NCBI GenBank assembly: GCA_964036045.1
Contig: OZ038378.1
Coordinates: 10,602,001 to 10,666,000 of the forward strand
Reading direction: 5' to 3'
DNA: 64,000 bases
Source: Eutreptiella sp. 'Long Island Sound 2002'
Taxonomy: Eukaryota > Protista > Euglenida
Part shown: piece after piece, positions 1-64,000 of the stretch
Layout: every line of letters starts with the position of its first letter
How positions within the stretch are numbered: position 1 is the stretch's first letter
Notes under the pieces: model-generated
What the model saw: only the letters and a program-made list of their open reading frames with translations
Told to the model about the DNA's origin: nothing
Database searches by the model: none
Translations under genes and position numbers: made by a program

Positions 1-3000
1 TCGTGCCATCTGGCCCGTCGACCAGCTGGGCTCGCGACAGTATCAATGTGTTCGGTGGCCCAATACTCCAGAGATCGATGATCCGTCAGGACCTCGACTC
101 GATTGGTGCCAACCCACGATTGGTACTTTTTTAAAGCACAGATGATGGCATATGTTTCTTGCTCACGCGGCGACCATTGCATTTGGCGTGGGGCTAGCTT
201 CCGAGACCAAAATGCAAGAGGGTAATGATCGCCGGTGGCCTCATCAACCTGTTCAAGGACAGCTCCGATCGCGTACCTAGATGCGTCGGTTCTAATGTAG
301 AAGGGTCGGTCAAATTGGGGCACATGCAACGTGGCGACTTCACAGAGGGCTGCCTTCAAGTGATGGAAGGCCTCCTCGCACTCGTCAGTCCACTTGACAC
401 GAACCTTTGAACCTGCCTTGCCCGCATCTCTCCCTACCTTCAATAATTCAGTGAGGGGGGCAGCAAATTTGGCATAATTCGGCACAAAAGTGTGGTAAAA
501 ATTGCAACAACCCAGGAATCCTCTCAACTCCGTGATCGTCTCAAGACGCTTCCACTTCTGAATAGCGACGAGCTTCCCTGGACTGGGTCGTCGGGTGCCA
601 TTCTCTAGGAGAGAACCACAAAATTCGACTGATTTTAAAAAAAATTTTCCCTTCTTTGGCCCACAAATCAGCTGATTGGCGTCAAGAATATCCAAAACTT
701 GGTTCAGCTGCTTCTCATGTAGGGCCACCAGCTCGGCTTCGGTCAGTCCCTCCCCCTCCGTCGCGATGATTATGTCATCTATGTACACACTCACAAAGGC
801 ACGAAGCTCAGGATGGGGTGTGAACAGCACATCCTCCATCATTCTTTGAAAAAATGAGGGGGCGTTCTTCAGCCCCATGGGCATGACGGTCCATTGGACT
901 GGGCCACATGGCGTGCACATACAGGTGAGAGGTCGGCTGTCCTTCCTCAACGGCATTTGGTGAAAGCCGTGACGGAGATCCAGCACAGAAAACAAACGAC
1001 CTCTTGCCCTCTTGGCGATTTCCTCCTCAATGAGGGGCAGGGGGTGTGAATCCGCCTTTGTTTCGGCGTTGAGGTTGCGAAAATCAACAACCATTCGCCA
1101 ACCATCAATGGTGTTCTGGTCTGCAGGCGGTGGCTTCGGGACTGTGAAGGGTGAACAGCACCATTCGCTGGTCATACAACCCTCAAGCCAACCAAATTCC
1201 CTGAGATTTCTCTCGATGATTTTTCTGAGTATCTCATGTTTGTGTCCATGATTTTCATAAGGGCGCTGTTTTTTTGCCTTATACCCTTCACGAAGCTCGA
1301 TGAAGGCTTCACTGAACTGTCCACGGACAGGGGGGTCTTTGATCAACTTTCCTGAAAGGGTTGTGTCCTTCCGTTCCTCAAAAATCTTCTCTCTTGACTT
1401 GAAACACAATTCAGTGTCCACCTGATCGCCAGGAATTACTGTCGAAAAAACTTTGGCGACTTCTTCGGCTTTGGCAGGAAGAATCTTCTTACGGATGTCC
1501 CTAAACAGGTCCGTATCAACTGCCTCTTGAAGATAGCTGGGTCGTGTGTCGAAATCCCAGAGATTCTCTTCGTGATCCAGCTCCTCGAAAGGATCCATGA
1601 AAGCTTCCACAGGGGGTTTTTCATAAAAAACTCTGAATTTGCGGCGCGATTGGAGATTTTTCCTCGCCCGTGCACTGAAGATTCTTTTCGATGTCGACCG
1701 TATTGGGGAAGAGGGAGACGAGGCGGATCCATTGGACGTTGAATCACCTTGGGTATCTGACGGACAAAAATCAGAAAAAATAAATTCATCATCAGTACCA
1801 CGCTCAACCTCAGATTCTGACCCAACACAAGAATCAGTACCAGAATCAGCAGAATTAGAGTCAGAAAGCTTTCCATCCACCAGGAATGCAAGCGAACTCC
1901 AGGGCCGCTGTGGCAGGGGACCTGTGTCGTCCCTGGCATACAGCTTAATCTTCCTGGGAAGTTCGATGTAATCTACACAAATGTCCTGTAATTCCTGAAA
2001 CCAAGGCTTGTCGTCCCACAAGGGCACAACTAAAATTGCCTGGGTTTTATCTTGCTTGATCTTGTGGATGACCTGCTGGATTAAGTGAAACGGAGGATTA
2101 ATCCACAACTTCTTGTCCCATTTGTGGGTCCAAGCGTCGCTGAAGTGCTTGTCAAAGCGCTTGTTCATACGGTTAGCAAAGGCATCATACTGTGGCCAAA
2201 AGGAATGGTGTTCATGAAAGTATTCACAAATTGCATCGCGCCATTTGTCGACAACTCTGTAGGATGAAGAGTGCCAGCGCGAAGGGCGTCGTGGCTGGGA
2301 GTCCCTACGAAGACATTCTAACTCTTGGGAGTAATCAGCACTCCCATTCACCTCTGCAATGGTGACATCTTCACCAAATTTTGGTGTCACCTTTTGCTTC
2401 AAAAATTCTTCTGCACTTTTAAACCCTGCGTGCAAAAAACGAAATTCAGGACGCTCCAAGGGACCTGACTCCAGCAAAAAACAACGACGATGACCTACGG
2501 GCGCTACCCTGTTCTTGCGAAGCCAAGGATGCCCCAAATAAAGGTCATACTTTATGTCAGCACGATAAAAGTAGTCATCCTTAAGGACAACTTCTTCCAC
2601 ATTTTGCTCTTCCCAAAGGTCTTGAGCGACCAAATGAGTTGATATATAACAACCGCGTTGCCCACCTGCGAGAGAATGTCCAGAAACTCCCTCAAGGGTA
2701 ACAGGATGAGGCGATTCAAACACGCAGTCATCGGGTAAGAATGAATTGGATTGGAGATTTACCTCTGATCCATTGTCACACAAACAAGTGGCGAGATGGA
2801 AATTTCCCTTGCAATCAGAGACCCACAGCTTTGTGACAAACTGACGGGCCCTGTGCTTGGACTGTACACCAACCTCGTCCACTACAACAGAAGGATCCGC
2901 TGCCGGATCCAGGGGAGAGGAGACAAGCGACCCTACATCAAGTAATGGTCGATCAGGAATTTGGGGATCATGCCTGAAATCGCCTGGGGAGGGGCGATTT

Positions 3001-3011
3001 TCGTGGCTCCC
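1..3011 (-). CDS. pol: Pol polyprotein (protease - Dam-like MTase - RT - RNase H), 3'-truncated by window edge
   Basis: Same frame as gag, open from 3011 to base 1 (missed by the ORF track because it has no stop in the window). Motifs: CLCDNGSEVNL (D at 2775-2777); WRMVVDFRNLN, FSVLDLRHGFHQ, MPMGLKNAP, YIDD (774-785); RNase H IRTDASRYAIGAVLEQ, EQETYAI, LTDHRSL. Confidence 0.93.
1880..2270 (-). other. Dam-like DNA N6-adenine methyltransferase domain within Pol
   Basis: Translation YDAFANRMNKRFDKHFSDAWTHKWDKKLWINPPFHLIQQVIHKIKQDKTQAILVVPLWDDKPWFQEL; DAFA at 2175-2186, NPPF at 2088-2099; matches the pattern of the DIRS1 MT / phage Dam family by eye. Confidence 0.85.
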
Positions 3012-6000
3012 CTAGGCGTTCTGACCTCCAGCGGCTGGGTTAACGTTGTGAACACAGCCTGATTCGTCGATCCACTCATCTTGGAACGGATCATCCGCTG
3101 GATTCAGGGCATTTTCGACATAATCTCGATCTGCATCGGACACCTGATCTGCACCTGAGACCTGATCCACACGATGATTGCCCTTTCCACGTCCACGGCC
3201 ACGGCCGCCGGATGATGGGCCACCACCGTCGCCACGCCCTCTGCCCTTACCAGAGAAAGGGGTTCCTGAAGGATTTCCCTTACCTTTACCCTGTGATCCT
3301 GGAGCATTTCCTTTGTTAGTACCGGATTGAGGGGTTTGGCCTGGATTTCGATTTCCGCCTCCGGCGTTGCCATTGGGACTTGTCTGGCCGTTTGGCTGCC
3401 CACCGAAGCCGGATGGAGTCCGATTTCCTTTGCCTTGGGACCCGCCAGGGCCTCCAGTGTTTTTGTTTCCACCGGAGGGGTTCGGATTACCCTTTCCCCC
3501 CTTAGCACCATGCACCTGTCTGTCATTCTTGTCTGAATTCTGCGAATTACTGACATTTTCACCAATCACCTTGTGATCGTAAGCAGACCATCGGTGATTA
3601 GCAGTAGAATGCGTCTTAGCTCGGTTCGTAGAACCTAAAAGAAGGCAGATGCTACAATGATCCTGAACATTCCGGGTGTCATTCACCTTTTTGTTGCCCT
3701 TTTGGGCCCCATTTTGGGTGTTTTGCTGGGTATTCTTGTTTCCCCCAAGACCCTCATGGAAATTTTGATTGGCGGCGTCAGCGAGCCTCTCAACCTCTTC
3801 CCACAGTTCCTGCGGGGTGAACGAAAACACCCAGTTCCTGGCCTTCAGGCGATGGCCGTGGAAACTTACTCCCCTGTTGAGGACTTGGACAAACAAGTCC
3901 CGATCCTCGTGTTCATTAAATTTGATTTTCCACGTGTTTTCAGTGAAATTCACCTTGGTAAACGACGTGGGGGAGCACTTTTGAAGTGCCTCCCTGACCG
4001 TAAACCTGTTGGCCGAGGCATCAAAGCCATCGACTTCCGCCCACCAGGTCTTGACCTTTTCTTCGGACTGTTTATTCCGAAGGGTGGCGGCGGTTTCAGA
4101 GGGGATCTTGTCAAAAATCAGATTTTTCAGCTCGGCACTAGAAAATTTTTCGCCTGAATGTTCAGATTCTTCTACGAGATTCCAGAAGCGCTGTCTCTTG
4201 TCTTGCACTTCGTGCAAGATTAATCGCGAGAACGAAGGAAAATTCTTCAACATCTGGTGGTAATGGTCCTCAGGCAGCCGGGATCCACGTACCTCCAATT
4301 GTTCCCACACCTCATCAAAGGTAAGGGGGGAACTTGAATCCTCACGATCACTCCAGGTCCTGAGCCAAGTGTTGGCCGGCGCTCCCTCAAGGCAGTCCAG
4401 GAGGGCCATCAGGAACTGATCATCCTGGAGCTTTTGAGTCTTAACCCACAGTTTAAATTCCCGTTGGAACTGAGGCCAACGTCTGGGGTTCCCATTATAC
4501 TTCGGTTGCTTGGCAACCTGACGAAGTCGCAATGAAGTGGGATTTAGAAGTGAATCCAGCCCAACACCGGCCGTAATGGCAGACACCTTGGCGGCATCAT
4601 TAGCCACACCAGCTCCGGCGAGGGTCTGGGCGAGCAACATCTGGGCTATTGCATTGGAATCAACAGCAGGAAGGGTAGTACGGGAGGCAGTTCGTTTGGC
4701 ATTCTGAACCTCAGTCCTAGCCTTCGCCGATCTACTCTGAGATCGAGAGATTGTAACCCTTTCCTTTAGCTTAGTCCTGCTGATCCTTGCGTCGGTGGTC
4801 TTAGAGTCCACCGAAGGAGCAATCGAAAAAATTTCTGTCGCCTCCTCCGACGGTTCTGTTGTTTGTTCCACCGATGATGCGCCCTCAGACCTCATGTGGG
4901 TCTTGAAAAGATCTTTAATTCCCAGCGTCTGAATGATGAGTTGCATTTGATCTTTGAGCAATTGGAGCTCAGTATCTCGCTGTAATCTGCAAGAGCAGTC
5001 GGCAGGACAGTACATACCGTGTCCTGAAGGGCCTGAGCAGGCTGTCGGACCGCTAATCTCAGTGGTTCGCAGCCAGGAGTCCACTTGGGGAGCTCCTTCA
5101 GTCCTAATTTCCAGGCTTGCCTGCCTAGCTGCCTCTAAAATTCCTTCCTCAACCGCGGCGACTAGATCGTCGCGGATGGAAACAGAGGGATGAGGGGCGG
5201 AGGGCCCGGCAACAGGTGCCTTGGTCTTCTCCTTCGGGAAGGGGCTTGCCTCCCAGATCTGCAAAAAAATGGCAAAAGATTCATCTTCTTGAGAACACCA
5301 CCACATCCTGGTATTAATTTCTTCTTGAAGGAGGAAAAAATATTCGAATAAAAAATCAGAGGCGATTCTTTCTTGACCTATCAGCCTAGACGTGGCTAAT
5401 AGACAAAGGGCCTCAAGCGCCTCAAGGTTACGGGTCACTTCGGAAGACAAATGGTTGTCCCATTGTGCCCATGAGGCTGGTCGATTATAGGTAGGTACCT
5501 CACCTGGACCACCCATCTCAATGTCGTCAATGTCGGCGTCGATGGTCTCAAAGTGTGGACATTGGTAGGGAGTATTAGTACCTGCCAGGTCCGTAAGCTC
5601 CACCGGAGCGTTGCCATTAGCGTAGGCTGGGAGATTCCAGCTGCTTGATGGCCAATTTCGACTGGGATCTTGATGGTAATCTGGGCCTCCACAGCTGCTG
5701 ATTTGTGCCCTTCTTGGGCAATTTGGGCTTGCGCAAGGCATTCCTCTCAAGGCCTCGTTCGCACAGCACCACGGCAGCGTAATCGTTACGTCTCCGGAGG
5801 TGGCGGAGTCTACGGGGCCGTACTGGGGAGCTAGCTGTGGTTGGGACACCATAGGAACAACATTCAGGTAGCCTCTGCTACCATGAAAGTGCTGCCCTGG
5901 GTCGTTGAGGGTGCCGGAGGGCTCGGGGCCGGCAAGACCAGTGGGGCAGGCACGCGAGGAGTCTCCCTGGATGTTGTTATTGGGGGTAGAACCGGACACT

Positions 6001-6047
6001 CGGACACCAACGGAGGCGAGAGCAGCAACAACTGAAGCAAGGTCCAT
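3012..6047 (-). CDS. gag: Gag-like polyprotein, 1011 aa
   Basis: Long ORF directly upstream of pol; capsid-like PKYNGNPRRWPQFQREF (~4460-4505), C-x2-C...H-x4-H cluster (~3590-3655), G/N/K and RG-rich C-terminus. Confidence 0.85.
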   Translation of the reverse strand: MDLASVVAALASVGVRVSGSTPNNNIQGDSSRACPTGLAGPEPSGTLNDPGQHFHGSRGYLNVVPMVSQPQLAPQYGPVDSATSGDVTITLPWCCANEALRGMPCASPNCPRRAQISSCGGPDYHQDPSRNWPSSSWNLPAYANGNAPVELTDLAGTNTPYQCPHFETIDADIDDIEMGGPGEVPTYNRPASWAQWDNHLSSEVTRNLEALEALCLLATSRLIGQERIASDFLFEYFFLLQEEINTRMWWCSQEDESFAIFLQIWEASPFPKEKTKAPVAGPSAPHPSVSIRDDLVAAVEEGILEAARQASLEIRTEGAPQVDSWLRTTEISGPTACSGPSGHGMYCPADCSCRLQRDTELQLLKDQMQLIIQTLGIKDLFKTHMRSEGASSVEQTTEPSEEATEIFSIAPSVDSKTTDARISRTKLKERVTISRSQSRSAKARTEVQNAKRTASRTTLPAVDSNAIAQMLLAQTLAGAGVANDAAKVSAITAGVGLDSLLNPTSLRLRQVAKQPKYNGNPRRWPQFQREFKLWVKTQKLQDDQFLMALLDCLEGAPANTWLRTWSDREDSSSPLTFDEVWEQLEVRGSRLPEDHYHQMLKNFPSFSRLILHEVQDKRQRFWNLVEESEHSGEKFSSAELKNLIFDKIPSETAATLRNKQSEEKVKTWWAEVDGFDASANRFTVREALQKCSPTSFTKVNFTENTWKIKFNEHEDRDLFVQVLNRGVSFHGHRLKARNWVFSFTPQELWEEVERLADAANQNFHEGLGGNKNTQQNTQNGAQKGNKKVNDTRNVQDHCSICLLLGSTNRAKTHSTANHRWSAYDHKVIGENVSNSQNSDKNDRQVHGAKGGKGNPNPSGGNKNTGGPGGSQGKGNRTPSGFGGQPNGQTSPNGNAGGGNRNPGQTPQSGTNKGNAPGSQGKGKGNPSGTPFSGKGRGRGDGGGPSSGGRGRGRGKGNHRVDQVSGADQVSDADRDYVENALNPADDPFQDEWIDESGCVHNVNPAAGGQNA

Positions 6048-6158
6048 GCTGATTGTGGTCCGGCAGAAAATCCCAGTCTATGAAGAAAATTGAGGGGAAT
6101 TATTCTAAATACATCTGAGTGTCCAAAACTGTCTGAAAAGATTTAAATAATCCAATTA

Positions 6159-6415
6159 TGTAAAAATGTTTGGCCGATCTGGCCCGCGAGCGCGCGTCAG
6201 CGGCAAATGGCGATTCCAGCTAAAATAGCGGAGCGCGGCGGATTTACGGGAAATGGAGCGCGGAATCAAATCCGGCATATCAGAAATATATAGGAAATAT
6301 CCTGTGACTGAGCTGCGAGGCGGCGATTCCGCCGAAGCAAAGAAAATGACCAAAATGTAGCCAATCTGGGCAGAATGTCTGAAAATCCGAGCAGATGGGG
6401 CTAGCCGCACTTACA
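6159..6415 (-). repeat. candidate 5' LTR (257 bp)
   Basis: Bounded by TGTAA...TTACA, CpG-rich, TATA-like CCTATATATTTC on the minus strand, just upstream of gag. Second LTR not in window, so unconfirmed. Confidence 0.35.
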
Positions 6416-8090
6416 CAGCCATGGGCCTTGGTATGCCCCATGGATTGACACTTGAAGGCCATCAAGACTTACTCCAAGGGTTACTCTACAAAGGTGGATG
6501 GTTTCCTACTATTTCGATGGTTTGACTTGATGGAGATTGTTACCGGATGGGACATCTCATATGCCTACAACTGATCTTGACTGGGGACGCGCTGAAGCGA
6601 TTGGTTTAAGTTAAAGAAGAATCTTTGAGCCAAATCAACTCATTGGTGTTCATTTGTTCAATTTTTGCATAGACACTCATATGTGAACTTTTGTATTAAT
6701 ATCTTAAGCAATTTGTGCTTCCTTTACGCTATTTTTTCAGCTGCTATCATTTGTTTTGTGTTGTCTTTGGTTTCAGGGTCAACACATCACACAAGTGCAT
6801 TATTGTGGTTGTTCGTTTGTTTACTATTTTTCTGTTTTTGTCCAAAAAAACCTTTTGGAAAAAAACACATATTTCTCCGGGTTCTCTTGGGAGAATCAGC
6901 CCCAGACCCACCCATTTTCTGGCTGGGTGTGTCTGGGCTTGGGAGGGAAGTGTTAACCCGGTAGAACTCTGTGCTGGTTAACACCCAACCCAAATGCTTT
7001 GCATTTTTGCCACCCAATTTTTTTGTTGCGCTACACCTTCTTTGTGCTTTTCAGCCTGAGATGTATCTCAGGACTTGGGAGGGGAGTGTAAGGTTTCCGT
7101 GCAACATATATTTTCCCTTTTTTCAGTGCAAAATCCTGATATATGTACACTCACAGAACTCCACGATCCCAGCACAATTTGGACAGCGTTGGTATCAGTG
7201 GATTAGGAATTTCTGTAGTTTCACATTGATGGTGTTTTCACCATTTTCTGTACTATAAAACTGAGTTTGGGTCGGCGACGGCCAGTCCTGAGATCGCGCG
7301 CGCCGATCCAGAAAATCTCGATTTTCTGACGATTTTTAAGAGTTTTCAATCACTTTTATTGCTTAGATTAATTGTATATCAGTTTCAAGCCTAAGCGGAT
7401 GTTACGGCAGCATCGCGGCGCCGTTCCGCGCTAGTTTTTTTGGCCCAAGTAGGCCATGTTCACGATTTTTTGTAAAACCGTAGGTAGCTCAGACCGTGAA
7501 GTTACATGCACCATATGACAGCCCATCAGTTGGGCTTTGCATGCATATGCTGATTGGGTTTCCAAACGCGTCAGTGCACCGGCACCGCGCGTTGGGGGGA
7601 GACCCGTGTTCATAGTGCATGTATGCATTGTTTTGCTTATATTACAATGTTATATTTCTGCTCAGAACATGTGAAAGGGATCGTTTCGAAATCCCTTCGG
7701 ATTTCGTGGTCATGACCTTGCCTTGTACGTCGTCGGTGTTGGGGATCTGAGGGAGGTTTGTTTGTGTTTTTTGGGGAAATGTTGGATGTATAGGCCAAAG
7801 CCTATTTGCAATGCAACAAAGGACTTCAAAAATTATTACATGTTAACCCGGTAGAACTATGTGGTGGTTGACACATACCGAAACATCGCATTCTATTCAT
7901 TTAGCCTACATTCAGCCATATCTGCAAAAATATCACAACAGCCACCGAAATCCAGCAAACCAACCATGCAGTTAGCAGGCCAACCACGAGAATGCCCGCC
8001 TTACCAACAGGCAAACAAACGCCGCACCGCCAAGAAAGCAATCATGCCCCGCACCGCCGCACCGCCAAACCCACACAGATTCGTTTGCCC

Positions 8091-9033
8091 TCAGTCAAGC
8101 GGCCAGTCGCCAAATCCACGTTCCACGTGCCCCTTGGCCTGCCTGCGCGCAACCGCAGCAGCAGACCGCTTACCACGTTTGCCTTTCGTGTGTTTGACCA
8201 CTCTAGCACCGGCGACCACCCTCAAGGCCCCGAAGGCCTCCTCCTCCTTACACATAAGAACAACTCGTGCGTCTTCTTCGGCCACATCCACGAACTCACT
8301 CAAACGCCCATACAGAATTTCTCTCGCTAACAGCCCTTTCCAGTCTTCAAGTGCGATCGCCGTGTCCATGTGTTGGTCTCTGAACGCCAGCGAGTAGCTC
8401 GAACCAAGTCGATCTTTGCCAGCAAGCACCTGCACCCGTGCTTCAATCTTCAGCGCCACGAAAGAATCCACAAAGCCCATCGCCGGCAGAGGATAACCAG
8501 TCGAATAACCCAAAGCCCGCAGTGCTTCCCATGTCAGAAATTCAATATCACGGCGAAAACCCAACTTCTCGTATCGTCGCTTCAAGGAGACGAACATCTC
8601 CGTAAGCAAACCTTCGGAAAAGCGCTGTTCAAGCACATAGAGACCCTTCCGGTGTTCACATTCAACAGCTTTGGTCGTCGCAAGCGTCGTGCAACAACTC
8701 TCTTCATACACCCAACAGCCATAGCAGATATTGTAGGCGCGCGGCAGCGCGCTCAGACACACACTATGAACTCAACAAGTCCTTGAACTCCGGCATTCAG
8801 CCCACTCCATGAGCGCAATCCGCCAGACTCAACTGCAGCAGCTTTGCCTGCAGCCACACAACCTCCGATGAGGGTTGGTTGTCCCCGCTTTCCTGTAGAG
8901 AGCACACCGCAGATGTCAGGTCACCACCGCGCAACGCGCAAATGAATGTGTCCTCCTTCATGCTCAGGCGGAGTGTCCCGCTCGCTGACGCTAGGACTGC
9001 TCTGCGCCGGCTTTGAGAGAGGGCTAAGTCCAC
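8091..9033 (-). pseudogene. disrupted coding-like segment of unknown family
   Basis: Adjacent 78-aa and 223-aa ORFs with protein-like composition separated by a stop/frameshift; no motif recognised. Confidence 0.25.
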
Positions 9034-10749
9034 GCAGCCCTCTAGCGCCGCTGAAGCGCGCCGTTACGTTTCGGCTATGCCGAGGTGCACGTCAGTGCCA
9101 TCATTTTCCTTGGGCAGGTCGTTGCGAAGCACGTTTGTAGATTGAAATCTGACCCGACTTGGTCCCGACTGAGGTCTATTCCTTGACCTTTGTTCCCACG
9201 GACACCGAGGCACAGGCAGTGATCCAAATACTTGATAGCATTTTAGATCACTAGACGTGATCTACAAACATGCCTGTGCAAAACACAGCAAACAGTCCTA
9301 AAATCCTGAAAAATGTACAAAACACTCAGAATACTATAAAGCCTAGAAAAATTATAAAAATTGTAGATTTTACCTAAGTTTTCTTCATAGCAAAAATTTA
9401 ATCCTACACACAATAATCGCAATGCGCGGCTACCATGTAGCATTTTCAGTCCGCGAACTCCGCGGGCCATTCAGCAGCCCATATTATAATAAAATTGTAT
9501 AATCTACAATAAAATTGGAAACGAAATAGGGAAGAGTATCTTCTACATTTGTGGATCCATTACAGGTTTCAATGAGCCCACTTTGCAGAACCATCACGTA
9601 TCAACCCAAAGGACCAATTTAAACCGAAAAATTGTTATGTTGGGCGATGACATAGCCATCAAAAGAAAGGGTCACCCACTTGGTTTTGTCAAATGCTTCT
9701 TCCAGAAAGGTCCTTGTGGCACGATTATTGTCTTGCACGATTCTTGTCTTGTGCATGTCCACTTGACAACGGTTGGATGCTTTCTTGTTCTTCACTCGGT
9801 TCTTGTTGTGCTCCTGTACGGCATTTTCCATGTTTGAATGTATTCAGGCACATCCTCTACTTCCCTTGCAGCCTGTGATGGGTAGTTGTGTTGTATCTAA
9901 ATTGGTGTGAAGTAACTTTGTGCCTCTACTAGCCAGTGCAACCCCCACTCTTCTCCACGCAATAGACGAAAGAAAATAGACACTGTTGTGAATGATAGGT
10001 TCCATGTTGTTGATCTATTGAGCGCTCCTCACTTGCTTTGTTGTGTTGCAAATGTCAACGTAACTAGTAAGGCCCTAATACAAGGTTTCGGAATGCCTCA
10101 TTTTAGAAGTTTAACTTCGGATTTCGCGGTCTTGGGCGAAGCACCTCCCTAACCTAGAAGTGTAGTTGACATTAGATTTTGAAAGCCCAGGTACATGCAT
10201 GTAACTGTTAAGAAGTTGATGACTAACTACATCTTGGGCTAACTTCGGCGGCCTAGCTACTTCCGGAAAAAATGCGGCCAAGCTTCTTCTGGAAAAAAAG
10301 CAAATTTGAAATTGTTTTGAATCTTGCAGATATTTGCCTCTCGTCCAATGATTTAGCTGTCCAAGAAAGCGGTGTTTAGGAACGACCATTTGTGGGTAGA
10401 TCGTAGACCGTTGGTGATGAGTGATGGTTAGAGAAGTGATGCTTGCTCTAGTTTTTTCCGCTCTCCCCACACTGTCTAAAGACGGCAAGACTCTTTGTGA
10501 CTTCCGAGGCACGACGTTGGTGTGTTGCATGCATTCCGCCCACATTACACCAATTGGTCCGTCAAACATGAAAATTCAGCAGGATTCAACATGGATTTAT
10601 TTGAAGACGTAAAAACTGCCCTCCACAAAGACTGCACTAGATTTGGTACTGTTGCCGTGGCGGCAATCCCAAATGGGCCATGCAAGAGATGGCGTTGCGA
10701 TCACTCTTGCTCAGCATTCGAATGCAACACGGTCGCATAGTTAGATGGC

Positions 10750-12425
10750 GTTGTAGTTGCGAGGCCCGTGGTCCTACTTAGCTGGTGAACGATGTGTGCA
10801 ATTGTTGCTTGGCTGGGCGCCACTCTTGGGCATGCAACGTGCATGCCAACATAGTATGGTAGTCGCATAGTATGGTGCATTGCCACAATATCTACATAGG
10901 CCTTCAAGTCCAATAGGGGGCCCACGGCGAAGAGCATGTGCATTTTGGCCATTGTGTGTTGTTCCCATGATTGAGTGACCCACCATCCTTGGTTATTGCC
11001 TCTTGAAAGATAGTTTTCATGGCCTTGGAGTAGTCACGAGAAGAGTTGTACAGATCGGGGCTATTCTTTTTCTCATTGCCGGGGTGGATATAGAAAATGT
11101 TGTGCTTCAATACGTAGTGACGGAGATTTTTCAACGGGTGGTGCATCCTGGTAATTGAAGAAGAGTCGTTGTTGTTGGTGGTGATGCCCCAGTGCGACAA
11201 GACGACGTCGTCCTCCTCTATTCCTCGCACACACAGTTTCTTTTTATAGAGAAATTGGCATTCCTTGTCAAGTAGAGCAATTTGTTTCCTGTCCTACATG
11301 AGTTGGTCGGCTGTATCCGCTTTGTAGAACATAACGTTGTTTTGTAGCAAGGTTCGATCCATAGAGTTGGCCCATTTGTGAAGGCCCGTGGGCTTTGCTT
11401 TTTCCAACTTCAAGTTGTCGGCGTCTTCCGTTTGCGTTGGAGGCGGCTTTTGTACACAACATTGTTGTTACCAAGAATAGGATGATTAAATGCGATAATG
11501 GATACGGAGATGATAATAGTTGAACAAAAGCGGGTAATGCTTGACGATGTTGAGTAATTGTGAGCAATGGATTATAACCTTGATGAAGATGGATAACACA
11601 CCCTTGAATAGCTGATTCGGGACGATTTGTATTTGAATCAGCATGATTCTGGCATCGATTTGCTGAAATAAAAAAAAATAGACACTCAGAAAGTGTGGTG
11701 TGTCACCGACTTTCTCCATATATCAAGCAGACCCTAGGCACATGTGGTGGCATGAAATTTATATCCTCTATCCGAAAAGGCCTACATGCTGGTTTGCTCC
11801 TCACCGAAATTGCTTTGGATGGCTTGTAACAAATGGTTGTGGTGACACCCTTCGAGACACCCATATGCATGTCCCAAAGCATGTCACGGGCATTTGAAAC
11901 CCCTCAACGTATCCTGTTTTTGCTGATGGTTTGCGCTTGAAAATGCATTTTTAAAATCATGCGGCCTGAGGACTTCAAAGCACAGCTGAAGAGCAATATG
12001 AAACCACAAAGAACATTCCTCAGAGTGTGCACTGTCCGTGTGACCGTGAATACAGAAAACTGGAAAATCCATTTAAGTTTTGACAGTAGGCTGTTGGGGC
12101 TGTTGCTGCGTCCCAAGACTGCCGTACTCTGCACCCGTTACGCAGCCTAATTCAGAACCTCATAAAGCCCACAGCACCGATCCACTTTCTGCCCCAAGGT
12201 TATCAACTCAGTTTTGATTCCTGTCAGTTGCTTTTCAATGGACCACAAAGCAGCCTGAGGCAATCTACCACTGCTGAAGGACAGTTTGGGTGCATCGGCA
12301 TTGTCTGCTTTCAGCTCAATCTGTGCAGACGTTGTTGCACTCCAGAACAACAAGAAACCGTATGACCTCTGGTTTCCTTTGACCTCGATGATCTCACCTG
12401 ATCTTAACTGCAGCAATATTGGCAT
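10750..12425 (-). mobile_element. highly degenerate LINE-like retrotransposon relic
   Basis: Broken frames give DFKNAF (RT-like, ~11940-11960) and downstream CRYCGNAPYYATTILCWH resembling the LINE C-terminal cysteine motif; many stops. Confidence 0.4.
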
Positions 12426-13448
12426 AGTGCGGTGAACATCAGTTCATTCACCACAGTTCCTGTCTTGGACAGACACAGTCGTAGTTAAAACCCTATTCCC
12501 AAGGAAACAAAGGAGGCTGTACCTGGTGTAGTGTGTATTTCTACTAGGAACCTCTTTTTCAAGCCATACTCAAAGCAAAAGACCGCTGCTGTCACCATGC
12601 GGCCTGCCACAGCTTCACTTGTCTCACTTGCTCCACAGCACCCTAGGCTACTCCAATAGGGGCAACTCCACTAGGTGTATGGAAGGCCTTCGGCGCCCCT
12701 TCGGGGCTTCCTCACTTGCTTGGCTCGCTTGGAATATGTTCCGATGTGCACAGGTAAACACCGTTGGCATCCCGTTTTGGGCGGAAGGGGGCCTTCGGCC
12801 CCCCTCCCAAAAATTGGCACTTCGCTTCTGTAACATGCAAAGAGTGCCTACAAACAGCAGACCACGTCTACTTGGGCCAGACCGCATCTACATGATACAG
12901 ACAGGCAGCCATGCCCACGTGCACGGGTAAATGATGTTAGCGGACCGTGTTTGGGGAAGGGGGCCGAATTGCCCGAAGTGCCCGAAGTGCCAAATATTGG
13001 GACTTCACGTCTACAACATGCCGACTGCGTCTACTTGGGGCAGATAGTGTCTACAGACTACAGACTGCAATTCCTATGATGGGCGCCATAAACAGGAGGG
13101 TTGTACCGGTAAACGGAGTGGCATTCGGTGTAAAATGTGCATATTCTTGCATATTGCGGGCCTCTGCTACACACCCTCCGGACCCCCAGGGTGGTGAGGG
13201 ATGGGGGGGGGGGGGGGCAGAGCTCTCATGGACCAAAGATTATATATATTTGGAAATATTCACAAATATGTGGCTATTTTACACATCAAGGGTCCGTGAC
13301 CGCGATGAGTATTGCAGCGGGACAAGAAAGGTTGTGGAAGTGGGTTTGGCTTTTTGTCTTGGGAGACTCTGAGCAGGTCCCTTAGAGCCCATAGCAGGGA
13401 CTGTCAGCCAGAAAAGTCTGGGGGTATGGTATGGTTGCCCCTGTGAAG

Positions 13449-15535
13449 GCATGGTTCAGGTCAGTGACAACAACAGCCAGACCGAAATACCCAGCTTGGA
13501 TAGCCAGCGGCTCCAGGAAGGTCTGGGGCTCATTCCTGGAACACAAGTCATTTTCACCCGGTCCACCAGTAAAATTGTTCGGGTGGATGATGAGGGACCG
13601 GCCTCCCTGACGGGAAAGGAGGATACCTGGGGTACCATAGGACCAGATGATGGGTGAAATGACAAAGGCAGGGATGGTTCGGCGGGTTGTCATGCACGTG
13701 TCAAGGTAGACGCTTGAGAGGCTCTTGGGTCAGACTTCAGTGTGGACAACCACCGCGGTCCACAACCGAGTACTTGAGAGGGGGTTTACGCATAACGCCA
13801 GCGGGGGTTGCACCTCCGATCCAGAGGCATCGGCTAACCAACCTGCGAATCTAACATCAGAGCACTGATGAAGCAGTCGTCGTTCCCATTTGGTACAGCG
13901 ACATCATTTTTGTTGCCCATCCTGAAGTCACATTCAAACCAGCATGGCCCATGGATTTTGGAACAGTTTGGCACAGCTTCGTGCTATGGGTCCCCAGTGA
14001 TTGGCCACCCCAGCTAGAATGGACGACCATGGCCCAGGCCACTGACATGGGCATGGTAGTGAGGGAGCACAGCACACGAGTAGGCTGCAAGCTGCGAATG
14101 CCACATCTGTGGAAACTCCAAGCCGAACGGAGGGAGACAAGCAAAAAAAACAGCAACGTTTGGGTGGAATGCCCCAGGGTGAACGGGCTGGTTGGGTACT
14201 GCTGCGGCCATGGGCCGTGAATCAAATAGCAAATGCGGCTCAAAATGCGGAGGCCTGAACTAGAGCACAGAGAACCGTCTGTTGATGTTCGAGCCCAGCT
14301 GCCCAAGGGACAACAGGGCCCAAGCACCGTGCAGGTCATTGCAGTCCGCGTAGATCTGCCCATAGCTGTACCTCCGTGGACAGCAACTCATCAGTCAGGC
14401 ATTACCAGTGGGGGGCCCTGGGCGTTCAGACAGGGGGTTATGGGTATGGGTATGGACAGAAGCCCTGCACCAAATACCGGGCGAGCACCGCCATGTGTCT
14501 CACTGCGGTGTACTGCGGTTGCCTCTTCGGACTCGTGAGGCATCCAGGGCACTGCCGTAGCCACGTGCCACGGACCACGTAGACGGGTCAAAGGGGTGTG
14601 CAATGCAGTGTGCTGTGTACTCTCACAGCAGTGGTTACCAGGGTGGCCCCTACCATCAGCCGACGGCTGTGGTTCCAAAAACCCTACACAGTCTCTCCCA
14701 TGCCAAGAAATGCATGACTGTGTATGGCCCAATGCGCAACCACTGTGGGAACGCCCCCTTGTAAAATGCAAACGGTCCCTCTTTCCGCAATGTCTGCAGC
14801 ACCACGTCCAGTGACCCGCTGTACACCGCGTGCACTCCAGACTGCTGCGCAAATTGCTTGGCTGCCATGAGCCGCGTGCGTGTGAAGTCCAAGGGTGCCG
14901 TGGCAGCCACTGTCAAGAAACCTGCAGTGGCAGCCGCGCAAAACTCCTGGGGCACCCCGTCCAGCCCCAAACCTTTGAACATCGATTTGGCCTCGTCATA
15001 CGACCCAAGCTTCACGGATCCCAGCACAACGGCGCGTGAGACTGTGAGGCTGGCACCCTGTGGTAGAGGGTTGCGCAACATAGCAGTGGATTTGTAACCA
15101 TTGCAGAGGGTCATGGGGGACTATGAAGGGTGCTGGAGGGTTGTAGAATTTCTGAAACAATTGTAAGGGTGGCACAGCTTCTCGAGGGTGTTCCCACCAT
15201 GTCGCCTGAGACAAATTCACCGCCAATACGAAAACTACCAGAGCCTCCATTTCTGCCTGCTGCTCAATTCTAGGGATCTCGTCAAGGCTACGGCTTCCAG
15301 ATGTGCGCCCGAGGCGTTCTTGCTTACTACTTACTAGACAAGGCCGCAGGTCCTCCATACGTGGAATGCCAACGAAGCATGGCACGGCCTTTGACATGAC
15401 CAAGGCATTTGATCCCTCTGCCCACAGTGCCATCCGGTACTTACTGGACTACTGGCACTTCCCCAGCCCATTGCCCTGCTCCTCTTGGACCTCCACTGTA
15501 AAGACCCCCGCTGCAGTTTGTCACATCCCATGAGC
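13449..15535. repeat. segment duplicated at ~32150-34240 (copy 1)
   Basis: Direct comparison: core ~14095-15365 nearly identical to the region 18661 bp downstream; flanks more diverged. Confidence 0.95.
14656..15057 (-). CDS. mitochondrial carrier gene, exon 4 (last)
   Basis: CCACAG|GGT acceptor; FWK+GASLTVSRAVVLGSVKLGSYDEAK joins in phase 0; carrier signature PLDFTRTRL; TGA at 14656. Confidence 0.9.
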   Translation of the reverse strand, partial: GASLTVSRAVVLGSVKLGSYDEAKSMFKGLGLDGVPQEFCAAATAGFLTVAATAPLDFTRTRLMAAKQFAQQSGVHAVYSGSLDVVLQTLRKEGPFAFYKGAFPQWLRIGPYTVMHFLAWERLCRVFGTTAVG

Positions 15536-16500
15536 ATCAGAGGAGGAGCATGGCAATGCACTGTGTTACCACTCCCTATACCACCAAGACCAGCGGAATG
15601 TAGCCCACGAGCAGGGTAGGGGGAGGGAGGAGCTTCATATCCATGTGTCAAAGGCTATGGGCCCTTCGGCTTGCAGGTACCCTGTGACTTTCTCCTTGGG
15701 GGAGGAGGCACCAAATAAAACCATGACCTGGAGGGGTCCAACGCTCATTGTTTCCCCCCTAAGAATTATTGCAGTAGGTGTAAACGTGCATGGGTCAAAC
15801 TTCCCCAGCTTGAGGTGCTTTCTGGGTGCACTTTAAGTGTATTGTGGACCTAGTGTCCCACAGCGTCAGGGCTGACACACGGAATATTTTTGCGTACTGT
15901 CGTTGCGGACGTGAAGGTTGTACCAAATATGCCATCACACTTCACACATGCAAGTTACACTCCTTAGTGTCGTGGAGGTTGGCCAAACCGTTGTGCGAGA
16001 TGTCAATAGTCAACAGCTTTGGGTTGCAGGCAAGATGTTCCGCCCTCCCACACACATTGTTGAGAGCTTTCACGGTGTGGATGCCTTATTGGTGACTTTA
16101 CAAGTTGGTGCCATTGACACGAATTGGGCTCATGATACACGCATGTCAATTCATTCGTGATGGCCGGAATGGCACCCAACCACTCTCCACCTGTTGCATG
16201 GTTTCTAAGACGTTCAACTTGAGCACTTACCCAACGGGTGCAATAGGGATCAAGGTGGTGTCACGCATATCACCCCAAAGGCCTGTAGCAGCTTTACCAA
16301 AAAAGAGGGCGCAAAAGAGGCCAAATTGTGTCGTGGGACGGGTGCATGAGGCAGCACCAGTGGCCAACAACAGTGATGATGTGGCTAGACCCATACAAGC
16401 CGCAAAATTTCAAAGGAGTCCACATTGTACTAGCATGCGATGGCACGCAACATATGTCCCCTACAAGAAAGGCATGGAGTTCATTGTGCTTCATTGAACT
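15380..16500 (+). mobile_element. degenerate LINE RT fragment
   Basis: AFDMTKAFDPSAHSAIRYLL resembles the non-LTR RT motif DxxKAFD.vxH; remainder frameshifted, right end uncertain. Confidence 0.4.
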
Positions 16501-16539
16501 AAATCAATAGTGAAACAGAAATGCCCAGGGCATTCATCA

Positions 16540-17970
16540 TGGCACAAGGGATGAAAGACGAGCTAAGAGAGTTGTGCAACAATTGGAGCCCTCCCATGAA
16601 CTCTAAGGAGCCTACATGCATTGCTTTCACCCTTGAACGAATATTGCATGCACAATAGAGCCCCATCCCAACCTCTAGGGGACATACGTTGAATCCTTTC
16701 ACCTTTGAACAAGTAGCACAAGCAATGTATGACCTTGCCACACCCTCCACGGAAGGTGTGGTAATTGTTTTTGCAGTCAAAGAATTAGCCCAGCAGATGT
16801 TGCACCCTCCTTGGACCTTGTGGGGCCTATGTTGGGTGATTTTAGTGATAAACAACGAGGGCAAACCTCCCATGCCCTTTCACGGGTCCGCGGAAATTGT
16901 TTATACCATTGAACAATTCACGCCTTGGATGTAGAGCCTTCCCATGACGTGCAGGGGGGCTACTTGCATTTTGTTCAACGTGTAAACAACAAGCGCAAGG
17001 GGTGTAGAGCCTCCCAATGTACACCCCCATGACGTATGGGGGGCTTGCACTAATTGTCAAACATGTAGTGAAGGGGGTGGGGAGCCCTCCCATGACCTCT
17101 GTCTATGGGGCTTGCTGCTTGTTTTCATCACGGAACAATGACAGGCCTCCAACGGTAGGGTGCTTATGTTCATAATTTTCAGAACCGGAGAATTTGCGGA
17201 GAGAGCCATCCTATGATGGGGCCTATGCCCCTTGCTTTAATCGTGAGACAAATGGTTGCAAGGGGTGTGCCACCTGCCCATGACCTCCGGGGCGCCAAAG
17301 CTAATTACTTTCATGTTGATCCACCAGAGTAGGGTTAGGGTTAGGCAGTGTATAGCACTCCCATGACCTCCACAACACATGCACTTCTTGTTTTCAACAT
17401 CAAACAAGTTGGGCATGGGGTGTAGAGCACTACCATGATGTGTAGGGGTCTTGCGCTGGTTGTTATCAACTTGAACGTTTTAGAGTGGGTGTAAAGCCTT
17501 CCCATGACCACTAGGGGGCTAGTGTTATTTGTTTTCACCCTAAAACAACTAGGCCACGCGGTGTGCAGCACTCCCTACTTGCAGTGCTACGGAGCATGCG
17601 TTGATTGTTTCAGCCATGAAACAAGTAGCTAAGCAGTTGTAGCGCCATTCATTTCCTCTATGGGGCTTGCACCACTACACAAACTCAAGCGGGCCAATGC
17701 TGATCGCATGGGGTGCAAAGCCCTACCATGACCCCCACAGAGCCACCACGAAATTATTTTCACCCTTAAACGACTAGCGCACGGGTGCAAAATCCTCTCA
17801 TGGCCTTTATGGGGCCTACGCCAACTATGTGCACAAAATAAACGAAATAGCGCATGGGGCCTTCACTACTTCGCCCACTGACCTCTAAGGGGCCTGTGCC
17901 AATTATCTTCTCGTTGTACAATTAATCCGCACATGGGAAGTATAGCCCTCCCATGACCTCCAGGCCCACG
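16540..17970. repeat. degenerate ~71-72 bp tandem array (~20 units)
   Basis: Core GAGCCCTCCCATGACCTC recurs at ~16587, 16658, 16863, 16934, 17006, 17082, 17355, 17426, 17496, 17568, 17720, 17944. Confidence 0.75.
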
Positions 17971-18019
17971 TCTTGGCCGAAAACTCATGGTGGATGTGTT
18001 TATGGGACAAAAGCATGGT

Positions 18020-18330
18020 CTTAAAGAGGTTAAACCAAAAACTCAACCCCTTTGGGTGGGGACTGCAAGGCCCACAATTGGGGGCATGCGGTGTTTTCCC
18101 ATATGTGGGCCTACGTGGCTTTGATCTAACATCCTTTGCAAAGTAATTGTATGGCCTTTAGCACCACCTCGCAAACAACCTGCCCTGAGCAATGAACACC
18201 AAACTAGCAGATTTTCCAACCATCCATAAGATCCATCAACATCATGGCTCCCTGTGGGCGTATACATAGTTCCACCATCACCAAATGATTAGCCAACAAA
18301 GGACCCAAGAAGGGCCTTTGGGGTTTGCCA
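18020..18330. repeat. dispersed repeat, direct copy at ~21140-21440
   Basis: Shared blocks such as TGGCTTTGATCTAA, CTGCCCTGAGC, ATCCATAAGATCCAT, CATCATGGCTCCC in the same order. Confidence 0.75.
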
Positions 18331-18694
18331 AAGGTCACCAAAAAATTGCCCGCATGACAAAGGCTAGGAGAATGCTTCTCCTGCGGCGCCTGCGGCGCGC
18401 CCTACAGCACGCAATTTGGGAAACTTGCCTAATTTGTGGAGCTTTTTAGATTCCACCTTGTTGTGCTCCCTGGGGGGCTTGGGGCCCGGTTTTACCATAT
18501 AGTATGGCCCCTTTATGTGTCCATATTGATCTCTCCTTACCATGGGGACCTCGAGAAGGCACGAGTTATGTTACGGGGTGTCAACCCGGGGGCAGGGGTT
18601 AGGTAGCCACTATGCCCACATGTGGGCCATTTCTGATTTTGTCCCCGTGCTTAGCATTGGGAGCCATTGATTTCTCCCCAGTAGCTGGGGACAC

Positions 18695-19093
18695 CAGGGG
18701 TTGCCATAATAAAATAAAATAAAAAAAACTCGGAGTGTCCAATACGCCCTATGATGGCGGCCGGTGGGTAACTGATGGCGGTTGGTGGGTAACCGATGGC
18801 GGTTGGTGTGTAACGGATGGCGGTTGGTGTGTAACCGATGGCGGTTGGTGTGTAACTGATGGCGGTTGGTGGGTAACCGATGGCGGTTGGTGGGCAACCG
18901 ATGGCGGTTGGTGGGTAACCGATGGCGGTTGGTGTGTAACCGACGGCGGTTGGTGGGTAATTGATGGCGGTTGGTGGGTAACCGATGGCGGTTGGTGGGT
19001 AACCGATGGCGGTTGGTGGATAGCCACCAAACATCAGAGAGTGGCTGCCTTAGTAAAAAAAAAAAAGGCTGAGCGTCCTTATGGCAACCCCTG
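18695..19093. mobile_element. hAT-type MITE with internal minisatellite
   Basis: Perfect TIR CAGGGGTTGCCATAA / TTATGGCAACCCCTG; 8-bp TSD GGGGACAC at 18687-18694 and 19094-19101. Confidence 0.9.
18752..19020. repeat. 21-bp minisatellite (GATGGCGGTTGGTGGGTAACC), ~13 copies
   Basis: Directly visible tandem array. Confidence 0.95.
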
Positions 19094-19703
19094 GGGGACA
19101 CTTGTTAAATGCAGTCGTCAGCCCGCGGATAGGGGGCCCCTGGCGCGGGCCGCTGCCACCCACATTGAGCATTGTGTCCAATCCATCTACTCTCCAGGCG
19201 GAGCAACGTGTGCTATTTCTCAGTTATCTGGTTTGTTTCCGGAACAGTCTGCAATAAAACAGGTTTCTCAAACCTTGCGGCGCGCAGAAAGCGTTCTCTA
19301 GCGCCTTACTAGTGGGGCCGGGCCCACAGGGCAGCCGATCTTGGAAACCTCAAGATGGCGCCCGGTTGCCTCGTCGTTGGTAGGGGGTCCATGTAGAAGA
19401 AAAAGGGGGAATGGATGCACGCACAGTGGCGCCTACACGCCAAATAAAATGGTGCTTTTGGGGGCAAATAGGCCGCACTAAGGGGGCGTTTTTGCACAGC
19501 GCGCGCACAGCGCCAGTTATTACGGTGTTTATCCCGGTAACAGCCCTGAAAACCTGCCACCTCTAGAAGCATGCATGAGCAATTCAAAACTCCGAAATTC
19601 AACCGTGTCGTGTTCTCAGAATTATCCAATGTCCAAAACAATGCAATGTAGACAATAAAATTGTCTTGCGGGTGTTAAAGAACACCCGAAAATATATTAG
19701 GGG

Positions 19704-20132
19704 CTACTCGGGAACATCAATATCGCAAGTATGTTCACCCATGCAACCTCTACACAAGTAAAGGTCACACGTGGAGCACTCCGATGTGTCCCTTTTGCCA
19801 CAAACTTGGCAAAGGAAAGTATCCTCCTCTTCCTCATCAACCTCAGGGGCCTCTTCCTCTGTCCAAATGGAAGAAGGAATGTGCTCCCATGGGCCATAAG
19901 GCTGATACCTTTTCTGTCTTCGCAACATGAATTGTGAAAAGTGCAGAAGTATGCGTGTGTTGGCATGCAAATCTTGATGGGACCCCAGCCAAATGTCACG
20001 CACTGCTCTCCAAGACCAAAGGTGGGCAAACAAGTGTTCCACCCGTGCCCTATAATACCCATGCACATCATTATATGTTTTCTGCCGCATGGTCAAAGTA
20101 TTTCGACCAATGAAAGGGACATGTGAATGCAA
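19704..20132 (-). mobile_element. PIF/Harbinger(IS5)-like transposase C-terminal fragment
   Basis: YNDVHGYYRARVEHLFAHL resembles the DDE_Tnp_4 N..H...R..vE..F motif; acidic stretch then Cys-rich CQVC..CSTCDLYLCRGCMGEH; upstream frames broken. Confidence 0.55.
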
Positions 20133-22219
20133 TCACCACCTTCACCGCGTCTTGGAAATACTCCAAGTGGACTAATCCGGCGCAAACCCCACCACTGTGG
20201 CAGGAACTCGCACCCCATTGGAGCGAGTGTAGAACACCCTATCTCCAACATTAAAGTCCATGGTGAATGCAATAGAGGGTCTGAGAAATGAGAGCAAAAG
20301 ATGATGCCCCGCGGCAGACACCCTGAGAATGTATCATCATATACCGGCCTCAGGGTGCCCGTTTGCAAGGGTACATACACGCAAGAATGGGGAGGGTTGA
20401 TGCTACAAGGATACACAATGGCAATAGTACCCTGCGGCAATCCTACACCCAAAAAACTGCCTACCGGTGGAGGAAAATGGCCTACTTTTCGCACAGCGCA
20501 CGCGCAGCGCACAGTACGCCCCCTAAGAGAGCCTAATTGGTGCTACATGGCTGTCCATGGGTTTATATGCACTCCCATTGTCACCAAGTAATCACCCAAC
20601 AACGCCCCATGTATGTGAGGACCGTCAAGCATCGTCGGAAAAAGAGCATCTTTCAACCAACACACGTAAGCCACTTTCAGTAGAAATGGTTGTTTCGCAT
20701 CTTTCACAAAGGCCATGAACGGCCCTAGGCAAGGCTAGAGGCTGCGGAAAACGTCCTTTTGTCTCCTGGGGTGTGTATATTGTCACAACATCCCTATTGC
20801 ACCACTGACTGTGCGTGTAACACGGAGTGACTAAGGTCGCCAAAACAGCCAACATAGCAAAAATGGCAAAAAATGCATCAACCACATGAGCGCTCGTCCC
20901 ACTCTACCTTATGCAGTCTGAACTTGAAAACAACTCTTGGGCTCAAAATCGGGAAAAAACCAAAAGCTTCGTGATTTTAGACCCGCGAAATGGGGCGGGT
21001 CATTTTCTCAGCATGTTTGAACACCCGGCCGAAAAAAGGGGGTCTCAATTGGGGTGGTGTGTGGGGGGGGGGGGGGGCGTAGGGCGGTTGCCACTGAAAT
21101 ATTATTGGGGGGTGTGTAAAGTGGACAAAACGATGATTCTACAAAGGTTTAAACCAAAAAACCAACCACTTGGGGAAGGGTACGTAAATAGGGCCCCCAA
21201 AGGGGGTATGTGGCGTCTTCCCATATATGCCGGCCTCTATGGCTTTGATCTAATATCCTCTGCGGGGTGATTGTATTGCTTTCAGCAAGGCAACCTCACA
21301 AAGAATCTGCCCTGAGCCATGAGCCTTTGTGCCTTTGTTTTTGCAATCCATAAGATCCATTAGCATCATGGCTCCCCGTGGGCGCCATTGTTACCAAATG
21401 ATCAACCAACAGTCCAAGGGCCTCTAGGGGTTGTTGGAGGTCAGCAAAAAATCGAAATTTTACAACCAACCCATGCCGGCATGAAAACGGTGAGATTCTC
21501 ACGGGGGAGGGGGGGGGCAAAAGGGGGCCGGTGTCGGAAACCTTGACATAGCACCCGGGACCCATGTTGTTGCTGCGGGGGTCCATAGAGAAGAAAAAAG
21601 TGGTACGAGACTAGGGTATGAATGGACGCACAGTGCCCGCTATGGGCCAACCAATTTTTGCCCACCATAGTGCAATGAAGCCCAAAACGACGCTTTGGGG
21701 GGCCAATGAGGTGCACTACAGGGGCCTCGTTGGTGCTACATGGCTCCCCATGGGTTTATATGCACTCCCGATGTCACCAAATGATTGCCCAACCACTGCC
21801 CAAGTGGCCTTGAGGACTGTCAAGTATCGCCGGAGAAATTGCATTTTTCAGCTTGCACATGTGGGCCATTTTTAGCTGTGGCATTGCTCGGATTGTGCCT
21901 GTGGCTATCACATTGCTCTGAGGGTAGCCAGGGCTGTGGCTCTGCAGGTATCATGCACAGCGACAGCCTTGTCAAAACACAGGCATCCTCACTTGTGTTG
22001 CACTTTGCCTGTCTGTGGGCAAGATGTTGGGGGGTGAACTTTGAGAGGAGAGCCGCTTCACAAAGCGCACGCACTATTGTAAGGATAGAGGGTAATTGTA
22101 GAGGATAATATCGGGTGGTGGAGCACTGCAGGGGCTGATGGGGGCATGCTCGGTGGTATAGCATCCGTCTCAGGTCAATGAACCTTGTGAATCATTGTGC
22201 AGCATGATGCAAGTTGTAC

Positions 22220-22521
22220 CTTCCAGAACCCGGCGATACCCCCAGAAGTATGGATTTCTCTGACGTGCGTCCGCATAGTGGTCGCCGGCACGCACGTGTC
22301 TGCCTGCATGCGGGCCTTCAGCAGATCGGTAGGGTTCGCAATCGCACTTCCAATCGCGGCCGCCAGTGCCCCAGCGGTGAACTTGACCCAAAGCGGCTGA
22401 CGCCCGTCGGGCCCCACCAGCGACTCCTTGATGGGCACGTACAGCCCAAACCGAAGGGACGAGTAGGACGCTTCCCGTAATGCCCCGGCGGCGAAGCCCT
22501 TGAACAGGCCACGTGACAGCC
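22220..22521 (-). CDS. mitochondrial carrier gene, exon 3
   Basis: CTAG|GG acceptor, AAG|GTACAA donor; REASYSSLRFGLYVPIK and PTDLLKARMQA. Confidence 0.9.
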
Positions 22522-22726
22522 CTAGAGCATCCCGCGGCATGGCAGAGGAGTGTAAAGGGCTTTTGTGTGTTTGCAGCGGGGTTTCGGAAACTGTACACCG
22601 TTGTGTGCGTTGACGTGTGTTGGAGGGTTGTGTTTCAGGGCTGTGTTGCAGAGCTGTGCAGGAGGGTGGCGGTCGAGGGTGGCGGCGGAGGGCTGCAGAG
22701 CGTGGGGTGCACAGGGTTGCAAAGAC

Positions 22727-23213
22727 CTTCCTCTTGCAGGATCACGCGGGCGCCCCGAAACAGATTGTGGTATTTCTTTGCGGTGCCGCTTTCGTTTTGC
22801 AGTCGGACCTTTGTCGTCTCGATGGGATGGACCACTCCTTGGGCCAGGACTGCCGACAGGCCCCCGAGCGCGATCCGCAGCCCGGCTCCAGCGAATGGCG
22901 ACGCCGCCACCTTCGCTACGGCTCCGGCACCGGCACCGGCGGTCACGGACGCCAGTTTGCCCTGGAAGGCCTCCCACTCAGTGGTGTGACGCTGCCGCAA
23001 GGCTTCGAGATCGCTCTGAAGCTGTGCCGCTGCCTGAGGGGCAATGCCGGGGCTTCTCAGCTGCGACTCCAGAGCCTCCTGCTCGCTGGCGTGCCGGCTC
23101 AGCAGGTCGTCAACTTGCATCTGAATGCGCTGCATTTCGCGGTTGACACGCCCCCGCAATATCCTCCTCTCAATGTCCCGCAGCTCTGTCGGAGACGCGC
23201 CCTCGAAGAGCGC
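22727..23213 (-). CDS. mitochondrial carrier gene, exon 2 (coiled coil + first carrier repeat)
   Basis: TTGTAG|GCG acceptor, GAAG|GTCTTT donor; PIETTKVRLQ signature; phases match exons 1 and 3. Confidence 0.88.
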
Positions 23214-23436
23214 CTACAAGAAAAATAAGACGCCACGTGACGTTGCAAGTCACAGACAACATCGCACCCCCCCCCCCCCCGGCTCCCTGCCCAACCGACC
23301 GTACCCAGTGGCTCTACGCCGCCCAGTCCACGCCACATCACACCACGCCACGCCACACCACATCTTCCCACACCCCACGTCACATCTCAGGAGGCTCAGC
23401 ACCAAGCTAGTGCGGTCCCTCGGAAAAATTTCTTGT

Positions 23437-23550
23437 GCTGCGGCATGCTGCGGCATGCTGCGGCATGCTGCGGCATGCTTCAAAACCCCCATGTGCAGCT
23501 CCAAAAAACAGGTGCTGCGGCATGCTGCGGCATGCTGCGGCATGCTGCGG
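23437..23550. repeat. 10-bp tandem repeat (GCGGCATGCT) in two blocks
   Basis: Visible arrays at ~23437-23480 and ~23513-23550. Confidence 0.95.
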
Positions 23551-23556
23551 CTGCAC

Positions 23557-23700
23557 TAGCTTGCTCAGCACGAACCAGAAGGTGCCGGCGTTCTCAGAAC
23601 GGAGGAAGTGGGTGTAGTCAAAGTCCCCGAACAGCATGCGGAAGAACGACAGGACCGCGTTGCTGAGGGTATTGTACTGCATCTCGCTGTACCCGAGGGC
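23557..23700 (-). pseudogene. polycystin/TRP-channel-like pore fragment inside intron 1
   Basis: YNTLSNAVLSFFRMLFGDFDYTHF with strong GC3 codon bias; resembles PKD2-family pore helix F.T...s..tlFr..lGdfdy. Confidence 0.55.
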
Positions 23701-23933
23701 ACACACGTCCGCACACCCCACCCCACACCCCACATCTCTCCTCACACCCCACCGCACCCACCCCTCCCCACACCCACACCTGCCCACACCACGTGTCACA
23801 CCTCTCCACACCCACACCAAACCTCCTCACACCACACCAGACCTCCCAACACCACGTCACGCGTCCTCACAACCTGTGCTAGACCTCCCACTGCACTGCA
23901 CTGCACCCCACACACACCCACACACCACAGCAC

Positions 23934-24413
23934 CTGGGTGTTGCCAAACAGACGCATGAGGTCCATTGGCTGCATAAGGCCGATGGCACGGCGGAACTGC
24001 GGGTACGAAATGCGGTTGCCCTTGTCATGGTCTAGACTGCTGAACACCTTCTGCACATCCTCTGGGGTGGGGTTCAGCCCTACACGCTGCAAGGCAGACA
24101 GCAGGTTCCGCACATCAACAGCGCCTGCTTTCTCTACATCGATGTAGTCAAACAGATTGCGGAGGCCATCCTCCTTTGATAGAACAAACTGCGAAAAGTC
24201 ATCGTAATGCAGAACACCTTGGGAAGTCCTGTTTGCCTGGCGGAAGAACTCTGAGGCGTAGGATTGCGGGAGCCCAATTTTAGAGAGGGCATCGATGATA
24301 TCGGCGCGCTTGAGCTCGATAGACTGCGTCTTTTCGAGCTCAGTCTCGTAGACGATAGATATTGTATCAGTGCAATCATCCCCAGCGGATGTAACTTCGG
24401 GGCTTTCAGACAT
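23934..24413 (-). CDS. EF-hand/UCP-like SLC25 mitochondrial carrier gene, exon 1 (spliced product ~556 aa)
   Basis: ATG at 24413; EF-hand-like loops (NRTSQGVLHYDDF, DVEKAGAVDVRNL, DHDKGNRISYPQF); CAG|GTGCTG donor in phase 0 with exon 2. Confidence 0.8.
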
Positions 24414-25109
24414 TCTCCTTTGACAGAAACGGGCAGACGTGCTGACGCAAGGCTAGATGGTACTTCTGGTTTAGCACACTTGGCTGTGTTTTGTGGAGGC
24501 GTGCCTCCAGGCTGCAGACGGTGGCTGCTTGCTGGTGCAGTGCTTCGCTGCTCGTCATGCGGTGGTTGGCAGGGTACTGCGAGGGGGAGGGGATCCTTGC
24601 AGCACAAACTCTGGGGCGTTCCTGGAGATGGTGCACTTCTCACACAGGCTGACGAAACACTTGGACCGAGCTGGTAGAAGATGTGCTGGAACTTCCTGCA
24701 CACAGTGTGCACACCACACACTGCACTCTGTGCACTGTGCAGCACATTGCACACTGTGGACTCTGCACATTGCAACTTGCACTCTGCACACGTTGCAATG
24801 TGCACTTTGCAAGTTCAAGCCTTTTGGGGTTTTGTAGCCCCCCCCCTCGCACGGGGGGGGATCCAATGGGATGGTGGACTCCCCCAGCTTCAGGCGACAG
24901 ACCCTGGTTGGGGGCTGGGTCCTCCAGGAACCGCACACCTATTAATGAAGTCAGCTACACAGCATACTCCGCCCAGCAGATGTACAAGCGGGCAACAAGC
25001 CCAAGGCTAAGCCCAGCTTGTGCCAGGTAGACTAGGCCGCCCTTTCGCAGCAATCACTGCCATCACAATGCACCATAATTGAAGTCAGTACACATGAGGG
25101 TCAAAAAAG

Positions 25110-25590
25110 AGGTTGAAGGAGACAATGGCTGTAGGGCCCTGGCCCCACACAGGTCGAAGGGGTAGAGGATTTCATGGTCCAGCCACACAGCGGTCTAAGG
25201 CATTGATGGCCGGCAGCCCCGTACAGTTCAAAGGAGTCGCTTGCATGGGCCAGCACCACTGAGGTCGAAGGAGTTGATGGCCAAAGGGGCCAGCCCCAAG
25301 GAGGTCAAAGTAGTGGACAGCTCCAGGCCTAGCCCCATGGAGGTTGAAGGAGTCATACACTGTTGGCGCAGCCCCACAAGGGTGACAGACGGAGGTCGAT
25401 GGACGCAGCCCAGATGAGGGAGGTTGAGGGAGTTGTTGGCTGCAGAGACCAGCTGCACGGGGTTCAAAGGAATTGTTGCCACAGGGGCCCAGCCCCATGG
25501 AGGTCAAAGGAGTTGTTCGCTGCAGGGGCCACGGAGGATGAACGAGGTGTGGGCTATTGGGGCCCAGCCCCACAGAGGTGGAATGGCTAG
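25110..25590. repeat. degenerate ~41-bp tandem array (second array ~28700-29230)
   Basis: Unit like GGGGCCCAGCCCCATGGAGGTCAAAGGAGTTGTTGGCTGCA; spacing 40-41 bp at 25444/25484/25525. Confidence 0.7.
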
Positions 25591-25599
25591 ACAAATGTA

Positions 25600-25977
25600 C
25601 CCCCCCCCCCCTTGTCTAAGCTACGCCAAAGTACCAAATTAATACGGTCCCTACGCCTACTGTAGCTTGGACACGGGCGTAGCTTGCGCGCGACATATAC
25701 AACTACCGACACACACGTATTGCATGGTGAGCTAGTGCAAGAAGGGGGAATATAATGCACAAATACCCCCAAAATCAGAGTTATGTGGGTTCAAGTGGGC
25801 AAACACTCACAACAAATGTGTACATGACCCTATGTACCCGGCAAATTCGTCAAACCCATGTCTTATGTGGTTGCACTAAATTTGGTACCGAATTAAAATT
25901 AGGTACCAAATTAATACGGTCCCTACGCCTACTGTAGCTTGGACAAGGGCGTAGCTTAGACAAGGGGGGGGGGGGGG
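25600..25977. mobile_element. MITE with TA target duplication
   Basis: TIR poly-C+TTGTCTAAGCTACGCC / GGCGTAGCTTAGACAA+poly-G; TA at 25598-25599 and 25978-25979; internal ~55-bp direct repeat. Confidence 0.8.
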
Positions 25978-26719
25978 TACGCGCACCAAGGGAGGTGGCC
26001 TGGTCGAATCTTGACACCCAACCGGGTGCCAAAACTTTTGGGGGATCAATGGTCGGTTCCGATAGACTGAATGTCCCCGCCATAGACAATTCCAGCCATT
26101 AGTCCAGCAGTACTGCGAAGTCCAATCAATGCACGTGTCCCCTTCTTGGTTGGGGAGCTCCACTGTGTAAAGTACAGTGAGGCGTTTTTTGCGGATAGCT
26201 CTGCGGGTCACTTGAGTGCTTGTCCTTTCTGCCAACTCTAAAGAACAACCAGGATCAATAAAATAGCAGTCGTCCATAAGGTGTGGACTGCTTTATTGTA
26301 CTACTTGCAAACTGACTGGGCTGCATAGCATGGCACTCATTCGGCCTGTCTCCTTCAGTTGCTGTTTAGTTTCAAACAGAGCAGGGAGGAACATACAACA
26401 GGAGGAGAGGAGGGTGTGAGGGTGGTAAACTGGCGTGGAAACCACACGCCAGCAAATACAAAGCAGTTAGTCACGACTGCCTTCTGTGGAGCACGTGCGA
26501 GAGCTGAGCTGGCTTGCACTGTCAGTGTTTTCTGCACTCCATGAATCAGTGTCACAGTGACTGATGCCAGATGTTGTCGAGAGAGTGTCTGCCATGAGCG
26601 TAAGGTTGAGTGTAGTGAGGACCGCCTGTCCTTCAATGGAGTGAATGAGCGGAGGTGATGCCTGTGCGCCAAAATTAAGACGTTTCACCGGAAGCGGAGA
26701 GCTGTCTAGTGTAAGTAGC

Positions 26720-26974
26720 TTAGGCTTTTTTTGGGGCACGCGGTGTGCCAGCCACAGAGAGCAGCAGGGATGGGGTGCGTGGGTGAGGGAACCACGGGTG
26801 CAGTTGCCTGCCCTGGTCAGCCAGGCGGTCCGCCTCATTGTTACCTTCGATGGTTACATGTGAAGGTACTTTGACCCAATGAACAGTGCTTGGATTCTCA
26901 TCTAGTGCTGCCAGGAGCTGTTCCCACAGGGGGACGTTGGAGACTGGGCCACACGACCCTATCCACCCACGCAA
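26720..26974 (-). mobile_element. RNase H C-terminal fragment, probably from a non-LTR retrotransposon
   Basis: NVPLWEQLLAAL...VHWVKVPSHVTIEGNNEADRLADQG = RNase HI W.KV.sH....GNe.AD.LA motif. Confidence 0.75.
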
Positions 26975-27814
26975 GCTTTTGGGGGCCTGTAGGGGGGGGG
27001 GGGGGCGCTATGGGGGAGTGGGGGAGTTCCTAGGGGGTATGAATGGGGGGGGGGGGGGGTCAAGGCCTCGCCTGGTCGCCTACCCACGGTCCACGCCGCC
27101 TTCCCTGCCGGACCCGACTGGGCGGCCGTACCCGGGTGTCCGGTCACAAGGCCTACCGAACTGTTGACCGCCCCCAGACCCCGCGGTGGCGCTCGCGGGC
27201 GGGAGATGCCGCCGTGCCTGTGTGTATGTGCCCTTGTGTGTCTGAGGGTGGGGGGGGGGGGGGGGGCTGTGGCACACTTGCTCCATTGTTGTTCGGCGTT
27301 GGCGCACATGGCACGGGGAAGTGTGTGCCTGGTGCTCGAGGCCCCGGCAGGGAGGCTGGAGAGCCTAACGTTGAGCCTGCCGGGGGAGATGTGGGCCTGG
27401 GCTCGCAACCTCCACGTCACAAGGACAAGCTACCCAACCGCTCCACGACTGCCTGCCGGCATGGGAAGGCGGTGGTACTGGGCAAACCCGCACTCCTTGA
27501 CTGCCTTCGGCACAGGTGGTGCTGCCACGCGGGCTGGGTCCGGCTCCCCACGGCCAAGGGCGTACCCCGGGCAGGTGGAGGGGCATCAAGGCACAGAGAG
27601 TGCTTCCCTGGCCAGGGTGCCACCGGTGCTGGCTGCACTGGCTGCGGCGCTACAGCCTGCGTAGACGAGGGGGCCCAGAGGGCACCACACCCGAATGGCC
27701 TCTCCGTTGGCAGGGGGGGCAAGGGTTGGCTGGCGGCAGACTGGCCTCTAGTGGTCACCCACAACTGCACCAGAGTGCAAGGGGTTGTGCCGGCCCAGGT
27801 GGATGTGTTGAAGG

Positions 27815-27960
27815 GCCATGAGGCAACGGAAACTGGGTTCGCATACGCCCCCGTGTCATAGGCGCATGGTCATAACCACATTGTTCAATGTCATGCTTGC
27901 TGCACTGCAGCGTAGACCAGTTCTGTACCACACCAGGTGGTTGCTGACTGTGCATTGGCT
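27815..27960. repeat. dispersed repeat, copy at ~58205-58345
   Basis: GGCCATGAGGCAACGGA..CTGGG.TCGCATACGCCCCCGTGTCA.AGGCGCATGGTCAT...CTGCACTGCAGCG.AGACCAGTTCTG shared. Confidence 0.9.
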
Positions 27961-28699
27961 CTGCTCCTCTGAACAGTGAGGTCAGCTCGCACCCACCACC
28001 CACCCACAGTGCCGGTTGAAGGGGGGGGGGGGGGGTCAGGCACCCCGAATAGTTGGGTATGCGGCCCAGGTAGCCTGACTCATGCACCGCCCTTGTCCAA
28101 ATAGACAAATAGATGGGGTACCATCCGTTTGGGTATTTCCGGCAATGGGTGCCAGAAACCTCAAGGGAGGGTGTCATGAGGCGGCCATGGGGTGAGGTGC
28201 ACAGCATGGGGTTTGCGATACACAAGGGAGTGGGGCACTCATGGGGTTTGGTGTACAACATGGGGTTCGTGGTGTACAAAGGAGTGAGAAAAGGCAGCAA
28301 TTTTGAAAGGGAAAGAAGTCAGAATTTTTATTGTTCAAGGAACAGGGAAGGTTGCTTGCCTAATGCTAGCATGCTGCAAACCATGATGCATGTCAGAGAG
28401 TCACCACATTTGTATCAACAAGGGGTGAAAGGAATAGAAATGGGCACCAACAGGGCCGTACGCTCAGAATGGACATCGCGAAATCGGCACACGCGGCCCT
28501 TCTTGGCTCGTTTGCCCCATGCCATGTGCCCGGAAAAAATTCTTCGGCGCTTGTGGCGCCAATAATTTCCCCAAAATATCTCAATTTGGACAAAGACGAG
28601 TTCGAAAACTTTGGGGGTTCTGGAGGGAGGAGGGGGGGGGGGGGGAGGGTGTCAAGATTCGAACCAGCCACCCCCCTCGACGTGCACCACCCCATGAGG

Positions 28700-29230
28700 T
28701 CAAAGGATTAGTTGACTGCATGGGTGAGCCCCAAAGAGGTCAAGAGAGTCGATGGCTACGTGGGCCCAGCTCCAGGGTGGATGTACTAGCCGTTGGTTGT
28801 AGGAGCTAGTCCCATGGAGAACAAAAGATTTGTTGGCTCCCAGGGGCCAGCACCACAGAGGTCAAAAGAGTCTTCGGGTACATGCGCTCAACCTAATGGA
28901 GCCAGAAGGTGTTGATGGCCATTGAGGCCCAACACCACAAAAGTCGAAGGAGTCATTGGCTTTAGGGGCAACACCCCAGAGATGTGGACGAGTAGGTCAC
29001 TTACTATCGGTGCGCAACACCATGGAGGTCAAAGGAGTTATCACCTGCTGGGGCTCGGAAAGGGTGAGGGGGTTGATGGTTGTAGGGAGCCCATTCTAGG
29101 GAGGTTGAGAGAGTTGTTGGCTGCGGAGGCCTGCCCCATTAAGGTCAAAGGAGTCGGTGATTGCAGGGGCCCAGTGCAACGCCACACACACCAAATAAAT
29201 GGATGGCTACAGCGCTCCAACCCAAGGTCC
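28700..29230. repeat. second degenerate ~41-bp array
   Basis: Same GGAGGTCAAAGGAGT / GGCCCAGC motifs as 25110-25590. Confidence 0.65.
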
Positions 29231-32149
29231 AAGTAGTCGTAGGCTATTCGGGCCCAGTGGTTTGCCTACGAAAGTAAAGCTATATGCCGTTCCCACGAAT
29301 ATTATTTCTCCTCACCCCCCCCTACCGATCAACACTTCATGCGCCCACCTCCCTATGGCTGCCCCTTGCCTATGGACTATTGCGGCACAGAGGAACGAGA
29401 TGGTTGGGACTAAATGGGGGTAAATATCTTCCATACTCGCCCTCCCATGCAGCCACTGCGATAGTGCCTCACCTCCCTTGGGGAGGGGGGGGGGGGGCGG
29501 TTGGCCCTCGTGAGGGGGAGCAATGCACCAACCCCACGGCAAAGAGGGTTGCTTGCCTGCCCACGTAGAAGAACATGGTCCAGACCAACTACCGCGGGCA
29601 TCGCCATGGACTTTGGTGGCAAAAGTGGGGCGACCCATGCTTTCAAGCTTTCACAAATCTGACCGCCGATTTTTTTTGTCGCGGAAGGACTATCTTGGAC
29701 TTATTCCGGGGCGGTGGTTACAAAAAACCCCTCCGAATGCAAATCCTTCCGTTTTTTATTCGACTAGCCAAAGCCCGCTGCCCCAAAACCTTGCTCTGGG
29801 AGGTGTTTTTGGCACCAAACACGGCGGTGTTGCAAAATTAGGGGTGTTTTGACACGATCAAATTGATACCCACTTAGGCGGTCGCAATAACCTGTGTTTG
29901 CTTTTATGGACAATGGGACGAATTGTATAAGGAGAGGAAACAAGACAAAATGCAAAAACAAACAAAGTTGGGGCACATGCACGTCGGAAGCACCACGCCA
30001 CACATCGTTTGTCCATCCCCCTAGCCATGGCACAACCTTGTGACTCGTCACAGTATGTGTTGCCAAATCCAGTGGTGTGACGTAGTTGTTTCGAGTCGTT
30101 TTGTGTTTCGAGTCGTTTCGCGTTTCGAATTGCCTTGCCTACTATTACCCCACTACCTACTGCTTCTTGGCCTTCCCACCTTGGGAAGCCCGTGCTCACT
30201 TCTTGCCCTTGCTAGTACCAGAGGCACTGGCAGCAACAGCTGCAGCAGCAACAACAACAAAAACTCTACCAAACAAAAGGCAACAATCAAGAAGGGCAAG
30301 AAGCAAGCAGCGGCTTCAGAGGGTAGCACTTGCAATAGCAGCAGAAACCGGCCGCCAGCATACTCACACTGCTGCATGCACTACTATTGTGGCCACTGCT
30401 ACGGTTGTTGCCGCTAGTGTAGTTGTTGCTTTTGCACCCTCTGACCCACTAAGTGGCTAGTAGTATTTATCCTTCTGGTCATGTGCCTCCAAAACTGCTT
30501 CTCCTTCTCAATCTACAGCTTTAGCTACTTGGTGCGCTACTTTTTTCTTTTTGCGCGGCTGCCACCAATGCCAATAGCAACAAAGCATGCCAAACCACAG
30601 TCCCTCTCATTGTAAGAGCGGACTTGAATCACTTTGGATGAATCCTCCAACACCACGGCTGCACTTTGGCTAGCAGCAATAAGGCAGGCGGCGTGGCGTG
30701 ATGCCAAGGGACGGTCGTCTACCCCAACAGTGCGAATCAAAGCCTTGTGTGCATCGCATTTTTGCACCAAAGTCTCGCGAACACCCGACACACGGTGCAA
30801 TCCTTTGATTGCACTATGCTTGTCGGCATGATGTGTGTATGCTCGCTTTGCCAAGTTCATGAATCCCAACTTGAAATGTGGGGTGCTCGAAACGGCGTTG
30901 CATTCCTCGCACATCCATTCGCACATCGTTGGGTTGCGTGGCACCTCATGGCACAGAGTGCAACGCAATATTTCGCCAAATTCACCAACACATGCCTTTT
31001 TGGTACACGGGGGTCCAATGACATGATCACCCATGCCATCCACACACGTCCAGTGGACTGTTCTTGTATGCATGCTGCATCACATGGTTCTACCATGCAA
31101 GGCACTGGCATTGGTAATACCTAGTGGTAGGGCTCCTATGCACTTGTCATCTAACCGAGGGAGGAGCACCACATGTGAGTCGTTCGTTGCAACCTCATCT
31201 GCCCCATCACTCTCTTTAGGAGGGGGCACATCCTCCGTAGCCCGTCACGAGGCAGCAAAGAAAAATTGTGCCATAGGGACAACAGGCGCTTGGGCTTCAG
31301 GGGTGTGGTTATGCTTGCCCAGTGTCTCCGTGCAATGGGCGGCAAGCTGTTGTGTTTCCAGACCAGCCAAAACCAATAGATGCTCCCCACAAATACAAGT
31401 CAAATCATTTAGAGTACGGTCTACCAATGCAATGCTCAGCAGATAAGAAAGCGAAGGAAACAACATGTCTTAAATTCAAAGGAAAAGACAAACGTGCCAA
31501 CCATCTAAAATGCAAAGCAAACGACCCTCACAACTGACCTCTCCCCAAATCCAAATGATGAAGCACCATATGGACCGAGATGCATCCATGGGTTCACACA
31601 TTTCTTTACATGCCATGTGCAAAGGGGAAACCCAAACAAATGCGTTTCATTTGATGCCAAGAATTCAGTTTTTGCACCAAAAATTGTCCCGAAATGCAGA
31701 GCACAAAAAAACACCCTTACAAATGACCTCTCCTCTTACCCAAATCATGATGCACAATATCGAAATATTGAAATCGAGGGAAATGTAGTGTGCAAGCCTA
31801 GCACCCGTTTACAACGTGTTGTTGAGCAACAGGGGATCAAGTGCAAGGGCAACAGTGCACGAAGAGGTCACAGCAGTTTGAAGGCAGCGAAGGAGTGTTG
31901 TCGGGATAGTTGACATCACTGTTCATGTAGTTTGAAGTTTGATGAGGGGTTGTTCCTCACCACTGTGGCTATTCTACACACCAATGGTCAGTTACTGCGA
32001 TCAATATTGAAGCACGACAAGAAGGGCTGTGTAAGTGGATTTGGCGTTTTATCTTGGGAGGCTCTGAGCAGCTCAGCCCTTAGCACGGACGCTAGCAAGC
32101 AGTGCCAGAAAAACTAGGGGAATGCCATGGTATGGTTGCTCCTTGTGCA

Positions 32150-34240
32150 GACATGGTCCAGGTCAGTGACAACAACAGCAAGACCGGAATACTGAGCTTG
32201 GATAGCCAGCGGGTCCAGGAAGGTCTGGGGCTCATTTTCCTGGAACGCAAGCCATTTTCACCCGGTCCACCAGTAAAATTGTTCGTGTGGATGATGAGGG
32301 ACCAGCCTCCCTGACAGGCATGCCTGGAGCAGTGAGGCGGCAGGGGGGAAGGCTACCATAGGACCAGATGGGTGAAATGACAAAGGCAGGGATGGTTCGG
32401 CGGGTCATCATGCACGTGTCAAGGTAGAAGCTTGAGAGGCTCTTGGGTCAGACTTCAGTGTGGACAACCACCGCGGTCCACAACAGTGTACTTGAGAGGG
32501 GGTTTACGCATAACGCCAGCGGGGGTTGCACCTCCGATCCAGAGGCATCGGCTGACCAACCTGCGAATCTAACATCAGAGCAACGATGAAGCAGTCGTCG
32601 TTCCCATTTGGTACTCGTGTGCCACGCTCCCTCGCTGCCACGCCCATGTCAGTGGCCTGGGCCATAGTGATCCATTCCTGTTCCAAAATCCATTGGCCAT
32701 GCCGGTTCGAAGGTAAGTTCAGGGTGGGCAACACAAACGAGTAGGCTGCAGGCCGCGAATGCCACATCTGTGGACACTCCAAGCCGAACGGAGGGAGACA
32801 AGCAAAAAAAACAGCAACGTTTGGGTGGAATGCCCCAGGGTGAACGGGCTGGTTGGGTACTGCTGCGGCCATGGGCCGTGAATCAAATAGCAAATGCGGC
32901 TCAAAATGCGGAGGCCTGAACTAGAGCACAGAGAACCGTCTGTTGATGTTCGAGCCCAGCTGCCCAAGGGACAACAGGGCCCAAGCACCGTGCAGGTCAT
33001 TGCAGTCCGCGTAGATCTGCCCATAGCTGTACCTCCGTGGACAGCAACTCATCAGTCAGGCATTACCAGTGGGGGGCCCTGGGCGTTCAGACAGGGGGTT
33101 ATGGGTATGGGTATGGACAGAAGCCCTGCACCAAATACCGGGCGAGCACCGCCATGTGTCTCACTGCGGTGTACTGCGGTTGCCTCTTCGGACTCGTGAG
33201 GCATCCAGGGCACTGCCGTAGCCACGTGCCACGGACCACGTAGACGGGTCAAAGGGGTGTGCAATGCAGTGTGCTGTGTACTCTCACAGCAGTGGTTACC
33301 AGGGTGGCCCCTACCATCAGCCGACGGCTGTGGTTCCAAAAACCCTACACAGTCTCTCCCATGCCAAGAAATGCATGACTGTGTATGGCCCAATGCGCAA
33401 CCACTGTGGGAACGCCCCCTTGTAAAATGCAAACGGTCCCTCTTTCCGCAATGTCTGCAGCACCACGTCCAGTGACCCGCTGTACACCGCGTGCACTCCA
33501 GACTGCTGCGCAAATTGCTTGGCTGCCATGAGCCGCGTGCGTGTGAAGTCCAAGGGTGCCGTGGCAGCCACTGTCAAGAAACCTGCAGTGGCAGCCGCGC
33601 AAAACTCCTGGGGCACCCCGTCCAGCCCCAAACCTTTGAACATCGATTTGGCCTCGTCATACGACCCAAGCTTCACGGATCCCAGCACAACGGCGCGTGA
33701 GACTGTGAGGCTGGCACCCTGTGGTAGAGGGTTGCGCAACATAGCAGTGGAATTGTAACCATTGCAGAGGGTCATGGGGGACTATGAAGGGCGCTGGAGG
33801 GTTGTAGAATTTCTGAAACAATTGTAAGGGTGGCACAGCTTCTCGAGGGTGTTCCCACCATGTCGCCTGAGACAAATTCACCGCCAATACGAAAACTACC
33901 AGAGCCTCCATTTCTGCCTGCTGCTCAATTCTAGGGATCGCGTCAAGGCTACGGCTTCCAGATGTGCGCCCGAGGCGTTCTTGGTTACTATTTATTAGAC
34001 AAGGCGGCAGGTCCTCCATACGTGGAATGCCGGGCTATGGACACCGGGTCGGTGAGGTCATGGGATGTGACCAACTGCATCGGGGGTCTTGGAGTGGAGG
34101 TCCAAGAGGAGCAGGGCAATGGGCTGGGGAAGTGCCAGTAGTCCAGTAAGTACCGGATGGCACTGTGGGCAGAGGGATCAAATGCCTTGGTACTTCCGTG
34201 GACAGCAACTCATCAGTCAGGCATTACCAGTGGGGGGGCC
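32150..34240. repeat. duplicated segment copy 2, with two inversions relative to copy 1
   Basis: 32617-32712 is the reverse complement of parts of 13934-14077; ~34058-34190 is the reverse complement of ~15399-15535; followed by a re-copy of ~14371-14420. Confidence 0.9.
33317..33718 (-). pseudogene. orphan duplicate of carrier exon 4
   Basis: Translation identical to exon 4, acceptor intact, but no upstream carrier exons lie at higher coordinates in the window. Confidence 0.8.
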
Positions 34241-36591
34241 CTGGAGGTTCGTGACCGTACGTTTCAGACAGGGGGGGGGGGGGTTATGTGGAGTCGGTCG
34301 GTACTTCCGGTTTCACGCACTTTGGGCGTGTTTTGTGGAGGCATGCCTCAACGCTGTGGACGGCCGATGCTTTGGCGGTGCAGTGCTTCCGCTGCCCGCC
34401 GTCACCGCCTGTCGGTTTGTTGCTGCGCCGACCGCACTCACGGGCACACGAAGGGCAAGGGCTCATCCCCACCCCCGTTCTGGACCCACCAGTTCAACCC
34501 GAATCATTTAGGAGAAGGAGAAGCGGATTACGTCATCGTGGTCACATGAATGAGTGGAATGACTGGGCCTTTGCTGCAGAATATGAGCACTCAAGAGTTC
34601 CCCCCTCCTTGCGAGATCAACACTGAAATCCCAAAATTTGACGGAAACAACACCTTCGACACGCAGGGGGTACTTGTGAAGGGCAAAACAGGACATGGTC
34701 CTCAAAGTTGCGGAAACGACACCTGCTGTTGCCCTAACAAGAGTGTAGCTCTCGCAGGGGGGGGGGGGGGGAGTCCCCTGAATTTGTCTTGGTTTTTGTA
34801 AAGAAAAAAATGGAGACATTGATGTGCAGGTTCCAAGTAAACGTACAGAAAGTTGACAAACTGCATAGCCAGAGCCAAACGATGAGCGCATACACAACAG
34901 GCCTAGCGCCCCACCACCAACTGCGGAGGCATAACCGCCTTCGCGGCTGTGTCCGCTTGTGCAAGTTGGTCTGGTTCCGTTTCTTTGGCAGCGATGCTGG
35001 CAATACAGCGTTTGCGGGACAATTTCGTGGGGGGATTATTCCGCCGGGGAAACTTTTGGAGGGGGTGGTTTCGCCCCCCTTGCAAAATCCCAAGGCTCAC
35101 ACTACCTCACGCACACACTGCACTGCCACAGTCCCCGGATTTCGCCTGGGGAAAATTGGGCCACCTGCCACACGTAACTCTTAGGTACCCGTTCGGAGGA
35201 TGTGAGGTGCGATCCCAAATGCTACCCACACACGTCACACGCCAACGCCGTCACCCAATCCCCATGGTACATCCCATTCACAAGTCTTGCAGTCACCTCG
35301 AAACCATGGTCAAAAACAATGGGTGCAGGGGTCGCCCGCCTGGACAAGAGCATATTCCAGGGCAATGGGTGAACCATCAAGGCCAGAAGGCAAGCCCGGT
35401 CCGATGTACGGACTTGCTCTGGTGTTGTGGAGGGATCCTGTTGGTGATTGATGCCGAAGGGCGGGGGGCTCCATAAAGGCGAGTTCGATACCACGTAGGA
35501 AAATCAGTGTCCAGAGGCATGTGTTTTGTGTGACCGGTGTTCGTCGGTAAAGATCGTTTGCAGGGAGTTGGGGGGGCGGTCGGGCGGGGAAGCGAGGGGG
35601 TTGCCATGACGGCCGAGTAAGTGTGCCGGTAGGTACTTTCGAGTGGACGTTGGGGTTGTTCGAAATAAATCGCTCACGTTGCGTGTTCCAAGCCACTGGA
35701 ACGTGCAGTGGCGTTCGCGAGTGTAATGCGGGTGTCGGTTGCGGTTTGGTGATCAGGATTGTCTGTGTCTCCCACCAAAGCCTATCATTCCAGAGCGACG
35801 CCCCTCCACCTCATCTATTGAGATGACAAATACCCCGCCACACCAATTTCTGGGAGGGTCTTGAATTGTACATACTCGTGTTGGATGTAGTAGTGCAGCA
35901 GTCGCATGTGTGGATGTTTGTCATGACGTTACTGAGCATTGGGTGCGACCACGTGGGGAAGGAAAACCGCCGGTCCAGAGTGGAATGTCAGTCCCACTTC
36001 TCACTTTTGCATCGCTGCCCCCGTGGCGTCCACACCCGCACCACCTCGCAGGCAGCCATGGGAGAGAAAGGGGGAAAGCGGTGTGTGTGTGTGGGGGGGG
36101 GGGGGGGGATGCCGTATTAAAGAGGAAGACCTGCATGGGTCTACGGGCCGCTTGCTCTGAAAAAAGAGGGAGGGGCGTGTGTGGGGGGGGGTGGGGGGGT
36201 GTTCGCAAACCCTCGCTGGACTGCGTAGCACAACCGGTGACCACTGCCCTATCTTCTATGGGACCCACTTGTTGCTTGAGGCCAATGCTGGAGGGGGGTG
36301 CAGTTTTGTGGTGAGAGTGGCGCGTTGGGCCCACTACCCACTGCGGCATTCTGTCCCTGTGGCATCCACATGCCCGCGGGCGCAGATTGAAGGGCACATG
36401 CACTCCTCCGCATGTCGGGTGCCCAATCTCGATCATCATGTCAGGAAGGGGCAGAGGGGCGCGTGCTAAAAGGCTCCATGCAGCAACAGCACACACTGGA
36501 CTCGTAACCCTGTGTTTGCCGGTTGGTCAAAGAAGGGGCCTCCGGTTATTTTGCCAATCAGAATGCGACAGGATTGTCACTTAATGATGAC

Positions 36592-36616
36592 CGCAACAAC
36601 AACAACAACAACAACA
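36592..36616. repeat. (AAC)n microsatellite
   Basis: Visible in sequence. Confidence 0.9.
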
Positions 36617-36917
36617 GTTGCAGTCCTGTGGATAATATAATGTTGCAGTACTGCGTAGTACTACTGTGCGAGAGCAGTCATGCCCCATCATGTTTACAAA
36701 CATGGCCGTTGTTGTTCCGTATCGCCACGGCGCCCGGGTCAATGGGAGCGCACACATCCGTTGCTGTCAATGTCATTGTTGTGACGACGACGCGGAAACA
36801 GAGTGGCTGCGATGGGAAGCGCAAGCTCGGCTGGTGCGGCTTTCCCCTTTGTCGGCCGCCAAGAGGGCGTCTGTCGAGAGGTTGCGGTTTGCGGGAGCAG
36901 TCGCTCACAGCACTGCC

Positions 36918-37374
36918 TCAGCCCGTGTACATTCTAATGTACCGCTGGATGGGCGCACGGCACAACGGGCAGAGGGCCACGGCCCCCGCACACTGCTCAC
37001 AGACGCAGGCGTGCCCGCAGTCGATCAGCACGCACTCCTTCGGGGCCGCAAGGCAAATCACGCACTCGTTGTCCTCGGCCCCAGACGCTGCCGCGGGGAC
37101 CTGCGGCGACGCCCCTGCGGAGGCGCCAGACGCGGTGCGCGAGACGGTGGCCCCCCGCGCCGCGGCCGCCTCCAGCGCCGTGTTCAGCAGCGCCCTCTGC
37201 CGGTACCCCTCCCGCAGGGCCCCCTCGAGCGCGCGGTGCACCGCGGCGGTGGCGCAGCCGGTGTTCATTGGCATCGGCATGGGCACGCCCGTGTGCGGCG
37301 CGGCGTCGTCCGCCCCGATGAGCCACTGCAGCACGTCGGTCGCCTGCGCCTCGATCGCGACGCGCAGCACGCTT
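36918..37374 (-). CDS. WW-FYVE-ankyrin-like-RING protein, exon 2 (C3HC4 RING)
   Basis: TTTTAG|A acceptor joins PSK-SVLRVAIE; CVICLAAPKECVLIDCGHACVCEQCAGAVALCPLCR. Confidence 0.88.
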
Positions 37375-39089
37375 CTAAAAGCGTGGAAAGGAGCAGGCAC
37401 GCAGGGAACGTGGTTGTCGACGGGCGTCAATGTGGGGGTTTACATGTGTCGTCCACGTGCGTATCAACGTTTGCACCATTTTCGGATTCACAATCGCGGA
37501 AAGGGGAGAGGTTCGGCGCCAATTTTCGGTTGAGAACAAGAACGTCTTGAACCCCCGCCCCTCGGACCTCCCTCGGTGATTTGTGCAGTTTCATGCATGT
37601 AGTTTATACATTAGCAAGGTGGAAAAGGCACGAAAAAATGACCAAATCAGAATTCTCGAAGACAAAAGAAGTCGGAAAGTACGGGGACTTTGGGTGTGTC
37701 TCATTTCAATGTATTCTCCATCAAAGCCATGCACACTATGGGCAACATTCAGCACACGGACACACGGACATACAGACACACGTCGGTCTCTGACGCTCGA
37801 TGGCCCCGCATAGACTCAGGTTAGGGTTAGGGCTAGGCTCAGTAACGTCATGACAAACATCCACACATGCGACTGCTGCACTACTACATCCAACACGAGT
37901 ATGTACAATTCAAGACCCTCCAAGAAATTGGTGTGGCTGGGTATTTGTCACACCTCCCTCTCAATAGATGAGGTGGAGGGGCGTCGTTCTGGAATGATAG
38001 GCTTTGGTGGTTTGGGCGTTCGGTGCCCTGTAGGACTGCGAGGAATAGGCCTTAGCACGTGTCCCTCGGGCTCCTGCAAACATTCACCCCCCTTTGTTTA
38101 CTCTTTCTTAGCCCACAGGCCCCTGTCCGGCCGTTGCTTTTCGGACATTTTTGGTCAAGAACGTGACGGGACACAAATGTGAGCGTATTGCTGTAAAAAA
38201 GAGGGACATACACGAGGAATTTCTGTGCGTATCAGATGTCTTTTCGAGACCGCCAACGGCTTCATGTTTAGACTTTTCACTCATTTTATGACTCCCAGGT
38301 AACACATTGTAACACATCTACACTCCCCACTTGTCCGGAAAGATGCCCACCACAAGTTCAACTCATTTGCATGATTCCCAGTATCCTGTTGATTGTCTGC
38401 CAAAATTTCGGCAGACCTCCTCAACTGCATTGTTTAGTTGTGCTGACGTAATCAACTCACAAGAGCCGCGCGGCGTGCCCTACGGCAGGATGCCATGCGG
38501 CGTGCCTTGCCGCAGGGTGCCATGTGGTGTGCCTTGCGGCGGGATGCCACTATTTTAACAATTGCTTCTACTGCTTTGCATTTTGCTTTGTGGCGCTCAG
38601 AAAAAGGAACGGTTTCAGATGAAAAAATGGCTTCATGAGCAGTAAGATGAAAACATGCTTCATGGATGTGTTCAAACGTGACACATGATGAATACTACTT
38701 TTTGTATGTTGTAAACTTCCTACGCTACCTCCCACAAAACTGTGCATTCAGAATCACAATGATGGCAAAGCAAACCCACAGGAAGCACCTCAGAAATCCC
38801 ATCGGCCATGCATCGCCGCCAATTTGTGCGCAAGCTGCGCGACGTATGACCGTACGCAGGTGCCCCAAAGACAGGCTTCCGGCCCCCAAAGATGTCATTC
38901 ATCGCTCACTCGCGAGCTGAAGTCAGGCGCACATCCAGTCACGGGAAGAGCACACTAAGCTTCGTTGTTGGCTGAAGCAATGTAATCGGTGCATGACTCA
39001 CAAAGGCAATGTGACAGGGCAGAGATTGTGCTGGACTCAGGGGGTGGGTTGTCTCTCAGTGGGTGAAAACGGATGAGAGCATATCATAC

Positions 39090-40249
39090 TTGGAGGGCTT
39101 CCCAAGGGACATGGCGTCGGGCCCCACAACGGGGCAGTGCTCCTCCTCCGCCAGCCACTTGAGGGTTGCGAGGGAGTTCGCCACGGCCGCCAGATGGACG
39201 GGCAGCAGGACCGCACCCCCCCGGGCGCCCTCCCCGTCGCTGGTCGCCGGCAGGAAGCACCGGAGGTTGAGGTTTGCGCGACCGTCGGCGTACGCCCGGC
39301 GCGCCGCGTCCGTGTCCCCCGCCAGCAGCGCGGCGCGGAAAGCGTCGACATTGGCGTTGCAGCCGAGGCAAATCCGCGAGGCGGACTCCCCGTCCTTCGG
39401 ATACAGCGCCGGCAGCGCGGCGCGGGGCCACGTCTTGCAGCAGCCGCGGCACATGGAGTACCCGCAGTTGCGGCAGTGCGTGCGGCGCTGCAGCAGCCCG
39501 AAGCCCTGGCGGCAGCGGTTGCAGTGGTCCTCGTCCACCCACACCGGCGGGGCCTCATGCCGCGCCGCCGCGCGCGCAGCCGCCTCCGTGGGGAACGGCC
39601 CCAGCGCCGGCAACTCACGGAACCGCGGGTGCGGGACCGCCTGCATGTCCACGTACCACGGCCCTGCCCCGCGGACCGTGCAGGGGGTGAGGCGCCGCGG
39701 CTGCGAGCCGGCCCCGGCGGTCACGGTCGTCCCGGCGGAGCCGAAGAGCGTCTCGGTCACTTGCGTGCGGATCTGCCCGAGCCGGGCCGCACTGGAGCGC
39801 GGCGCGGAGTGCAGCGCGGCGCGGGGCGCACCGATCGCGGAGGACGTGGCGGAGCCGGAGGGTGGGCCGGCGTGAGCGTGATCAGAGCCAGCGCCGGTCG
39901 CAGATGCGGGGGCGGGTGCCGGATAAGGAGGTGGCGGGTCCTCGGGCGGGGGCCCTGCCCCAGGGCGCTCGAACATGATCTCACCGGTGCCGGTGTTGAA
40001 GTAGATGGGCATGCCCGAGTTCGCATCTGTCTCCTCGATCCAGCCCGAAGGCAGTGCAGCGCCAGGGGGCGGCATCGCGGGCGGTGGCTGCACGTCCGAG
40101 GACTGCGGGCCTGCGCCCGAGCCCGCGGCCGCTGCATCCGCGGCCTGGGCCATGGCATCCCTGGCAATGGCCTGCATTGCTTCCGGCCCCAACCCCACAG
40201 CATCGGCATCCGTGGGGACCTGTGCCCCGGGCTCAGGCACGGCGGACAT
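39090..40249 (-). CDS. WW-FYVE-ankyrin-like-RING protein, exon 1
   Basis: ATG at 40249 after TTTCCCTGCAG; WW LPSGWIEETDANSGMPIYFN; FYVE WVDEDHCNRC...RRTHCRNCG..C..C...RICLGC; donor AA|GTATGA in phase 2. Confidence 0.88.
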
Positions 40250-41099
40250 CGTTTGCTGCAGGGAAATGGGGAAGCAAGGGGGCTTACGAAGGCATACGCC
40301 GGGTGTTGGCCTGGGAACAAAGAAATAGAAGCCCCATAGAGAGCCCGCCAAGGATGCAACCTCCCCCTCTTGTCATCCCTCCCCGAATGTCGGGCTGGCA
40401 TCCCCCCCACAGTATTGACTCTCAATGTTCTCAACAAGATAGGAGCTAAAGATGGCAGGGGTGGATATAGTGGTGGTGGTGGGGGGTCCCCCCCTAATGA
40501 CAATTGCAATTATGGTTGACCCTTCTGGCTGAACCAGCAGTTTTACGAGAGGGCTGATGGCACCAAAAACGCCACAGCACATTGCTGCCCTGGATTTGTA
40601 CCACGGATGCTTAATCCATAAGCCCAGGCATATGCCGCTGAGCCACTGAACCACTCTGCTCAACAATGAACACAAGTGCATTGCACAGGGGTTGGTGCAT
40701 CCCATGAAGACAAGCTAGACAATCCGATTATTTCTTCACACATTTAGCCAAAATGGCTTGCAATTCCGGAGGATCCGTGCTTGAACTGCCTGAGCTGGAG
40801 CTGTCTGAGCTGGAGCTTGCGCTAGAGCTGCTGTCACCACTGGACGAGGCACCAAACAAGCTACGGGATGAATTGGCAGCAGGATCATTGGCAGCCATGC
40901 ACATTTTCCTGTGGGGTGTTGTCATTCCCGCTGTCATCACAAGTTTGTACAACAAGAACCTTGCACTTTTTGCCCTCGTCACTACATGTCTTATGTTTGT
41001 GTGTTTGGAAGCGCCTCCGATCCCAAGACTTTGCTGCTGCCCACGTGGAAGCTACACAGACAACAAGGAACTCCTGCGGGTCTGGGGTATCTTGCTTTG

Positions 41100-43075
41100 C
41101 AATCAAATGCATACGGATGTTGTCCCGAGACATCGAACTCCTCAGTGCTGCTGCAATGTTGTTGAGCGTAGGAATAGCGCGCTCAGCATCAGCACTTGAG
41201 GGATAGGCTACTACAATAATTGCGGCATACAACCGCAAGCACATCGCAAACTGTTTGTTGCTTACGACAGCACTCCAAAACATGAAAACCCCGAATGCTG
41301 TGCAAGCTTTCTCCTTATCCTCCTTGCTGCTCGCAAAAAAAATTATTTTGCCCTGCCAAATTGGTGCCATGCACCAATTACACCAGGAATCAATTCCCCT
41401 AGCGTTCCTCCACAGCCACAACCGACTGCTTTTCGGTGTCGGTCACTATGTTGGTTGTCCAACATCTGGGATCAGGCACAGCCATATCAACGTATAACTG
41501 TTTTCAAATTTGTGGCTGATTTTTGTCAACAGGGCCCTCCGCAACTCTTTGGCCGCAGACTAGCCGTCACTTGCTTTGTGGGTGGATAGTTGTTGCCCAT
41601 TCAAATGCATTGTTGGGGCCTCTTTACTTACAGTTGCGGCGGCTAGAACTACCTGTGTGTAGGGTCCATTCTTGGTTAGGAGACCCTCAAGGCCCTACTT
41701 CACACGAGACAGGCTGAAGCTCATGCAGGCTGCACAAGCAGCCTCTCCTTGTCCTTCCAAGAACACGGGTTTCAAGCAGGTCAAGGTGTCCCACAAGTGG
41801 GGCATATACACCAAAAAACAAACTAACCGAAGTTCAGTCCGAAGACTCACATACAAATCCAGCTTTGTACGCCGTTCGGTCTGCACTTTGTCTGCATCAT
41901 GTTTCGGATTTTTGGTCGCCGCATCGATTTCCTGGATGATGGATGATCAGTGGCAACAACAATCTTGCGGGCCACAATGTCCTCCGGCGCAGCTGAACTG
42001 TCACCACGTTTCAACAGGTACTGCAACTCACCGCAGATTTGTTTCCTGATTCGAGCGTACTCAAGGGCTTCTCAAGCAATCGCACATTTCCCTGGTCTGT
42101 GGTGCCGGGTTCCAAAAAAAAAACGGCGTCCTTTGGTGTGGCGAGGCCGATGTGTTGTTGATGCACCGTCCTAGTCTCCATGCAAATGTACCGCACTCTG
42201 ACGATGTCCGGTGCACCGCACATGTGTTTCTTATGGGCCCCATATGTAATCAGGCCCCATATTGACCTAGCCAGCCCATTTGCCGTCAAGCGTTAGCTCC
42301 CGACGAACAATGCTGTGCTGGATGGATAGGCACACTTTGCGGGACGTTCCATAGGCATTATGCATGCTAGGGGTGTTACATTGTCCCAACACATTACACA
42401 GCTTGGGGAACTCAAAATCTGCTTGACTATTTTGCAAACAATACGTGCGAACCTTGACACAATCATGTGCAAAAATCAACCGCCCGTTGGTTTGCGGTGT
42501 TTGCTGCTTCTATGCTCCCAAACCAAATAGCTCAGGGTAGTTGATGGGCACCGATTGCTTGCCCATTTTTTCCTAAGCAATTTGGAGCGCACACTACACC
42601 GACTCCTTCATGTGCGCGCGGACAATTTCCTTTGCTGCAACAGGTGCCTCATTCATCCCCATGTCAGCGAAAAAGATGACACTGCGCACAACATGGGCAC
42701 GGTCCCAACGGGGCAACAACCACTTTGCGCACATGAACTTTAGTGGGGTGCGGCAGTTTGGTACTCGTTCAACATACTCTATTTGTGGTTTTCTGGAACT
42801 GTGGTCATCACATCCTTGCACTCCTCAAATCGACTTGGCTCCACCTTCTGGTTGGCGGGCTATGTGGCAACTCCCACAAAACCCACCAACTTGGGCATGG
42901 GAGTGCCCTTCATAATTTTTGAAGCCCATTTTTGTGCCACGTTATAAATGTCGTCGGGGATGCCCTTCAAAGTGGGATACCCGCGAAACCAGAAAAATGC
43001 CTGTGTGACCTCCCGGTGGGTAGTTGTTGGTGACGGTGCTGGTTGCGGCCCTGAAGACCCAAACATTTGAAACAT
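41100..43075 (-). mobile_element. degenerate hAT transposase relic
   Basis: FWSAVV...LRLYAAIIVVAYPSSADAERAIPTLNNIAAALRSSMSRDNI (~41100-41280) fits the hAT C-terminal dimerisation motif; upstream frames fragmented, left extent is inferred. Confidence 0.6.
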
Positions 43076-45339
43076 TGTTTTCTAGGTCTTCTTCGTGGGT
43101 TTGCAAAACATAGATGCAAGACGATCCAGCCCTACTAGACGCGGCATTGCAACGGACAAAGATAAACATGCACTACAACTGTTGCTGTTGTCACATGACG
43201 TTGTTGCATGTTCTCTTGGTTTCCTGCTGTTGTGTTGCCTAGTCTGTCTTCCTCTTTTCCGCTGCCTTGGACTGTTGCACGTAGTGCATGTTCCACACTT
43301 GGGCACATGGGAACATTTCTCTGGTGTCTAGCTTTGGCGGCCTCCCTTTTGTTGCTCCATTTCAAAGACCACAAAATAAAAGGGGGAAGAGGCCTACAGC
43401 ATCAGAAACGAAAATGAAAAAAAATGCACCCTGTCACTGTTTACACCTTTCACAACCACATTTGTGTTGGTGGCGGGAGCGCAACAAGGGGAGGAAAACC
43501 ATGCTATTTTTGCAAGCAGAAGGGAGGCACAGAGTTGCATTTGATGTCCTGAGAAAGGGAGAAAAAGTGCAAGGGACCATGAGGTACAATCTGCGATGAT
43601 AGAGCAAAGAAAGGAGTGCAAAACCCAGGTGGTAGCACAACTGTAGATTCATCCAAGTCGGCGAATGGATGCACCTGTAAAGTGAAAAAGGAGCAATCAT
43701 AATCGTCATTGTGTCATCACTGCCTCCTGGCTCAGCAGCCCCGACCCCACACCTCCACCTTGGTAATGTCATCACTATTATAGCCACCCCTGAAAGATGG
43801 AATTGATCGTCCCATCAAGCTAGATGACGGCAGGCATGGGTTCCCAAGGCACCTCAGAAAGCCCATAGCCATCCCTTAGGGTTGGGAAATTCCATCCTTG
43901 CTTGTACTCGTGGCGAGCAATACTTGCCTCCAGAATGCAGTGTCACCCGAAGAAGCGGATGAGATGGGAGAAATGAATGCCGAGGAGATGGCAGTCAATG
44001 GTTACCACGTGGTGTGGTAGTGCCTCAAGTGCTTGGAGCCACATAGTCGTTCCGGAAAGGGTACCCGAATGTATCACCATAGCACCAAAAGAGTTACCCT
44101 TTTTGAGTGACATGCACAACAACACACACAAATGCACTAGAAAGGAGGGCAAGGCATGCAAGTAACTCATATAAATGCATAAGAGGGCTCATTGTTACTG
44201 GTACTAGGCATTACTATGTAGTTGGGGTATGGTCTTGTGCAAAGTTTCTGAACACATCACGCGCGCGGCGCGCAAGACGCCCCCATGGCACTTTGGCTTG
44301 GGTCCTCCATAGCTCAGGAAGATGTCGTCCGCGGCCGAGTCCCCTCAAATGCTCAAAAACAGTGGGTTGGGCAACGATCCAGCTTGCATAAACCTGGATC
44401 CGAATGATGGATTGTCACATCATGGCATGCTTCTTTCGTGAGTGAGCTTACGCTAGCAATGAGCATCGGGGGCTTGCAGGACAAGACCCTTGTGCGTACC
44501 ATTGGCGCTACGCTTGCATGGCATTGGAAAAATATATGGGCCACCCCACCACCAAATGGCACACCTGCAAGCATTTCGTGCCACGTAGAGGCCCTCCTGC
44601 CCATACCTCACAATCTGCCAAGGCGGCAGTCACTATTGCAGGCCTAGACCCGTTAACGTCATGGCAGCATGCTCAAAGTGGAGGCAGGTCCCTTCAGGGG
44701 AATATTTGCCCGGCGCACCCGGCGCGCTACCTTTGTATTCAGTATCCTATCTCTAGCCCCAAGTTTATCCTCACCTAGGGAAGTCCCCCAAAGTAGACCA
44801 CACTAGACCGCAAACTTCCCTGCAAGGCACCTTGCATAAGCCGAAATATGAGACTTCAACAACACAAAATGTCACTCCCACCACTTCCAACCACCACCCT
44901 TGCCATCGTCATAAACTGGGTGCAAAAGATGGGCCAGATTCTTAGACACTGCGAGAAGGTACTCCAGATTGTTTGGTGAGGGGGGCATAAACAGGCACGG
45001 GTGGGGAATGGTAAAAAAAAATGCCCGGTGTGCACCCGGCGCACTAATACCCCCCCCCCCCCCCTTCAGAGCATGGGTCCGGTAGGAACACTTGTTTCAC
45101 GTCTGGACTCCTGAGCATAGCCCTGTGCGCGCCCTGCGTGTCCTGTGTTACTCCCTCAGGGCAGGTGCGCCATGATGCTTGACACAGTCAACAATCAGGT
45201 CCTTTCGTTTGGGCTCCACGCTCCGTGCCTATTTGACACTCCGTGCCTATTTGACGTGCTCTGCATCCCTGCATGTGTCCTCAGGGTATTAGCCCCTTGG
45301 CCCAGCCCCAAGATTGCTGTTCGTAGTACCAGTCACATA

Positions 45340-46032
45340 CCGGGGGGGGGGGGGATTCTGTACGGGGTTTTTTCCGCAGGGGAAAATTCTGCACGGGGAA
45401 TATTCCGCACCTGTCCCAAAAAATCAAAGGAAAATTCCGCACCTCCCAAATCTTGAGTGCATTGCAAACAAAGGGGATCCTGGTATTGCGATCCCCAAAA
45501 GACACACAATACAACAAAGCAACCAGCAATGATTCTGCATATGTCTGAAAACGTAAAATGGGACATGTACTACGCACGTGCTTTACGCTTTGCGATAAAA
45601 TCAGCTGGGATTGCCTTTGGGACAACGCCCAATGCACAACGTTTTTTCAAATGATCGAGAGCTAACAACGACCGGATTGACAACGAACGGCAGCAGGTGG
45701 CTTGTCTTTTCGTTCAGGCACCACGGATCGGCGTCCATTGACAATCCTTGGCATTTTGGCACACAACGAGTGGCGGGAAATATTGCAGAGCATACCCACA
45801 AGCTTGCGCCTTGCTGCTGATGAGACACCAGCACACATTAGCCCCCTTATTCGGCATGATCACGCCAAGAAAAGAACCCAAACGGGTCCTACGGTGGCTT
45901 ACACAGGCAAAATTCCGCATGGGGAAAATTCCGCACCTCCCCTCGAAAAATGAGGGGAAAATTCCGCACCGAGTTGAAATACGGAATTTTCCCCGCGGAA
46001 AATGCCCCCCGCGGAATCCCCCCCCCCCCCGG
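45340..46032. mobile_element. non-autonomous TIR element with TA TSD
   Basis: TIR CC+poly-G+ATTC..; TA at 45338-45339 and 46033-46034 within CATATG context; subterminal GAAAATTCCGCAC repeats. Confidence 0.75.
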
Positions 46033-46689
46033 TATGGGGAGCAGAGATGGTGGGTGCGTGGTCCTGGACGGCCAATCTCATTTGTGATTTTTCCTGATTA
46101 TTTGTGGTTTTTGTAATTGAAATGAAATGGCCTTTGGCACCAACCTGGGGGCGGGGGGGGGGGGGGGCGGGGTTCTCGACTCTTGGGAATCGGTGATGAG
46201 GGTCAAGTTTGCTGAGGTCAAGACCCCATTTATTTGGAAAAGTGTACCCTACACATGATCTAAGTGCATGCAGTCACTGTCATGTTGTCACTGTGCAGCC
46301 CTGCAGTCACTGTGTTGAATGAACTGCAGTGCTTCGTCAACCCGTGCGTGCAATGTCTTATCCTTATGGGCGATGCAGCCAATGCTGCCAGCCGATCGGC
46401 AAAAACCATGCATACGATGTTGCCTCCCAATTCACCACTGCCCAGCACCATGTATAAAGCATGTCATTGCCCTGGGTGATCATGTCATCAGGAAACTGTG
46501 CCGCGTGGTTTGCAGCCGTCATGTTACCGCCACGCCACCATGGTGTTTTGCACGGGTTTCTCGGGTGCGTCAGCAAAAGCTACATCAGTAGCATCCGTTG
46601 CATCAGTGGGTGTGTGCTTAGGGGGATTCTGCGCATCAGATTTAAAATCAGACATTGAACAGCCTAAACAAACAAAGAACCAGCAAAAA

Positions 46690-46830
46690 TAGATTCGTGG
46701 TTATTCATGATTACTCAGAGTCACGAAAAATCTCATTTGTAATTACTCGTGGTTATTTGTGATTATTCGTGGGTTTGAAAATGGCCGAAATTCGTGGTAT
46801 TTCATGATTGTTCGTGATTATTCGTGCCAT
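46690..46830. repeat. degenerate ~10-bp repeats (ATTCGTG/ATTCATG), possible transposon subterminal array
   Basis: Recurrent TTATTCGTG/TTCATGATT motifs. Confidence 0.5.
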
Positions 46831-49800
46831 GAACCCACAAAAATCCCTGCCCCGGGTCATAGCTGAACTAGTCCCAAAGTCCCCTGCTTAGAAAAGGCTG
46901 TGCTGGCGCAAGAGGAATGGCGGTGGGAGCGCGAGGGGGGGGGGGGGGGGGCAAAGGAAGCCGGGAGGGGAGAAGGGGGGGCGTGCAGTTGTGGTGCCGT
47001 CTCATGAACAATGGTGTTCTGAATTTTTGATGGGTCAAGTTTGAATGCGCCATCCTCATCTCCAGAGCGTTTGCAGAGGCGACACCCATTCCAAGTACAA
47101 GCCTGAGCTCATTCGATTGACAGTCTTTCCCTCCCTCCCCCTGCCAGGATAATGGTAAAAGCACAAACAGCAGAGCAATGCATCAATCAGGTCCAGACGA
47201 CCATGTCTATGGAGGTGCATTGAAATCACTTGCTGAAGGGAGGGGCAAATAGTGGCAGGACAGTACATCCCTGAAATACATGTGCGGCCCGGCATCACAG
47301 GACAAACTTGGTCATCACAGACAACCAGAAAATGGAACCGCCAAATCCCACGGTTCCAAAAGCTGCAGAAACAGGTCAGCCTATTTAGGTCCTGCACGCT
47401 GTGCGTACAGGAGTCAGCACAGAAGCAGGACGTGGCAGAGCCATTGTGCCGCCCCCCAAGCCTCACCCTTAGTGTACACGGCGCGAGAGAAGGACCCGCG
47501 CCAAGGGCTCAGGTGTCTTCACTGTGGGCCCTCCCATGCCCCTTGCCCGGGGTCTCCGATCCTCTCGGGGGCGCCGATGCTCTCCCCTTCCCCTCATCGC
47601 CTGGCGACGTTACAGCAGCCGACCTGGTGAAGCCCAGAGCAAAGAGGCCGCGTACCGCGGCCGGGCGATGACGTCCTTGTGCTGGCGCTCTGCCTGCTGT
47701 GTTGGCCCCCGTGACCCCCCAACCCCGCTTGGGCTTGCTGGGGGTGGAGAGCCCTGGCGATATGGCTTGCAGCGGTCGCTTGCCCGCGGCCGTGGGCCGG
47801 CGGTTTGCCGAGGGCTGGCTGGGGTCCCCTTGCCCCCCCGCCTCCCTTGCGGGGCTGCCGGCTGGCTGCCCCCCTGTGCCTCTGCCCTCCAAAAGCCGCA
47901 GAAACAACACCTCGTGTTGTTCTGACAAGGGCGTTCCTCTCTCAGCGCGGGGGGGGGGGTTTTGGCATGACGCCATGGTGTGATGATCTCGTCTGCAGCT
48001 GGCGGCGCCTACTGGCCGATCGCCATTCACTGCCCTTCCCTTGGACCCTTTCCCTCCATAGGCGGTGGTGCCCATCAGCTTCTCACCACCCTTTGACCTT
48101 CCTCTTCCTCCTTGCCCTAACCTTCCCTCTCCCCTCCCCTTTCCCTTCCCTTGGCCTTTCCCTCCGTAGGCCACCGTGCCCATCGGCCTCACCACACTCC
48201 TTCCCTTCCCTTTCCCTTGGTCGGTTGTGCCAACGGAGCCCCCGGACTTGCCCTGTTTCACTTCTCTGCGTCGAGTCCACGCAGAGGAAGGCAAATGCCT
48301 TCGCCGTTGGCCAGGTGCGTCCAAGCGGCCATCCCAAGCCGGCGGTGAGGTACCTCTCCCCAACGGCGGCTGGTGGGCCCTGGGATGGCCACTTGCGGGG
48401 TCGTTTCCCCGACGGGGGCACATAACAACCTTTCTCCTCCAAGTTCCCGCGCTCAGTCCATCCTTTGGCGAGCGCAACACAAACCCCCTACCCTCTCCTT
48501 CATGCCTTTGCTGCGCGGACGGGGGTTGTGGGGGATGCGTGGGCGCACGGGGGAGTAGGATGTAGCGGGTGACTTGGGGTGGGCCTCTTACCGTCGCTGG
48601 CCGCCCACTTCGTTGCGCGACTCCCTGGACCACCTCAACATAGGAGCGAGTTGTTGTTGGGTTGACGGTGGTGTCCCGTGTTGGGTGGAGGTGCGCGGGG
48701 GGGGGGGGGGGGGGCTAGTTGCGAGTACCACAGGTGGCACGACATCAAGCGGTTCTTGAAGGGGGCATCAATGGTCAGGTTGCAGTGTCCGCATTAGGCT
48801 CCAGCTGCGCCTGCCCCATAGCTTTCATCACCTTCTGTCCATCGTGACCTCCAGGGGCGCCCCCCCCCCCCCCCCCGGGAGCAACACTCGCTGAAAACCA
48901 CATTACAGCAAACAGTAGTGGGTGGCAGTCTCAGGTACAATGTTGTTCTGAGTAAAAGCAACTCTTGGTCGATAAGCGGTTGAAAACCACATGCCATCTC
49001 ACACCCTTGACCACAAAACCTGCGCTCCGAACACAACAGTCAGACGGGGACGCTGTGCTCGAACAAGGCCGCGCCAGGGGGCGCAATCATCAGTCACACC
49101 GCAACAGTTTGAAGGTCCAAGGACCTCTCGAATCATACATACTCGAAGCTTTGCCCGGCCATCGTTCAAAGCAATGTGTATACCGACTGACTACATCGCC
49201 AACAATCGCAACAACACTGTAAAAGCACATCCCCTGATGCCCCAATACAGTAAGCAAATGGTTGCACTCCTGGTCTTCAAATCTGAGCGCGAGGTGGACT
49301 GAGAAACGGTAGAGGATACTCCAGACCGGCGGTAGAATACATTTCGGGGGGGAGCGTAAAACTTGCGTGTCCACGTGCACAGAGATGCATCCCTTTCACA
49401 CTGTACCGTCTTACCTTTGGTGTGCGAAGGGAACTCTTTGGGGAGCAACAAACCACGGGTTCAGACGCTCAAAAAATATCGCACCAACACGTGCTGGACA
49501 ATCCGATTGCTTCAGAAGACCCGTGTGGAATACGGAGAACATGCGGGAATTTAATACGATTCACTGCATGTGGATGGGGGTGAATGTGAAAGCAGTCGGA
49601 TGCGTGTGGGTGGATGTGGACAGACATGAGTGGAGGTGGAAGGATGTAGGTGGATGTGAATGGATGTGGGTGGATGGCGGTGAACGTTGATGGATATGAG
49701 GGGATGCAGCTGTGGGTGGTGGCTGTTCACTGTGAAAGGGTGTGGGAGGATGTGAGTGGGTGCAGCCCCGTGTGAAGAGATGTGGGTGGGTGTGAATGAG

Positions 49801-49886
49801 TGTGAAATGCTGCGGCTGGGCGTGGAGGGTAAGCGAGGAACCCGACTCCGATACGCCGCAGTGCTAGCGACAGTCGCATCTGGTCC

Positions 49887-50687
49887 TCAGGCGCGGTTCG
49901 CAATCTCCTGCCTCAAGAAGTGGACGATTTCCGAGTGGCCTTTAGCCCGCGCCACCATTTCCGGGGTCCAGTTGTCGATGTCCTTCGCACGCAGGTCCGC
50001 CCCGTGCCGCACCAGGACCTCGCACACGCCCAAGTGCCCCCGGGACGCGGCGACGCACAGCGCCGTCTGCCGGAACGTGCCATTCCGACACTCCATCCGC
50101 GCCTTCACCCATTCCCCGGCGTCACTAAGCCCGCCCCTCAGTAGGGCCTCCGCAAAGTCCGCCTGCCCATAGAACGCGGCCGTCAGCAACGGCGTGGCGC
50201 CGTAGTGGTTGGTGGCGCCCATGTTGGCCCCGAGGCGGATGGCCACCTCCGCAATGCGAACGTGCCCGAACTGCGCGGCCGTGTGCAGAACATTGTCCGT
50301 GCGGGGCGGGGGCTGCCACCAGTCCAAGCCCCGGGTGCGGGCCAGCCAGCGCACCACCCCCTCGTACCCGTGCTTGGCGGCGACATGGCCCCGGTCTGGC
50401 CGAGCAATCCCCCAGAAGAATGCAACGCCCGCCCGCAGGCCCTCCACAGGGTCTGTGTGCGGGTCCGGCAGGGGCTCACGGTCGGCGGCGTGCTCGCACT
50501 CCCCGGGGCACGCACAAAGGGGTATCCGCAGTGGACCGGCAGTCAGGTCGCGGCCAAGAAAAGTGTTGCACAACTGCGGAGACCGCAGCTGGGTTGCCCA
50601 GGGCCTGCACACCCGCCCTTGCGGGAGCGCCTGAGAGGCGTGCAGGCACAAGAGGATGTTTGCCAGAATGTCTGGAGGCAGCTCCAT
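49887..50687 (-). CDS. F-box-like + ankyrin-repeat protein, single exon
   Basis: N-terminal LPPDILANILLCL...GRVCRPW (F-box-like); ankyrin repeats NVLHTAAQFGHVRIA, TPLLTAAFYGQADFA, TALCVAASRGHLGVC; high GC3. Confidence 0.85.
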   Translation of the reverse strand: MELPPDILANILLCLHASQALPQGRVCRPWATQLRSPQLCNTFLGRDLTAGPLRIPLCACPGECEHAADREPLPDPHTDPVEGLRAGVAFFWGIARPDRGHVAAKHGYEGVVRWLARTRGLDWWQPPPRTDNVLHTAAQFGHVRIAEVAIRLGANMGATNHYGATPLLTAAFYGQADFAEALLRGGLSDAGEWVKARMECRNGTFRQTALCVAASRGHLGVCEVLVRHGADLRAKDIDNWTPEMVARAKGHSEIVHFLRQEIANRA

Positions 50688-51533
50688 GGCTCAAAATCAG
50701 TCTGGGCAGTGTACACGTGGGCATGGGCGAAATGGGCGGAGGCATGCGTGGGCGTAGACATCGGCATGGGGCATGGGCCCCACATTCTACCATCTCAGCA
50801 GCATGTGAGGGACATGCACGCATGGCACCATGCCCATGAGGAGCATGGACTGTGGTGCCATGCGCCCCATTCATTCAGCCTTCCCGCCCAAGACTTTTGC
50901 CCCGGCGCCTTGTTATTGTGTGCCCGCAAAGGGCGCGGACAATGGAACCCTCGCCTGGCCCTCTCGGGTTTCAATGAATCTGAGCAGACCAATGCTCCTA
51001 ACTGACACTGCCCCCGGCGATTTTAACACTGTGGGGCAGTCAAAGAAGGCCATGCATACAGGAGGGCGGGAACATTCACTTGCACGAAGAAAGGGGCCCG
51101 TTGTAGGGAAGTCGGGCTTTCAATTGCGGTGTGGGGGGCCATGATGTCAGGTTTTGAAATGGCTAGCATGATCCTGACTTCATGGCAGATTCACTCAGTT
51201 CGATGTTTGCAGATTCTTTTGCCTTGCTGACACTGCAACGCAAACCAGACCAGTGCTGAATGTTGCCTTGAGTTCACCACACGAGGTGGCTATTGAATGT
51301 TCTTGGACTGTCTGGGTCAGCTGTTCCCCCTCCCACGGCGTTGGTGAGTCATAAACCTTGCACACTGGGGGATAGAGAGCTCAAGGATTGGGTAAGATTG
51401 ATGTCTTAGGCCCACCCCCCATTCCCATCCACCGCAAAATACCAAGTGGCGTGGCCCACTCGAGGAAGTCCCAAAAATCAGAGTCTGCATAAAGGTAAGA
51501 GCAAGACCGGGTTCCCCCTAGCAGCGCCGGCAC

Positions 51534-51605
51534 CGCCTCTACAGGGCTCGAGCCCACATCTCTGGTATGCCAGCCAGGTGCGTTGTCCACTATGCGACGA
51601 CGGTT
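51534..51605 (-). other. tRNA-like relic / possible SINE head
   Basis: A-box-like TCGCATAGTGG, stem CTGG..CCAG, B-box-like GGGCTCGAGCCC; no clean acceptor stem. Confidence 0.4.
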
Positions 51606-53247
51606 GCGAAACTGGTCGCAAAACTGCCCGGCTACCAAACACTGAATGTGCCCTACTTTACCCCAAAAGTGTTCGGTATAGATCGTTGTACATGCAAGGG
51701 AACCAGGTTCCGCCAGCACCGTCGCCTCCACGGGCATTGACAGGAATCCCGAGAACACTGTGAGGTTCCAGCCAGGTGCGTTTTTGCTATGCTTTGCTTG
51801 CTCTTCCGAATTTCAGCCGCTCTCTCTGACCATCACCCACCCTTTCCTCCACCTCCCACGCATCTATGTTTCCCAACGGCGCCCACCCTACCGACTTGCC
51901 CACCCAGCCCTGGGTGCACCCTCTCGAGGCCCCCAGCAGTTGGGGCGATTCAATATACCCCGTGAACAGCCCTGGGGAGGGTGAAAAGATCGGCCTTGCA
52001 GGTTCTTGTCGGCTGGTTTCCTCGTGCATATGATAGGCGTCCACACTGTTCATATACCCGGGCACTCCAGGGGAAGGTGCTGATGGGTGGGGTAAAGCTC
52101 TGTCCGCGCCCCACCCCCTGTCCCGCGGTTCGCATATCAAACCCAAAACCAAATCTCGGCGTCCCAATGGCTCCTTCGGGTTACGGGGGATCAGGTGGTT
52201 CAGCCCCATCGGCGCATCCCAAGCAGCCTCGGGGTTGGAAGATTTGAACCGACGACTTCGCCTTGAGATCCCCTACTATTACCGCTATTACCGTTAGGGT
52301 ACCTGCTGGCACACCTGTCTTTGAACCATCGCTCCCCCGGCCACACTTCACAAAAACCGGTTGGTGGCTTCATGACCATACCCTGAGAGCAGCGGCCCAT
52401 ACACCTCATCCGCTGCATCCTCACTCCAACCACTCCCTCGGTCACTCTGCGTGTCATGGGGGGACGGTGAGGTCAATCCCTCTTCCTTTGAGCGTGATGG
52501 TTTGGGTCGCTAGTGTTTGGGGTTGTCACTGACATCCGTACTTCAATCCGTCCCAAGCAGGTTTTCCTCGAGTCCGTCTCCGGCACCCCCGGGAATGGAA
52601 TAGGCCTAGACTCCTCAGCACTCAACCCCTCTGATTCTGGCTGCGACTTGACCATTTCCACAAGGCTAAGAGACAACCATATCGACCCTGATTCCGGCTG
52701 CTCGTTGTCGGAGACGGCATCCCCTGCTCCTCGGCATGTGGGGCACGTGTTGTCCCCCCCCCCCCGTCTCCGGGCTCCCCCGTGCTCCGTGAGGGGGGGG
52801 GAAGGGGCTGTGGGGAGGGTGAGAGGCCAGTTGGGCCCAATGAGGCAGCACTCGCCCACAAAATGGCAACCCTACCCTGTTCGCCCCCCCCTTCCAGCTA
52901 GGAGAGGTCGGCGAGCGGTGTAAATCTCGGGGTACCGTTTTGTCTAAGGTGATCAAGGCACAGCAGGCTCACCAGGAGCTCCTAGGGCAGGGAAGAGCTC
53001 AGCACGCCCCAGAACCTTCCATCCACTAGGACACCCCAGTTTGGCACTCTGTGCACCTCTGACCCTCTGGGTCAGTCAAGGAATGCACGCCCCATGCACC
53101 CCTCTAGGGTTCAAGGTGTGCCACTGTGCCCCAACCCTGTGCCCTCAAACCCCCCACACAGGCCTTGAGTCCCCCGCAGCCCCCCCCCCCCCCCCCGCAT
53201 GCACTACACACAGGCACGGTGGTATCTCCCTCTCACCAGCGCCTTGG

Positions 53248-54844
53248 CAGGGGGGGGGGAAAAATGCGGTCGCCGGGATTGGAAAAAAATGCGGAAAAAT
53301 GCGGAAAAAATGCGGAAAATGCGAGAAAAAATGCGGCATAAAATGCGGTTTTGCTAAAATGCTATAGGACTCCCAAAACCCCTATGTTTATCAAGACGCA
53401 TGTTGATCTGTTGACACCATCGCTCCATCAATGTGAAGACTACGGCCCCGGCTCAACATGCAAAGCGTGGTAGGGAAGTCTCACCCTTCTACTGTGGTTT
53501 AGGAGGAGGGGCGTTACACCCTCGGCAAGAAGCAGCAGAGCCCCAATACTGCCTCCACCCCATACCCCATTGAAGCAACCGGCTATTCGCCCCTCAATGG
53601 ATAGCTTAACCGCCCGTAAGAATACGTTGGCGGCTGCCGGAAGCCTTCCCAAGCCCACAGGGTGCCCAGTCCAGTGCCAGCTAGCTTGTGACTCCAACAC
53701 AAAAACCACCGGGCGTTCCTCCAAACATGCTGCAACACGTGCTTTGCAGCGGCGACCACGGTGCTTCCCTCGTCGGAAATGACAAAGTTGATGCGGTCTG
53801 GATGAATCTGCGCAGTGGCTAAGGAGCTCAGAAGGGCACCCGCGATCTCTTTGTGCTCCACACCCCGCTGCGGACCCTTGCCCTCGAGGAAAGCAACGTC
53901 GATGCAGAACTTCAACCGGCCTCCAACATGGGCAATAATTGCAAGAACGGGCACCCCGCGTTCATCTGTCCACTCATCAAAAAGTAGTGTGGTGTTGCGG
54001 TCGGCAGTCTTCTTGTGAATTGCTCCTCGGTGCCCGTCAAGCACACGCTGGCCGTTGACTTTGGGGAAGTCAGAGCTGCCTTGCGGCAAGCAACCGGCAA
54101 TGGTGGTGTACTTCTGCAACCAAGCACGCACAAGGGGGTGATCCAGCTTGTCCAACGGGATGCCGGCACCGGCGAAGGCAAAGACCGTATCATCAGCGGC
54201 CTTGTTCTTGTCGTTGCATGACGCCACAACGGATTGTAGGCTGGGCTGCCTCATTGCGGCTTTATGAGGTAGAGCATCTGCCTCTGCCTCTAGGCGGCGC
54301 TCGACCTGTGCCTTCTCCCTCTTCTGCATAGTCTCAACGGCCACCTGGTGCTTTTTGGAGTCCAAATGACATTGGACTGTGCTCTTCGTTGTGTGGCTCA
54401 CGGGGCATCCACACGCATCGCACCATAGTACTTCAATACCAAGATCATTGGTGCGGAGACTCAGGGGATGGCCAGGGAATTGTTCCTTCCGCTTCCCAGG
54501 GCCCATGGTGCAATACTTTGCGCCGGCACCACCTCTCCCCTTACCACGTACTTTGCGGCGGGGTGGGCTATTTCCATCATCAGATGTGGGCTCAGAAGGA
54601 GGGCAATGGGAGGGCATAGCATGTGACATGTCTAAGGGAAAAGGAGCCATGTAACAAACAAAAGTGGCGGTGTTGGGAAGGTATGCAAACACTGACTTGA
54701 CTACAAAACTACCCTTTAGTTGAACTACACAATGCCACTTGAATGTATCCTCTTGAACATTACACTAAGGGACCTGCCCAGAAAATGCGAAAAAAAATGC
54801 GGAAAATGCGAAAAAATGCGAATCGCATTTTCCCCCCCCCCCTG
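53248..54844 (-). mobile_element. hAT-superfamily (CGGBP1-like) DNA transposon, internally defective
   Basis: TIR CAG+poly-G+AAAATGCG at both ends; CCTTGG duplicated at 53242-53247 and 54845-54850; AAAATGCG subterminal arrays. Confidence 0.85.
53583..54692 (-). pseudogene. hAT transposase, C-terminally truncated/frameshifted
   Basis: Zn finger LWCDACGCPVSHTTKSTVQCHLDSKKH; GIPLDKLDHP; catalytic-like FDEWTD, VISDEG; CWSH; catalytic E and dimerisation domain not seen. Confidence 0.8.
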
Positions 54845-55912
54845 CCTTGGTGGGGTTTGGGGACTGTCAGCAGTCTGGGCGGCTGTGAGACCAGACAACC
54901 AGAGGTCGGGACGTAGTCGTGCCGGAGAGGTAAGGAAGCACAGGCCGTGGGACCCGCCTTTGGTGCAAGCTGAGACCCAACGCAACCCAAACCTCCCCCT
55001 CCACACACCAATGACCTATGTCAACAAAAGCAGGTCACAAAAGGCATGGCACCGGACATCAGCTGTACTCCACAGAACCCAACCACACCCTTATCAACCA
55101 TCCCCCAGCCGATGCAGCCAGTGTGTTTGTATGCAACAGCGACGGAGAAATTCCCCAGTCAGATGCTCTGGAGGGTAGCAACCATCGCTCTTCTTATGGC
55201 CAAGTTACAGCCATGTGCCCTTAGGCAGTGAAGGAGCGTAGTGCCCCAGTAGCAGCCACATGACAGTGATTCCCCATGCCTGAAATCTGAGGCAGTCACA
55301 CAAAGCCAAGCACCGCACTCAGCGCTGGGTGGCTGTTGGCTTCGGCGCCCACACAGCATTAGGCTTCCAGGTTTCGTCTCCAGGGCCCGGGGCACCAGGC
55401 ACACACATGACCCACCCTGCAGGCTGACCCTGTGCACGCCCCTCCCCCCAGTGCATGCGTCTTCGCTCATAGGTTGGGACTAGGGCAGCAGGACCCAGTG
55501 CTACCCTGCACAATGATGGTTCACCCTTCCCAAGGCACACACAAAGGCACGGGGATGTCCCACCCGCATACACAATGGCAGGGTCTGGGGACTATCAGCG
55601 GTCCAGCAAGGACTCGACATTCGGGCTGTCACCTCAATTGTGCTGGGCACTGGGTGAGCTGTAACTTGAACCTGGCATATACTTGGAGGACTGTAGAAGG
55701 GACAACTCATGGGACCTCCAGCTGGTTGGTTCTGGCGGGGGTAATTCAGATATTTAGCCACCGACCTGGAATGCCCCTTAAGAGCAACAATCTGGCAAAC
55801 AGAGTCTCATAACAATCGTCATGTGTACAAGCAGTGCAAACTGGACATCCATCCATGAATTTCTCTTACTACATGCATGCACGCATGCGCGCACAGCATG
55901 AGCAGACCAAGC

Positions 55913-55948
55913 GAACACAACCACACACACACACACACACACACACAG
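55913..55948. repeat. (CA)n microsatellite
   Basis: Visible in sequence. Confidence 0.9.
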
Positions 55949-56299
55949 ATTTGACCGGCAGTTCGTGTGTTTGTTGATTTATATACGCCTTATACACTCA
56001 CACATTGTACCTGTTGCTCGTGCTGCTCTTGCTTGCCTTCATTTCATTGTTGGGAAACGATGCCTGTAAATTCCCAGCTCTGAAAGCATGTGTACAACAG
56101 CACAATGAACCCCCACACATCAAAGACCCAATCTGCAGGAGCTGGAGCATTGTTTGCTGTAGTTTTTTTCGTCTGCACTGTTGGCATTGTGTGCTGCCCC
56201 TTTAAATTTCGCTGGGCTCGTTTTCATTGAATTACTGATTAAGCACTTGACTCCGGAGGGGGGGTTTGGTTTGGTTTGGGTCAACGTCTCCCCAGGACG

Positions 56300-56570
56300 A
56301 CCAGACCCACGGTCAGCGCAACCGTCCCTGCGTGACTCGACTGAGTTGGGCGCTCCCGGCTGTCGCGGTCTCAAGGCGTGCCGGACTGCTAACAGCCCCC
56401 GAACCCCGCGGTGGCACACACGGGAGGGAGATACCGCCATGCCTGTGTGTGGCGTGCGCGCTGCTGGGGTGCCTTTGGGTCTGGGGGGGATCAATGGTCG
56501 GTTCCGATAGGCTGAATGTCCCCACCATAGACAATTCCAGCCATTAGTCCAGCAGTACTGCGAAGTCCTT
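56300..56570. repeat. dispersed repeat family with relatives at ~26040-26120, ~27140-27240, ~53195-53247/54845-54900, ~55545-55620
   Basis: GGGGATCAATGGTCGGTTCCGATAG..TGAATGTCCCC.CCATAGACAATTCCAGCCATTAGTCCAGCAGTACTGCGAAGTCC shared with 26040; GGGAGATACCGCC.TGCCTGTGTG shared with others. Confidence 0.8.
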
Positions 56571-57439
56571 TGGGTCTGGGGGGGGGGGGGCGGCAGTTTG
56601 TCGCCTGGTGCTCTAGGCGACGGCAGGGAGGCAGTGGGCGCCTGACACTAAGCCCGCCGGGGGAGTAGTCGGCCTGGACACTCCTCCGCCACGTCAACAG
56701 ACATGCCACTGGCCACCCCACGACTGCCTAGGGCACAGGGGCGGCTAAGCCTTGCACTCGACTGGGGGCTGCCCGCACTCCTTGATTGCATTGGCACAGG
56801 TGGTGCTGCTCAGGGCTGAGTGGCGTCCCACGGTGGATTGCGTCCCACGGTGGATTGGCTGCGCGGTTGGAGGGGCCCCGGGGCACGCTAAGCGCTGCCC
56901 TGCCCCCGGGCCTGCCCGGGTTGTTCACCCGAGTGGTGGTGCTACTATCCATGCAAGCGGGGAGGCCCAGAGGGCACACCACCCGAGTGACCGCTCCCTT
57001 ATCCGGAGGGAGGGGGGGATGGGGCTGGACTCGGTCTCGCTGCGAGCCGTGCCCCACCTATCTGTCAAAAACTCTGGGGGTGGGGGGGTGGGGGGGGGGG
57101 GCCGCTGTGGGAGGCTCAGGGGAGGGGGGGGGGGGGGAGGGGGGTGTTTTGAGGAGGGTGAGGGGGGCAGGAATCTCCTGACATCTGGGTATGCGACCTA
57201 GGTATCTGGACTCACACAGTGCCCCTGACCACAAGGATGCGCATCATGGGCTGCACAAATGAAGCAGCAGAACCACAACCTCCAGAACCCCGCACAACAA
57301 CTATCTATACTAATGCTACATCCTCGCTGTTTAGGGTCGGCATGGTCCATAGGCATGGCCGGGGGGTTCTACAAGCGGGGGCCGGGTTGGACGATCCTCA
57401 GTTTGGAATACCGTCTGCAGACATCCTTCAAGTAGCATG

Positions 57440-57511
57440 CAATTGAACTCGGAACTTGTCAATTTTGTCTTGCCTGAGGTCTGGTGCTTGGACCACTGAG
57501 CTACCGGAGGC
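57440..57511 (-). other. tRNA-like relic
   Basis: GCCTCCGGTAGCTCAGTGGTCCAAGCACC contains a perfect A-box TAGCTCAGTGG; weak B-box GAGTTCAATT; no complete cloverleaf. Confidence 0.4.
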
Positions 57512-59680
57512 CACCGCAGCGGTTGGAGATTAATCATCAGCACTTGGCAATTCACTAGTGGCGGTTAGCCACCAGCCGCCGGCGGTCCTGGACTTCCCTT
57601 CAGGCAAAAGAAAAAAAGCGTTCTTTGACGAAACCCTGGCCCCTTTTTGTAATCCTGATTGCGTGCTTCATCGCAACACAGGGTACAAACTCGTCTCCCC
57701 CGACCCCCCCTTCCACTGGTTCAATGACCAACAAAAAAAAAAACGATTTTGGCAGTTTGAATAGGGAGGTAATTGATGGAGTGTCTGTACCGATCAACAA
57801 ACACGCTGCTTGGACTGGCTGTCGGACAGGACTGTGGACACTTCTGAGGCAGATGTAGCAGTAGTAGTACTCATTGCAGTTGCAGACGGAGCGGACTTTG
57901 AACCAAAAGAGGGGTTTGGACGGGCTTTGCGGACACACAGCTCACAAATAGCCCAATCTTCTGCACAGTCAGGATGCTTCTGTCGAAGGGTACAATGATC
58001 CACCTCACCCAAACACAAAAAATCAACAGTTTCAGCATTCTTGGAGTAACATACATTGCAAGGCATGGTCTGGTCAAGAACACAGGGGCAGGGAAGAGAA
58101 ACAAAGGGGTGCCGAATATTGCCTATTTCTGTGGCATGGTTCCGAGAACCCACTGTACGGGCCGCTGTACGGGGCAAAACAGGGAATCCGGGATTCTCGG
58201 GGGGCCATGAGGCAACGGATACTGGGCTCGCATACGCCCCCGTGTCACAGGCGCATGGTCATCACCACATAGTTCAGTGTTTTTCCTTGCTGCACTGCAG
58301 CGCAGACCAGTTCTGAACCACACCAGGTGGCTGCTGACTGTGCTTGGAATCCCCTTTGTACACGATAGTATGCACGAAGTCCCCCCCCCGCTACCTCCCC
58401 CCCCTACCTCAGCTCGCTTCGCTCAACGTGGGGGCCAGCCCCTGCACCCCCCTCAAATAACAAGACTCCTGCGGTGGCCACAGGCCGCCTTGTGTGTGCA
58501 CCGCCTTGTATGTGCACCGCCTTCTGTGTGTATGCCCCCCCTTATCCCCCCCCCCCACACCCTACCTCCAAGGTGGGGGGGGGCGGGGGGGAGGGTGACT
58601 TCGTGCGATATATGGTTGGAGAGTTTGCGTCTACCCCCCCTCCCTCTCCCAATGAGACCAAATTCCCCAGAGGCAATATCCCCCCCTTCGGGGGGCTGTC
58701 TCTTTAACCACACCATCCTCGCCTACAACCCAAACACCCGGCTAACCTGCATTCCACACCTGCAGCCGCCTCCGGAGCTCCTTCACTTCGGCTGCAATTT
58801 TGTCCAGCAGCTGCAGGTCGCTCAAACTACTCAGCGCCTGCATTGCAGCCGCAGGTGCAATCCGGCGGGGCTGGCAGACAGGGGCCGGCCCCGACCCACC
58901 CAGGCAAACACGCACAGATACACACACGAGGGAAAGCAACCATAACACCTTGCAGTGATCACACTCATGCGCGTATATGCACACAGGGGCACGCGGGCAC
59001 ACGGGCACAAAGACAGACCTTATGATCAGTGTTGTGTTGTCGCTTCTTCGTTCGTTGTCGTTCTGGGGAGGAAGACAAATGCACACAGGTCTCCCATTGA
59101 AACATTGCTGGCCTCCAACGTGGCTGCACCAGACACAACTATAGGAGCCGAAGGCACCTACAACCCAGAATCCACTGATTGGGGGGCTGGTGATGACGTG
59201 CTTGAAGACTGAAGAACGCACTGGGGCGTGCAGAGCGAACACATAAGTCACAAACTGCCCCTTGACCAGCATGAGGGTACTTGTCCCCAGAAAAGTTTGA
59301 TCAGTGGGACAATGAATCCCAGGGGACCAGAGACGCGTCTTTTTGTGGGCAGTAAAAACACTTCATGGTGCCAATCTGAACAACCAATAGAGAAAAAAAA
59401 GGTATTATCCAGTGTCCCAAAGTAAATGATGCACATCTTAGAGTGAGGCCTCCAAATCAGGTGTCCTAGAATCCCAGAAGCCCCAATAAATCGGCAGAAC
59501 GAATCGGCAGAATCACAGAAACCCCACCAATCGGTAGAACAAATCGGCGAAATTCAGAAATCCAACAAATCGGCAGATCAAATCGGCGCTGTCGGCCGCC
59601 AATTTGCGGGGGGGGGGGGGGGGGGGTTGTCCTTCTGTGCACTGCTGCACTGTTGGGGAACAGTGGGCAGTGGGACTTGG

Positions 59681-60260
59681 CGCTGTGTGGCTCTGTGTGG
59701 CTCTGTGTGGCTCTGTGTGGTGCTGTGTGGCTCTGTGTGGCTCTGTGTGGTGCTATGTGGCTTCGTGTGGTGCTGTGTGGCTCTGTGTGGCTCTGTGTGG
59801 TGCTGTGTGGCTCTGTGTGGCTCTGTGTGGCGCTGTGTGGCTCTGTGTGGCTCTGTGTGGCTCTTTGTGGTACTATGTGGCTCTGTGTGGTGCTGTGTGG
59901 CGCTGTGTGGCTCTGTGTGGCTCTGTGTGGTGCTGTGTGGCTCTGTGTGGTGCTGTGTGGCTCTGTGTGGCTCTGTGCGGCTCTGTGTGGTGCTGTGTGG
60001 CTCTGTGTGGCTCTGTGTGGCGCTGTGTGGTGGTGCTGTGTGGCTCTGTGCGGCTCTGTGTGGTGCTGTGTGGCTCTGTGTGGTGTGTGGTGTTGTGTGG
60101 CACTGTGTGGCTCTGTGTGGCGTTGTGTGGTGTTGTGTGGCTCTGTGTGGTGCTGTGTGGCTCTGTGTGGCTCTGTGTGGTGCTGTGTGGTGCTGTGTGG
60201 CTCTGTGTGGCTCTGTGTGGCGCTGTGTGGCTCTGTGTGGTGCTATGTGTGCCCCATGTG
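59681..60260. repeat. 10-bp minisatellite (GCTCTGTGTG and variants), ~580 bp
   Basis: Directly visible. Confidence 0.97.
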
Positions 60261-60899
60261 GCTCTGGGGGCTGAAAGGGAGGTCCACAGCAGTGGGCGGG
60301 GGGCAAGACCTGCTGTTCTGCAAGGACTTTCCGGTGTGCAGCGGTGATTCCCGTCTGCACATTCGTGTAGGTCCTTAAGAGTCCTGAGGATACAAGGCAC
60401 CGGAGAAGGCACGGCACAGCAGCGGGGGCTCAAATACCCTTTTACCATTCACTGCAAACGGGGTTCAACGGGGGAAACGGGGGGGGGGGGGGGCGCTGTA
60501 CTGGCCCACAGAAGGGAGCCGCTGGCGCCGAAGACGGTTGTACCTCATTGGTCACCATTAGTGGGGGTCGGGGTGCCTTGAAGTGGGGGGTTGACATGTA
60601 AGACCCCCTGTGCGACATTTCGTCCTGCGTTGGTTTTCTTACGGGGCCCTGAACAGTCATCCGATTGTCCCTTCGCTACTCGCGTCGGGGCACGTTGGCT
60701 TGCTCCTCCTGCAGGCCGGTGGCGCCCGTGACTGGTTTTTTGTACGGGGCCCTGAACAATCGCCCGTGCTCTTTGGGCGGTGCGCTTCCTGTGCTGTGCA
60801 CCCCTCCCCTCCCGTGTTCGGGATTGGCGGTTTCCATTAGAGGTTGAGGTTCATCGCCACTGATGGTCCCAGATCTTCCTCAATACTTGAGAAACACAG

Positions 60900-61260
60900 T
60901 CATCCGTCCCTGAGAAAGAGGCCCTGCGACCCCGACCCTATCCCTCAATACCTCCATTTCTGGTGCTGAAAGCACTACATGCGTTGCGGTAGGGCGTTCG
61001 CCTTCCTCCGCAGCTCTTCCTGTTGGACTCGCTCTTCCTCCTCTTTATATGTCTCGTACTTCATGTACGACCCTGCGACAGAGTCCCGTCCGGCGGTGTG
61101 CACGAGAGGGCATGGCAGTAACCGGTAGACAAGACATGGCACAACCCTTGTCTCATTGTTGTCGCCAAACGGGCGCACAGCCCGCCACAACTCGGCCAAA
61201 GAAGGCTTGTAAAGGGGTGTGTTGAGTCATCTCAAAGAAGGTCTTTTGGGTGACAACATT
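60900..61260 (-). mobile_element. possible retroelement integrase C-terminal relic
   Basis: [13 protein letters not shown] resembles the integrase TgxTPf.a.fGR motif; frames broken. Confidence 0.3.
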
Positions 61261-61280
61261 GATCGATGCACCCTTCCATG

Positions 61281-61450
61281 CACCTACTAGGCGCATCCAC
61301 TCGCGTATCCACCCATCCACCCACCCATCCATCCATGTTCCATTCATGCATCCATCCATCCATCCATCCATCCACCGACCCACCCACCCGTGCATCCATC
61401 CATCCACCTACCCACCCACCCACCCGTGCATCCACCCAGCTACCCACCCA
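61281..61450. repeat. (CATC/CACC)n tetranucleotide tract
   Basis: Visible in sequence. Confidence 0.9.
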
Positions 61451-62949
61451 ATCTTAGATACACAAATTTTTTTTGGCCTCGAAGGGGATCTCTCTGGCCT
61501 GGCTCTGTCCCACATTGGTGGTGGTCAGCACCCTCAAAACTTCATTGCCTGCAGAAGAAGTTAGTGTGGAGCATGCAGGTGCCGGCGTGGGAGGAAGCCA
61601 AGGGGCAGAAGCAGCACTTGTGAGCAGAGGGACAAATGTTTCATTCTCTGCTGGTAGTTATACTTTTCCCCAGCAGCCTGGGACAAGCAACGTAAGCAAA
61701 TGGCTCCTAGAAAAGCAAACCAGTGCGCACACGAACAAATACCAACCGACATACTTATGCAGCCTTTACGCCCCCCTCCCCCCTGCTCTTGAGTTTTCCG
61801 AAGTGTTCCCGATAATCGGGGCTGTCCTTTAGTAACATTTCTTTTGTATCGTGTAGGGCCGCCAGCCAATGGGGAAGGCCCAGGAGATCTCTGCAACGGG
61901 GCTGCAGGGACAGGCGGAATTTGGGGAGGTGCGCCGCACCCGCCACCACCAGCCGCTGGAACCAGAGAGCCTTGGACGGTCCAGTGAACTGCACTGAGGT
62001 GCGGATGGGGGAGAGACCAATGGGGCAAGGGGCGTGGCAATGATTTGGAGGGAGGAATCCTTCGATAATGGGGTCAACCCCCCAAACATACGGCAGCCAT
62101 CTGCAGGAGTCCGGCCAGCTCCAAGGCCACCTGGACCATTGGCTCCTTGCCTGGGGCCTGTACACACACCACGCCACATGGAAATACCAATGACGAGGAC
62201 GTCAAAGCGACCCACAATCTACAACTACGCCGAACCGGACCCGCAATGCAATATCACAAACCATCTGCATCAACCATTCCTGCACAGGGCAACCTCACAT
62301 ATGGCACCCACTTGCACAGTTGTGCCCATCCACAGCCGCCCGCCACTCACTATCGTGTGCTGATCGCCCCCACCAAATAAATGCATGCGCTATCACCCCG
62401 TATGCCCTTGCCCTGTGTGTATGTGCCCCTGCCCCTTGGGTTTTGCACAGTGTGAACAAAGCACACACGTCTCCCTTGAGCCCCGAGTGAGACCAACTAT
62501 TGTCCTTGTTGTCACCACAAGGACCTCTATCTTTCAAAAACAGGGGGGGGGGGAGCTCACATACAAGGATCACCCAGCCCCCCCCCCCCCGTCCCACTGG
62601 GACTTGACTACGAAGCATTGCAATGCTTGTAGAGATGTTGGTGATTGTCATTGCCAACGAAGCGCGTCAGTCGCCAACCTCTTGTGCCTCCTAAATCGGC
62701 ATTCTTCTGCATTTGGGGAAGACAGAGGTATCCTGCTTCCAAAGACCCTCCTGGTAGACAGCGTGTCGTGTTTGGCCTTGGTCATTCAAGATGACATGTG
62801 GTCCACTTTGCTCACATCATACACTCTCTCCTTTCGCTTGTCAACTCCAACAAGCCGCCACAAGTGTGAGGAGCCGCTGTTGAGCACACAGTCACCCTTC
62901 TTATTCTCGGAATGGTATCACTCCTTGTTATCACATTCACGTTGCTGTG

Positions 62950-63450
62950 GTTGCTGCAATTGCGGTTTTTCATTGAGAGAGCCTAATACTGCTTGCGGGC
63001 TAGCTGGATCCTTCCGCCTCCGGTGCTTGTACACCGGCAAATCGGAATGCAGCAAAGGGGGGGTGGTTGCCCTGTGTGCGCCCTGCGCGCACCCTGTGCG
63101 CTACTTTTATGATGATTTTCCTTGATTGAGTCCCAAAGTTTACCATTACCGTATGAAACCCCCAAGTAGACCAATGGCTGCCTCTTGCCTACCAAATGAA
63201 GCAACAAACCATCTGTGCATAACATTGAACAAGAAAAGCAAATCTGAATCACCTCTTTGTTCCACCAAATTTGTTCACTCAAATTGAACAAGCAAGACTA
63301 AACAGTCTTGTCCCCATAGGTGTGCGGATCAATACATTCCGCACAATAATTGGCACCACCATTGTACACCTTCTTTTGAAGGGTGCAAAGGGTGGGCCAT
63401 TTTACCACTTATTGCTAACAAATACTCGAGAATTTGTTCCTCCGTTTTCT
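62950..63450 (-). mobile_element. possible degenerate LINE RT relic
   Basis: DLLFLFNVMH and VYLGV in different frames weakly resemble RT motifs LSPLLFNi.m and kYLGv. Confidence 0.25.
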
Positions 63451-64000
63451 TGTTCTCTTTCTCGCACTCCTCCTCTATGAATTCTCTTTCGGGGGCCGTG
63501 GGTTTGGGCTTAGGTTTGGGCTTTGCTTTATGCTTGGGTGTAGGTTTGGGTTGAGAAAAAAAGGCAGAATTGGAACTCGAATTGGCCTGTGTTGGCATAG
63601 GAGAATTGGAACTGGAACTGGCATCCAAATTGGAAATAGCCCAAAAAGTTGCCCTACGTACGCCCTGCATGCTAACGCTCCCTCCTAAAGTCAAGTAGAC
63701 TTCTCTTTTTATGACGCTTGGGTGACCCAGTACAACATCAACAAGAACAAGAACAAGAACAACGACACCCAGATGCCATAATGTCCCTTGGTACAAAAAG
63801 TGCTGGATGGAAATGTGTGTCAATGGAGGAATGATGCAAGCATGCCAATCACATGTTGCGAAGATGACATGATGTATTGTTTTCCCCGAGGGTACATGCA
63901 TACGGGTTTCGGTAAAATTTCGATGCGGGTTTATTGTGCATTGCAGTCCCGAATCTGCTGTGGAAAATTTCGCACCCACATGCTTTGATCCTGCCTTTGG

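Follow-up and report, generated by a model that had tools for sequence, protein, structure and literature searches.

A chromovirus-like Ty3/gypsy retrotransposon of Eutreptiella with a predicted DAM-like N6-adenine methyltransferase domain between protease and reverse transcriptase

Structure of the element and its Pol polyprotein

The window analyzed here, a stretch of 64,000 nucleotides of contig OZ038378.1 from Eutreptiella sp. 'Long Island Sound 2002', carries on its minus strand a complete LTR retrotransposon of 10.8 kb, the 3' part of which lies beyond the left edge of the window (positions there are given as negative numbers). Self-BLAST identified a pair of direct LTRs of 533 bp with TG...CA ends (5' LTR, 5884 to 6416; 3' LTR, window -4349 to -3817), which differ by two mismatches (99.6% identity) and have identical bounds in four other full copies. 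The element is flanked by a 5-bp target duplication (GGCTG), and both priming sites lie beside the LTRs. The primer-binding site TGGTAGCAGAGG (5872 to 5883, minus strand; read from the sequence) adjoins the 5' LTR within the gag open reading frame (ORF) and is presumably complementary to the 3' end of initiator tRNA-Met, and the PPT-like sequence GGAGGGGGA is located immediately upstream of the 3' LTR.

The gag ORF (3012 to 6047, minus strand; 1,011 aa, stop codon TAG at 3012 to 3014) starts with an ATG inside the 5' LTR, and its product showed a weak match to DUF1759 and nothing else in Pfam. The pol frame occupies positions 1 to 3011 (minus strand) and, when the translation is continued across the window edge, runs left to -2169, giving a protein of 1,727 aa (L022:831-6011:-); the single open Pol frame described in the first-pass annotation of this DNA is thus open from 3011 to past the left edge. 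The two genes share one frame and are separated by the in-frame TAG, so that production of Gag-Pol would need readthrough of this codon. Downstream of the pol stop, the 1.65-kb region that precedes the 3' LTR contains no ORF longer than 106 aa. We conclude that the element represents an intact and recent insertion from a very abundant, chromovirus-like Ty3/gypsy family.

The domain order in Pol is protease (PR), a DAM-like methyltransferase domain, reverse transcriptase (RT), RNase H (RH), DDE integrase (IN), and chromodomain, i.e., the PR-RT-RH-IN order of Ty3/gypsy elements with one extra domain after PR. Pfam models found in Pol include RVT_1, RT_RNaseH_2, RT_RNaseH, rve, and Chromo. The aspartic-protease region (approximately aa 60 to 190; 2442 to 2834, minus strand, limits approximate) was recognized from motifs in the translation, namely DNGS at 2766 to 2777 (D at 2775 to 2777) and LYLGHPWL at 2520 to 2543; Pfam RVP did not match this region in the present copy, and in a relative (P0027) an RVP domain lies upstream of Dam. 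The RT core (aa 625 to 799; 615 to 1139, minus strand; RVT_1, E = 1.8e-25) contains the YIDD motif at 774 to 785, and an alignment with Ty3 RT places the start of RT about 110 aa ahead of the RVT_1 start. RNase H (aa 874 to 1008; RT_RNaseH_2, E = 2.5e-29) spans positions 1 to 392 on the same strand and runs off the left edge. The best solved relative of the RT-RH region is yeast Ty3 RT/RH (4ol8; E = 1.5e-49), and the grouping with Ty3/gypsy was judged by this similarity, standing in for a phylogeny.

To the left of the window, at -648 to -1840 (minus strand), Pol continues with an integrase containing HHCC and DDE motifs (approximately aa 1212 to 1500) and a C-terminal chromodomain (aa 1581 to 1618). 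The HHCC motif reads HKWESPHAH...CAQC in the translation, and the D...D motifs of the integrase were also read there. The rve score (1e-6, 29.3 bits) is just below the cut-off of 32.6, the Ty3 integrase matches the same region (E = 2.5e-4), and the relative P0023 exceeds the cut-offs for both Integrase_H2C2 and rve. The chromodomain scores above its cut-off (Chromo, 2.7e-6, 27.6 bits versus 25.1), and CDYL2/HP1 chromodomains match the Pol C-terminus at about 1e-9. At E<=1, Pfam detected no Phage_integrase (tyrosine recombinase) in Pol and no DNMT family in Pol or Gag; no WW domain was found in Pol. The first-pass annotation had assigned the element to Ty3/gypsy and not to DIRS, and this assignment holds, given the similarity to Ty3, the lack of a tyrosine recombinase match, and the presence of a DDE integrase and a chromodomain in the sequence left of the window.

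The methyltransferase domain and its relatives

The extra domain comprises 136 aa (Pol aa 245 to 380; 1872 to 2279, minus strand) and is identified as a DAM-like N6-adenine methyltransferase domain by homologue profiles and predicted fold, with a low pN/pS among copies. It contains a motif-I-like DAFA (2175 to 2186), whose D and F correspond to D52 and F54 of our homologue alignment, and the motif IV tetrapeptide NPPF (2088 to 2099), which is putatively catalytic. These are followed by AILVVPLW (2016 to 2039) and KPWF (1998 to 2009), all on the minus strand. The first-pass annotation had drawn the domain at 1880 to 2270 (aa 248 to 378), which falls within these limits, and the motifs that it named all lie where it had placed them, on the minus strand. 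A Ser/Asp-rich linker without a Pfam match (approximately aa 381 to 525; 1437 to 1871, minus strand) connects the domain to RT.

An exhaustive phmmer search with a 161-aa query retrieved 1,693 proteins at E<=1e-3, including 119 at E<=1e-10. Of 55 aligned homologous domains, 50 matched Pfam Dam (PF05869; best 8e-13) and 46 matched TIGR01712 (phage_N6A_met), both counted at E<=0.01, and 7 matched PF12237 (PCIF1; best 7e-4). F54, W74, and P83 (the second P of NPPF) are invariant in all 55, and D52 of DAFA and N81 of NPPF are retained in at least 90%. The DAFA motif aligns with ELFAS of a PCIF1-like gene of the host, and hhalign related the domain to the exon of that gene with 94.4% probability (E = 9e-8). 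The proposal that a Dam-like domain sits between PR and RT is therefore borne out by the homologues and by the fold model described below, but the profile check of this copy by itself was less clear: its isolated domain scored 21.2 bits against Pfam Dam (E = 2.5e-4; cut-off 28.1) and 15 to 17 bits inside the whole Pol, and it matched neither TIGR01712 nor PF12237. Sequence searches of solved structures, with the single domain or with the 55-sequence profile, gave nothing meaningful, and a word-indexed protein search with the whole Pol, limited to the DAM region, returned the element's own family only. An atlas feature search gave scores of 0.76 to 0.77, which we treated as a lead only. A chance occurrence of NPPF is ruled out by the domain-level homology and the fold.

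The AlphaFold2 model of the domain (pLDDT 89.2, pTM 0.84) had as its top BFVD matches phage DNA N6-adenine methyltransferases (E = 4.5e-9; TM 0.67 to 0.69), and these matches span nearly all of enzymes of 153 to 182 aa. Giant-virus PCIF1-like proteins ranked behind them (7.6e-6 or worse versus 4.5e-9). Among solved structures, the best match was PCIF1 (Foldseek E = 2.3e-4; Z 9.5), with the rRNA m6A enzymes METTL5, Erm, and KsgA next; Z was 8.3 for METTL5, 7.1 for T4 Dam, and 7.0 for EcoDam. By its sequence relatives and its modeled fold, which combines the motif-I-like D-x-x-A with the motif IV NPP[YF], the domain is a compact class-I SAM-methyltransferase of the superfamily formed by small phage Dam (PF05869/TIGR01712) and PCIF1.

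This dual kinship raises the question of substrate. The domain might be an RNA-directed, PCIF1-like adenosine methyltransferase working on the genomic RNA of the element, at a cap-adjacent or internal site, or on the RNA strand of the RT template; the consequence would be for the stability, translation, or packaging of the RNA or its escape from host sensing, and not for integrated DNA. PCIF1/CAPAM is indeed the best solved match, bears the same NPPF, and is followed by METTL5, Erm, and KsgA; the PF12237 matches of seven homologues, the hhalign result with the host gene, the assignment of the MT domain of DIRS to the PCIF1 clade (Iyer et al. 2016, PMC4738411), and the negative outcome of an E. 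coli assay aimed at double-stranded DNA (bioRxiv 10.64898/2026.05.21.726589) point the same way. However, the family is nearer to phage Dam by sequence (50/55 homologues, best 8e-13, versus 7/55, best 7e-4), phage DNA methyltransferases outrank the giant-virus PCIF1-like proteins in predicted structure, a WW domain is lacking, and DAM-LTR copies carry more DNA 6mA (bioRxiv 10.64898/2026.05.21.726589), and we consider an RNA-directed enzyme rather unlikely. A stricter version, in which duplex DNA is not acted upon at all and the domain N6-methylates such adenosines in the element's own RNA, or an RNA:DNA replication intermediate, in the manner of PCIF1, strikes us as quite unlikely. If true, it would explain the negative double-stranded DNA assays in E. 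coli and would mean that a retrotransposon supplies its own adenosine methylation for RNA stability, translation, or packaging, its transcript having to retain an original 5' terminus in a host where mRNAs obtain their cap structure by spliced-leader trans-splicing.

Conservation among copies and related families

The 90% protein cluster containing this Pol has 4,843 members. Copies from many chromosomes were examined and all shared the same architecture, and pol was an uninterrupted frame of 1,727 aa in 5/5 full copies. In pairwise comparisons of 10 copies, pN/pS amounted to 0.07 in DAM, 0.08 in RT, 0.10 in PR, and 0.17 in the linker, which is the least constrained part. Polymorphic codons in the DAM domain comprised 14 with synonymous changes only and 6 with amino acid changes, and NPPF was intact in 9 of the 10 copies and replaced by NPLF in one. 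Absence of the domain from other copies of the family or randomization of their NPPF motif, which the first-pass annotation had named as evidence against its reading, was accordingly not observed. Purifying selection on the DAM domain is as strong as that on RT, which indicates that the element needs the domain; it is not proof of catalysis.

The domain is also retained at greater distances. In a sister family with 68% Pol identity, the DAM core is 69% identical with a dN of 0.27 (dS is saturated, and the comparison rests on dN and amino acid identity). The DAM-then-RT order recurs in a second family that is only 30% identical and in P0023, P0113, P0029, and P0057, and the match list also includes two relatives (P0132 and P0136) with the DIRS order RT-RH-Dam. 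Some mixtures of DAM-LTR and DIRS sequences in Euglena may be nested insertions or assembly artifacts, as Fernandez-Moreno et al. caution (bioRxiv 10.64898/2026.05.21.726589). For the present element, an origin by nesting of a DIRS fragment or by chimeric assembly, or the status of a functionless decaying relic, has a negligible probability: the frame is single and uninterrupted, the architecture is shared by all copies examined across many chromosomes and within a cluster of thousands, the DAM domain has the low pN/pS given above, and the same order appears in the families of 30% and 68% identity. The copy survey itself refutes a nested or chimeric origin.

Selection of this kind would fit a non-catalytic role equally well. 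The domain could be a catalytically inert structural or binding module that holds nucleic acid or SAM in the particle, or, as has been suggested for DIRS1, a mimic of PCIF1 that would interact with RNA polymerase II. Degenerate pseudo-enzymes usually lose catalytic or cofactor residues, whereas D-x-F-A and N-P-P-F are the most conserved positions across the 55 homologues (28 to 68% identity), and the expected residues are intact here and in 9/10 copies. Conservation of the Asn-Pro-Pro triplet is likewise reported by Fernandez-Moreno et al. (bioRxiv 10.64898/2026.05.21.726589). In favor of inertness, DAMs from DIRS, DAM-LTRs, and adintoviruses produced no 6mA in dam-minus E. coli, a caulimovirus DAM was likewise reported negative (bioRxiv 10.64898/2026.05.21.726589), and DIRS1 MT domains are considered inactive (Iyer et al. 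2016, PMC4738411). On balance, we regard an inert module as unlikely.

As for expression, the sequencing runs that contain this family look DNA-like and are both fragmented and very deep. In one estuary metatranscriptome, five short contigs of 95 to 99% identity were found, including one at the DAM domain. The expression of LTR elements in E. gracilis is low or undetectable (bioRxiv 10.64898/2026.05.21.726589).

Predicted activity and comparison with known systems

We tentatively propose that the domain acts on DNA. It would be a catalytically active N6-adenine methyltransferase that enters the particle within Gag-Pol, and it might be freed by the protease or remain tethered to RT via the disordered Ser/Asp linker. 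There its targets would be adenines of the reverse-transcription product (the RNA:DNA hybrid or the cDNA), new insertions would bear 6mA and so favor permissive chromatin in a host with 6mA machinery, and integration would be guided by the chromodomain. This genome contains MT-A70 genes. That the substrate is DNA is assumed, the nearest solved structure (PCIF1) being an RNA cap-adenosine methyltransferase. Counting against the mechanism are the RNA substrates of the best solved relatives (PCIF1, METTL5, and Erm/KsgA), and also the negative results for transposable-element DAMs in E. coli, the presumed inactivity of the DIRS1 MT, and the score of this copy below the Dam cut-off. The identity of the element is firmer: with Dam, RVT_1, RH, rve, and Chromo in a single 1,727-aa ORF, it is very probably a DAM-LTR retrotransposon. 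Identity and DNA mechanism taken together form the account that we favor slightly.

Retrotransposons with their own adenine methyltransferase represent a newly recognized route by which mobile DNA may engage the host epigenome, and we know of no such domain whose activity has been shown. The present family is a good test case, with thousands of near-identical, intact, and recent copies and selection on DAM as tight as that on RT; E. gracilis has both 5mC and 6mA as well as public nanopore methylation data.

The architecture is already known, as DAM-LTRs, including chromodomain-bearing elements of Euglena, were described in May 2026 by Fernandez-Moreno et al. (bioRxiv 10.64898/2026.05.21.726589). 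The structural reading in the first-pass annotation stands, and its doubt about whether such an architecture had been described is settled by that preprint. In the same study, chromodomain-bearing forms are the commonest DAM-LTR class, DAM-LTR copies are enriched in 6mA (E. gracilis included), and DAM-LTRs are associated with AMT1 (bioRxiv 10.64898/2026.05.21.726589). The present element resembles them in being a non-DIRS, Ty3/gypsy-like element with a DIRS-type DAM in Pol, thousands of copies, and a conserved Asn-Pro-Pro pocket, but its family reaches only 15 to 21 bits against Pfam Dam. It would therefore probably fail the DAM screen of the preprint (hmmsearch, E<=1e-5; bioRxiv 10.64898/2026.05.21.726589), and it may be absent from that catalogue and placed among the "DAM-lacking LTRs" of the Euglena 6mA comparison, which would then be blurred. 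The "EpiLTRs" of the preprint, which combine DAM, DNMT, and a chromodomain, differ from this element in their DNMT domain, and this identity was ruled out.

DIRS elements carry this same domain as their MT. The first-pass annotation had recognized this homology from the motif pattern, and the DIRS-order relatives among the matches agree with it; the DIRS1 group shares D-x-F-A-S...N-x-R-F...W-x-N-P-P-F...I-L-V-V-P-x-W...W. The elements themselves are unlike: DIRS have a tyrosine recombinase, inverted or split repeats, and MT after RT/RH, whereas here a DDE integrase with a chromodomain is combined with direct LTRs, a 5-bp duplication, and MT before RT. A DIRS identity is ruled out by the lack of a tyrosine recombinase match and by the integrase, LTRs, and MT position. 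Small phage DNA N6-adenine methyltransferases share D-x-x-A and NPP[YF] with the domain and are its best predicted-structure match over about 150 residues; however, identity is 13 to 22%, and the phage enzymes stand alone, whereas this domain forms part of a polyprotein and its activity is only predicted. PCIF1/CAPAM, a cellular RNA enzyme, has the identical NPPF motif and is close in fold (Z 9.5) and in the hhalign comparison with the host gene, but the retroelement domain has no WW or helical domain; lacking also a PF12237 match, it is related to PCIF1/CAPAM at the superfamily level. Finally, the element is like other chromoviruses in its PR-RT-RH-IN order with a C-terminal chromodomain, an RT closest to Ty3, and LTRs with TG..CA ends, and unlike them in the 136-aa methyltransferase domain and linker between PR and RT, in the unusually large Gag (1,011 aa) starting in the LTR, and in the in-frame TAG between gag and pol.

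Element structure and class

The limits of the element were set from sequence beyond the left edge of the window and from a comparison with four other full copies. It extends on the minus strand from window position -4349 to 6416 (10,766 bp; negative positions lie left of the window) and has 533-bp long terminal repeats (LTRs) that end in TG...CA, differ from each other at only two positions, and have the 5-bp duplication GGCTG on both sides. A primer-binding site (TGGTAGCAGAGG), which we take to match the 3' end of the initiator tRNA-Met, lies 3' of the 5' LTR, and a purine tract (GGAGGGGGA) lies directly 5' of the 3' LTR. Copies of another repeat flank the element, since window 7087-7840 and 9142-9564 on its right have 93% identical counterparts on its left (-5369 to -4601 and -7392 to -6969) at differing offsets.

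The gag frame (3012-6047, minus strand; 1,011 aa) starts at an ATG (6045-6047) located ~370 nt into the 5' LTR, then crosses the LTR end and the primer-binding site (5872-6047). Thus, the 3' LTR also holds the first 54 gag codons, reading into flanking DNA. The gag/pol boundary is a single in-frame TAG (3012-3014, minus strand), confirmed by reading the codon, after which pol (1,727 aa; minus strand, positions 831-6011 of the fetched stretch L022) follows in the same frame. The sequence after the TAG (window 2965-3020, minus strand), where GGGAGC occurs together with a short inverted repeat (ATCGCC...GGCGAT), is reminiscent of readthrough signals. From the pol stop to the 3' LTR, a stretch of ~1.65 kb (L021:1184-2827; window -3816 to -2173) contains no open reading frame (ORF) longer than 106 aa; it is ~97.5% conserved among copies, like the rest of the element.

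Translation of the minus strand gave a frame without stops from 3011 to beyond the left edge of the window, in which every landmark listed in the first-pass annotation was recovered: the protease motif DNGS (2766-2777, with its D at 2775-2777), DAFA (2175-2186), NPPF (2088-2099), AILVVPLW (2016-2039), KPWF (1998-2009), and YIDD (774-785). The same annotation had assigned this Pol to gypsy and not to the tyrosine-recombinase retrotransposons (DIRS), and the DNA left of the window bears this out with a DDE-type integrase region and a chromodomain. Pfam models placed RVT_1 at Pol aa 625-799, RT_RNaseH_2 at aa 874-973, rve at aa 1308-1378 (29.3 bits, just below the cut-off), and Chromo at aa 1581-1618 (above the cut-off). 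Among solved proteins, yeast Ty3 is the closest to the reverse transcriptase (RT)-RNase H (RH) region (4ol8; E = 1.5e-49). For the integrase region the match is Ty3 integrase, and for the C terminus it is CDYL2/HP1 chromodomains. Neither a tyrosine recombinase nor a DNMT was found in the element. A DIRS identity was thus rejected, and the element is a chromovirus-like Ty3/gypsy retrotransposon with an extra (DAM) domain at Pol aa 245-380.

Homology and predicted fold of the DAM domain

The proposal of a Dam-like methyltransferase between protease and RT is supported by profile searches and structural matches, although not by the window copy's own score. Alone, its domain reached 21.2 bits against Pfam Dam (E = 2.5e-4), below the cut-off of 28.1, and within the whole Pol only 15 to 17 bits. 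An exhaustive phmmer search with the domain, however, returned 1,693 proteins at E <= 1e-3, and in an alignment of 55 domains 28 to 68% identical to it, 50 match Pfam Dam (best E = 8e-13), 46 the phage_N6A_met model TIGR01712, and 7 the PCIF1 methyltransferase model PF12237. Conservation is highest at the D and F of DAFA, at one Trp, and at the N-P-P of NPPF; the presumed cofactor and catalytic motifs are intact.

An AlphaFold2 model built from this alignment (pLDDT, 89.2; pTM, 0.84) was compared with predicted viral and solved structures. The best predicted viral structures are small phage DNA N6-adenine methyltransferases (E = 4.5e-9; TM, 0.67 to 0.69), matched over ~150 aligned columns, almost the full length of the phage enzymes, and ranking above giant-virus PCIF1-like proteins. 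Among the solved-structure matches, in which this phage family has no member, PCIF1/CAPAM is the best (Foldseek E = 2.3e-4; Z = 9.5), followed by PH1948/METTL5, Erm/KsgA, M.BseCI, T4 Dam (Z = 7.1), E. coli Dam (Z = 7.0), and M.TaqI. The DAM profile also aligned with a host PCIF1-like gene (in L041) at 94.4% probability, DAFAS..N.RF pairing with ELFASPLNARF and NPPF with NPPF. An RNA-directed, PCIF1-like activity is accordingly a rival to DNA methylation, set against the higher rank of the phage DNA enzymes. Taken together, the homologue profiles, predicted fold, and PCIF1 alignment identify the domain as a compact N6-adenine-type class I methyltransferase fold of the phage-Dam/PCIF1 superfamily. 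Host PCIF1-like genes carrying ELFASPLN and NPPF occur at L041:1354-2061 (minus strand) and L042:835-2307 (plus strand), with PF12237 scores of 130 and 90 bits, respectively.

Copies, constraint, and genomic setting

The 2.28-Gb genome, which carries PCIF1-like and MT-A70 genes and ~3,800 candidate Dam-domain matches, holds at least 40 scored copies of the element that are 98 to 99% identical, from ~3,800 candidates; a single protein cluster at 90% identity comprises 4,843 members. The family is young and large. The 1,727-aa pol is uninterrupted in all five full copies, and in eight of the nine partial loci Pol aa 1-1503 form an open frame. The expectation that other copies would retain the domain held: all but one of 10 copies retain an intact NPPF, and polymorphic codons in the domain comprise 14 synonymous-only and 6 amino-acid-changing ones. 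Across these ten copies, pairwise pS was ~0.05 versus a pN of ~0.004. The pN/pS was 0.07 in DAM, 0.08 in RT, 0.10 in the protease region, and 0.17 in the DAM-RT linker, a clear ratio even though the pairs lack independence. A sister family from another assembly shares 68% identity across its entire Pol (DAM core, 69%; linker, 54%; RT, 88%), with a dN of 0.27 and saturated synonymous sites. Judged by these substitution patterns, selection keeps the DAM domain as tightly as the core enzymes; a binding module lacking catalysis, with which such selection is equally compatible, is a rival reading. The domain is a genuine, well-conserved feature under functional constraint.

The domain order recurs elsewhere. 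A second Ty3/gypsy family in the same genome, ~30% identical (L040, G000:C8:59946501-59956500; ORF 3318-8621 [-]), combines a CCHC gag with a 1,768-aa Pol ordered Dam (40 bits, above the cut-off), RVT_1, RH, and integrase (Integrase_H2C2). Unrelated metagenomic relatives have this order too (P0023, P0113, P0029, P0057, and P0027, the last with RVP-Dam), or else the DIRS order (P0132 and P0136). P0034 (JGI metagenome protein; 1,114 aa) has a copia-like order with Dam between integrase and RT (rve, Dam, RVT_2).

Dense clusters of ~580- to 730-aa ORFs with strong tyrosine-recombinase (Phage_integrase) matches occur at G000:C16:21.8-22.3 Mb, C25:20.65-20.97 Mb, and C22:19.45-19.53 Mb; the strongest matches are on the small contigs C1832 and C55, which may be bacterial contamination. 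The Euglena gracilis spliced-leader 24-mer occurs 5,458 times versus 0 for the reversed control, dispersed across chromosomes on both strands (e.g., L037 to L039); the host is probably E. gracilis or very closely related to it.

Possible role and comparison with described DAM-LTRs

Following TAG readthrough, the DAM domain would enter particles within Gag-Pol and could act as an N6-adenine methyltransferase on reverse-transcription products. New insertions would thereby carry 6mA in a host that may read 6mA as permissive chromatin, and the chromodomain might guide integration. Public sequencing runs containing element sequence behave like DNA. In an estuary metatranscriptome run (X1), five short contigs share 95 to 99% identity with the element, and one of these maps to the DAM domain (window 1908-2051); their source may be RNA of a Euglena-like organism or DNA carried over from it.

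The first-pass annotation left open whether this architecture had been described. It is not new: a May 2026 preprint (bioRxiv 10.64898/2026.05.21.726589) describes exactly this class as DAM-LTRs, and Iyer, Zhang and Aravind (PMC4738411) had assigned the MT domain of DIRS to the PCIF1 clade and regarded DIRS1 copies as inactive. The preprint reports at least four captures of DIRS-derived DAM by Ty3/gypsy-like elements, the commonest forms bearing a chromodomain; an E. gracilis DAM-LTR/DIRS group; a conserved Asn-Pro-Pro pocket; higher 6mA on DAM-LTR copies, E. gracilis included; and an association of host AMT1 with DAM-LTRs. In dam-minus E. coli, heterologous assays gave negative results, and E. 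gracilis LTR expression was low or undetectable (10.64898/2026.05.21.726589). The present family is useful for asking whether any transposable element-borne DAM has activity and what its substrate is. It shares with the preprint's elements a DAM domain in a Ty3/gypsy-like Pol and a chromodomain, but its own Dam score is only 15 to 21 bits. At that score it would probably fail the preprint's genome-wide ORF screen (hmmsearch, E <= 1e-5), and so may be absent from the catalogue or fall within its "non-DAM LTR" control set. The family is a DAM-LTR of the class described in 2026 and may be a new or uncatalogued member.
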